From Leucoraja erinacea (taxonomy: Eukaryota), in NCBI RefSeq assembly GCF_028641065.1, contig NC_073391.1, positions 25,544,001 through 25,608,000 on the forward strand: a stretch of 64,000 bases of DNA. The letters run 5' to 3'. Shown piece after piece: positions 1-64,000 of the stretch (the first letter of the stretch is position 1; each line of letters opens with the position of its first letter). Made by a program: the position numbers and the translations under genes. Below the pieces are notes generated by a model that was not told the origin of the DNA, did not search any database, and worked only from the letters and a program-made list of their open reading frames with translations.

Positions 1-29
1 GATTCTGGTGCTCTTATAGTTCTTAGAGA

Positions 30-240
30 CCTAGAGTGATACAGTGTGGAAACAGGCCCTTCAGCCCAACTTGCCCACACCGGCCAACATGTCCCAGCTA
101 CACTAAGTCCCACCTGCCTTCGTTTGGGCCATGTCCCTCCAAACCTCTCCTATCCATGTACCCGTCCAACTGCTTCTTGAACGTTGGGATAGTCCCAGCC
201 TCAACTACCATCTCTGACAGCTTGTTCCAAACACCCTTGT
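30..240 (-). mobile_element. CR1 3' end fragment
   Basis: WNKLSEMVVEAGTIPTFKKQLDGYM; same family at 4790-5105 (+), 34565 (-) and 56110-56390 (-). Confidence 0.85.
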
Positions 241-539
241 GGCAATATTCTCCCCTGGCCTGCTTATTATTGTTTGAACACATTGCATCTCTGGTGGTGA
301 TTTTTGCAGTTTGGGTCAGAGAAGCTCTTTCATTTCAGGACGGTGTCACCACCCGTTACTTTAAAATATATCGAGTTCAACCTGCTGTTGTATCCAGCAG
401 ACAAAAGACGAGCAAGAACAAGCACGCTTCCAGTGAAAAGAGATCACTTTTTTATTGTTATGCTCCCAGAGTGGGTTTACATTAAAATGGGCGCATCTGT
501 TGCAAGCAGACACTAGCCGCAGTTTAAGAGGGATACAGA

Positions 540-1450
540 GAACCATTAGCCACTTCGGAGCCTCCGGCTAATCCCAACAACCGCCGCCAGTTCGCTGCAC
601 TGATTGTTCATGCAAGCATCAGAGAAACCAATATCTGTTCTTTTTTTTCTCGAAATCTTGCGGCAGGTAAATAACTCTTTCTAAAAGTGGTTCATTGAGC
701 TTCTGCTCAGGGGAGGGACGAAGAATGGGTCCCTGGTGTTATACGAATAAAGTACACCTAACACATGGGCGTATTTATAATGTCTTTTAGTTCAGGTGGA
801 AAGCATTCTATTGAGCAAGAGATTATTTCATAATAGTGGTTTGAGAAAACAATACATTTGAAAGCAGCACACTCCTGTGCAAATCTAGAAGACAAGCGGC
901 GAGAGCGATCACCGAAGCAAACATTTGGTGAGCCAAGGTTTGTCGCCTCTGTTGTTGCCCTGTCACCTGCTCTTTGTCGGATCCTTTTCAGACGCGTGTC
1001 AGGTAAGAAAGGAGACAATGGGAGAGACACGAGCCTCACGCGTGCCACGTCTGACATCTGATTTCTTTGGGCATTTTCAATTTCCACGGCGATCAAGATT
1101 AGTTTACTTTTTTTTTTAAACAAAGTGTTTTTTGCAAAAGAGGGAAACCTGTGTCCAACGCGAGGACTCGAATAGAGGGAGCAGCTGGCTGCTGCTCGGG
1201 ACTCCTGGGCATCTGCTTCTGCTCGCTTTCCTACATGAAACACCTTTATTCCATCTGCTAAACTTCCTCCCCTTCAAGAGTTTCAAATGATCCCCCACCT
1301 GCAAGTGGCCGCGGATATCGATCCGCTTTTATTAGCTTCAGATTAGCCTAATTTCATTTGATTACAGACTGCACGCTTCTGTTTAAACTGACACGCGTTT
1401 GCCACCCGACCATTAAACAAGTGCATGTTTATAGAAATTTCAGGTGTCGC
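540..1450. promoter_or_regulatory. CpG-rich non-repetitive block, candidate conserved enhancer
   Basis: Many CpGs retained versus depleted flanks, clustered TAAT/ATTA/TGATTA homeodomain-type sites at 1328-1368, no TE similarity noticed, no credible ORF. Confidence 0.45.
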
Positions 1451-2949
1451 TGAAATATCCTCTTTGTTGAGACTGGGATTAAGTTGCACTATTTTTCTTT
1501 CAATGACACCACTTTGATGATGATGTTACAAATTGCATGCAGTTTTTTTTTGGTCTCCAAGGGGCCATATGTTCTAGCAGTAGGTAAATGGATAGATAAA
1601 GAAGAATGCAAGATATCCCCCTAAAGGTGAGTGGATTATCATTAATTTATTAAACATTTTCCTATTCATAGAATTTTGTTTATAAAACTAATTCGACTCG
1701 GCGCAACCAGTAGTAAGCCAGCTGGTAACGTGCGGAGCCACCGAGAACTGTTGCAGGTGAGAAAGGCCGTGGAAGTACAGGGAGTGTTAACCGACTTAAA
1801 ATGGGATTTGTGTGTGTGTGTATGTATGTATATATTTAAAAAAATAACACGTAAACTGGGTTAGGAAGCTGGCAATTTGATAATGAAGTAACACCCATAA
1901 TTACTTTTAAATAGCTACAACATACCAGTATGATCAGTGCATTATTTAAAGTCTGGTGGATTCGTGTGTGACAGAAAAACATACAAATTTCCATCCACTT
2001 GCACTGGGAGAGATAGGGTATTCCATCGTTGAAGATTATAAGGCACTTTTAAATACCAGCAATAGGAAAACTCCCGTTGTGGTCTCGACCCGAAACGTCA
2101 CCTCTCTATGTCTCTCCAGAGATGCTGCCAGACCCACTGATTACTCAAATACTCGGTATCCATTTGTGTAAACTAGTGACTGCCGTTCATTGTTTCTACG
2201 ACAGGAAAAGCTTTATCCGCGGTTTATGATATTGATATAGCTTACAAATAATGAGATCACATCCCGTAATTCCACAGAACACTTATCAGGAAATTAAGAC
2301 TGAAAAAAAACCCTTAAAATGTGGTTTATTTGCAAAATTTGCGTTAAATTCGCATAGCTGTATAGCTTTCCTTTCTGTAATGAACGCGACATTACTATGA
2401 ACTAGATAACTCCAAAAGACCCGCGCACAGAACAAACTACTTCGCATCAATTCGAGGTAATTTCCTAAAATTGCAAAACAAATTGCTCAGTATCATTGAG
2501 TGTTTGAGCCTTCTGATTTAAATTGAACGTTAATATCAAATAATGAATGTAAACTTAAATTAGATCCTAAAGTAGCAACGCGGTTTATTTCCTGCAGACA
2601 TACCACTGGGTTAATGAAGCGTGACGAAATTCAGAGTTCGTCAATTTCCAACTGAGGAAAGTGTAGGGCCATTGAAAAATTATTTTTTTCACAACACCAA
2701 TTGCAATAACTAATGGGTGATAGCAGATCCAGCACCCAACCTTGGCAGAATGGGACTATTAACAATCTCAGTACCCGAGGAGCAGATTGCTAGTGCGAGC
2801 AGAGCGTCTAGTTGCCTGAATAGTGGTTGGGGCAGGGGGATCTGTGGCATCTTGGAGCATAAGAGACCAAACAGTAGGTAATTAAATACTTTTTATTCAC
2901 TTAATTGCCAAGAAAACACACAATGTCTCTCCATCCTCTGGAGGACAAA

Positions 2950-3440
2950 GGAAATTCAGCAGGTCTTTAAATACATCAATTTCTACAGATACATAGAAAG
3001 CATTTTATATGGCTGCAGCATAGCTTGCTCTGGAGACCGTTATGTCCAAGACCTCTCAAAACTACAGAGATTTATGAATACAAGTCTATCACATAAATCC
3101 ACCACCAACAACCCCCACCCCCTAAAAAAACTTGACTGAGGCTGCATTATGAAACAACCAGCATCATCAAGGACCACTCATTTAAGAGAGAGTTAGATAG
3201 AGCTCCAGGGGCTAGTGGAGTCAAGGGATATGGGGAGAAGGTAGGCACGGGTTATTGATAGGGGACGATCAGCCATGATCACAATGAATGGCGGTACTGG
3301 CTCGAAGGGCCGAATGACCTTCTCCTGCACCTATTTTCTATGTTTCATATCCTGGTCATTCTCTGTCCCCCCTCCGTGCTGAAGATAGAAAAGATAGAAC
3401 ACGTACCAGCAGATTCAAAGCTGATTTTCCAAGTTGCATT
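2950..3440 (+). mobile_element. Old Rex1-type fragment with a CR1 tail (3180-3345) inserted
   Basis: ...agcatcatcaaggaccactca | CR1 tail ending ttctatgtttc | atcctggtcattct...; the host matches the IIKD..HPGH motif. Confidence 0.65.
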
Positions 3441-3880
3441 TTAAAGGTAGAATGTATCCAATCTGAGTAGTTGAAGTGTAGTTTAATATGCAAATTTGGC
3501 AAAGAAACCACATTTTAATATCTCATAAGCATTTCTTTTAAATGAGAGTAGCCTCATTTTTAATTGAAAATAATGATAAAATACACAGCCAGGGGCGAGA
3601 TTATGGTTGTACAATAGATAGTTTCAGTAATCACAGGTCAAAAATCTAATCTTTTTATAACTCCATTTGGTGTCTTTGTTCCATTCTGGGGGGTGTAGTT
3701 GAAAGAAGGAATGACAATATCAATTTATCCGGACTGGTTCTTGCACAGTAAAGGTTAGCACATAATATCATGGAAAGCTATACTGGTATTTGCAAATGTT
3801 TGCAGTAATTTGGTTAAAACGGGATGAGTTAGCATGCTTAAAGCAGAAGTTTAATGGAAAACAGTTAAAAGTGAAAAAAG

Positions 3881-4135
3881 GACTAAGTGCTGGAGTAACT
3901 CAGCAGGTCAGTGAGCATCCCTACAGAACACAGACACGTAGTGTTTTCAGTCAAGACCCTTCTTCAGACTGTCAGATATATAATCTCAGCAAGCTCAGAG
4001 TTTGAGAAAAGCAAAACTTAGTCTGAAGAAGGTTTCAACCTAAAATGTCACCTATCCATGTTCTCCGGGGATGCTGTCTGACCTGCTTATTTACTCCAGC
4101 ATTTTGTATATTAACCAGTATCTGCAGTTCTTTAT
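3881..4135. mobile_element. Palindromic Penelope-tail derivative (two inverted arms)
   Basis: Left arm gtgctggagtaactcagcaggtcag...gacccttcttcagact and right arm agtctgaagaagg...ctgacctgcttatttactccagcat are reverse complements around a ~45-bp spacer. Confidence 0.75.
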
Positions 4136-4789
4136 TTCACTAATTAAAGGTATATATTTTTTGCTACTGGCACCTTACTGTTTTTGGATGTTCAGAAAGC
4201 ACAACGCTTTTATATCAAATACTACATGTAAAATATAATCACCTTATACCCGAGCAAACCTGAGAGCTACAATAAAAATAGGAAACACTGGAAACACTCA
4301 GAACATTTCAAGTGAGAGATCCCTTGTCTGATCTGTGAAGATAAAAATAATTTTAGATTTCAGGGAAAGGCCTTTCCAACAACCAACAGGCTCTTGAAGA
4401 TTACACAGCACTAACCTCTTATGAACAATGGACTGCCTTTGGCTGCATTAAGGACTCTTTTTTTTTTTGCACTAGTATTGGGATAATTAATTTATTGATT
4501 TTTTTTGGTTTATATTATTTGTTTATCTTTACAGGTCTGTTATGCTGTTGCCAGAAAACATTTCATTGTTGGTAATATGACAATTAACTACTTGGGTAGA
4601 ACAAAGGAGAATATCTGTGAATATCTGCGATAGGGCGAGAGCTAGTCAAAGTGGGTAATTGGGTAGTTAGAAAGCAATTATGTTTCAGATTTATGGCAAT
4701 GTGCACTTTGTCGTTCATTTATTGACATCTAAATATTGGTCTGGCCAATTTACAAACTATTTTCTCAAGCAAAATTATTAAACCACAGA

Positions 4790-5105
4790 TAATAGATGCA
4801 CGGTCTCTTGCCCAGAGTAAATTAATCCAGGACATAAGGTGAAGGGGAAAAGATTTAATAGGAATCCGAGGGGTAACTTTTCACACAATGGGTGGTGGGT
4901 GTATGAAACAAGCTGCCAGAGGAGGTAGTTGAAGCAGGGACTATCCCAACATTTAAGAAACAATTAGACAGGCACGTGGATAGGACAGGTTTGGAGGGAT
5001 ATGGACCAAATGCGAGTCAGTGGGACTAGTGTAGCTGGGACATGTTGGCCAGTGTGGGCAAGTTGGGATGAAGGGCCTGTTTCCACACTCTCACTGACTC
5101 TTTCT
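4790..5105 (+). mobile_element. CR1 3' end fragment
   Basis: Reverse-complement match to 30-240 and 56110-56390. Confidence 0.85.
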
Positions 5106-6299
5106 ATAACATTGAAATAGGGCAATAGATTTAATAACGTACATCTAAAGTGCAAACTTGAAATATGTAGTGCTCATGGTGGTGAATCTTCAGCTCAATC
5201 ACAACCAACTCGTTATATGGCCTTTAATTTTAAATTGGATGGTCACTACCTTCACTCTAAATTAATCTTACTACTGTTGCAAAAGATGAATCGTAATCAA
5301 CTAATATAAAATGCTGGAAAATTACATGATGATGTATCCATAATATAGAAATATTGTATATTACTTACTGAACTCTCTAGCAAACCGAAATAGACTAAGT
5401 TTTGTCAGTACTGGCACAGAATGGCATGTAAATAAATGGACATTTTGTATATGCAAGGCTCCTTTTATTTCAGTGGGTCACATAATTGGACTTTGTGAAT
5501 GAAGATAAATTGTTTATCAAAATTGAGTACTTTCATATTTACATGATCAATTCTTGATTTCTTGTAGGCGACCATAATTGATGGACTTAAATTTTACCTA
5601 AAATTGAAAATATCTGCTCTATAAAGACTTTATGATCATTAAAAAAGATCTCCAAGGTGGTCACAATGGAATTGTGTGTTAAACCTTTCTTAGGTGTACC
5701 TAGGAGATATCTATTTAAAAAAATCAATTAGTTATTCCTTAAATCAGAAAGTTAACACTAACATAAAATAATCTAACACCATCAATTAAATGCACAGGCT
5801 TATCATGGAGCATGCTTGCAGATTTTTAAATTCTACATTTTTATTGCATTTATTGTGAAACTTTGCAAAGTTTGAGGACTATAAATTTAGTCTTCTTGTG
5901 CTTTATTCTAAACTTTAAATCCAAGTGCTTAATAATATTTCAAATCTATATTTAAAGCCATTTCATAAGCTGAAGACAAACTCTAAGATATCTAAAGTAA
6001 TTGCACACAACAGTGCAACAAAGATTTTAAAGGAAACAATCATACATATTTCTTGTATGAGTTAGCCTAAATGGTTAAAGTTGCAATTAATGCAAATGTA
6101 CAGATCATTTTGATGCACTTAAAAATCTGCAATCTCTTTCTAGGTTTGAAGTGCATCAACCAAAAAAAAACACAACGTTGTACATCTTATTGATATGCTA
6201 TATTTCTTAGAAGGCCTCAAGGGATTCTTAATGTGAAGAGCAAATAAATATAATCAACACTTTCCAGATTTTACTCTCCTGATAAAACAGGGAAAACAG

Positions 6300-9200
6300 T
6301 CCATGTTATATTTAATAAACTTTATTGAACATATGAAACATGCAGCATTTGGTTTCTAGCAATGATAATTTACAAGTAGGTACAGAAATATGATGTTATG
6401 AAAGATATGCTTTGTCACAACTTGCAATGTAAATGTAATTATACTCTGTTTCATTAAACCATTAATACATTCAGTACTTTTTTCAACCCACTAATATTTC
6501 TAAACATACAATCAATTTGAAAGCCATTCATAAACATATTATAATAATAAAGTACATGCTACACCAAGCCACGTGCAGCCATCTGTAGTTTATTTACAAC
6601 AACAAATATGAAATATTAATTGTAAAAAATACTGCTGATTGCAAACAACATGCCGATTGCCATCTCCTTTTTATTTGCCACAAATACATGAGATTCTCTA
6701 TGACTACCAACTTTTTTCACTTAAAATGGATTCATACAATTTATAACTTGAAGATATTTTCACTAAAAAAAAATCTCTTGCATGTCATGCCTAAGTGCAT
6801 GTAAAAGCATTAAAAAGAATACCTGGTATAATACATTCTGAGTTATGTGTATAAACTTAGTATTAATGTTCAAAATGTAATCGTCACTTCAGAAATTGTT
6901 TATCATATTATATTTGATATTACTGCGTAGCATTGTAATTTGAAGCTGCATAGATGCCCATATTTTACATGCAGTATATTATAGTTGTGTCAAATGGATT
7001 AGAATGAATCGTAAAACAAATTGGAAGCAACTTTGACATACTTGTATGATTTATTGTTTTTGTATCACCAAGCATTAAAAACCCAGATTCACGAATAAGC
7101 AAAATTTTACAAAAACCTGTGCATGACTTGCACAAATCTGTACCATGACCTGGAAATGAAAATGCGGGGAAAAAAATATCTGTATAATATACTAGGCCAT
7201 TGGGCAAAGTCAGTACTCGAATAGATAGATTTTTAAAATCAGACAAGAAGAGATAAATTACAAAAAAGTGTTAGAATCTTACAGGTAAGTTGGTTTTCTG
7301 GTTTTCATCTATAGTAGGCCGATACTTCAGCTGCACCAATTTACATACTTTTAAAGAAACTGTCTTACCAAAGAAAGAAATTGTAATGAATGTTCATTGG
7401 AGAGTAAGTGTTTAAAAAAAAAAAAAAAAAAAGAAACTAGAAAAAGAAAGGAAACTTCTGAAGTTCACAAAGAATGATCTAATCTCCAGACACTAAGGCA
7501 GTTGCATCATCTTCAATGCACAGTACCAAGCACAATACTGGAGTATATGGTTAGATGCTAACAATTTAGAATAATCAACAGAATGCCAGGAGGAAACCCA
7601 GTGATGCCCAAGTATTACTGCAGATTGAATACTAACTTAAAATGAAACTGAAAGATTTGGCAACATTTTGTAAACCTCTCACAGATTTTTTAAAAATCTG
7701 ATTTTTGTCCAACTATATAATTTATTGCTAATGAAGAGTTCTTGGATGAGTCGGTAATTTTAGTTATCAAGGCCTTAACTCTACAGTAGACAAAATGTAG
7801 GCTGTATTATTAAAAACTTGGTAACCTAAAATTTTTAATTTCACCCAAATCCTCATCTGTATTTCTGTGCCAGGCTATTAAAAAAAGTTAAAATCTCCCA
7901 CAACGGTTAATCAATGAGACAAATAAACTGCCTTGGAGTTAGAATACAATATTGTAGTGGTAAAGCTTATATTTATTCATTGCAAAGCATAAATATGCAA
8001 AACATTCTAGCACCAGTGCATAAACCTTTTCCAGTCGCACAATACAATTCTTTTGCTACTATTTCCCAAACTAATAAAAAAGAGGAATAGGCAGTTATAA
8101 GGGCAAGAATACTTTCCATCATAAAATGATTCGACTGGAATGCAAAATCACATTTGAAGTAGATAATAAACTGGTCGCGATAGAGCGAAAATGTGCAAAG
8201 TAAAATATAATGGCACAAGATTACAAAACAATATATTGAGTATATTAACTTCTCAATTGTAAAAACTGCATGGTGACATGTCTACTAGTCAGAATGTAAT
8301 ATACAAGTACATAATGTGGTCGACTCAGTAAGTGTTTTTTATATAAATGTAGATAATTCAGTGCTTGTGAATGTTACACTATCCATAAGATTTGGCATTA
8401 TTAAAGACTAAGCAAACAATTGCACCACTGAGGGGCCCTTTTCTGTGCAGTTTCAAATACCATTGTGTAAAATGAAGTAGGGATTGTACTACACTGGAAA
8501 CTCCTACTACAAATGGCATGCCGATTACTTCAACTCCCTAATAGGCAGGTATCCTAGAGTTCAATGCAAGCATTCTCCTCAAATGTGCATATTATTATCA
8601 TGCAGTGCTTTCTGTACCTTTTGCAACTTTTGTTAATTTTCATTGTATTTTGTATTTATAAACAGTTAATAAAAAAGTTTGTGCTAAATATTTGTACTGG
8701 TTTGCATCTAAATTACAGTTATCGAACAAGTACCTTTAAGAGTTAAAGAACAAAGTAAAATACATAGGTGATATTTTTGTGAAACATTAAAAAATTGCAG
8801 GTGCACCATTTAACGTTTTTTTTGTTGCAATATTTCATTTACAAAAGTGCAAAAGCAATATGGCACACAGCTTTTACAGATATATATATATATATAAAAA
8901 AATAATGGTAGATGTAATTATCCAAAGCAAGCAGCGTTACGCAACTGAGTCATTGGGGGTCCTTTCTCAAGTAGCTGAACAAATAATCTGGCTGTTAGAT
9001 TGCACCCATACCCCAAAACCTTTCGATGTTGTTCTAAATGAATGATTATGGAGAAACACTCAAATTGGTATTTTTCATATGTAACACGGACCATGCATCT
9101 GAAGATGTTCATTGGGCCACAAGACAGTAATTCCTAAGCAAAACTTCAAAATATATAGCTTTCAATAGTCTCTTGAATAACTCGAGATTTAAGAATATGT

Positions 9201-10595
9201 AGACAAATAAGTATTTTTTGGATTATGGCTTATGGTTCTACTTAAAATGCACCTGAAAACCATGTATAATTTGGTATGAACTGCACAACTTTTGTTCCAT
9301 ACTATCAACTATCAATCCTAAGGTTTGGCATTCTTTATTAAAGACAAAGTAATCAATTGCACCATTGAAGGACCTGCTTTCCGTGCAACATCTCAGGTAC
9401 CATTGTATAAAAATGAAGCAATATGTCAGAATAGAATTGACTGAACTATGAATGCAATTCAATGCAAGATGGCAGTAAAATGTTTGAGTATGGGGATGGA
9501 AGGACAACTGGCGGTTTATAGCTTTCTTTCTTCAGCGTTGTACTGTCATTTTTACATTGATATTTGCCCAAACTTTTCACCAATACACAGATGGCATTTT
9601 AATTGGAATCTTATCACAGAAGCCAATGTTTTAATTGTTGCATTTATATTAACATGTTTTGGAAAATTAATGTCATTGTATTTCTTCAATGCATTTTTCA
9701 GGACAAAATGAAGCTCAAAATGATAGTAGAAAATACTGGATTTGCAATGCAGTATTAAGCAAATCAGGTGGACGTGCAAGTGAAAATGAGCCCAGTTTTT
9801 CTCTGGAAGAACAGGAAGATTTCAAATGCAATCAATAATCAACTATTAAAAAGTGACTGGTATTGACACTGTCCAATCTACTAACATGAGCTCAAATACA
9901 TTAAAACGTAACTTCATTTTAAAGGCAATATAACTCACACCACTAAACGCACCTTCCTTTCACAACTAAATGCATCAGACCCTTCTCCTAAACACGCACA
10001 CACAACAGATAATCAGTATGAAGGGATAGCTTTTGGCATCAAATGATGTATTGACATTTTGCTTCAAAAGATTCAAGTGAATGGCTTTCATAATGCAATA
10101 GAATTTGTTGTGCAAATACTAACATTCCCCAAAATGAATGCAAGACCCTTCTCAGAGTTATGCAAACAGCACTGTAACTATTTAATTGCCTAACCATTTA
10201 CAATGAGACCAACTTCATTTTAGATTACTAGTTCATTCCATTGTCACTACATTCTACAGTTAAATAAAAAAATAAATCTGAGATCAGCATGAGAGATAGG
10301 CAAAACAAGGACTGCCATGATCGATCTGAGCAAATTCATATAACGTCCTATTAGTATCTCCTCACCGATACATGAAGTGAACTAATTTAAAAACAAAGAA
10401 AGTTCATGTTTAATTTAGCCTAATTCCTAAGTGATTCTATTCTGCTTGGCAGCAAACATTCAACACTCACGATAGAACATTTCACAGCATCGCTGCTCTA
10501 CAAATTCTTTACCAGTTTACAGATTATGGAAGTACCTTCAGAGTTGATTTGACAGACACCAAATATATTTTGTGAATCCCAAAATATTAATTGGT
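6300..10595 (-). other. RAB11FIP2: Long AU-rich 3' UTR of RAB11FIP2 (approximate 3' end)
   Basis: ~4.3 kb with no recognisable TE fragments directly after the stop codon, in a locus otherwise dense with TEs; minus-strand AATAAA at 6321-6326. The 3' end is inferred. Confidence 0.6.
6321..6326 (-). terminator. Candidate polyadenylation signal of RAB11FIP2
   Basis: tttatt on + (AATAAA on -) near the distal end of the TE-free block, with GT/T-rich minus-strand sequence downstream (ctgttttccctgtttt). Confidence 0.5.
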
Positions 10596-10820
10596 TCAAT
10601 TGTTTTTTGAAAGCTTTCCAGCTTTTCTAGATGGTTCATATGGTACTCGAAGAATGCTGGGAGTTTCCTCCATTACTCGTACAAGGAGGTTATCGATGTA
10701 GTCCTCAAGTTCTCGGATCTGGCTGTCCTTCCTTTTGACAAGTTCTTTGTGTTTCATCAATTCATAGATCAGTTCATCGTAGGATAAGTTACGATATGTT
10801 GTGGTGATGAGTCTGGGATC
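10596..10820 (-). CDS. RAB11FIP2: RAB11FIP2 last coding exon (Rab11-binding domain, FIP-RBD)
   Basis: Acceptor ttctggtttcag|GAT at 10820; DPRLITTTYRNLSYDELIYELMKHKELVKRKDSQIRELEDYIDNLLVRVMEETPSILRVPYEPSRKAGKLSKNN*. RBD motif ELEDYIDNLLVRVMEETPSIL and the FIP2-type tail PYEPSRKAGK; TGA at 10596-10598. Confidence 0.96.
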   Translation of the reverse strand, partial: DPRLITTTYRNLSYDELIYELMKHKELVKRKDSQIRELEDYIDNLLVRVMEETPSILRVPYEPSRKAGKLSKNN

Positions 10821-11194
10821 CTGAAACCAGAAACTAACATTAGGTTGCATACATTTTCACTTTCCTGATTAAGGCTTTTGGTTTAAACCTAAAAATAAAA
10901 TGTATACATAATTTAAAACATGTGGTGGAGTCACTCTTGAAACACGTGAAAAGGTAATTTACCCAAAAGTTGCTGCAACATATGAGAGGCCTGTTTTCTC
11001 AGCAGCCAAAAACCTCATTTCTTTCCTTTCCATTACTTTTCATTTATCTGTAATGATTCTGGCCAAAATTAAATCTTGCCAAACATCTTCAATATTCTCA
11101 TTAAAGGACAAGCCCAAGTGCACTTATGCGATCTGTCTATTTTTTCCACAAATACCAAGATATCAGCAGCAGAGTATAAATCTTAAAAGGCACA

Positions 11195-12660
11195 TGAAAC
11201 AGAAACATAGAAAATAGGTGCAGGAGTAGGTCATTCGGCCCTTCGAGCCTGCACCACCATTCAATATGATCATGGCTGATCATCCAACACAGTATCCTGT
11301 ACCTGCCTTCTCTCCATACCCCCTGATCCCTTTAGCCACAAGGGCCACATCTAATTCCCTCTTAAATATAGCCAATGAACTGGCCTCAAGTTCAAAGTTC
11401 AAAGTAAACTTTATTGTCAATTCAATTATGCAACAGTAGTTACACAGAGGATCGAAATTACGTTTCCCAATACTCCAAATGTGCAAGTAATATTAAAAAC
11501 ACAGACAGACAACATACCAATAAAAATAGACAATAGACATACATTATTTAAAATATTAAAATAGCACAGTATGCCAAAATGTAGCAAAAACTTTGAGGTA
11601 TTTTAAAAAGGGTGCAACAGTGAAAGATGCAATATAGAAAAAGTGCAAATTTCGTACTGGAGACATTGAGCCAGTTATTTTCACAGTTTGTTTGGCTTTG
11701 TTTGGGTACTGTTCATGGAATTTTCTTAAGTGTGTTGAGTAGTCTGATGGCCTGAGAAAAAAAGCTGTTTTTGAATCTGGTGGTTTTGCTCTGCATGCTG
11801 CGGTAGCGCTTACCGGAAGGTAGTAGGGTGAACAGTTTGTGTGCTGGGTGGGTGGTGTCTTTGATGATATTGCTTGCTCTCTTGCGACAGCGAGAAGGGT
11901 ATAGGTCCTGGATTGCTGGTTGGGGTGATCTGGTGATCTTCTCCTCTGTCCTCACCACTCTCTGTAGGGCCACCACAACTACCTTCTGTGGCAGAGAATT
12001 CCAGAGATTCACCACTCTCTGTGTGAAAAATGTTTTTTTCATCTCGGTCCTAAAAGATTTCCCCCTTATCCTTAAACTGTGACCCCTTGTTCTGGACTTC
12101 CGGAACACCGGGAACAATCTTACTGCATCTAGCCTGTCCAACTCCTTAAGAATTTTGTAAGTTTCTATAAGATCCCCCCTCAATCTTCTAAATTCTAGCA
12201 AGTACAAGCCGAGTCTATCCAGTCTTTCTTCATGTGAAAGTCCTGACATCCCAGGAATCAGTCTGGTGAACCTTCTCTGTACTCCCTCTATGGTAAGAAT
12301 GTCTTTCCTCAGATTAGGAGACCAAAACTGTACGCAATACTACAGGTGTGGTCTCACCAAGACCCTGTACAACTGCAGTAGAACCTCCCTGTTCCTATAC
12401 TCAAATCCTTTTGCTATGAATGCTAACATACCATTCGTTTTTTTCACTGCCTGCTGCACCTGCATGCCTACTTTCAATGACTGGTGTACCATGACACCCA
12501 GGTCTCGTTGCATCTCCCCTTTTCCTAATCGGCCACCATTCAGATAATTGTCTACTTCCCTGTTTTTGCCACCAAAGTGGATAACCTCACATTTATCCAC
12601 ATTATACTGCATCTGCCATGTATTTTCCCACTCACCCAGCCCTATCCAAGTCACCTTGAA
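11195..12660 (-). mobile_element. CR1 LINE 3' fragment interrupted by a Rex1/Babar fragment
   Basis: ORFs WQMQYNVDKCEVIHFG...YRVLVRPHL and YLLEFRRLRGDLIETYK...TRGHSLRI...FFTQRVVNLWNSLP; (ttctatgt)-type tail at ~11200. Confidence 0.92.
11390..11975 (-). mobile_element. Rex1/Babar-type LINE 3' fragment nested in CR1
   Basis: ALQRVVRT...RASNIIKDTTHPAHKLFTLLPSGKRYRS...RFKNSFFSQAIRLLN*, 3' UTR ending gacaataaag(tttgaac)n; host CR1 sequence ggcctcaa/caactaccttc is split around it. Confidence 0.85.
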
Positions 12661-15019
12661 AAAGTAAATTTTCTTTGCAGACTAAATATCATAGGGTCAG
12701 GCCAGCATCAGGGCTAGTTTGGGATTATCGTGCATGAGTGAGGAGGTTTTGAAGGTGCGGGCTGTGGTCTGCAAACAATTTCTTGACTGCATAATGTTAG
12801 AATCTTGAGCTCAGCAGCAATTTTAGATCTAAATGTATTAAGACATAGTTTTTTAAAAGTGTTCTAGTTTAATTAAAAAATAAACAATGGAATTGCTTTG
12901 TTACATTCGTTACCATCAAATCACTAACTCTGCAGAATGAGAAGATGTCGCTCTATATCACAAGGTCCACTTGACCACTGCTTTCAATTATGCTATTTAA
13001 TAAGCAAAAAATGAAATGGCACCCATTATATTTTTACGAATAATCTCCAATAGCTTTAAATCTTTTCACAAAGAAATATAGCTAATTCAATTATCAAAGG
13101 GAAAACAATATTAAAAAAAAAAATTAAATGCAAGTTCAACTCAAGGTATATATTTAATTAAATTTATCAGCATCCTAAATAGATTATCCTTGCTCAAAGC
13201 ATTTCTTGTTCCTTTAACCTAATTTATATTGATCTTTGGCCACCAGCTGTCATAACTGGCCTCCCACAGTTAGTAGCCAGATCAATCCAAACTTTTACTG
13301 ACTGCTGGTTAAGATAAATTAGTTAACTTAAAAGTTAAAGGGAAATGAACTTTATTTAAAAACAATGCATAATGCCTACCAATGACTTAATGCCCACACT
13401 GTTACCTGGGTTGCGTTCTGAAATAGTTATTCTGCCTTATATTATGTTGTGGCATATCTTAGTACTTCAAAACCACCCTGGCCTCAACCCCTCCCATCTT
13501 TGTAACCTCCAACCCCTATCCTCCCAGCTCTATAAATCCCCTCAGTCTCGTATTTCTCCTGTTTTAGCTGATTTTGCATCCCCAACTTTCATTGACGTGA
13601 TTCTGAAGCATTGATCTGTTCCAAATTTGGATGATAATTCGCTTACGATGAACATTATATGCCTCTCCCAAGTATTAGGCTACAATCTTAATGGGACTCA
13701 GATTCCAAAACAATAACATAATATCTTAGATTAGGACCACAAAGGCAAAGAGTGCGTCAGGAAGTAAAATGGTCTGTGCTGATCCGAATCATGGCCTGAT
13801 GAAATCGTTCAACAGTCCATCTCTGGTACTCAATTGGATTGGATGCAGAGGTCCCATCTGGCTGGCCTTTTGCATAGTGGAGTCTAGCAATATCGTCCTG
13901 ATGGCAAAGTTGAGACTTGGCTTTGTCCTAGAGTTGTGCAGCAAAGAAACAGGTCCTTTAACTCACCAGGTCCATGCTGATCTTTTTGACCATCTAACAA
14001 ATTCCATCTGCTTGTATTAGGACCATATCCTTCTACACCTTACCCATTCAACTGGTTGGATATTTTTTGCCTCTTAAAAGCAGTAATTTTATTCACTCCA
14101 CCACATCTTTTGGCAGCAAGTTCCAGATATCAACAAATCTGTGCAAAAACAATCTAGCCTCAATATCTACATACCTCATTCCTGTCACTCTATGCCTATG
14201 CCTTCTTGTTTCTAACACCCCCACAATGCGAACACGATTTTACTATGTGCACCATCATTTTATATACCTCTCTCTGATTACCCCTCAGTTTCCTGTGCTC
14301 CAAGAAAAATCAGCCCCGTCTCCCTAACCTTTTCCTATAATTCATATTCTCAACCCAGGGAATGTCCATTAGCAGTTGAAATAGTTGCCATTTACATTAA
14401 ATGTATCAGACATTAATATTTAAGAACCACTAAACTTTAGATGCTTTAACAAAGTTTCCCAAAACCATAATTAAAACAATTTAAATAAATAATTTAAATA
14501 ACAAGTAATCCACTTTCCTGTTGGATTCCTAATCTTTTGACATAGTCATCGTATTGTCATATAATTGCCTTTCAAGTCAATGGGGTTTTATACATTTCAC
14601 CAGGTCTGGCCAGGGGTGGAATTCAAGTGACACTCCCAGGTAATACTGGGGATTTCCAGTAAGCCAGATTCATCACCAAATTCAATGCAAAATCTAGTGA
14701 TGGAGTAAACTGAGTAATACAATTAAAGAGCTGAATGTATATCTGGGAAATAAGTAAATGCAGCCAACTTCAAGAGGTATTTCAATTGCCTGAATGCTGG
14801 TAGTTTCAATTGCAACAGTCAGTAAAGTTAGCAAGCTTCAGTCTAATGAAACTCTTTCTTTAATATAAATTAAGTTGAAATTGATTGTGTTGTTTCATGA
14901 AGAACCAGGAATGGGTACATTCCTTTGTGCTGTCCAATTCTTTAACTTCAGAATTCTAACAACCACATATAAACAGTCATTAACACAGGTATAGTATCGC
15001 CACAGAGAAGAGTTACAGT

Positions 15020-17395
15020 GAGGTGGTCTTGCTATGATACAGGCAGGAAGTAAATGGGTGAGCACCAGGAAAGGGAGTAGCAGAAAGTGCAGGAATTCCT
15101 GGGTCCTTTCCCTTTGACACCAGGTACGCTCCTTCGAGTGCTGTTGTTGCGGAGGACCAGTCAGGGGAGAGCAGCAGTAGTGGCAGTGGTTCAGCCTGAG
15201 GATCGAGCCTGGCTTTGAGGTGTAGTGGAAAAGGGAAAAGTCAGGCAGAGCTATATAGTGAAAGGAGACTCATTAGTTAGGGGCACATACAGAAGATTCT
15301 ATGGCAGCAACAAGACTCCAGGATGGTGTTGCCTCCCTGGTGCCAGGGCCCAGGATGTCTTCGAGCAGTTGCAGAACATTCTCAAGGAAGGCAAGCAGCA
15401 GGAAATTATGCACGTTGACACAAATGACATAGGTAGGAAAATGGATAAGGTCCTGCAAAGTAAATATAGGGAGTTACACATAAGATTAAAAAACTGGACC
15501 CTGAGGGTAGCAATCTCTGATTACTCCTGGTGCCATGTGCTAGTGAGCCTGGAAACAGGAAGATAGGACAGATAAATGAGAGGCTCAGGATTTGGTACAG
15601 GGATTCAGCCATTGGGATCTCATCTTATCTCTTGTGGTCATGTACAAGAGGAACAGGTTGTATCTGAACTGGAGGAGGACCTGTATTCCTACAGGGAGGC
15701 ACGCCAGTGCTACTCTGGAGGGTTTAAACTAGAGAGGCAGAGGGGTGGGAACCAAAGTAGTAGGCCAGCAATTGGAAGGGATGATGGGAAAGCAGAGGTT
15801 ATGACCAGTAAATCTCAAACAAAAGCCAGGCATGGAGAGGTGAAGGAATATTGTGACACTGATGGGCTGAAGTGCGTTTATTTCAATGCAAGGAGTATTG
15901 TGGAGAACGCAGATGAACTTAAAACCTGGTTCAGTGATTGGGACTATGATGTTATGGCCATCGTGTAAACGTGGTTGTGGAAGAGACATGACTAGCAGTT
16001 CTGGGATTGCAATGTTTCAGAGTCGATCTAGAGCGAGGCAAAAAGAGGTGGAGGTGTTGCACTGCTGATCAGGGACACTGCTACGGCCCTTGGAGGACAA
16101 ACTGGAGGGTTTATTTGCTGAGGCGGTATGGATGGTGCTAATAGTGTCTGAGGAATATAAAGGAGGAAAGAACTCAAGCGGGCGATTAGAAGTTTTTTAT
16201 ACCTATATTAAAAACAAGAGGATAACCAGGGAGAAGGTAGGACCACTCAAGGATAAAGGAGCAAATTTGTGCCTGGAGTCTGCGGATATAGGCAAGGTAC
16301 TAAACAAGTACAGGCATCTGTCTTCACCAAGGACATGGAGGACAGCGAGATCAGTGTGGAGAATACTAGGGCAGTTTGAGATTAAGGAGTGATGTTAGGG
16401 CTTTTGAAGAACATTAAGGTTGAAAAACCCCCAGGACCTGAAGGGAATTATCCCACTTTATTGAGAGAAGCAAAAGAGTAGATTGTGGGAGGCTTGATGC
16501 AGATCTTTGCTTCCACGGAATTATAGGCGGCAAGCTTCATACCAGTGGTAGGAAAGCTACGGGTGAGGATTCTTCAGGATAGGATTTACTCCCATTTGGA
16601 AGCCAATGGGTTAAATAAAGGACAACTTTGTAAACGCCAAGTCATGTCTTACTAAGTTGATTGAGGTTTTACAGGAGGTGATGAAGGTGAATGATGAGGC
16701 TAGAGCAGTGAATGTTATCTATATAAATTTTATTAAAGCATTTGATAAAGTCTCCCATGGTAGGCCGATCCAGAAGATTAAGATGCATGGGATTAACAAT
16801 GACCTGGTCATTGGATTCAGAACTTGTTTACGGATAGAAAATGTGGATATGGATGACATCGCCTGTTAGTAAGTTTGCAGATAACACCAAGACTGCTGGG
16901 ATCATGGACAGTGAGGAAGATTGCTGAGTTAATGTCAAATAACGGCATGACTTTTAACAACATTGATGATGTACAGAGAGATCTTGGGGTCTACGACCAT
17001 GACTCTGGAAGTCATAACATAAGTAGATTGTGTGGTAATTAAGGTATACGGTATGCTTGCTTTCATGGGTTGGGGCAGTGAGTTAGGAAGTCATGATGCA
17101 GCTTTATAGGACCTTGGTTAGGCCGCAATGGGAGTATTGTGTGCAGTTCTGGTAACCCATTATAGGAAGGATGTGGAAGTTTTGGAAAGGGTATGGTGGA
17201 GGCTTACCAGAATGATGCCTGGATTAGGGGGGTTTAGCCTCAGGGAGAGGCTGGACAGACTTGGATTGCTTTCTCTGGATCGCCAGAGGTTGCGGGGAAA
17301 CGCAATAGAAATATAAAAAATTATGAGAGGCATATATAGGCTGGACAGTCAGAATCCTTTTCCCAGGTTGCAAAAAAATCAAATACTAGAGGGCT
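15020..17395 (+). mobile_element. Degenerate, internally deleted CR1 LINE (ORF1 esterase, APE and RT remnants)
   Basis: GDSLVRG, CCLPGA and HVDTNDIG (SGNH-type ORF1); CVYFNARSI (APE); NFIKAFDKVSH and KFADNTK (RT); LERVWWRLTRMMPGL. Confidence 0.88.
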
Positions 17396-18619
17396 CAGCA
17401 TACACAGCTAGAAGTTTCTAGAAACTGCAGATTGAGATAAATTGATGCAAAAGAATGCTATTTGCAACCAAAATGTTATTCTTTCAATACATCTCAACAT
17501 AATGAATACCATTTAATAATTACAAATGTATTGTGATTATTAAAAATAAAATTAGAAAATACGGCTCTGCTTGCAACTGTTACAAGCTAATTTATATCGA
17601 AAAACCCAACATAAATTTCTCAATTATGAGAAAACCTCTTTGGAAAAAATTAAATTATTTCATTTGTAAGGTATGTCAAACAACAGAACATGGTATCTGA
17701 AGGGGTTTGAACCAGTCAGATAAGGAAGATATGGCATCCAGTGATCTTCTCATTATCGTTCTAATGAGCAACTTTGCTCTGGGAATATTCGTATAGTTAC
17801 TTTCACATCTTTCTTTTTACTCCCTCGCCTGACTTTTCATATTTAATTAGGTATTAAGGAGTTCTCACTGCTCTCAACTGGCTGTCCCTCCTGTTTAAAG
17901 ACTGCATTTTGGAGACAGATACTGAAGCTTGTACAGAGATGGCAGCTGATCCAATTATTATTCACACACCTAGCACAAAGCCTCTTCAGTACCTAATGAT
18001 GGGGAACAGAAGACAAATCTATCCTGAAACCTGTATGGACACCACATAAATTATGTATAGATTGAATCAATGAAGATTCTTAAATGAAAGAATGGTGTGG
18101 AGCCAACTTGGCACACTTCCGTGCAGACAATTTTCTAGTATCCTCTTGCCTTTAAAATAACATCTTCATTAAAAATTAATTAAATACACTATATTTGAAC
18201 TAATCAGTCAAATCATTTTATATTTAATAACAAAAATAGAACTTAAAAGTCATTAAAATAAACTTGAAACAGTTCAAATCTGGATTTCCATAGTCAGAAC
18301 ATTTTGTCATTATCTTATGAGGAAATTACATTTAATGTGACTAGATTATAGTTTAGAACAACATTTCTAATTAATTAATGCCTACTCTTTTGGTGAGCAG
18401 CTTGTTTGAGATCCTCAAAATAGCTATGTTTACAGATCCTTTGATAGGCAGTTCATTCATTTGAATCTCATTACCAAATACAATTTAAAATTGACTTTCA
18501 TTTCCACCAGCCCTTTTCCAGGCAATAACTTGATTCTTCCAAAAAGAAATTAACACCCATTGCCATTTCTTTATAGTTGGCAGCACTCATTCAAAATTAC
18601 TCTTGAATTGTCAATGGTT

Positions 18620-18880
18620 TCTTCCCCAAAAGTTCAAAGAATATATATGGCCCTTGCCGACCAAGATGACCTATTACACTCTCTAAACCCCTCTAAACCT
18701 TTCCTTGGGCATTTTTTGGCATTCACCATATCTCATGATCTTAGACACCTCTATAAGACCATCCCTCATCCTCCTGCGCTCCATGGTATGTAGTCCTGGC
18801 CTGACCAACCTCTCCCTATAGCTCATACCCTCAAGTCCTGGCAACATCCTCGTAAATCTTTTCTGCACTTTTTCCCAGCT
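18620..18880 (-). mobile_element. CR1 fragment
   Basis: QKRFTRMLPGLEGMSYRERL...ERRRMRDGLIEVSKIM. Confidence 0.8.
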
Positions 18881-20029
18881 TAATTTTTCTACTAATGTGA
18901 CTAAAATACAGTATTATTATAATAAAATCAAGATACAAAAATAGAGAGTACAATCTAAATGTCAATCAAGGAACTACTTTGTGAATGCTGTCTGTGGTAT
19001 AAACATACTGGCTGCAGGGCAATCATTAATGCAAGATGTTACAACAGAATTTTGATTCAAGTGTAATTAGAGTGCAAAGATCACAAAAAAGACAAAGTGC
19101 TGGAATAACTTTGAAAGGCAGGAAGCATCTCTGGAGGACATGGAGAGGTTTCAGATTGGGATCTTTAAGACACAATCTGAAGAATGGTTCTGATCCAAAA
19201 TGTCACCCTTTTACACCCTCCAAAGATGCTCCTTGATCCAAAGTTGCTGCCTGACCCGATGAGTTGCACCAACAGCTTTTTTTTTTTTATTAATAAAGAA
19301 ATTATGCTTGGATCATGAATTCTATATAAAAGAGTAGATTGGAATGGAAGTCGAAAATTCGTAACCAGTTCATGATAAATCATTGATGGATTAATCCAAG
19401 ATTTGTAATGAGAAAATAGGAGAAAACAGGATAAATTAGAGCCTTTCAACAATTATATACATAAAGGAATCTTCAATGAATGGGACAATTACAGGCCAAA
19501 TTCCCAAATATTTCAAAAATCACAGCAAAATTGCGATCTTACAAGAAGTCCAGTTTGCATCATTTTAATCAGTTGCAAATTAATTGCATAAACAAAATTT
19601 CCAATTACTATGATATGATTGTGGACTAACATCTGTGCCCTCTATTGCTTGTTGACATACCCATACATACTTCACTTGGAGCAGATCATGTTTGACCCAG
19701 CCCATGCCGCATGCTGTCTGTCACCCCATCACCTGTACAATCCTCACCAACTACTATGGTCTTGCAAGCCTAATCAATCCAGAGGCCTAAGAACCATGGC
19801 CATCCTGCAATGTGGAGTGCTATATAAGAGATAACTAGATGATGAAGCCTGTTAGTGATGGTACTGCTACCTATTATTATTATTATTATTAATAACAACA
19901 CATTATTAAAACCTGTCAGCCTTAGTTTCTTATCACTGGATATTTAAAAGTAGTTGGAATAGATAAAAGTAGTAATTACTCAGAGTAATTCAATGTTTTA
20001 AAAAAAATGACAAGCACACATTTAATTGT

Positions 20030-20470
20030 AGTCTAGAAAGTATGCTGACTGATTGCATCATGGCCTGGTATGACAATTTGAATGCAGAGGTATGCAAGCG
20101 GTTGCAGAGAGTGGTGGACTCAGCCCAGTCCATCATGGCCACAGCCCTCCCTGCCATCACAGTGTCTACATGAGGCACTGCTTCAAGACAGCACCCATTA
20201 TCAAGGATCCCTACCATCCGGGCCATGCCCACTTGTCATGGTTACCATCTGGCAGGAGGTACAGGAGTCCAAAGTTGAACAGCTACTTACCTACAGCTAT
20301 CAAGTTCTTGAATCAGACCAGCATGCACCAAATCCTACCTTGATCACAGAACACTATCGTAGACTCAGAAATGATGTATCATTTATGTCCAATGTATGTT
20401 TGTGTTTGAGTCTACATGTCTATCTTGCTGCTGCTGTACGTGTGCATATGGCAATAAACTCGACTGAAAC
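20030..20470 (+). mobile_element. Rex1/Babar-type 3' fragment
   Basis: LQRVVDSAQSI and IIKDPYHPGHAHLSWLPSGRRYRS remnants; ends ggcaataaact. Confidence 0.75.
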
Positions 20471-23400
20471 TAATGCAAATTAGAACCAACTAAAACAAGA
20501 GAAAAAATACAAAATCAGGTTTTCTATCAAGATCAGTAACTTCATTCAAATGAGTAGAGCAGTACTCGATTGCATCAACAAAGCTGATAGGAAGTTGAAG
20601 CGGCAGATATAAAGTGCATGGGTTTCAGTAGTGAAGCCAGATATCAGAGTGCACCATTATCACACATTGTGGTGTGCAAGTGTATAAATCACTGACCACT
20701 TAACAAACCATACATTGGGCATGATGAGCCAAGTCAAAGCTTTAGCGTTGCATTGTAGATATTGGAAGGCTCTGATGTACACAAGTCAAGATTATATATT
20801 CAAGCTCTAAAACTGATTTATCTCCCCTCCTTTCAACTGCACTATTGATGGTAGAATCTGCAACTGACTTGGTGTCTAAGGAACTGCCTAGTTAAACTCT
20901 TTTAACGAATTGGAAGGAGGCCATTCAGCTGACTACCCATCTATGGTAACAACTACATTGTGTTTTCAAATTGTGTGCGGGGATATTCTCTCAATGCCAG
21001 AGAAAAGTATAAACCAAGAAAAATAAAATTAATGTAAGTTTACTGGCTATGTTAGTCAGAGATGCGATTCAAGAGTGTGGGGCCTCAAAACGTATAGAAA
21101 GACAGAGGACAGCAGGGAATTCTAGATTGTGGACTCTTGGTTGTCTTAAGGACAAGTACAAGTAGAATAAAATGAATACAATCCCAGCAAGCTGGATGAT
21201 GGAAGCAGGGTGGGAATAGCATGGTTGGTTGAGTCAAAGATAGTAAAGAATGAAGAATAATGCAGGGGTGCGGCATACTGACACAGCAGTTAGCACTGCT
21301 ACCACACAGGTCTGGTCACCTGGGTTCACACCAGACCTCGCTTGCTGTCTCTGGAGATTGCGCATTTCCCATGACCGTAAGCTTCCTCCTCTAGACTGCA
21401 TTATTCTATATTCCAAAGTAGTATTGGCAAGTCAAATGGGTGCAGTAGATTGGTTCCAATGTAGATGGTTGGCAGGAGAATCATGGAGAGTTGATGGAAA
21501 AATAGTTTTATTTCCATATTTCCTTGTAACTTATATAATAAACAGTGAGTGTTATTTGAAAAAAAAAAAATTTAAAGATGGGAATGGATGAATAATGCAA
21601 CAATACATTGACAATGAGCTTTTCATGATGAGATTAATGGGATATTGGGCTGTAGTTTGCAAATTCAGGAGGCAAACAAACGATGGGCTAGATTTTGTGA
21701 AGTGGCATTTGCAACATATGAAGAGTCTTGACAAGATGAGGGAATGAGGGAAAAAGACAGGAGATGGAGAAAGACACGTATTCAAGAGCAGGGAAAAGGC
21801 AAGACGGGGGACTATCTTGAACTGATCAGCAACATAAAATTGGAACAAGCCACTAATACAGTAGAATGGGTGGTCCAAATTCATGCGATAAGTCTAATAA
21901 CTCTATGCACTGTTTGATTGCAGGGGGCGAGGAGAATTTAGGGAAATGGAAGAAGAGAAGGGATGCCAGAGACATCTTTCCTTTCCAATCGGATACAAAA
22001 TTTGCTTGCAATTTGTTTTTTTTTTAATATATTGATGCAGAGAAGAACTTGTGCTCACTACATAATAAATGCATTTTACTCCCCCTTTTGTGGAAGAAAT
22101 ATGAAGTGGTGGATGACGGTTTTCCATCATTATTGTTTGAAATATGTGCAAATACAGGTTCGGCTTGATTATAGCCTTATCCAACTACTGCATAAATCTT
22201 ATGCTTCTATAATCAATTGAGTGACAATGACCCAAATTCTCAAACGTCGGCAGATTTAAAAGGAGCCGGGCATTAATTTTAAACAAATTGACTACTTTAA
22301 TGAAATACCAAAGGGAATCATTGTAATTTTGCTGAATAATTCAAAGTGAAAAACTTTCAATAATAAAAAACTGACATGCCCACTGGGTAAAAATTCACCC
22401 AAATACCTACATTTGAATGTATTCAAGATAGTTAATGTATCATAAGTATTACATACTTATTTGGACAGCTAACAAATAAAGTAATGTTGGGCAGTTTCAA
22501 TTGTTGGTTTTGTGCATAATTACTCCAGTAGGACAGATGATGAACCAAAATGAGAAATAATATTAATTTGTGGCAGAGTGTATTCTTCAGAAATAATCCA
22601 AGTAACAAACAAGGGACTCCTGGGATTTAAATAGATCCTAATTGTAAATTAAGAATCAGTATTCAGTGAATTCTAGAACAATTATTATCATCATTTTTTT
22701 TAAAGCGTCCTACAAAATACAAGATTAGTACAAATTATTGAAGGAAGAGGAATTTGAGAAATAGCAATTTTTTGGGGAAAAAAAGAAAATAATGCAATTA
22801 TTTTAGTTTCAGACTTATTCTCATGCTCTCATTTTGTTGGGTATGGATAGGAGCCATGATCAATTTGCATGAGAAGTTTAATTTTGGAGCATCAGTTAAC
22901 TTTCGAAGGAACTCATTCAATTTGTAATAGCTGGTGTTTGTGATACACCAGTTTATTACCTAGACATTTTCTATTTATTTGGGATGACATGATGCAAGTT
23001 TATTAAATATAATTCAACTACTATCTCAAAACAAAATTAAGCAAGGAACGAAGGTGAGAGTCAGATATAATCTAATAGATAAAAAATAAAGGCGAGTCAA
23101 ATGGTGGTACCAGCATCTAAAAATTCTATCTTGAATGCATTTGGTATACGCCTAATAAGATAAAATATAAAATGGATGATGATTTAAAATCATACAATTA
23201 AATTCAAAACAATCATCGTATGATTGTGCAGTGTGGAATTGATTACTACAGAACTATGTATTTACTTGTAGCCTTGAGGAAAAAAAGCTCTGGAATTCAC
23301 CCCCTGAACTTCCATAATTTTCTTTCCTGAGGTGCTTCCTCAGACCTTTCTTTTTGAAGAGACTTTCATTATCTGTTCTTTAAATCTCCTTCTGTAGTTT

Positions 23401-23661
23401 AATTTTTTTATGATAGCTAGACAGTGAAGTGCATTGGAGCTTTTCAAAAATATTATATGTCATCACGCAATGTGAAACTTAAATACAATTATGGTTGTTT
23501 AATATGAATTGAAGTACTACTACAACAGGGGTAGTCAGTCTAAGCAATGTCTTAAAAAATGCACTAAAAATAGTGAAGCTTCACTACAGAGAACTTTTTT
23601 GACATGGGATGCACTGCACATTTTACATATAAGGCATAAAGTCACATGTCCTTATACTCAC

Positions 23662-23791
23662 TGTGATTTTGTCCCCATAGTATTCAGAATGCTGCTGCTT
23701 GAAGGCTTTTCTAGCATGTTGACTGTTACAATTATTTTGGTCAGTGGATGCTTTGCTCTTCACATTTTCATAATTTGAAGGCTTTCTTGCA
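23662..23791 (-). CDS. RAB11FIP2: RAB11FIP2 coding exon 4 (predicted; not in the ORF track)
   Basis: Branch-like ACTAAT and acceptor ttctgtacttatctag|T at 23791, donor ACA|gtgagt at 23662. 130 nt (3n+1) is exactly what is needed to join phase-2 exon 3 to the phase-0 last exon, and it is open: (S)ARKPSNYENVKSKASTDQNNCNSQHARKAFKQQHSEYYGDKIT. Protein similarity to other FIP2 is weak, so support is mainly splice signals and phase. Confidence 0.7.
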
Positions 23792-26700
23792 CTAGATAAG
23801 TACAGAAATTTCCAATGTCAATGCATTAGTAAGCACAATGTTGTTTATTGCAAATTTCACTGACACCTCATGTAGTCAAATCCATTCTTTGTATGACAAT
23901 CTTGTCATATTTGAAATTTTCAATATTCAGCCCCTTTGGTGTATTACAAATCAACTTGAATAAGAAGGAATCTGTTCCAATTAAAGCAGATTTTTTTCCT
24001 GTCCACAGATGTTGACTGATCTGCTAAGTATTCTCGGAATTTTGTGTTTTTATATCAGATTTTTTAGCACCTGTGGCATTTTTTTAGTGTTCAAAGAAGA
24101 TTATAGTACTATATACAAATCAAAGCTAATGGAAACAAATGTTGATAAGTGTCAAGTGGTAGTCATTACAAAACTCTTCCCTGCCCCACTGATCACATCA
24201 CAGTATAAGCGTCCTTACCAAAAGGGTAGGCAAGTTATGGATTCCAACATGGAAACTGGTTTAAAATTTGTCAAGTGTAATTTTGAACAATGTACCAATC
24301 TATTTTCTATAATTACATTTCCCTTGCAATGCATTAAGCAAAATAAGGCCAGCTCCAGTTTTCTTACAATGGAGATAAGTTACTGTAGCCTAGTAACCGA
24401 CCACTTCCCCTCATTTCTTTCCAGTAGCTATCTCCCCTCTACCCCACATTCGCAAAATGTTGTCTGTCTATTTTCCTCCACAGATGTTGTCTGACCCGCT
24501 AAGTTCCTCCAGCAGTATTTCTTTGCTCTTAATATCAATCAGCATGTCTTTGGGAGATAATCTAAGCACCAGAGAGCAACACAGGTTTTTGGAGACAAAG
24601 CAGCAGCACTAACCACTGCACAAGGGTGGTGACAGGACTAGTCTTTGACTTCTTTTAAGGCAGAGGTAGATTATATTCTCAATGAGCAAATTCGTGAAAG
24701 GTTACAAGTGGGTATGCAGAGCAAGGGTTAGTCAGATCAGCTTATTGATCTTATTGAATGATGGAGCAGGGTCAAGGAAATATGAATCACAACAAAAAGA
24801 GGCACATATGTTCATATGAATTTGTTGCTGATGTAGCACATTGTTTCCATCAGCCCCCATACTATTCCTGCAATAGATCATCTGCCCCGTCATGCAGATT
24901 TTGTTTTAAATCTAGTACTACACCATTGCTCTCATTTTTCTGAAGTCCCTTAAAGTCTATAGTGCATACACTGCACTCAGCTGGCACTGCACACTGTCTT
25001 AGTAAAGCTCAGATTTATATCCCCAAATGGAATATTCAAACTCAGCTGGCTTCAATCTCCCTATTCAACATTGTCATACTTTAATTGCAATGAAGCCATG
25101 TACTATATCAATAATGTATGCTTTCAAAAAATTCAGTTATTTCATACTAATCACCTCACAGTGCATTCTATTCAATTTAATTACAAAAATTATTTTTGAA
25201 CATCACTAATTAAATGGTTTGCAGAATATAGCAAATTAACCCACAGCTTCAATCAACATACCATTACCCCTAAAGAGGATTGCTATGATTCTCAATACCA
25301 TTTTCTTTGCCTTTCAGCTACTTTGCTTTCCACATGTTTCTATCTTTCTTCTTATTCATTTCTAGGTATTGTATTTCTTAAATTCATTTGGCCACCAAAA
25401 ATATATTATATGTATTATATGCTAATGTTTTGCAGGAGAAAAGAAAGATTTTGGGATTTGCTTTACCAATATAAAATTCCAATCTCCCATTGCAACTGTG
25501 TTAATACATTAAGTTTAAATCTGGATTCAATTGTTACATGCTTTAATTGTTACAGTTCAGTTAAAAAAAATCTGCTTTAACTATAAATTAAATACAACAA
25601 TTTGCTCTGACCTAAATTGTGTTTTTATTAAAATAGCATCTTGCTGTGAACAAGATATTTCCTGGGAAGCAGAGTTTTATCTCGGCATGAAATGTCAAAC
25701 ATTACTTGAAGCCCTGTTTTCTTCCTGATATATAGATACAGTTTTGAAAATGATAACCAGATTGCTTAGATCAATTTCAAGACACTACCTTGCCACCACT
25801 CTTGGAATCCCTGACCAAAATTAAGACCATCGGAACATAAATAGCCTTCAGCTACAGTGAGGATTTGGGTACGGAAGAGCAAGAAAGGTGACATTACAAA
25901 AAAAAGGTCACAGCTGTAAGGAAAAAAGTGACTGGTGAATAAGTCTTTGCTAATTCCTATTATAGTGGTTTGTAATAGTGATCCGAGGCATTCTGCCCTG
26001 CTCACTATAGGATTGATCTAAATGAGGCACTTCTTCATCAGGTATTGTCTGAACTCTAAAGACATGAAGCTTCCTTCATGGCCTGCTTTTCATTCTCATA
26101 TTGATGTGTCAAGGACATGATGGACTTGTTCATTCATCGCTCTGTTTTTGATCTTACCCAGAAAAATGAATGAAGTGAACTGGATCGAATTAGCTGTGGT
26201 GAAACCTAGGAACAGCTCCATTTATAGAAGTGTGGCTGTAATTTGTAGTGCCTTTTATTCATGTAATGTTATTCTCACGTCAAACAAGCTGGAGGATATC
26301 GTGGTCAATTGCTCAGATGATCGGTGGCCAAAGGTTAAAGAGGCAGGTCCTAATTACCACACATGACAAACTGAAGCTGATTTATTTGTAGAGGGAACTG
26401 ATTGTAAACCACTTCAAGGCAATAATACCAAAATATATATCTGCAAATTTCCAAGTAGATGAGCATTTGTTAAGAATGAAAGTTAAAGTTAGTGGTAATA
26501 GTTCAGTGAGATAAATACAACAATTTAAAACATGTTATTTAGTAAAATAAACTCTGAGCAATAAGCTGTGCTTCCACTGTGTCGGTGTACTGTGATTACA
26601 ATTAGAATGGTATTCAAAAGACTAAATATCTTGCAAGAAGAATAAATAGCATGAACACTTTTAATCAATTCCGTCTCTGGTTTTGTTGATGTTCGTAAAC

Positions 26701-26881
26701 TGCAAGAGACCAAAACTAAATTATTGTACACTGACATAGAAGAAACAAATTCCCAATCACTCACTTTACTGTAAACAAAGTTGGAGGAGTTACACGCTGA
26801 ACGGTGATGATGGAAATTTCCTCCATGTGCATCGAGGAAAGAACATTTTTTGTTACAGTGGTCATTTCTATATATAAATGA

Positions 26882-28367
26882 CTAGACTAAGTGGGACCGT
26901 TGTGGCATATCACACGGGAGGGCTGGTCCCCCAATGCAATATTCTACTTCTCCACCAATTCCAATATTGGGGGGGTTTCTGGAGCGCTAGTATGGGTGTT
27001 GTGTGCTGGAGGGACTGGTTTCTAGAGGGCTAATATGGACCGTGGGCCGAATGGATTCTTGGGCTGGTGGCTCTGTCACTCAAGCCTGTTGTGCTGGCAG
27101 CTCACTCACGGCTGGTGGGCTCGCAGTTGACTCAAGGCTATTCCTTGATATTCCATTTCAAGCAGGGTGCAAGGCCACCAAATTCAAGTGCAGGTTCATA
27201 CCACTTCAAGCAGGGTGCAAGGCCACCAAATTCAAGTGCAGCTTCATACCACTTCAAGCACGGTGCAAGGCCAGTAAAGACAGCGAGTCGTCACCTCTTC
27301 CTCCTCCATGTTGCAGAGACTGAGCCACGCCCACACTTCTGGGTTTTATAGTCCCTCCCCCACTCCCACCAGAAGGGGCATGGCCTTCATGGTGTGATTG
27401 ACAGGAGAGAGAATCTCAACATTATTTAAACACTAATAACTCTTTTATTTTTCATCGATGGGTAAAATCCTCGGCACCTGATGAGCAGAGGGGACTCTTG
27501 AAGTAAGATGGCCAAAAATCACAGCCGTATGTTGTAGTGTTTTTTTCTAAAATCCATATAAAGCACAAACAGGAAGTGGTCAAGATTAGACTTTTAATTA
27601 TATATAGAAGGCAAGGCAACTTTAATTAGGCAAGGCGACTTTAATTAGGCAAGGCGACTTTAATTAAATTAGGCAACACAGCTTTAGTATTTCCAAACCA
27701 AAGGCAACACATTAGCATTTCCAAACCAAAGGCAACACAGCTTTAGTATTTCCAAACCAAAGGCAACACAGCTTTAGCATTTCCAAACTATATTTTCAAA
27801 CCACATTAAGGGCACTGACGGGTCAGTAAAACCACTCACAGTTTAGTAGACATGTGTTCAGTGTTATTCACAGCTCAGACTGAGACGGGACCCTCTCGGT
27901 CCTCCATCTTGCAGAGACTGACTGAAGCACTTCAAACCTCTGGGTTCTATACTCCCTCCGGAAGTGGCGTGGCCTTCAGGAGAGAGAATCTCAACATTTT
28001 TTTAAACACTAATAACTCTTATTTTTCATCAATTGGAAAAATTCTCTTGTCCTGCGCAGAGGGGGAGGACTCTGTAAGATGGCCAAAAATCACAGCCGTA
28101 AGTGGCAGTGTTTTTTCCACACCAAAGGCAAGGCAGCTTTAGCACTTTCAAAACAAAGGCAAGGTAGCTTTAGCACTTTCAAACCAAAGGCAACACACCT
28201 TTAGCACTTTCTAACCAAAGGCAACATAGTTTTAGTACTTTCAAACCAAAGCACACTTTTGCAGCTGTGCAGCAGAGGGGGACTCTGAGTAAGATGGCCA
28301 AAATTTTTCTAAAATCAATACACAGTGCAACAGGAATTGGTCATGATGAGACTTTTAGTAATATAGA
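26882..28367 (-). mobile_element. Non-autonomous Helitron, same family as 35984-37513
   Basis: Same ends A|TCTATATTACTAAAAG (28367) and CCCACTTAGTCTAG|T (26882); 3' hairpin partly lost; first ~700 bp colinear with the other copy. Confidence 0.85.
27609..27790. repeat. 19-bp and ~29-bp minisatellites inside Helitron
   Basis: aggcaaggcgactttaatt x3, then ccaaaccaaaggcaacacagctttagtattt-like x4; a related ~29-bp array at 28120-28260. Confidence 0.85.
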
Positions 28368-28379
28368 TACAGCTTTGAA

Positions 28380-28615
28380 ACAGACCCTTTGGCCAACCGA
28401 GTCCACGTCAACCACCGATCACCCGTTCACACTAGTTTTCACTTTCACATCCACTCCATACATGTTCAAGGCAATTTTCAGAGGCAATGGGAGGAAATCG
28501 GAGCACTCGGAGGGAGCCCATGGAGTCACAGGGAGAACATGCAACTCTACATAGATAGTACCCGGGGTCAGGATCGAACCACATGGCTCTGGCGCTATGA
28601 GGCAGCAGGTCTATC
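28380..28615 (-). mobile_element. tRNA-derived V-SINE (HE1-like) of elasmobranchs
   Basis: Minus strand ctgctgcctcatagcgccagag...GGTTCGATCC (B box)...gagttgcatgttctccctgtgac...gtgctccgatttcctccca (V-domain-like); weaker copies at ~21270-21480 and ~53245-53340. Confidence 0.7.
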
Positions 28616-29193
28616 AGTTTCCCAGAGCTAAAGATTTGTACTTTTGCTCCAATGTTTGTATGTTATACTAACTCGGTCCAACAATTTGGCCAATCATAAG
28701 TTTATCTCACACAAGAACTTGTTTGGATAGCAAAAATAAAACACTGTATTTTGCAGAGTTTATGTGCCATGACAATAATACTCCAAACCTGTGACAGGAA
28801 TGGGTACTATTCAATTTTATTCAGTGACTTAGTAACATGGGTATCGGCTAAATGACTGAAAATTACATTGCTGGCCTGAAGGACAGGAAGAATTGCTCAA
28901 TGAGTCAATGACTACCGAAGGTGGTGGTCTCATCTTTCGGGTGGACACTTTTTACAACTCCAAAATATACACAATTCTACAATCAATTTGTTTTAATTCT
29001 AGCTGGAGTTACATACAGATAGGGAAGTCAATAATACAGCATATTACAGAGTAATATTCAAAGCCACTGGTAGGTGCTAGGTCAGGAGTGAAATCCTTTT
29101 ATTTTCACTGGCTTGCGTTGATACAGATGTTTTCTTCATCACCACTGCTGTCACAGTAGAGTTCAGTTAGCCCAAAACACACCCAATAACCCA

Positions 29194-29410
29194 GCGGTAT
29201 GAACATTGACCTCCAATTTCAGGTCATCCTTGCTTTCTCCTTCCTTCCCCTCCCCTTCCCAGCTCTCCCACAGTCTACTGTCTCCACCTCTTCTTTTCTT
29301 TTTTCCGCCCCCGACATCAGTCTGAAGAAGGGTCGCGACCCGAAACAACGCCTATTCCTTCGCTCCATAGATGCTGCCTCACCCGCTGAGTTTCTCCAGC
29401 TTTTTTGTCT
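29194..29410 (+). mobile_element. Penelope-like 3' fragment with hammerhead-like core
   Basis: Reverse-complement match to 60001-60245; CTGAAGA-AGGGTCGCGACCC-GAAAC at 29322-29346; flanking 13-bp direct repeat ACCCAATAACCCA (29181-29193, 29411-29423). Confidence 0.85.
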
Positions 29411-30218
29411 ACCCAATAACCCATTGTTCAGTAATCTTTATGCCTTTAATTTGTGTTTTCAACAAACACTCATAAAAGGTTTTTAAGTAGTACAGAAATC
29501 ATCTTCAGGTTATCTCCAAGGATCTGTTGAAAATAATTGGTAATAACCTGTCCAGTTAAACTGTTGGGCTTACTGTCAGACTGTCCAGTTACTCCCTAGA
29601 GCTTGTTAATTACCTATGATGTTTCTCTATAGAGCAAGTTAATTAACTGTCATATCGCAACGATGCTTGTTAATAACCTGTCCAGTATCTCTTCAGAGTC
29701 TTTTATAACACATTATAAGCTTATATCAAGCTTACTTTTACCATCCAGAACTGCAAATTGAGATTTTTTCACTATTTGTATTATCTTTTAGGTAATTCTA
29801 TCTCAAAGTTTTTTCACATTAGTAAAGTCTAATAGATTGTCAGAAGAACTTACACAATCATTATGCAGCCAAATTGTACAGCCAAAACATTTTCTCCTGC
29901 AATATATCTCTTCACAATTTAGCAATTAGCAATCACAAAACAATCATCGATTGTAAATATAGTAAGAGTGGAATTGAATTCTAGTTTGCAGTTTCAATGA
30001 CACATACTTCTTGGTCTTAGTCGTGAAGAAGAAAGGTTAACAAAATTCATCAAAATTATTGAAAAAGTGTACAACAATCAAGTTACTGAAACGGAACTTA
30101 AAAGGTGCTTTAACTTAAATGAAACCATTTGAATCTTTATTTCACAATACAAGTTAAAGTAGCCTTCCATAAATTTGATCAGCAATTAGTGCATTTTATG
30201 GTATCAATTTTATACTTA

Positions 30219-30762
30219 TGAGCCTGTCCCACTTATGCGATTTTTCATGGGGATTGCCAGTGACTGTCAAGTTGCCGGCAGTGGCCTGAAAAACCGGCAA
30301 CTGGAATGGCGATTGTCAGAGTGGAACACACACACACACACACCGCTTCTTTCATCAGCCCGTTATGCAGGCGGAGGACAGGGCAAGCGGGTGAAGCACT
30401 GTCTGAGTGAAATTCACACAGTGCGAAAGGGGGGGGNNNNNNNNNNNNNNNNNNNNNNNNNNNNNNNNNNNNNNNNNNNNNNNNNNNNNNNNNNNNNNNN
30501 NNNNNNNNNNNNNNNNNNNNNNNNNNNNNNNNNNNNNNNNNNNNNNNNNNNNNNNNNNNNNNNNNNNNNNNNNNNNNNNNNNNNNNNNNNNNNNNNNNNN
30601 NNNNNNNNNNNNNNNNNNNNNNNNNNNNNNNNNNNNNNNNNNNNNNNNNNNNNNNNNNNNNAGGGGGGGGAGGGGGGGGGGGGGGGAGGGGTGGGGGGGG
30701 GAGGGGGGGGAGGGGGGGGGGGGGAGGAGGGGGAGAGGGGGGGGGGGGGGAGGGAGGGGGGG

Positions 30763-30796
<34 letters not shown>

Positions 30797-31656
30797 GAGG
30801 GAGGGGGGGAGAGGGGGGGGGGGGGGGAGAGGGGGGGGGGGGAGAGAGGGGGGGGGGAGGGGGGGGGGGGGAGGGAGAGGGAGGGAGGGGGGGGAGAGGG
30901 GGNNNNNNNNNNNNNNNNNNNNNNNNNNNNNNNNNNNNNNNNNNNNNNNNNNNNNNNNNNNNNNNNNNNNNNNNNNNNNNNNNNNNNNNNNNNNNNNNNN
31001 NNNNNNNNNNNNNNNNNNNNNNNNNNNNNNNNNNNNNNNNNNNNNNNGAGAGGGAGGGGGGGGGGGGGAGAGGGAGAGAGGGGGGGGGGGGGGGGGAGAG
31101 GGAGGGGTAGGGAGCGGGAGGGGGGGAGAGGGAGGGGGGGGGGGGGGAGAGAGGGACGGGGGGGGGAGAGGGACGGGGGGGGGGGGGGAGAGGGACGAGG
31201 AGGGGGGGGAGAGGGAGGGGGGGGGGAGAGGGACGGGGGGGGGGGGAGAGGGACGGGGGGGGGGAGAGGGGAGGGGGGCACTTTTAAGAAGCCAGAGATA
31301 CACGGCTGTGAAGCTCGGCAGACATTAACATTACCGGTCGGTTATCCTTGGTTCTGAAAACTACTGCTTATGTTTTTTTCCTCCAATGAGCCAATGATAT
31401 TCACCGGTCAGCACTGGCTACAGCCTACGAGAACCGTGGCCTCTTGGCAACCCACTATGACCTCCTGGCGACCCACCTACGGCACGAGAATTCTCCACGG
31501 CGGCTTCATTCTAGTTGCGGCGACCATAATGTTCCCAGAATGTGGGAACTCCTCACGATCATGATGGTGACTCCCCGGCAACCACCGGGCAACATGTAGC
31601 AACTGCATAGTCTCCTGCAGTCACCTAAAAAGTCGCCTACCAGTGGGACAGGCCCA
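30219..31656. mobile_element. Non-autonomous TIR element (possibly PIF/Harbinger-like) enclosing a G-rich tract
   Basis: TIRs tgagcctgtcccact (30219-30233) and agtgggacaggccca (31642-31656), 14/15 match; same terminus cagtgggacagg ends a fragment at ~57260-57512. No clear TSD, so the superfamily is a guess. Confidence 0.6.
30429..31278 (+). repeat. G/A-rich low-complexity tract with two assembly gaps
   Basis: Almost pure purine (G)n/GA runs; N blocks at 30437-30661 and 30903-31047. Confidence 0.95.
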
Positions 31657-31989
31657 CTGTTGGCTTCGGAAGCCGCAGTCTCCGGTAAGGGAAGCGGCCG
31701 TTCCAGGGTTCCCATGCCGCTGAGAGGATTCTCCCGACCCTGGAGCACCATCACCCGGCGAGAACGGCTTGGAACATCGGGCCTCTGTAAAGGCAACTGT
31801 GGAGGCCTCAATAGGCCCGACTATGGGTGGACATGGGATGGGGACTGGACATTGTGCCTTCCCTCATAATGGGAACCATTGTGGGGGGATGTTTTTATGT
31901 TTAAATGTCTTTATTACGGTTATGTCTGTATTAGATAGAATGATCCGAGACAGAATCAAAGCATTCCCAATTTTAGTGTTCTACCCAAG

Positions 31990-32780
31990 GTAATCAAGAT
32001 TCCGATTGAGTATAAGAGTTGGTAAATTATGTTGCAGCTGTACGAAACATAGGTTAGACAGACTATTGTGCATAGTTCTGGCTCCCACACTATGGTATGT
32101 ATGGTAGCATTTGAAAGAGCGCAGAAGAGATTGACCAGGATGTTGTGTGGAATTGAGGGCTGTGGTTTATACGGAGAGTGGATGGGCTGGATTTCTTCTC
32201 ACTGGAAGGTAGAAAAATGAAGGATGACTGTATAAAATTAGGAAGGGGCATGGATAGGATAGATAGTCAGAGAATTATTTACAGTGTAGGAATGCCCTTC
32301 TTGAATAGTTAGGGCGTCAAATGTTACAGGATGAATGGGGTTGAGAGAGAAAAATTAGCTTTAATTGGCATTACAGTCGGCTTGGATGAGTTGGGCCAAA
32401 ATGCTCTGTACCTATGATTTTAGTCAAGAGTGTTTATCTGACAATAACAATAAAACACTCTTGACTCTCTCTCTCTCGACTAGAACCATAGGTAAGTTAC
32501 ATAAATACACACACACAATGCCAAAAATAATGCCCCTAAATCTATGTAGTTGGGAACATTTGGAGATTGCAGAGTATAATAGCCTGGTAGTTGTAAGGAA
32601 GAAGCTGCTCATGATGGACATTACAGTTTTCAGGCTTCGTCCCAATAGAGGGAGTGCAGAGTGTGGCGTGGGTCTCTGATGACGTTGGCTGTTTTTTTTT
32701 GAGGCAGTGATTCTTGTAGATCTCTTAGATGATGGGAAGGTCAGTACCTGTGATGGACTGGGCAGTGTTCACCACTCTTC
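31990..32780. mobile_element. Old CR1 fragment (+) abutting a Rex1-type tail (-)
   Basis: gcagaagagattgaccaggatg (QKRLTRM) on +; gggcagtgttcaccactct (RVVNTA on -) at ~32760. Confidence 0.55.
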
Positions 32781-34662
32781 TTCATACCTAGGCATTAGAG
32801 TTCTACATCCACAGCATTGTCCATGTGTCTTCTCATTTGTTGCTTTTGGATTTGGATGCTTTGCTAGCCATCTTACATGGTCCATCTTCAATTAATTTGC
32901 ATCATCTATTGATTTTCTTTCAAACTATTCATTTGTTGGATGTACGAATCACTGGAAAGGCTAGAATTTGTAGCCAATCTCCAATTGCCTTAGATTAGAA
33001 AGTGGAGGAATCAATTCCGCAAAATGCTTTTGGCAAAGTTACTTGCTTTGTTAGGTCAGGAATTCTAGAATTTTCCATTAAAAGTATCAAACTGTAGCCT
33101 GCAGAAATTCTTCCCACAAAATGTACCTCTCCTGCAGAGTGACTGGTCAGCTCAGAGATGGATTGTACAAAATGTTAAATGGAAATATAATATCTAAACA
33201 AAACATTAACGATAAAAAAGAAATTCCAATGGCACTAACTTTGGTATGCAAAGAATTATTTTGTTAGGAAAATAAGGAAGACCCCCATGTGATAAGAAAT
33301 CTTACTTCCTCTGCATTCGGGGGTCTTCACATACCAGAGTTCTAACCTAGCACCGATTAAGCGAAAAACTGTTTCATCTAAACTGGAAGGAACGCGCTTG
33401 TAGTCAAAACAAAATTGAAAATTACAAACCATCTTGGTTGAAAATTGAAAGGGTTGTGCAAGAGAAAGAAAATGCTGTTTGTTACGATATTTCTTAAAAT
33501 TAGGTCAAGATGTGGCCTCCTTGCAATGGTTCTTGAACTTTGCTGGAGAATTTGCTATACGTCAAGTATCAATGTCTAGTGCCACTTAATCTCATGTTGA
33601 GGGGTAATAGTATGTTGGTTATCTGGACCTTTGAATGAACAAAATCATCTCAACATTACTTTCAATTTACCACCCAATGTTTTTGATATCAGACAGTGAT
33701 TTTCTATGAATAAAAAAAGTTCAATAACATAGATTTAAAATATAAATGCTTGAACATTTAATAACAGACCATTTGAAGAAAAAAAAATGATCAAAGACAA
33801 CTGAGCCTTCTGCACAAATGAAAAGAAAAAAGGTAATGTTGAGAGTGCTAACATGACTCTTCTTGTTACCCAATCAAAATTCTGGCCAACACACCTCAGA
33901 GTAAACTAAGTAGATAGTAAACTCTCAAGGATTCCTACATAAAAATAAATCTTTCTGGTTCACCAGAAGAAGAAGATATTGAAAGCAGAACAAACTAAAT
34001 CCTGACTGCTCATTGCTCAAGTCGATTAGAATAGACTGGGTGAATTCACACACTGTGCGGTTCTGCCATTAGGGATGCTGAGACTGGAAATACATACCAC
34101 CTTTTGACAAACAAAGAAAAAAAAATGCATGTGAAAGTACAAAATAGAGGAGTCCATCCTAATTTTTGTTCATTCTATTTTTGAATTCCAACCAGATTGA
34201 TTACATGCAATAGATGAAAACATGTTATTTTTATAGGTTTTATATTTGTCCCAATGTTACATCCCAACAAAGTTCATCCCAACTGAACACAGTATGAACA
34301 CTGAATTCTCATTTTTAAGTTGGTATATTTAGTTAGATAATTAGATAATAATTTGATTTTGTGCTTTGTTTTCTTAGTTGAGCACTTATCCTGGAGTTAT
34401 AGCACAAGCTCTTTGTGTTTTAATTGTAATTTAACTACATAACCCTCTCCCTCTTTCCCTAACCTACCCATGGCCTACCTGGACTTGCCCCCATTTCTCC
34501 CCACTAAAAGTTATATATTTTTTTACACTTTGAAAATTGACTGAACTGGGATTTGAACTTCGAGTCACAGAGTGATAGTGTGGAAACAGGTCCTTCGGCC
34601 CATCTTGCCCACACCAGCCAACATTTCCCAGCTACACCAGTCCTACCTGCCTGTGTTTCATC

Positions 34663-35505
34663 CATATAACCATATAACAATTACAGCATGGAAACAGGCC
34701 ATCTCGGCCCTACAAGTCCGTGCCAAACAATTATTTCCCCCTAGTCCCACCTGCCTGCACTCATACCATAACCCTCCATTCCCTTCTCATCCATATGCCT
34801 ATCCAATTTATTTTTAAATGATACCAACGAACCTGCCTCCACCACTTCCACTGGAAGCTCATTCCACACCGCTACCACTCTCCGAGTAAAGAAGTTCCCC
34901 CTCAAGTTACCCCTAAACTTATGTCCCTTAATTCTGAAGTCATGTCCTCTTGTTTGAATCTTCCCTATTCTCAAAGGGAAAAGCTGATCCACATCAACTC
35001 TGTCTATCCCTCTCATCATTTTAACGGCCTCTATCAAGTCCCCCCTTAACCTTCTGCGCTCCAGAGAATAAAGACCTAACTTATTCAACCTTTCTCTGTA
35101 GCTTAATTGTTGAAACCCAGGCAACATTCTAGTAAATCTCCTCTGTACTCTCTCTATTTTGTTGACATCCTTCCTATAATTGGGCGACCAAAATTGTACA
35201 CCATACTCCAGATTTGGTCTCACCAATGCCTTGTACAATTTTAACATTACATCCCAGCTTCTATACTCAATGCTCTGATTTATAAAGGCTAGCATACCAA
35301 AAGCTTTCTTTACCACCCTATCTATATGAGATTCCACCTTCAAGGAACTATGCATGGTTATACCCAGATCCCTCTGTTCAACTGTATTCTTCAATTCCCT
35401 ACCATTTACCATGTACGTCCTATTTTGATTTGTCCTGCCAAGGTGTAGCACCTCATATTTATCAGCATTAAACTCCATCTGCCATCTTTCAGCCCATTCT
35501 TCCAA
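34663..35505 (-). mobile_element. Young CR1 3' fragment nested in an older CR1 tail (34565-35780)
   Basis: Uninterrupted ~255-aa ORF2 C-terminus (WQMEFNADK...YKALVRPNLEY...RRLRGDLIE...WNELP); host CR1 tail continues on both sides. Confidence 0.92.
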
Positions 35506-36297
35506 ATATTCCTCCAAACCCGTCCTATCCCTGTACCTGTCTAACTATTTCCTTAAATGTTGGCATGTACCTTGCCTCAATTACCTCCACTGGCAGCTTG
35601 ATCCATACACCGACCGCCCATTGTGTGAAAAAGTTATTTCACAAATTCCTATTAAATCTTTTCCCCTTCACCTTAAACCTTTGTCTGGTCCTCAATTCAC
35701 CTACTCTGGGCAAGCGACTGTGAGATTACCCAATCTATTCCTCGCATTATTTTATATACCTCTATAAGATCACCTCTTTGTTCACGTAGCAGCTGCAATT
35801 TGAATCAAATATTTTAGTATTTATTCTACAGCCTACAGCACAAGGCTATCTGTAAAATGGTTAGTTTGAGAAATTAACACAGTAAATTAGATTTTAAATG
35901 AGCAGTTTTGCAAAATATAAAATTAGCATTTCCTAGCCTAGTTAGCTAGTGGGCAAGGTTGATGTCATCATTGGTAGAGAAGACTAGACTAAGTGGGACC
36001 CATTGGGTCCCATGTTCACACGGGAGGGCTGGTCCCCCGATGCAATATTCCACCTCTCCACCAATTCCAATATTGGTGGCCAGTTGGGGGGGGGGGGGGG
36101 GGGGGGGGCGGCTTTCTGGAGCGCTGGTATAGGTGTGTTGGCTGCAGGGACTGCTGATCTTCAGAGGTCTAGTATGGACATTGTGGGCCAAATGGATTCT
36201 AGTGGTGGCAGCTCAGTCCCCCAAGCCTGATGTGCTGGCAGCTCACTCACGGCTAGTGGGCTGGCAGTTGACTTACGGCTATTCCTTGAAACTCCAT

Positions 36298-36790
36298 TTC
36301 AAGCAGAGTGCAAGGCCACCAAATTCAAATCCATTTTTGTACCATTTCAAGCAGGATGCAAGGCCACCAAATTCAAGTGCAGTTTTTTACCTCTTCGAGC
36401 GGGGTGCAAGGCCATAAAATGCAAGTGCAGTTTCATACCACTTCAAGCAGGGTGCAAGGCCACCAAATTCAAGTTCAGTTTCCTACCACTTCAAGCAGGG
36501 TGCAAGGCCACTAAATTCAAGTGCAGTTTCATACCACTTCAAGCTGGGTGCAAGGCCACCAAATTCAGGTTCAGTTTCCTACCACTTCAAGCAGGATGCA
36601 AGGCCACTAAATTCAAGTGCAGTTTCATACCACTTCAAGCAGGGTGCAAGGCCACCAAATTCAAGTGCAGTTTCATACCATTTCAAGGAGGGTGCAAGGC
36701 CACCAAATTCAAATGCAGTTTCATACCATTTCATGCAGGGTGCAAGGCCACCACATTCAAATGCAGTTTCATACCATTTCAAGCAGGGTG
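36298..36790. repeat. 48-bp minisatellite, ~10 copies, inside Helitron
   Basis: Unit ttcaagcagggtgcaaggccaccaaattcaagtgcagtttcataccac; the same unit occurs ~2.5 times at 27157-27272. Confidence 0.92.
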
Positions 36791-37179
36791 AAACCACCAT
36801 GAAACCACCATAAAACCACACAAAACACCACACTCACAGTTCAGTAGACATTCAGTGTGTTCAGTTGATTCACAGCTCAGAGTCGTGACCTCTCCCTCCC
36901 CCATCATGCAGAGACTGAGCCACACCCACACTTCCGGATTTTATAATCCCTCCCCCTCCTACCAGAAAAGATGTGGCCTTCATGGCGTGATTGACAGGAG
37001 AGGGATTCTCAACATTTTTTAAACACTAATAACACTTTTATTTTTCATTGATGGGAAGAATCCTCTGCACCTGATGAGCGGAGGGGGACCGAGTAAGATG
37101 GCCAAAAATCACAGCCGTAAGTGGTAGCGTTCTATCTAAAATGAATATAGTGCAAACAGGAAGTTGTTAAGTTTAGACA

Positions 37180-37380
37180 AACAACCATTTGCAGTGCCTT
37201 TTACTTCAACCCAAAACCTCCAAACAACCATTTGCATTGCCTTTTCACTTCCAGCCAAAACCCCCAAGCAACGATTTGCAGTGCCTTTTCACTTCAACCC
37301 AAAACCCCCCAAGCAACCATTTGCAGTGCCTTTTCACTTCAACCCAAACCCCCCAAGCAACCATTTGCAGTGCCTTTTTA
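37180..37380. repeat. ~42-44-bp minisatellite, ~5 copies, inside Helitron
   Basis: Unit caaccatttgcagtgccttttcacttcaacccaaaacccccaag. Confidence 0.85.
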
Positions 37381-38085
37381 GTCCGGTCCAGTCCGGCGGA
37401 GGGGGGCTCTGAGCGAGGTGGCCAAAAATGACGCCCGTAAGTAGCGGCGTTCTCTCGGAAATCACATTGCAGCGAGTCAAAAGCGGTCAAGATCTTACTT
37501 TTAGTAATATAGATAGCATAATATTCTTCTTCAAAAATGACAAATCATTATTAAGACAAATTTTTTCCAGCCATGATATCAGAGTGTCTATATTGATCAA
37601 AAACACAAACAACTTTAAACTTATTTTTTTTCCTATTCCATCCAGTTCACAATTAGAGACATGCAATCACAGATCTCTGACATTACTGGCCAATAAAAAT
37701 ACAAGTCATTAAATTTAATGTGTCCTGTTACTTAACTCCAATCTAGCAGGAAGCTAAATGGGTCTTGATTACTGAATTTCATAGTATTAGAACTGCCACA
37801 AATTGAAGTATTATAGCAAAATAGTTATAATTATGTATATAAATAAATGTATAACTCTGGAAAGATTTTTTTTTAAAGATAGAATGAATTAATGTTAATT
37901 GGCCAAGTATTCACACACAAGGAATTTACCTTGGTGCTCCGTCCGTAAGTGACAACATGACATACAGTGATAGTTAGGAATGACACATAAAACATTAATA
38001 ATAAAACATTATGCATTAAACATGCAAATTAAATAAAATACCAGAGCAAAGGGAGGCTACAGATTTGGTTTTTGGTTTTACTTAC

Positions 38086-38536
38086 CTGGACATACCGTCT
38101 GCTTTTAAGTCTGTGAAAAATGGGTTTCTGGAATCAATTTCAAAACCGCTGAGAAAATTTCCAGAAAAGGGATTTAGCAGTTTTGCATCACTAAAACTTT
38201 CCGACTTCATGTTGCTAATCTTTTCAGACTTTTTGACATCTTTCTTGCCAGTTACACGAGCAAAAAGACTAATTTTCTCTTTCTTGGCCTCTTTCTTAAC
38301 ATCCAATGGCTTGTGATTTGCTGCATGTTTGATATCTAAACTTGTGTCTCTGATCTCCCACGAGTCACTGGTATTATCAAAAGGATTTCTACTTCTTGGC
38401 AATGTTGCAGCCTTTTGTGAGGACTTTGTTGGATCATCCCCATCCTTTGAGGCAGAAATTAGGTCAAATTGATCAATCTTGGAGGTGTCCATGCTTTGTG
38501 ATCGTCTATGGGGTGATTTTGGAAGGCAGTCACTCC
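38086..38536 (-). CDS. RAB11FIP2: RAB11FIP2 coding exon 3 (NPF-motif region)
   Basis: Acceptor tcattgcag|GG at 38536 continues phase 1 from exon 2: (G)SDCLPKSPHRRSQSMDTSK...ATLPRSRNPFD...KEKISLFARVTGKK...NPF...MS. Donor AG|gtaagt at 38086; 451 nt, phase 2 out. Confidence 0.93.
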
Positions 38537-39069
38537 CTGCAATGATTTGAATTAAAAAATATATATATATTAACTTTATATTTGATTAAAAATGCATACC
38601 AAGTAAAACAAGAGTAGCTTGAAAAATGAGAAAACCCAAAAAACTTAACACAAAGACATTTAACTGAGCAGGTTTTTTAATACAGTGCCTGACTTTAAAC
38701 ATTAAAACAAAAATCTTAAGATTTTATTTATTCTCATTCCATCAAATGAGAACAAGGTTCGTTTCAACACTTTTAAGTATAGAAGTTGTTTTTATTTCTG
38801 GGAGGTATTTATGAACCAGCTCCTATGAGCAACAAAGAACACAAGGCAAACTCAAAGCAAAACCTTGCGCACAAATGTATTGGAGGTTTAATACCTGCAT
38901 GACACGGTGCAATGCTGCAGTTGCTCTGCTCACCGAGTTGATGCAGATGTTGTTAAAAACATGCAGTTGACTGTGAAATAAAGATTACTGGTTCCTCTGC
39001 ATAATGGAGGCAGCATGCATATTTGAGCATAGATGGATGATCATCTCTGTACTCCCTCGTTGATGCTAT

Positions 39070-39880
39070 GTAGACACAAGAAACTGCAGATGCTGGAATC
39101 TTGCACAACAAACAAAGTGCTGGAGGAATTCAGCGGGTCAGGTAGCACCTGTGGAGGGAATGGACAGACAACATTTATGGTTGGAACCTTTTATCAGACT
39201 GATGGAAAGGGGTGGAGAAAACTGGAAAAGAGACATGGGGTGGGGCAAAGCCTTTATCCATTGGCTCCAGAGATGCTGTCTGATCTGCTGAGTAATGACA
39301 GCACTTTGTATCTCTTTTTTAGTAAACCAGCATCTGCAGTTCCTCGTTGCTACCTGTCAAGTGATAAGTGAATACAAGCAAGAGTGAGAGGGTTGGGGCA
39401 ATTATTAGATGAGTTAAGGAACAGACGAGAGATGAAAAGGAAACTACAGGATATCAGATAAGGAAAGAGGTGGAGTAAAATGTAAGCTGGAGGGAGGGAT
39501 ATGGGTGGAAGATACAGGCCAGGGGAAATAAAAGGAAAATGGGGAACTTTGGGAAGAGAGGAGTGGCAGATGAGTGCATGGCAGGAATAAGAGCAGAATG
39601 ACTGAGGTGGTGAGAGAAATTTGTGCATGCCAATGCAGTGGATACTACGGAGGGTATTGTTTAAAATTGGAGAATTCAATGTTAATACAGTTGGGTTGTA
39701 GGTTACTCAGGCAGAATATATAGGTGCTGTTGTTTCAGTTTGCATGTGACCTCACTCTGGCAAGGGAGGTCACCTAGTACAGAAAAGTCAATATGGGAAG
39801 GGGAGTTAAAAAGGTTAGCTAAAACGGTTACCAACTATGAGGTCCAACAAGCCTTGGTGGACAGAGCACTATGTAGGTTT
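39070..39880. mobile_element. Palindromic Penelope-tail derivative (39070-39350) followed by an old minus-strand Penelope GIY-YIG fragment
   Basis: ctgcagatgctgg...ccagcatctgcag inverted ends; 39660-39870 resembles 60215-60420. Confidence 0.65.
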
Positions 39881-40338
39881 GGTAGCCAATATCTACAAGA
39901 CCATTCATGACATTTGGAAAGCTCATAAGATTAAAAGTTGGGAAGAATGAATGTTTATTTATTTTTTTTAATTTCAAGAAATTGTCCCTCAAAACATGAA
40001 AATTATCCAATATACTGCAACAGTCATGTTGCTAATTACAGTATATATGTAAATCCTATAAGCAAATGGAATGACTAGCATGACATTTTTTTTTTCACCA
40101 ACAATTCATGAACTTCAAGACTGAGAGACATTTGCAAAGGTTTCAGGCCCTCTGCCCAATGGCAAGATGGTCTTAAAAGTGTGGTTGTTCAATACTTTGG
40201 CTTTGCAGCAGCTGCTCATATCGCCAGTGTATTTCTTAAGTAAATTTGTACATTGGAAAGTGCCAGCCTGAAATAGTCAATTATGGACAGCTCCTTGAAA
40301 TGGAAGATCAGCACGTTTCCATACATTATTTGTAACAG

Positions 40339-41100
40339 TGTAAATAGCTTGTTCTAAGCTTCCCCTCAGTCTAGTTTCAGTCAAAAATCACTGAATCATG
40401 CACTTGCGCATCTAAACTTTATTTTGACAAAACACAATTACAGTTCCAACTACTGTACCTAACCACCGCGGGTTCAATCCTTGTATCTGCCTGGTCAAGC
40501 CCTCTTGGCCTCGCTCAAACAGAAACATTCCAGAAGGTCAAGCAGTCCTAAGCGCTCTCCCAGATGACCGACACAGGACCTCGTGGCAGCGGATATTTAC
40601 AGGAACCCGGACCTCGAGGGGCCGAATCACAGGTGGGTAGTCTCTTTACAATCCAATTACAGATATCGATTAACTCCATACATGACAGACATTTCCCTAA
40701 CCCAATAATACAGTGGCTGATGCATTATATTCAAACAGTGTTTCTCAGAGGAAGCGAACATTGCAACATGTGCCCTGATATGCAAGAAAACCAGACAGGG
40801 CTCAATACTTAATCCAATCAACGTCCAGCAAAGTAAAGTTTCGCAACATTGTTTACAACGTATATGTCTGGTTTGCATTCATCCAATCCATTCTATGCAT
40901 TTTGCACCTCATTGTCAGGGTCCGCAGATGTTCCCATTTTCTTCCTGCAGCTCTGATCTAGGCTCTAGACAAACTGGCACCATTCTGCAGCTTGCCCATT
41001 TCTACAGAAAGCACTTTTAAATTGACCAAATGACCTGGCAGCCCAGAAGCCTTTACTCAATTTTAGGGTCCTAGCCTCTCCAATTTGGCCAGGATTAACA
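40339..41100 (-). repeat. 3' LTR of the provirus
   Basis: Minus strand starts TGTTAATCCTGG and ends GCTATTTACA; AATAAA (minus) at 40418-40423; preceded on the minus strand by purine tract ATAAAAGAAAGGAA (41101-41114). Confidence 0.92.
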
Positions 41101-42899
41101 TTCCTTTCTTTTATCATATATGATAAACCATCATTTATGATAACTAAGTAGTCAGATAATCAGATATACATATGTATGTCCATTACATTTTCCATCTATC
41201 AACAACACAAGATGATGCCTATTCCCAGAATCTTATCAAGCTTCCCGATTTTTCACAATTTCCATCTGATGACTCTTCACCTCCCGAGTTTTCGTGGGCG
41301 CAAATTCCCTCCATCTGTGTTGTTGCCCATTCTTCTATCCCTTTCCATAGTTGAACCTATAACCTATAATTCCTGAAAAACTTGGGATAAAGCAAGTTAC
41401 CACTCATGTCCAAATACGTCCCCATACATTCATTGTAATTCTGCTATACTATCCCTTTTCCATTTCACTATCCCTAGCCTATATTCTGCTCTATCACTGT
41501 ATTACTATTTCTATTCAGTTCTATAATATACTCTTTACTATCCTAGGATCAACACTATTCAGCTCTCTCTATAGTCACACGATGTTATAATATGTCTATC
41601 TGATGATGGTTTCTCATATAAATTTCAGCTGGGTTCAATCCAGATTTCCCTACAGACGTGACTCTTATTTAAAGCAGACCATGATAAATGTTCCAATTTA
41701 ACCAAATTCAGCCTCAGCCTTCAAATTTACTCTTTTAAATTTCAGTGTCCATCTCATTCCACAGCATTGTGGATGATAACACAATTCCATTCCAATTCCT
41801 GTGGAATTCCCAGCTGTTCAAATTTAAACAATCAATTTCCATATGTGGTCAATTTCATCATAAATCCAATTAAGAAAGCCAATTTTAAATCTAGGGACAA
41901 TTTCTTTCCACCTTGATAATAGAAGCCACTTTACCATCAAGGGTTAGACAATTTAGATCCATCGGTTAAATACATCGACTGATATCTCCACACCCATTCT
42001 AATTTCTCCTTCTAATTCAACAGACTTCTCCTCCAGTACTTCTTGCTTAGTATGTTGGCTCAGGTCTCAGTCTAGGGGTTCTTGCTTATACCAGTTTCTT
42101 AACCACTGAGTAATTTCTAGGTGGTCTCTTAAAGGGAAGTTCTGTTGTTCCCAGTTCCTCTTTTGACCATTTCCAATTCCACCTCTCATGTTCCCTGAAT
42201 AATTTCCATGTTACCAGATCTTCCCAAGTTCCATCCTTCCTGATGTTCTCTGAATAATCCTTCCCATCTTTGGCTGCCTGTCTGGGGATGAGACAATAAC
42301 AATATCAATTAATAATCAAACTCCAAATATTCCTAAGCCAAATCTCACAAGTCTGTTCCAAATCCGAAACTTTTAAGTCCCTCCAATTCATTTCCATATA
42401 ATTTAGAGACCGAATTCAAAATGTTATAAACTTATTTCTAATAATCATAATTTAGACACAAAGTAAGTGTTCTACCCCAAACCACAGAGGAATGAATGTC
42501 TTATTCAGATTCAGTTCTTCAAAGTGGAGCTTGCTACAATAGTCGTCGTAGGTTGTCGGTGTTGTTTCTTTAGGGAAGATTAGATATTGTTACTTTCCTT
42601 CTTTCACTGGTGTCAAAACTTGATGATGTTAAAGTTGGGTACTAGGGTAGGTTTTCTTCTTCTTCTTTTCCTGATGTCCGTTTCGAGGGAGTGGGGATTC
42701 TGAGGAGCAGCTTTCTCTATCGGCTGGCCTTCCCAGATTTGTCTTAAAGGGACAGGACAGTATCTTTTCCTCCTGTTTTTTGATTCCTGTTTCTGGGGAG
42801 CTACATTACCTTTGCTGTCTTCCGCCCATTCTCAAGGGGCCTGTATATTCTTTACCTCACTCCCCAGATAGTATGTTATCGATTATACTGTCCTGTAGG

Positions 42900-44640
42900 C
42901 ACAAACTCAGTAACACGTTAGTATAACAGTTCCTTTCCCTACTCCTGTACAAGTTTGTTTCTTCTCTCCCTAGTGCCATTTCTTTCTCACACCAGCTACA
43001 ATGTTTCCCTTACCTATAGTCCTTCTTCACTGTGGGTTCTTGATAATTGGATTCTTTGTGTCTTCTCCCAGGATTTGGAAGGGGGTGATGTTCTTTCTGG
43101 TTTTTATTGCCATTTTTGGGCCATGTGAGGACGCCTTCAGATTTAATAGATGGTATTTAACTGGCAGGTTAAGGCTTAAGAAATGGGTTTGATTGTCAAA
43201 TGTTCCTGCCCCCTGATCTCCTTGCCAGTGTCCTCGTCCTCTACGCTCGGGGTCTCAAGTGTCCTGGTGCCCTCTTGGAATCAACTGGTTTCTGAAACCC
43301 CGTGGCCCTCTTCTTTGCCCCCTTCTTTCTCGGTTGTACTCCCTCACAGTCCAAAGTCCCAATTTCCCACAGTTGCAGCACTGGTCTGGTCGGACAACCC
43401 TATATCCCCTCCAGCCAAACCGAGGAAACGTTGGCTATCGGAATGGCAGATCTATCCAAGCTTTGAGATCTTCCTCCTCGTCTTCCTCCGTAGTTATTTC
43501 TCTTTAAAAAAAATTTTAGTATAGGTCTCTGAGCTGCCGCTGGATCAGGCTGCATTAAAGTGCGAACGTCTGCGGCCCGGGAGTCATTTACACCTACTGC
43601 GGAACTTAATACCAAAGGTGGAGTAGGCAGCTTTCTACAAACGAACTGCCTACGGGAAATCCATTCTATACCCCCATCGTCAGGGAATTGCTTAGATATA
43701 ATATTATCAATGTCAGGATCAATTCCTCCGTATCCTCCTGCTGTCTCACCCTCAGCAAAGCTCAAGGGGCCTGTATATGTACTTCAGGAAGGATTCCTTC
43801 ATTTTCCCACTGCTGGATTTTCTAATTAACTTTGGGGCCCAATTCGACAGAACCTTCCTTCTAGCCCCTTGATCTCCTATACTATCCCCCACTGGTGGAC
43901 CAATCATAGCATCTACAGGATCCTTCCCCGATTTTTCCACTTCAGATTTGAATTTAGTGAGAGGAGCCGAAGATACCGTTGACACCTCCCGAATGCCCTG
44001 CTCGCGAGCTGCACATGGTGTCTCTGAACTGAAAACATGAGAGTGCTGTGAGGAATGCTGTGGCTCCATTCCGAAAAATTTTACCCACCCTGTATATATT
44101 TGAGCCTCTCTCCCTTCGAGGTCAACAGATACTGCTGCACTTTTACCAAATTTAATAATTTTCATTTTAGTCGGCACCTCCCCTTTAAGAGCCATCTCAG
44201 TAGTTTCCCTTGTAGAAGATGGTATTCACTCCTGCTCCTGCTGTTGGCTTCCACTATCTTCCTTTCCCTGTTCTGGAATGTCTCGAGAAGGACCAGTTCT
44301 CGCGTGTTCCCCTCTAATCCCTAATTTACAAGCGGCCATTCTTAGAGTGGACAGCAAAACGATCTCTTTATTTATTTTCCTTCTAGTGAAGAACATTCTC
44401 CATATTCCAATTAGCTCATTCCTTTCTTCACTGTTTCCATATTGTTTAACAATTGTTTCTACGTAGTTTATTCCTATTACAGATTTGAGTCCACCCAGCG
44501 GCCAAAGTTCACTTCTCAAAACTCCGTTTAATTCTCCTGATAATCCTCTTAATCTATCTGCTTCATGTGGAAGATCTCGCAAAATATTCTTATTGGTCTT
44601 CCGGGTCAATCGAGAAGTCCTTCTCTGAGACATTCCCCAT
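42900..44640 (-). pseudogene. gag: Decayed retroviral gag
   Basis: ATG GGG AAT (MGN, myristoylation-type start) at 44640; frameshifted matrix-like segment ...LRSELWPLGG...; broken ORFs 44226-44687, 43752-44195, 43400-43765; degenerate knuckle-like CSWCEKE-x-H at 42970-43000 (needs a 1-nt frameshift). No capsid major homology region recognised by eye. Confidence 0.6.
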
Positions 44641-46608
44641 TTTTCTGTATATATAGTTTTATATTCCCCATTATAGTTATAATACATAATAAAATTCCAG
44701 ACTCTAACACCTATTCAAACTCACTCCTTCCTTTCAGACTCCAAGGTCAATGGAATCTCTCCCACACTATGGCTAATCGTCTCTCAGATTCACACCTATT
44801 CGCACAATTCGTTACTCAATCGTTCCTCAATACTTCCAACCGTTACTCAATCACTCCTATTCAATTATTCAAACCACTCGCTCGTATTCAATCGCTCTCC
44901 CAACTCTCTTATCAGTTAGATCACAAACACTTCATTCAACTCTAAACTTTCAAACAAAGGATCACAACCCAAGACTCCAACTCTCAATCACAGTCTCTTC
45001 CAAGCAGCAATCTCTCCCACTCAATCCACTTTAAGTTCGCGCACAGACAGACAAATCCGAACCACGCTAATAAACCTATAATCAGAAATTAAAGTATTTA
45101 AAGTATAAGGTCAGCGGAATGACTCCTCCCCCGACACAGCAATCGACAGAGTACAAACCCTGATCGAACCACCACGACTCAGATTCTCACAATACTACAA
45201 TCTAAACAATTTCAAATAATTCAAACACACTTTTACTTCAATTATCTAATCCTTAAATCCTTGAACACTCACACAAGCAGCAATACAAATGGCGGTCCGC
45301 GAACTGAGCACACTCTAAATCTTAACTTTCTAAATGTTAATACAATCTAAATTTATTTACATGCACAAAATATTTACACAATTCGGATCTGATAACAATA
45401 CAAAAAGCTAGATTTTTACAATTTACAAAAATGATTTAAAGCACTAGCGCACAGTTTACAAACACTTGATCTCAATGCCGCGTCACGCTGTTATCAATCA
45501 GTGAACCTCTCCCTCCGATACCGAAGATTATTCCCTTCCTAGGTTACTCTTTGCTGAGGGGTACTACTCCTTAAATGACTACTTTTTGTCCCAAATGTTA
45601 CTATACTCACGCTAAGACTGGACCTCTATAGGGGGACCTCCTAAGTTTTACAGAATTAGGGGTACCCTTCGCATTCGGGTTACTTTTCACCAAGTAAATC
45701 AGGTTCCCATCTCTCAGGTACTTTTCGCTATCAGATACTAATCGACCAGAGGGTTACTATTCACTATTGATCAGCCGCTATTCGGAATCGATCATGGACA
45801 TGCACAAACTCCGAAGTTCTATCTACGCAGAATTTGAATTCTACCGTACGGGCAGAACTTCAATGTGAAATTCTGTATTTGGAAATTTGATTCTGCAAAT
45901 CTAGACACGTTCTCGAACTCCTAGTTGTGGTGCGTACCACTCCACATACGCGGGCTCGCTAATCAAACTAAATTGCCCAATGAAAAAATCTCGAATGGAC
46001 TAGAGTACTCTCGGCCAATCTATACTCTATCCATCGAGCCCAGTACTTTTATGAGGTTCCTCGTCCGTCACTCCAGGGAGGGACCCAGATGCCTTCACGC
46101 AGACACCCCTCTGCTGGGCACTGAGGGTTCAGCGCCTAGCCTCTTCGCACTGGCAGTCAATGCCGATTTTCAGAAAGCACTTTCCAATCAGCGCTCCCGG
46201 CAAAGATAGATCAATACGTAGACCAGACCTGTGTTTCAATACCCCTCCAATTGGATACCAAATCTGGACAGTGGGCCACCCTTCGCCCAATGAAGCGCGT
46301 CAGGCTCTCGTTAAAGCAGCTGCAGTCTGCCAACTACGACCAAGTTTTGGGCCACTCCACGCCCTGTTTTATGGGCCCCCCAACCCAAAGGAGTGCTAAA
46401 CACCCACCCCTCCCCCCCCCGATCTTACTAGATGCTATTCTAATGATCTTGATTGGACCTTTCCCAAGCCCGTGAATGATCGATCCACCCCGACTAGCGA
46501 AGTGCCGAAATTCAATGCGAAAACTGCACAGTGAGCCCAATTTCGGCACTCGCGATCGAAACAGCTTAACACCCTTGATCGCAAACTTGTGTTTGGGGAT
46601 CCATTGAG

Positions 46609-46626
46609 ATCCCGGATGAGCCCCCA
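46609..46626 (-). promoter_or_regulatory. Primer binding site, tRNA-Pro
   Basis: Minus strand TGGGGGCTCATCCGGGAT one base after the LTR CA; 17/18 match to the MLV-type Pro PBS TGGGGGCTCGTCCGGGAT. Confidence 0.92.
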
Positions 46627-46627
46627 A

Positions 46628-47606
46628 TGCAAATAGCTCATTCTAAGCTTCCCCCCAGTCTAGTTATAGTCAAAAATCACTGAATCAAGCACTTGCGCAT
46701 CTAAACTTTATTTTAACAAAACACAATTTCAGTTCCAACTATTGTACCTAACCACCGCAGGTTAGATCCTCGTATCTGCCTGCTCAAACAGAGACATTCC
46801 AGAAGATCACGCAGTCCTAAGCGCTCTCCCAGATGACCGACACAGGACCTTGTGGCAGCGGACTTTTGTAGGTCCCCGGACCTCGAGAGGCCGAACCACA
46901 TGGGGGTGGTCTCTTTACAATCCAATTACAGATATCAATTAACCTCATACATGACAGACATTTCCCTAACCCAATAATACAGTGGGTAATACATTGTATT
47001 CAAACAATGTTTCTCAGAGGAAACAAACATCGCAACATCTGCCCTGATATTCAAGAAAACCAGGCAAGACTTAATACTTAATCCAATCAACATCCAGCAA
47101 AGTAAAGCTTTGCAAGATTATTTACAATGTGTATGTCTGATTTACATTCATCCGATCCATTCTATGCATTTTGCATCTAATTGTCAGGGTCTGCAGATGT
47201 CCCCATTTTCTTCCTGCTGCTCTGACCTAGGCTCTAGACAAACTGGCACCATTCTGCAGCTCATCCCATTTCTACAGAAAGTACTTTTAAATTTACCAAA
47301 TGGCCTAGCAATCCAGAAGCCTTTACTCAATTTTAGGTCCTAGCTGCTCCAATTTGGCCAGGATTTGGGTGGGCGGCGCGACCCGCGTCGCAGCGGCCTC
47401 TACAGTCCGTCTGTCTTTTTTTATTTTCTTGTCTCGTTTGAGTGTAGTTTATAGTGTTTTTTTTAAACTGGGTATTATCTTTTAGAATCGTTTCCCTGTC
47501 TTGGTTCTTCTACTGGTTTGTATGACTGCAGAAACCAAATTTCGTTTGAACCTCAATGAGGTTCAAATGACAACAAATAAATTGTATCATTATATCAGGA
47601 TTAACA
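46628..47606 (-). repeat. 5' LTR of the provirus, interrupted near its 5' end by a 230-bp insertion
   Basis: Colinear with 40339-41100 with scattered substitutions and a ~19-bp indel; the terminal bases (caggattaaca on +) resume at 47596-47606 after the insertion. Confidence 0.9.
47366..47595 (+). mobile_element. Short non-autonomous retroposon inserted in the 5' LTR
   Basis: 7-bp TSD CAGGATT (47359-47365 and 47596-47602); GC-rich head gggtgggcggcgcg...cagtccgtctgt; 3' stem-loop tttgaacctc-aat-gaggttcaaa followed by tgacaacaaataaa and a short simple tail. Confidence 0.8.
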
Positions 47607-47959
47607 ACAGTACCAGTTAGTTTTGGAATGCCAAACTGCATCCTACCCTTCAAAAACAGCCAGTCCCCTTTCCGCAAGATCCTCATTGAAACAATTTTGG
47701 CCAAATTTCAGTCCCTTCCTTATTCAAACTGCATTCATGTCCACAATATCATTGTGTAAAAAAATAGCTTCCATTTTGACACTCAAGTCTGTGCTGGGGC
47801 TTTCAAAAAAAAAAAAAAGAATACAATTAGTCCAAGATAGCATTGAACAAATCTCTAATCTCGGTTCCATTTCATTACCAATCACCTCTATCTGCACCTA
47901 CTTATTATCTACTTCAACCACTGGAAAGAGTAAGAACGGAAAGCTACCACTACCCAACA

Positions 47960-48420
47960 TGAATTGTGAATACAAAATCCAATGAGCCTTCCCTGCTACA
48001 TTCACAAATACCAGTCAAACTGATGAATGGGTGACCCATGCTGACTTCATCCAGAGATCTCCAACATAATAGAAGCCAGTCTTCTACCAATTCAATTAAT
48101 GTTAAATCAAGAAAATCCAGAGCACCAGATTTATCAAAGGCCATGAGACCAGAAAACACCTCAGATGCACTGAAGATCCTTGCATCACAAATCGCCACAC
48201 CTCCAGCCAAGCTGTTCCAATAGTGTAGAAACACTGGTAAATAAGCTACAAGATGGAAAACTATCCAGGTCTGGCCTGCTCTCAAACAAAAATGCAATAC
48301 AGATTAATTAGCACTCAGATGTTGGGAGGGATATTGGTAGGGTATCAGGTAGGGTATCAAATGGCAGTTTCTTGCCCATGCCTTATTTAGACAATTTACT
48401 TCCAGATAAAGAAAGGTGGT
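47960..48420 (+). mobile_element. Old LINE RT fragment
   Basis: DLSKAMRPENTSDALKILASQIATPPAKLFQ resembles the KA.GPD.I....LK....L..PL..LF pre-RT motif of CR1/L2-group LINEs. Confidence 0.55.
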
Positions 48421-48714
48421 TCTGGTGGCTGAATTGAACCCATTTCAGACCTTTGGACCATTACCAACTGAGCATCTGACCAATTCATAACATCCAATTC
48501 AAAATAATCTTCAGAATATTTTTAAGACCCATTTACTTTGTAAATGGGTCCTAAAAGTAAAATGCATTTTACTTATTGTTGCACAGTATATGTTAATAAA
48601 GGTTAAGAATGGAACAAAATCTGGCTATTTCAGGAAGCAATATTTAAAACCTTTTTGTAAAAAGATTTAAGTTTATACTTTAACAAAATCTTAGCATTTT
48701 GTGACCAAACTTAC

Positions 48715-49154
48715 CCATTTTTTCTCTTGAATGAGTGGAATCCGAAGGAGGCTTATAAACCATATGGCCTATGGTATTGGATTTATGTTTTTCCAGTGGC
48801 GGATGGGGATCAGGTAAATCTGACATTGACTGGGCAGAGGATAGTTTCTGAGATCCCAATAGGAAATTTTTTTTTGGCTTTGACTTTCGCTGTTTATCAC
48901 TTTCCATGGCTTCTTGATCAGGATTGGCAGAAGTTGTACTTGGAATGATTGCAGATGAATGATCAGAGAACATGCCATCATTTTTCCTTCCTTTCATTTT
49001 GTCCTTTAGTTTGGCAAAAGGGGATCTTGTTTTGTCTTTCATGGAAAGATCAAACATACTCGCAGTCATGTTGTTTCGTATAAACTGGATGCAAACTTGG
49101 ATTGCTCCTCTTTCTTTTTTTTTCTTTCCTGGTTTGGATTCTAACTTGAACCAT
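48715..49154 (-). CDS. RAB11FIP2: Rab11 family-interacting protein 2, coding exon 2 (end of C2 domain plus linker)
   Basis: Translates WFKLESKPGKKKKERGAIQVCIQFIRNNMTASMFDLSMKDKTRSPFAKLKDKMKGRKNDG...KLSSAQSMSDL, which closely matches class I Rab11-FIP2. Acceptor ttctgtatttag|A at 49154, donor G|gtaagt at 48715; 440 nt, phase 2 in, phase 1 out. Confidence 0.95.
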
Positions 49155-49396
49155 CTAAATACAGAACACAAGTCTGTTACCATGGATAAGATATGTTACA
49201 TATGGAAAATATCAATTCAACCTTGCAAAGCAATGTAAAATTATTTTATTGTTGTAATTTTAAAGGTGCAAACAATCTCTGTAAATTCAATGACAGTGGG
49301 CAGATCAACATGATGGATTATGTAGCATATATTCAACAAAGCATTTAATTAAAATTCCTCTAGTTTGCAATATAACATGCACTTTCCGTTCATATA

Positions 49397-50722
49397 CAGT
49401 GCCCTCCATAATGTTTGGGACAAAGACCGATCATTTATTTATTTGCCTCTGTACTCCACAATTTGTTATTTGTAATAGAAAACAAAAAATCACATGTGGT
49501 TAAAGTGCACATTGCCAAATTTTGTTAAAGGGCATTTTTATACATTTTTGTTTCACCATGTAGAAATTACAGCTGTGTTTATACATCGTCCCCCCATGTC
49601 AGGACACCATAATGTTTGGGACACATGGCTTTGCAGACTTTTGTAATTGTTTAGGTGTGTCTAATTGCCTCCCTAATGCAGGTATAAGAGAGCTCTCAGC
49701 ACCTAGTCTTTCCTCCAGTCTTTGGAAACGTTTATTGCTGTTTATTATCAACACGAGGACCAAAGTTGTGCTGATGAAAATCAAAGAAGCCATTATGAGA
49801 CTGTGAAACAAGACTAAAACTGTTAGAGACATCAGCTAAACCTTAGGCTTACCAAAATCAACTGTTTGGAACATCATTAAGAAGAAAGAGAGCACTGGTG
49901 AGCTTACTAATCACAAAGGGACTGGCAGGCCAAGGAAGACCTCCACAGTTGATGACAGACGGATTCTCTCTATAATAAAGAAAAATCCCCAAACTCCTAC
50001 CCGACAAATCAGGAACACTCTTCAGGAGTCAGGTGTGGATTTGTCAATGACCACTGTCCGCAGAAGACTTCATGAACAGAAATACAGAGGCTACACTGCA
50101 AGATGCAAACCACTGGTTAGCCACAAAAATAGGGTGGCCAGGTTACAGTTTGCCATGAAGTACTTAAAAGAGCAACCACAGTTCTGGGAAAAAGTCTTGT
50201 GGACAGATGATACAAAGATTAACTTATAGCAGATTGATGGCATGAACAAAGAATGGAGGCGAGACGGAACTGCCCAAGATCCAAAGCATACCACATCATC
50301 TGTCATACATGGTGGTGGGGTGTTATGGCGTAGGCATGTATGGCTGCTGAACGTACTGTACTGACTCACTTCTCTTCATTAATGGTACAACTGCTGATGG
50401 TAGTAGCATAATGACTTCTGGGGTGTATAGACACATCCTAGCTGCTCAAGTTCAAACAAATGCTTCAAAACATTGGCCGGCGGTTCACTCTACAGCAAGA
50501 CAATGATACCAAACATACTGCTAAAGCAACAAAGGAGTTTTTCAAAGCTAAAAAAATGTTCAATTCTTGAATGGCCAAGTCAATCACCCGATCTGAACCC
50601 AATTGAGCATGCCTTTTATATGTTGAATGGAAAACTGAAGGGGACTAGCCCCCAAAACAAGCATAAGCTAAAGATGGCTGCAATACAGGTCTGGCAGAGC
50701 ATCACCAGAGAAGACACCCAGC
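49397..50722 (+). mobile_element. Tc1-family (DD34E, IR/DR type) transposon fossil, right end missing
   Basis: TA|CAGTGCCCTCCATAATGTTTGGGAC left end with inner direct repeat ccataatgtttgggac at ~49607; transposase pseudogene from ~49753 with GRPRK, WTD(D)TK, QDNDTKH...WPSQSPDLNPIE (34 residues D to E after correcting a frameshift); stops and frameshifts; cut by a CR1 tail at ~50725. Confidence 0.93.
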
Positions 50723-53700
50723 AGCAGACAATAGACAATAGTTGCAGGAGTAGGCCATTTGGCCCTTTGAGCCAGCAACGCCATTCAATATGATCATGGC
50801 TGATCATCCCCAATCAGTACCTCGTTCCTGCCTTCTCCCCATATTCCCCAACCGCTTTCTTTTTGAAGTTAATTTAGAAGTTAGGTACTATTTAGCTATA
50901 CATCAGAGCAGAAATCAGGTTTATATGCCTGGAAAAAATTGCCTTGCAAACATCAAGAATTATGACACCAGTAGCAAATTAGTTTGGTAGTTTTGAGCAC
51001 AATTCCGATTATATTTTATATAACCCAGAGGGGTGAGCGTTATTAAATTTGAAATTAAAAAATGCTTGAAGTGCTCAGTCAGAAAGCATCCAGTCATAAA
51101 ATAAGCATTAAACTTGTCATATTCAGAAAATATTACATGCAGTAGGTTTTTGCTCATGTATAGACAATCAAGAAAAGGAGTGCAAAGTTTGGAAGAAGAA
51201 ATTAAATGATAGAGGGGATTCTGATGCAGAGCAATAAACAAAGTCTAAAAGAGCTTCAAATTGCAACAAAAGTATTTGTTCAAAAATGTGGTTATGATCT
51301 AAAATAGGGAAACTAGATGTGCTACCCTGAAGGTCACAAGGAGTCTAAAATGACCAGCACCTTTTAGAGCTCTTTCAGAATATCAAGAGGGAACATTTAA
51401 AAAAGTTATCATTGACAGAGTAGAAAACAGCAACTAATTTTTGCACAGAAAGTTGAAATGTAGATACCAATTGTTCGATAATCCTTTCCAGAAACACCAA
51501 TTTGGGAATTAACATTAGCCTGGAGATAAAACCTCTGCCTTTTGAAATGGTGCCAGAGAACCTTTAGGTCTTCCTGAGAGAGGGGCGAGACTTTGGTTTC
51601 CTTTTTCAAGAAAAGATGGTTCCCCAGATGGTGTTCTTATACTTGCATGAAGTCCTATGGCAGGCAGAATATTGAGTATTGGAAGGATGGTATTGTCAAC
51701 TACAGGCATTTCTTAAACAATGCTAAAATGGGAGTTCATATGTTCACAGGTCATAAGAGTAGAATTAGGACATTCAGCCCATCAAGTCCACTCTGCCATT
51801 TCATTGTGACTGATCCATCTTCCCCTTTCAAGCCCATTCTCCTGCATTATCCCCGTAACCTTTGACACAGTTACTAATCATGAACCATTCAATCTTAGTT
51901 TTAAAAATACACAAAGACTGCCTCCACAGCCCATCTTTGGCAATGAATTCTCCAGATTCAAATTATTATTTGTCTGGAACAAGCAACTGAAGGCAAAATC
52001 TCACTTCCTTATTTTCAAGAAACATTTTAGTTTTCTCATTTGGTGCATTCACATCCATTACAGTTTATAACTATTACACTGTTCCGCGTTTTATGGAGTC
52101 ATTATGATAGTGGTATCCAATTTAATGACATCCAGAAGAAATAATCAAAGTTATCCCCTTGGGTATGAATCCACAAAACCCGGCTGGACACAGATTATAC
52201 CTCCTACCAGCTGCAGACCGCCTGGCCACCATACCATTTGACACATTTATAGTTAAAAAAGACTATTTCAAACCAAATACAATAGTGCATCATGGGGAAA
52301 TGGTTAACATACTTTCAGCTGTATTCTGGTTAAGCCAACTTAAGGCAATAAACCTGCGGCCAGCTGAACATATCCGGTGTTCAATGCAGTCATCTTTCGA
52401 GCTGATGTTTAACCTCGTGTTAGTCACTGCATGCCAGTGACTAATAAGAGTGAGCAATGCAGAATATACAAAGTAGCACATTTCACAATCTTAAACCATT
52501 CCAAACTGTTTTGCAATTAATGATATTTAAGCTTAGTCATCGTTGCGATATACAAAAAAGGTGCAGCTAATTTGCGCAAATTTGTTCCCACAAACAATGC
52601 AATCAGATTAAGACCATTTTTTGAGCTTGATTTAATATTTTCATTCTGAAGGCATCAGCTCCAAGTGAGGCACTTAATTAATTGCAAGTTTGAACACACT
52701 CCTTAATGCGTTTCAATTTCTGTAGTGGTTCCTAAGCCTACAATCTATCGATTTTGTAGACAAGATTCCTCAGCAAACTTGACAGGATCATTTGATGCAA
52801 CACCAGTCTTCTGAAAATCAGCAATGATATTAATGCTCGGGAATGTGAGAAAAACAAAACTATGCAAGTTAGGTGATGCAGTATTTAATTGGTAGTTACC
52901 AGGGAAATTAAGAATGACTAACTACCGATGGAAATTACAATCCTGTAATAGTATAAAACAAGTTTAAAAGTTAGGATTATATTGAAAGAACATGCATTTT
53001 TGTATAACACCCACATATTTACAATCAATGCAATATGCTTGACATTTGGGTATTACCTATTGCAATTTATTTGGTTTAGAAATACTATGTACTAGAAACC
53101 AAACAAGCGTAACTATTTGAAGCATAACTAAAAAAATGAAAGATAGACACAAAATGCTGGAGTAACTCAGCGGGACAGGCAGTATCTCTGGAGCAAAGGA
53201 ATGTGGACGTCACGGGTCAAGACCCTTCTTCAGTAAACAATAAAGGTGTGCTGTTTGTGTGAAGTTTACATGATCTTCCTGAAGCTCCATTAGTTTCTCT
53301 GGCATCCTCCAAACCCCAAAGACATGCAAATTGGCAATTGCACTTGAGGTAAAGATGAATGGCAGAATGTGTAGAGTGTTATTGGGAATGGGGGTGGGGG
53401 GGGGGGGGGCGAGGAGAAGGGAGAGGGAGACTAATAGAGATTTCCTGTAAATAGGTGCACAATGATCAACATAAATTCAGAAGTCATAGGAGCAGAATTA
53501 TGGCATTTGGCTCATCAATTCCACTTCGCCATTCAATCATGACTGATCAATCTCTCCTTCTCCTGCCTTCTCCCTGTAACCTTTGACACCCTTACTACTC
53601 AAGTAACTGTCTATCTTTATTTTAAAAATACCCAAAGACTTGGCCTCCACAGCCGTCAGTGATAATGAATTCCACAAATTCACAGATTCATGGACTTGCT

Positions 53701-54830
53701 GGGGCAAACAGCCCATTTCGTGCTGCACAGGAATATGCCTGGTTCTCTTGAACAGGAAACATTAGGGTCAGCTGCATAAGGACGCAAAACAACTTTTCCA
53801 AAGTTACTTTTCAATATTTAAAATGGATAATTTATTTTGGCATATAATTTCACTTAAGATGATGGAAATTTCATGTTATGCAACTTAAAGACTATGAAAA
53901 TGCCACACCTGTACAAAGGACAAATATATTGCTTGTAAGCACTACATTTTCCAATAAATAACTATTCACAAGCTGATAAATGAATTTGTTAAAATATTCT
54001 TAACAGATTTAGCAAACTTATTAAGTACCATTTGTACAAATGTGATCTTTTCCCTTCAGCATTTATTGACAAAAACACCAAAACAGTGTTGCACCGAACA
54101 TTATTCCATTTATCCTGTGTCTGTACATTGTGGATGGCTGGATTGTAATCATGTATAGTCTTTCCGCTGACTGGATAGCACACAACAAAAACGTTTTTCA
54201 CTGTACCTCGGTACATGTGACAATAAACTAAACACAGTAGGTCAGCAGCATCTGTGGAGATGAAGGAATGGTTGATATTTCGGATAACCAGTCCTGATAC
54301 GGGGGTCTGGACCCAAAGTATCAACCATCCCTTTCCTTCACAGATGCTGCTTAACATGTGAAGAATTTCAAGATTGCAGATGCTAAAATCTTTAGCAACA
54401 CAAACAAAAAAACTAGAGGAACAGAGTGAGTCACACAATAGAACGAAATGGACAGATTACATTTTCTCCCACAGATGTTGCCTAACCCACTGAGTTCCCT
54501 CAAGTGCATTCTTCCAGCCATGTGCTTCAATGCTCAAATGATTGGCTAATAAGCAAATCAAACCGTCAAGCAATGATTAGATTACCCAATTAAAAACAAT
54601 ATATTAAATTCTGCATTACAATAAAGTATGAACAAAAATACGAGTTTTCCATTATGCTAAATGTCATATTAATGAACATTCTGATCTATTGATTATTGAT
54701 AAAGTTTTATCAAAACTTCTAGCTGAGTGGCTAAACATTTGCTAATGTATCGACCAACTGAGATGCTGGCAATCGGGCTATTATTAAACATTAAAAATTC
54801 AAAATGCTAAAATATTTTGCAAACAAAGTT

Positions 54831-55785
54831 GTCGGAAGTGGCGGCGCTGCCCTGGCAGCAGTGGCTCGCCTGCAGTCCGTTTGTTTTTACTTTTTTTGTG
54901 TTGTTTTTTTTTCGTTTTGTCTAGTTAAGTTTTTGTTTTTTAGGTTGTGTTTATGGGGGGGGGGGGGGGGGTTGAAACGGGGCTTGCTGTCTCTCCTTTC
55001 GGGGGAATGCGACTTTTTTGTCGTATCCCCCTTCTCTGCCTCCGTCTACGCTGAGGCCTAATGGCGGAGCTGGAGACCTCGAGACTCCGGGGGCAGAGCC
55101 AGTCAGGACTTGCCCTGGGCTCGCTCCCGTGAGGGCGGCCCAAGCTCGGGGCTGGAACGGCACTCTCGTGAGGGGCTGTGACGCTCCCGCGAGGGCGGGC
55201 TGAGACTCTCCCGTGAGGGGCTGTGGCGCTCCCGTCAGAGCGGCCCAGCTCGAGGGAGGTACGGCGCTCCCGTCGGAGCGACCCAGCTCGAGGGAGGTAC
55301 GGTGCTCCCGTCGGAGCGGCCCAGCTCGAGGGAGGAACGACACTCACGTGAGGGCGATCCTGCTCGGGGCTGGAACAGTGCTCCGGTGGCTGGGACGGCG
55401 TTCTGGCGGCGGTGACCTGAGTCCGGGGTTCAGCCGCGGGCTAGTGGCTGCGTCCGCTGGACTGGAGGGCAGCAGCTTCAACCACCCCGGGCCGCGGTGT
55501 TTGAGCCGGCCCGTTTGCGGTGTTCATGAGCCGAGGGACTGTTTGTACCATCGCCCGGTGGGGTATCGCCTCAGCGCAGAGGGAGAAGAGGAGGGCAGAG
55601 ACTGCAGCCCTAAGATTTTTGCCTTCACCACAGTGAGGAGGTGCTTGGGGGACTCACTGTGGTGGATGTTAATTTGTGTTTATTGTTGTTTATTATTGTA
55701 TTATTGTATGTATGACTGCAGGCACGAAATTTCGTTCAGACCGTAAGGTCTGAATGACAATAAAGGTAATTCTATTCTATTCTGA
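54831..55785 (+). mobile_element. GC-rich non-autonomous retroposon with internal ~33-bp tandem repeat, related to 47366-47595
   Basis: Similar head (gtggcggcgc...gcagtccgtttgt) and tail (gtatgactgcag...aaatttcgttcagacc-gtaa-ggtctgaatgacaataaa) plus (ttcta)n; internal repeats gctcccgtcggagcggcccagctcgagggaggtacgg at ~55110-55390; CpGs intact. Confidence 0.7.
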
Positions 55786-56109
55786 ATAAGTGACATTCCT
55801 GAATATTTAGAATACAATTGTAAAATTTCAAAATGAGACATCTTAAATTCAAATGACCATTTGACTTGTACATTTAAGATATAGTATTGAAAAGTTCTAT
55901 TCCTTTTAAACCTGACCCCCAAAAAATCTTGCTATACTACTATCAATCTGTGAAGAAAGTTACATAGTCATCAATGATGTAATTTTCAGGTGAAGGTATA
56001 GTCTTCAATTAGTTAGTTTTCAAATAACTGATGGAGCATTAGCAGCTCAATAGGATAAACCATTTGAATAAATAAATTGCAAAACTCAATACAAATCTTA
56101 AAAGCTGTC

Positions 56110-56390
56110 AGTCATAGAGTGATACAGTGTGGAAACAGGCCCTTCGGCCCAACTTGCCTTCACCGGCCAACATGTCCCAGCTACATTAGTCCTACCTGCC
56201 TACGTTTGGCCAATATCCCTCCAAACCTCTCCTATCCGTGTACTTGTCTAACAGTTTCTTAAACGTTGGGATAAGCCTCAACTACCTCATCTGGCAGGTT
56301 GTTCCACACACCCACCACCTATGAAACTATGAAAAAGTTACCCCTCAAATTCCTATTAAATCTTTTCTCCTTCACCTTGAACCTATGTAA
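56110..56390 (-). mobile_element. CR1 3' end fragment
   Basis: Near-identical to 30-240 (agagtgatacagtgtggaaacaggccc...). Confidence 0.85.
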
Positions 56391-59309
56391 TTTTCATTAT
56401 GTTTACAAAACATGGAGCATAGTCATGGAGAAACTTTTATGGGTGATTTATGATCATTTAATTCATAGTTGCATGTAATAATCATGATATTAAACTTAAC
56501 TAATTTGAAGTTTATTTTATAACCTGCACAGCTACTCCCAGTCTCATACTACGATGAGCAATGAGCCTTTCCCCATAGTTTGTGTTGGTGATGGCATAGT
56601 CATTTGTATAATAATAATAATAATAACTATAATAGCACCAGGTTAACGCTTCCGCCTCCTACCTATAAACTATACTGCATGGAGGGACAAAGTTTGGACA
56701 AGCAAATATTTAGCAGCACATAAACGACACGTTGAGACTTAATTTGCCGTTAAATTTGTCTGGAAGAACATTGTTGCTCTAACCACAAATATCTAACAAC
56801 AAAATTAAGATATATTCACGTTGATTGGATTTTTTAGTCCACAAAGATCAATCAACATGAAATAAAATATTATGGAGGAAAGTAAATTAATTTTGTTTTG
56901 CAAAGTAGAATGTAGAGCAGAGAAAGGATAGTTTAATTGCAAATTAAGCAGATTTATCAGTCATGTTAAAATGCCAACACAGATAGGGTCAAATGATAAA
57001 TTGGGGCAGATTTTAAAGAACACACAAGCTCTTGGGCAGAATTAACTTTCATTTACAGTTTTGTGGGAAGTATTTATTACGGAGATTCAATTTCTCAGCT
57101 CATTGACTCCAAACTGAACTGGAATTGGAGGCAACTCTCGCATCAGCAAGGATTTAGGCTTTTCAGCATGCATTTCAGAGGGTCAGTTGTTCTCCTGAGG
57201 GAAATGGTATTAGAAATGATAGATGAAGAAATTGTTATAGTTAAAAAAAAAAAATCAAACTCCTGGTACGCATGTAGAATGAACGTAGCTGGTACATCGG
57301 AGCTCGGGGACGTCTCTTAGCGGCTCGTAACGCTAACGGCAGGTACTTGGGAAACGCAGTAAGCTCAGGAAGACTCGAAGATTTTTCAACATGTTGAAAA
57401 ATATCCACGAGTGCCCCGAGTACCTACGAGAAGCCATTACCGTAAATCTCCGAGTTCGAATCAGGGCAAACTCTGGAGAACTCTTGAATGAACTCGTACA
57501 GTGGGACAGGGCTATTAACCTCACATGTCAGGTACTTTCTTCAGACTGTTGCCATTACAGAGAATAAACACCACTAATTGGCACAATTGTATGATGAAGT
57601 TTATTGCCACTGCATGTTAAGAACAGGAATAGTGATGTTCTACATCCCAAATGGCTGAGAAACTATTATTGGATAATCTGCAAGACTAAGTATGGTCCCA
57701 GAAGGGCTGATATGATGCAGACCTTGAATAAGTGTACATATCAGCATTTATGGCTTTACAAGATCACCAATATGACTTTACACTGAATTAAATACAACTG
57801 TGATTAGTGCAAAACCATGCAAAATGTTTTGGCACATTCCAATGAACCATTCAGTAATACTCTTATTTTTAAAAAGCCAAACTTTGCTGCCAAGTAAGAA
57901 ATCCAAATAAGCAAGCAGTGAATGCGACAAGAAACACTACATTCGTCCCATTCATTTCTATGATCCAAAAATGGTATTGGCATTTCAATATATCAACAAG
58001 ACAATTCATGTACTAGATATTCACATTATGGAATTGAGTAGATGGAGCCAAGATTGCATGCAAACCTAGAGACTTGCAATAACGCTGTTATGAAAAGAGA
58101 TCACACTTCCTAAATACTACAATTTTTACCAATACATCTCAAATCACCACAACGAGAGGTCTTATATTAACCAATATCCTTAAATTAACTAAAATCAACA
58201 TTTTGTCAAAAGAAATACAAGGAACTGCTGATGCTGGTTCACAAAAAAAGCTAGTGCTGGAGTAACTCAGCAGGTCAGTCAGCATCTCTGGAGAACATGG
58301 ATAAGTGATGTTTTGGAAGCAGTGCACATTTGGCATGACTCTCAGCAAGATTTTGACATTCAACCTGGAAAACTGATGAGCTAGGATAAGGCATTAAAAG
58401 TTACACCGCTGAATCTATTCGGAATTCAATTTTTTAAATTAGTTTCAATATTGCTGATCTACTTCTCCTAATGAAGGGCCACTATCTTATGTTACAAGTA
58501 GAGCAAACATGTGCACTACAGGGAACTTCATACAGCAGTCCATCCATAAACTTTTGTTTCATTTGTTCATTGACCACATTACAGATTTACTGAAATTCAA
58601 GCCTCCAGTTCAAAAACGTTCAAACAGGAATCATCTCCTTACAAAACAATGGGAACGATAGAGAACAAAGTTCTAGATCCACCAAAAAGAGAATAATGGT
58701 ATGCAGTAGGTGAGAAGCATTTAGAAAAGGCATCATTAGTCACATTGTTACTAGTGGCAATATGGATAGATTGCTCTTTTGAAAATCATGCTTGAAAATA
58801 ATAAAAATATATATTAAAAGGCTTTTATCATAGAAATTGTAAAGCAATTCATACCATTTTATTCAAGCAAATTTAAAAAATACTATGCAGATTACAATCC
58901 ATAAATGAACCAAAGTCGTGTGCCAAATGACTTACAGAATCTTACGCTGCTTAAAATTTGGATAGACATCTTGTGCATATCAAGTAACAAATGCGGACTT
59001 GACTTTGTTACAGTTAACAACTACCAGATTGTGCAGAATAATGTATTCACATTGTACCTTTTGAATTGTATAGTACAAGCAGGTTTAAAACAACACATGC
59101 TCAAAATTTGCTATATATCCAACAATTTCCTCATTATTTAAAACCCGTGCGCAGGAAGTCATTCCACCTTAACTAAACAAAGCATGCTGGAAACACTCAA
59201 CAAGTCAGGAGGAATGGTGGAAAGATAAACAGAGTCAACATTTCACATTGAATACCTTTCTCTTTCCACACATGCTGCCTGACTCACCAGGCATTTCCCA
59301 TTTTTATTT

Positions 59310-59940
59310 CAGGCAGGGTGACTGGGATAGTTTGAGTGAGTGGGCAGATGCATGGCAGATGCAGTATAAATTTGAAGGCAAGAACATGAAGACAGATTAT
59401 TATCAGAATTGTGTCAGATTAGGAAAAGGGAAGGTGCAATGAGACCTGGGTGCCCTTGTACATCAGTCACTGAAAGTAAGCATGCAGGTACAGCAGGCAG
59501 TGAAGAAAACAAATTGCATGTTGGCCTTTATAGCAAGAGGATTTGAGTACAGGAGCAAGGAGGTCCTACTGCAGTTGTACAGGGCCATGGTGAGGCTGCA
59601 CCTGGAGTATTGTGTGCAGTTTTGGTCTCCTAGTTTGAGGAAGGACATTCTTGCTATTGAGGGAGTGCAGCAAAGATTCACCAGGTTAATTCACAGGATG
59701 GCTGGACTGACATATGAAGAAAGAATGGATCTGCTGGGCTTATATTCACTGGAATTTAGAAGGATGAGAGGGCTTTTATAGAAACATAAAATTATTAAGG
59801 GATTGGACAGGTTAGGTGCAGGAAAATTGGTCCTGATGTTAGGGGAGTCCAGAACCAGAAGTCACAATTTAAGAATAATGGGTAGGCCATTTAAAACTGA
59901 GATGAGGAAAAACGTTTTCACCTAATTTCTATGTTTCTAT
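59310..59940 (+). mobile_element. CR1 3' fragment, same subfamily as 11195-12660
   Basis: MQVQQAVKKTNCMLAFIARGFEYRSKEVLLQLYRAMVRLHLEYCVQFWSP...; ttctatgtttctat tail. Confidence 0.9.
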
Positions 59941-59998
59941 CCAGCATCTGCAGCTTTCTGAATTTCAACCATTCTACCCAAACTATAGTAGCTGATAA

Positions 59999-60982
59999 GG
60001 TTACACAAAAAAGCTGGAGAAACTCAGCGGGTGCAGCAGCATCCATGGAGCGAAGGAAATAGGCAACGTTTCGGGCCAAAACCCTTCTTCAGACTGATCG
60101 GGGGGGGGGGTGGGTGGGGACAAGAAAGGGAAAAGGAGGAGTAGCCAGAAGGCTGGGGGATGGGAGGAAACAGCAGGGGGGCTGAGGAAGGGGAGGAGAC
60201 AGCAAGGACTAACAAAATTGGGAGAATTCGATGTTCATGCCCCCGGGGTGCAGACTCCCCAAACGGAATATGAGGTGCTGTTCCTCCAATTTCCGGTGCT
60301 GCTCGCTGTGGCCATGGAGGAGACCCAGGACAGAGAGGTCGGAGGCGGAGTGGGAGGGGGAGTTGAAGTGCTGAGCCACTGGGAGGTCAGCTTGGTTATT
60401 GCGGACCGAGCGGAGGTGTTCGGCGAAACGATCGCCCAACCTCCGCTTGGTCTCACCGATATAGATCTGCTGACATCTAGAGCAGCGGACGCAATAGATG
60501 AGGTTGGAAGAGATGCAGGTAAACCTCTGTCGCACCTGACGATTGCTTGGGTCCTTGAACGGAGTCGAGGGGGGGTAAAGGGACAAGTGTTGCATCTCTT
60601 GCGGTTGCAAGGGAAAGTGCCCGGGGAGGGGGTGGACCTAGAGGGAAGGGAAGAATTGACAAGGGAGTTATGGAGGGAGCGGTCTTTGCGGAAGGCAGAT
60701 ATGGGGGGGATGGGAAGATGTGGCGAGTAGTGGGGTCACGTTGGAGGTGGCGAAACTGACGGAGGATTACTTTTTGTATGTGACGGCTGGTGGGGTGAAA
60801 GGTGAGGACTAGGGGGACTCGGCCCTTGTTGCGAGTGCGGGGATGGGGAGAGAGAGCAGTGTTGCGGGGTATGGAAGAGACCCTGGTGCGAGCCTCATTT
60901 ATGGTGGAGGAGGGGAACCCCCGTTCCCTGAATAGTGAGGACATTTCAGATGTCCTGGTGTGGAACGCCTCATCCGTGGAAT
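59999..60982 (-). mobile_element. 5'-truncated Penelope-like retroelement (RT C-terminus plus GIY-YIG endonuclease)
   Basis: ORFs 60477-60995 (DEAFHTRTSEMSSLFRERGFP...RVPLVLTFHP) and 60209-60610 (NLIYCVRCSRCQQIYIGETKRRLGDRFAEH...LGSLHPGGMN); 15-bp flanking repeat TATAGTAGCT[G/C]ATAA at 59984-59998 and 60983-60997. Confidence 0.93.
60062..60097 (-). ncRNA. Minimal type I hammerhead ribozyme motif in the Penelope tail
   Basis: Minus strand CAGT-CTGAAGA-AGGGTTTTGGCCC-GAAAC-GTT-GCCT: CUGANGA and GAAA boxes around stem II, palindromic AACGTT in place of stem III. Stem I is only ~2 bp, so activity is uncertain. Confidence 0.55.
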
Positions 60983-63689
60983 TATAGTAGCTCATAATAT
61001 TGATAACTCAATATAGATTGAAGCAGAGAAGCAGTGGATCAATTTTAAGCAGAAATACAAATTATCTGAATAGCGATGGATTGGAAAAGGCAGAAATGCA
61101 TCCTGGGCATCCACATCTCAATTGTATAAAATGGAGACAAGCCTTTGGCCCACTGTCTTGTTTGTAGATAAGTGGTAGAATCTGGAGGATTGGTTCGAAT
61201 ATGTCAAGAATAAATTGGGATAGGTGGGAATGCTTGATGGTTGGCATGGACTACATGGGTCAAAGGCTGGAAGTAATAAATAAAAGTTCAATATCCTAAA
61301 TACTGTTGAAAAGGATAAAGATTTTAATTACAGTAGGTTTATTTTAGAAATTAATCAGTAACACATTTAAAGACACTCAAATTTTGTATATTTCTAAGCA
61401 ATACAAAAGGAGATTTTTGTGGCTTGTTGTCAAATTTATAGAGATACACAGGAATTAATGGCAATGACAATCATGCTGAGATTAAGTGAAATTACAATCG
61501 GGATTTTCAAGACAATACAAAATATCTATTTTGCAGTTCAAAACGCCATTTAACTTGTTGCAAAAATTGCAACATACAATCATGCAGCAACGCCTTTAGG
61601 CATACATATTTGTGTATCATCAGACCACTCACTGCCAACTAAACATCCATTATTCTTATGGTTTTATCGTATGAACCATGCTCTCAAAGTTAAACCATAT
61701 GCACCACTCATTTTAAAACTACATATACACTAATTGCTCAGTTAATATGGATAATAAGGAATCCAAGAAAAACAGGACAATAATTAATTCAATACAGTAG
61801 GATGATGAATCGCTCAGCATTTTTTTAAAATATGAAAAGTTGGCCCCATATTATAGAGATGTAATCATAAGCTTGTACTTTGACCACATTTATAAAATAC
61901 ACAAAATTCCACTGCAATACAAGGTGCAAATGTGATTAAAAACACAAGAGTTTACAACTGTTCCTCTCATTGAAGCTTTTAAAGTGTTGATTATGGGAGG
62001 TTCAGTAAAAAAAAAACCCCCACTAACTTTCGTTTGTACAGTACTTTCTCTTGATTTAAAAATTCTTAATTTTCAATGAAGCAAAGAAAATGTCAAGTGG
62101 GGGGGGGGGGGGGGGGCAAGGAAGAGGAGGGAGAGAAAGAATAATTTTGGTAACTTTTATCCATACTCTTGAGAGTAATTAGGAGCAGCAACCATGATTG
62201 GTTCTGCACTTTTCTAGACAGGAGCAAGGAACCTCTCTCTCTTGCTTTAGTTGAGATCTGTTAAATCGTAAATTAGATGTCAAACCTGGAACTCCTGACT
62301 TGTATGACCTTGTGGTGTTTCACCTGGTGAGTTAACTATTAGGCTATTATCTCATAATTACCTCACAGAGTTTAGTATGACATATGAAGTGACAGAGTAA
62401 AGATAAGTACATTAGATTCCACAAGCTTTTCATTTTAAATCATGAAGCTGCAGGGAATGTGCAGGAGAAATTAAGTGTTTTCTTTGGGGCAAGGGACAAA
62501 GAGAGAACACAAGCAAGGGTAATAAATTAATTTGCAAGTTATTGACCAGTCTGAAAGAGAATGTTCACGATTTGAAATAAAGTTGGGTTTTCCTGGCTGC
62601 ATGAAAAGAGTTGAGAAGAATTGTAGAGAACATCTTATATAAAACTGAATAGTAACTGAACTTTCTGTTTCCTGCTACTTTAATTTTTATCACTATGCCT
62701 GTTAACTCCTTCACTGTTACAATGAAGTCCAAGGCAAGTTAGATATACATATCCTCTGTTTTAGAATGTTGCAGGCTTTTGGACTTCATGTCGAATTCTC
62801 CCATATTAGGTTACTTGTTTTACCTGTATCAGAACAGGCCAATTCTGGCATGTCATCCACTGATTTTTGCACGGTCTCCCTCGCTTTCACCCACCCCATT
62901 AGTACAAACCAGCTATCGTAATTCTGCTATTAATCACACATGCAACACCCACAGCTGCATAATCACCCTCTACCGTCCTAATTAACTCAATTGACCTGGT
63001 CTCTAAAGCACTGGTATAACTCAGTGGGTCATGCAGGATCTCTAGAGACCATGGATAGATGATGTTTCTGGTCATCTGACTCTTCTTCAGACCTGGTCAC
63101 ATCCTGCCACTGATATTCTCTTTGCCCTATTCATCTCCCACCATCTGCATTGCTATTTAAATATGACCTTTTTTTTTTTTGCAAATCGCCGAGTTTGGAT
63201 GAAGGCTCTTCAACCTGAAAGTGAACAATTTCTTCTCTTACAGATGCTTTGTAACCTACTGAGCTTTTCCAGCATTTTCTGTTTATATTCCAAATTTCAA
63301 GCACCTGCAGTTTAAATTTTTATTTTGCTTGCAATAATCCATACCTACTGAAGGATTAGGTAGCTTTTTAAACTTTTAAATGTGCAAGAGATTGTTCATG
63401 AAAATTTATGCGGCAAGCAAGCATTGCAAGGAAATAAAAACAATATCAAATATCAGGAGTGTTGCCATTAGGCAGTATTAATTTTAAAACTCACATACAT
63501 ATTTATCATTTGCTATTAATCATTTGGGTTTGCTGTTCTAATCTACCTCATCATATTGGTAAACAGTTCATTGTGAAATATCAAGCATTCTTTGCTAATA
63601 TGTATACAGCATGGGTTGCAAGCTTAAATTACATTTCTGGGCAATTAAATTTGGAATTAATACAATTTTACGTCTATTGTGGTCTACAT

Positions 63690-64000
63690 TACATAACAAC
63701 CTTTCTCTCAATGCCAGCAAGCCAAAGGAGATAGTGATTGACTTCAGGAAGCATCACCTATCCCAGTATATATTGATGGTGCCAAAGTAGAGATGGTTGA
63801 AAGGTTCAAGTTTCTAGGAGTAAATAACAACAACTTGTCCTGAGCGATCCATATCCAAGCAATGGCCAAGAAAGCACACTCACGTCTCTACTTCCTTAGA
63901 AGGCTTAGGAATGTCCTCAACCACTCTCAACAATTTCTACAGGAGTGCCATAGAAAGCATTTTATTAGAATGCATCACTGCATGGTTTGGGAACAGCTGC
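63690..64000 (+). mobile_element. Rex1/Babar-type RT C-terminal fragment running off the window
   Basis: KEIVIDFRK...VYIDGAKVEMVERFKFLGV...AKKAHSRLYFLRRLR. Confidence 0.8.

What the first reader, a model, noticed from the sequence alone, without database searches (positions are those of the whole stretch)
40339..47606. Complete-ended elasmobranch ERV with no pol: long leader, gag remnant and an unexplained 3' region
Seen: both LTRs, ACAG TSD, a near-perfect tRNA-Pro PBS and a PPT, so all cis signals for packaging and reverse transcription are present. The 5.5 kb interior has ~2 kb of leader, ~1.7 kb of decayed gag and ~1.8 kb in which I find no protease DTG/DSG, YXDD or integrase motif. Known: Pro PBS plus 4-bp TSD fit gamma/epsilon-like retroviruses, and non-autonomous VL30-like elements are mobilised in trans. 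Inference: this may be a satellite ERV lineage of cartilaginous fishes rather than a random deletion product.
Basis: partly seen in the sequence, partly recalled or inferred. Interest (0 to 1): 0.7.

Follow-up and report, generated by a model that had tools for sequence, protein, structure and literature searches.

The report
Skate retrovirus parasite with capsid-less Gag
This is one worn copy of a large family of skate endogenous retroviruses that lost their enzymes and almost all of their capsid yet kept the rest of the gag gene under selection, which likely helped their RNA ride in particles built by related helper elements.

Summary
The provirus is real: minus strand, two LTRs 9.7% apart, ACAG TSD, tRNA-Pro PBS and PPT. 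It is not a private deletion. It belongs to a non-autonomous class I ERV family (A) with well over a hundred copies. The "unexplained" 3' region is a collapsed pol with an integrase-core relic, homologous to an env-less gag-pol family (H) in the same genome, and it was dead before amplification. The gag is not simply decayed. In the source elements it was an open frame of about 490 codons: matrix-like part, spacer, ~35-residue capsid stub, zinc knuckle. It lacks ~200 capsid codons (0 of 56 loci hold the capsid body) yet shows dN/dS 0.29 between sublineages, against 0.86 and 0.98 off-frame. A sister family (C) has the same ends but a full gag and interleaves with A in the 3' tree. Some pol-bearing H copies carry A-type LTR halves and leaders. 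All three were active at the same time. Most likely the capsid-less Gag acted in cis to route its own RNA into helper particles, as reported for mouse IAP 1Δ1; this is untested.

The parts
40335..40338 (.). target-site duplication ACAG (left)
40339..41100 (-). 3' LTR, TG...CA, 762 nt
41101..41116 (-). polypurine tract
   Evidence: same tract in C copies
41117..41456 (-). 3' untranslated stretch, homologous to that of family H (65% identity)
41457..42037 (-). integrase-core relic (reference Pol residues ~1064-1195; motifs at 41979, 41781, 41641), dead in all frames
42038..43176 (-). rest of the collapsed pol; a patch at 42782-42937 maps to reference Pol residues ~241-297, upstream of the RT core; no protease or YXDD
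43177..44640 (-). capsid-less gag frame (~490 codons; broken in this copy, open in the source elements): Met-Gly start 44640, matrix-like part to ~44290, spacer, capsid stub ~43654-43547, linker, zinc knuckle ~43383-43340, tail
44641..46608 (-). leader (~1.97 kb), no conserved frame; 5' part homologous to the leader of H; ~95-nt private deletion near 45100
46609..46626 (-). primer-binding site for tRNA-Pro (17/18)
46628..47606 (-). 5' LTR, including a later insert
47366..47595 (.). 230-nt repeat inserted after integration, flanked by CAGGATT duplication
47607..47610 (.). target-site duplication ACAG (right)

Best explanation
This is a dead copy of a non-autonomous class I endogenous retrovirus family whose replicating members had lost pol and nearly all of capsid but kept a matrix-spacer-nucleocapsid Gag under purifying selection, and that protein likely acted in cis to bring its own RNA into particles made by helper elements. 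Shown: the family, the collapsed pol, the single in-frame loss of ~200 capsid codons, selection on the remaining protein, and sequence exchange with a full-gag sister (C) and with an env-less gag-pol family (H) of the same age. Inferred: H supplied protease, RT and integrase; H and/or C supplied capsid; the RNAs were co-packaged; the mini-Gag bound its own RNA through the zinc knuckle and reached the membrane assembly site through a Met-Gly matrix-like domain.
For: Family: ~17 of 40 scored places are collinear over the 3' region; 140 matches from 127 scored of 910 candidates with an A-type protein; 4-nt TSD exact in 13 of 18 two-ended A/C-type copies, within one mismatch in 15.

Dead pol: 36, 41 and 43 stop positions shared by at least half of 25 copies in the three phases; sense-strand Pol hits in 37 of 40 3' regions at E<=0.1, 0 of 40 in the reversed control.

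Open gag: no shared stop over ~490 codons in one phase against 28 and 37 in the others (17 copies; similar with 20 copies).

Selection: dN/dS 0.42 [0.37-0.49] within the window's subfamily and 0.29 [0.24-0.35] between sublineages 75% identical, against 0.86 and 0.98 off-frame and 0.67-0.72 in leader and 3' region. Shared non-CpG variants by codon position 43/44/81, private ones 204/170/169. Shared gaps are multiples of three in 8 of 9 cases, private gaps in 18 of 66.

No capsid: capsid start to zinc knuckle is 273 nt in A (median, n=13), 863 in C (n=11), 864 in H (n=1); capsid-body hit in 0 of 56 A-type loci; the missing stretch, modelled from C, matches retroviral capsids, MLV first (prob 1.00, E 2.5e-3).

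Exchange: A and C are interleaved in the 3' tree, A monophyly rejected, p-AU 1.6e-5; a pol-bearing copy has both LTRs H-like in the first 330 nt and A-like (85%) in the last 430.

Same age: median LTR K2P A 0.09 (n=16), C 0.076 (n=10), H 0.091 (n=5). A cis effect is reported for IAP 1Δ1 (PMC6466679, PMC7411935; passages).
Against: No experiment shows cis action, co-assembly or even translation. The matrix label rests on position and 23-38% identity to other Gag N-termini; its model was poor (pLDDT 59) with no fold match. The capsid fold match is above the tool's 0.001 line. The capsid stub itself is not measurably constrained (0.68 [0.35-1.16]). One phase of the integrase relic gives 0.58 [0.47-0.76], near but below the baseline. 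dN/dS is a pooled pairwise count; pairs are not independent. Sampled H is only 64% identical to A in the integrase relic, so it is a sister of the parent, not the parent. Some chimeras may have formed after insertion; the mosaic copy's flanks do not give a clean TSD. The zinc knuckle is intact in only 11 of 20 copies and Met-Gly in 16 of 20, as decay predicts.
Confidence: 0.6

Rival explanations
1. The capsid-less Gag was selected because it acts in trans, as a dominant-negative or decoy protein that interferes with competing elements or infecting retroviruses or serves the host, and not because it helps its own RNA.
For: Gag proteins of recently active non-autonomous ERVs have host roles in zebrafish (PMC12067270, first part and passages read). 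A membrane-bound, RNA-binding Gag that cannot build a lattice could poison assembly (inference). One A-type fragment is annotated as a skate gene.
Against: Constraint sits on shared variants while private mutations are flat across codon positions, so copies decayed once inserted. No full-length open copy was seen among those scored or aligned (longest stop-free stretches 118-401 codons in 20 copies). The annotated 326-codon stretch is not exceptional (3 of 20 copies reach 319 or more).
Confidence: 0.2
2. Only translation of the frame mattered (RNA stability, export or ribosome loading), not the protein.
For: Open frame and in-frame shared indels; the IAP 1Δ1 paper's title names translation as the determinant (seen only in reference lists).
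Against: Amino-acid changes are depleted well beyond stop avoidance, most in the linker and zinc-knuckle/tail (0.20, 0.18) and matrix-like part (0.30).
Confidence: 0.08
3. The selection signal is inherited: A copies arose repeatedly by deletion or recombination from a complete, unsampled A-type retrovirus.
For: A's matrix-like domain is far from both C and H (33-34% against 47% C-H), so an unseen donor is possible; only the best 40-150 candidates are scored per search.
Against: All diverged sublineages with both motifs share the short spacing (270-292 nt in 14 of 14); the junction linker aligns across them and is itself constrained; 0 of 56 loci have a capsid body.
Confidence: 0.1
4. A single provirus with a private deletion, or a purely non-coding VL30/ETn-like satellite.
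For: This copy has no long open frame and no Pfam hit.
Against: Many collinear copies and a selected frame.
Confidence: 0.02

Closest known systems
Mouse IAP 1Δ1 (PMC6466679, PMC7411935: passages; Saito 2008 not held)
   Same: Non-autonomous, internally deleted, keeps an in-frame gag-derived ORF, needs Gag and Pol from an env-less helper; its product is reported to aid mobilisation in cis.
   Different: Class II (beta-like) and a gag-pol fusion. Here: class I, a gag-internal deletion joining capsid stub to nucleocapsid, pol dead, and selection shown over sublineages 25% apart. Which Gag domains 1Δ1 keeps was not checked.
Zebrafish BHIKHARI Bik-1/Bik-2 (PMC12067270: first part and passages)
   Same: Fish ERVs that encode only Gag and need a partner for pol. 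Family C here has this layout.
   Different: Bik Gag keeps a full capsid and is lokiretrovirus-related; family A has lost capsid and its helper's RT is closest to MLV-type RTs.
ETn/MusD and VL30/MLV (PMC6466679: passages); bovine ERVK[2-1-LTR] C/D (PMC10924933: passages and section 20)
   Same: Defective element with intact cis signals, mobilised by a competent relative, with recombination between the two.
   Different: ETn has no coding capacity and bovine D elements lack intact genes; here a protein was kept under selection, and three tiers (H, C, A) coexist.
Elephant-shark epsilon-like ERVs, CmiERV II/III (PMC4422223: first of two parts; PMC4977317: first part and passages)
   Same: Class I ERVs of cartilaginous fish.
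   Different: That screen required pol plus env, so it could not see A, C or H. No sequence comparison was made here.

Membership tests
Class I (gamma/epsilon-like) ERV | TG...CA LTRs, PBS, PPT, 4-bp TSD | tested here: met
   TSD also readable as 4 nt in 2 of 3 H copies
Class I (gamma/epsilon-like) ERV | Pol closest to gammaretroviral Pol (tested on relative H) | tested here: met
   H RT-connection stretch: p80 RT chains (MLV/XMRV; virus names recalled) E~1e-46 against 1e-13 Ty3 and 1e-10 foamy; MLVIN_C over cut-off in H loci
Epsilonretrovirus-related clade | RT tree placement with WDSV/WEHV | not tested
   no reference sequences were fetched
Non-autonomous ERV (VL30/ETn type) | no functional pol/env, with the same defective layout in many copies | tested here: met
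Non-autonomous ERV (VL30/ETn type) | interior without coding capacity (stated for ETn) | tested here: not met
   open, selected gag frame
Non-autonomous ERV (VL30/ETn type) | related competent helper of the same age | tested here: met
   family H: shared PBS and LTR 3' end, same LTR ages, recombinants; helper role itself inferred
IAP 1Δ1-like | in-frame internal deletion giving a translated ORF | tested here: inconclusive
   in-frame, open and selected, but gag-internal rather than gag-pol; translation not shown
IAP 1Δ1-like | product aids mobilisation in cis | not testable with these tools
   needs a transposition assay
BHIKHARI-like gag-only ERV | Gag with full capsid, no pol/env | tested here: not met
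   A: 0 of 56 loci with capsid body. Sister family C meets it, but C loci were picked by their capsid.
Described Repbase/Dfam family | match to a catalogued entry | not testable with these tools
   no such library is held

The most novel reading that the evidence does not exclude
A three-tier retroviral consortium in skates: an env-less gag-pol helper, a gag-only parasite, and a hyper-parasite that swaps in a capsid-less matrix-nucleocapsid adaptor protein, kept by selection for a long time because it steers its own RNA into helper particles without building any shell.
Probability: 0.45. Interest if true: 0.8.

Novelty: new variant of a known kind. Interest (0 to 1): 0.62.

Why it matters
Why defective ERVs out-replicate their helpers is an open question; the bovine study read here says the molecular basis is unknown (PMC10924933, section 20). 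This family gives a natural, long-running case in which everything catalytic and the capsid were lost while matrix-like and nucleocapsid parts stayed under selection. That points to RNA capture and membrane targeting as the part of Gag worth keeping in cis. It also shows that skate genomes hold abundant env-less and pol-less class I ERVs that pol-plus-env screens miss.

Tried and rejected
Pfam on nine X-read frames of the interior: 0 families. The string MYLTDGS looks like an RNase H motif but overlaps the integrase motif in another frame and was rejected as chance. Env in the 3' region or in H: no tblastn hit with two env proteins from the same genome in 42 H loci, and integrase ends a median 305 nt before the LTR (n=26). 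Two other ERV families of this genome with long pol frames as helper: no meaningful DNA similarity to the element. Rfam on the element: 0 matches at E<=1. Protein database: only one relative, from a skate, in two searches limited to 152-548 residues; ESM Atlas gave no usable hit. Matrix model: low confidence, no fold match. Capsid profile against PDB sequences: best E 0.06, a gag polyprotein. RNA: no RNA holder listed; in one poly(A) run of another species, about 6% of it read, depth was 0-13 over LTRs and interior, from many copies, and most reads fell on the 230-nt insert: no conclusion on expression. 'Subfamily B' proved to be deleted copies of family C. Domestication of the annotated 313-aa fragment: not supported by stretch length. 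Literature: 10 searches listed no report of this family or of a selected capsid-less gag; listings only, most subscription journals are not held, and no supplements were read. ART-CH and MaLR parallels are recalled, not read.
Full report
OBSERVATION. The element lies on the minus strand. The 3' LTR is 40339-41100 and the 5' LTR 46628-47606, with ACAG on both sides. The LTRs differ at 72 of 740 aligned bases (52 transitions, 20 transversions; K2P 0.106). The PBS at 46609-46626 matches 17 of 18 bases expected from tRNA-Pro; a pattern for the tRNA 3' end found 21 genomic places, and the 3 of 21 examined are tRNA-Pro genes. A PPT adjoins the 3' LTR. Nine X-read frames of the interior gave no Pfam family. 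The host is a skate: the only database relative of the gag is named by NCBI as a Leucoraja erinacea protein, and this genome encodes it letter for letter.

IT IS A FAMILY. Searches of the own genome gave 815 first-look candidates for the 3' region, 3581 for the LTR and 272 for gag, with 40 scored each; these are not copy numbers. About 17 of the 40 scored 3'-region places match nearly the whole 1.9 kb. An A-type protein gave 140 matches from 127 scored of 910 candidates. Fetched copies repeat the same layout, interrupted by private insertions. A 4-nt TSD is exact in 13 of 18 copies with both ends, within one mismatch in 15, and absent in 3. Contigs of two other coded organisms bridge both junctions of this locus by more than 31 nt, with flanks about 1.3-1.5% different. 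A third falls one base short on the left and has no listed piece across the right. This shows an LTR at this site, not necessarily the whole provirus. The insertion is thus several times older than those species splits. No calibrated rate is available: the mammalian and shark rates quoted in PMC4422223 give 24 and 240 million years.

THE 3' REGION IS A COLLAPSED POL. An unbroken Pol from another ERV family of the genome hits the sense strand of 37 of 40 3' regions at E<=0.1 (22 at 1e-3; search space set to 2200 nt), almost all at integrase-core residues 1066-1200. Reversed sequences give 0 sense hits. The window copy alone scores only E 0.2-0.7 at protein level. A search for the MLV-type integrase C-terminal domain led to family H: LTR, Pro PBS, leader, gag, pol, a median 305 nt to the 3' LTR (n=26), and no hit with two env queries in 42 loci. 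At DNA level the window copy aligns to H over LTR, 5' leader, gag and the integrase-to-PPT stretch (E to 1e-49), with a weaker patch upstream of the RT core. An H RT-connection stretch is closest to p80-type RTs in the PDB (E~1e-46; Ty3 1e-13, foamy 1e-10). The relic was dead before amplification: 36, 41 and 43 stop positions are shared by at least half of 25 copies in the three phases.

THE GAG WAS ALIVE BUT CAPSID-LESS. In one phase no stop is shared across ~490 codons from a Met-Gly start (44640) to ~43177. The other phases have 28 and 37 shared stops (17 copies); an alignment of 20 closer copies gave the same picture, apart from one shared stop near the end that I attribute to a phase slip at a 1-nt gap. 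Against H and C the frame is collinear through a matrix-like domain, a spacer and the first ~35 capsid residues, then jumps to the pre-nucleocapsid region. From capsid start to zinc knuckle is 273 nt in A (median of 13 copies where both motifs were found), 863 in C (11) and 864 in H (1). It is 270-292 nt in 14 of 14 further copies from sublineages mostly 64-80% identical (20 loci examined). A capsid-body query hits 0 of 56 A-type loci, 21 of 42 H loci and 24 of 24 C loci, the last chosen by capsid. The model of that stretch from C (pLDDT 71) matches retroviral capsids throughout the hit list, MLV first, at E 2.5e-3. Downstream sequence is dead in all frames, so capsid cannot come from there.

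SELECTION. Pooled Nei-Gojobori dN/dS with codon bootstrap is 0.42 [0.37-0.49] among 20 close copies, against 0.81 and 0.86 off-frame and 0.67-0.72 in leader and 3' region. Between 8 near and 9 far copies (75% DNA identity) it is 0.29 [0.24-0.35], against 0.86 and 0.98. By part: matrix-like 0.30, spacer 0.32 and 0.30, linker 0.20, knuckle plus tail 0.18, capsid stub 0.68 (not distinguishable from baseline). Shared non-CpG variants fall 43/44/81 on codon positions 1/2/3, private ones 204/170/169. Shared gaps are multiples of three in 8 of 9 cases, private gaps in 18 of 66. So the protein was constrained while the elements replicated, and each copy decayed after insertion. Caveats: pairs are not independent, copies with large insertions were left out of these alignments, and one phase of the integrase relic gave 0.58 [0.47-0.76].

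PARTNERS. Family C shares A's LTR, leader and dead pol relic at within-family identity (A-C 0.879 against A-A 0.882 and C-C 0.874 in the integrase relic; both 0.64 to H). It carries a full gag, open in its source elements, with capsid dN/dS 0.46 (10 copies). A's matrix-like domain is 33-34% identical to C and H, which share 47%. In a tree of the 3' kilobase (21 A, 13 C, 8 H), A and C interleave, starred branches force six changes, and A monophyly is rejected (p-AU 1.6e-5). Of 20 further RT-bearing loci, four show A/C-type parts: mosaic LTRs, A-type leaders or the dead relic. In one, both LTRs (91% identical) are H-like in the first 330 nt and 85% A-like in the last 430, so the mosaic most likely predates integration; its flanks do not give a clean TSD. 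A, C and H share the PBS and LTR 3' end, and their LTR pairs have similar ages (medians 0.09, 0.076, 0.091).

MECHANISM. Inferred order: an env-less gag-pol ancestor lost pol, giving a C-like element; one lineage then lost ~200 capsid codons in frame, or received such a cassette, giving A; gag cassettes kept moving between shared ends. H-type elements would supply enzymes, and H or C the capsid. A protein with a Met-Gly matrix-like domain and a CCHC knuckle but no capsid cannot build a core (established knowledge of retroviral Gag). Selection on it is easiest to explain if it benefits the RNA that encodes it, by binding that RNA and bringing it to assembly sites. I put this at 0.6. Rivals are a trans-acting or host role (0.2), a signal inherited from an unseen complete virus (0.1), translation alone (0.08) and a private deletion (0.02). 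Cis action, co-assembly and translation are untested, and the matrix label has no fold support.

KNOWN SYSTEMS. It works like IAP 1Δ1, whose fusion protein is reported to act in cis while needing Gag and Pol in trans (PMC6466679 and PMC7411935, passages; the primary paper was not held). It is not a member: different class, different deletion. Family C resembles the gag-only BHIKHARI elements, which keep capsid (PMC12067270, first part and passages). ETn, VL30 and bovine D elements are the non-coding parallels (PMC6466679, PMC10924933, passages). The elephant-shark survey required pol plus env (PMC4422223, first of two parts). Ten library searches listed no description of this family or of a selected capsid-less gag. 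Repbase and Dfam could not be checked and no supplements were read. The scan's own index had nothing on this sequence; notes from other windows of this genome call the host a skate and offer a lead for the LTR insert.

VERDICT. Real, non-autonomous, a new variant of a known kind. Interest 0.62.

Noticed in passing
window 47366-47595: A 230-nt repeat with a 7-nt duplication sits 11 nt inside the 5' LTR. It is very abundant in genomic and poly(A) reads. Earlier notes on Penelope end-stubs in this genome are a lead only.
   Followed up: partly
window ~45098-45109: This copy lacks ~95 nt of leader present in most other A copies.
   Followed up: yes
L108-L127, L008, L021, L032, L034: Family C: same LTR, leader and dead pol relic as A but a full gag with capsid, open in the source elements, capsid dN/dS 0.46. 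It keeps ~300 nt more of the pol relic.
   Followed up: yes
L168/L174, L164, L172/L175, L173: Pol-bearing copies with mosaic LTRs, A/C-type leaders, or the dead A/C integrase relic behind an H-type RT.
   Followed up: partly
L128/L134 (G000:C11:18553921-18554859): An NCBI-annotated skate 'uncharacterized protein' (313 aa) is the downstream two-thirds of an A-type gag in an older sublineage.
   Followed up: partly
L060/L014 (G000:C12:23.54-23.56 Mb): An H-like element with gag and partial pol runs, through several kb not assigned here, into an A-type 3' half and LTR.
   Followed up: no
L055-L059: Two other class I ERV families with gag, pol and env-like frames, unrelated to this element at DNA level.
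   Followed up: no
window 27076-28251, 36294-37378, 55163-55384: Tandem arrays with 48-, 31-, 44- and 38-nt units; the 48-nt unit occurs at two places 9 kb apart.
   Followed up: no
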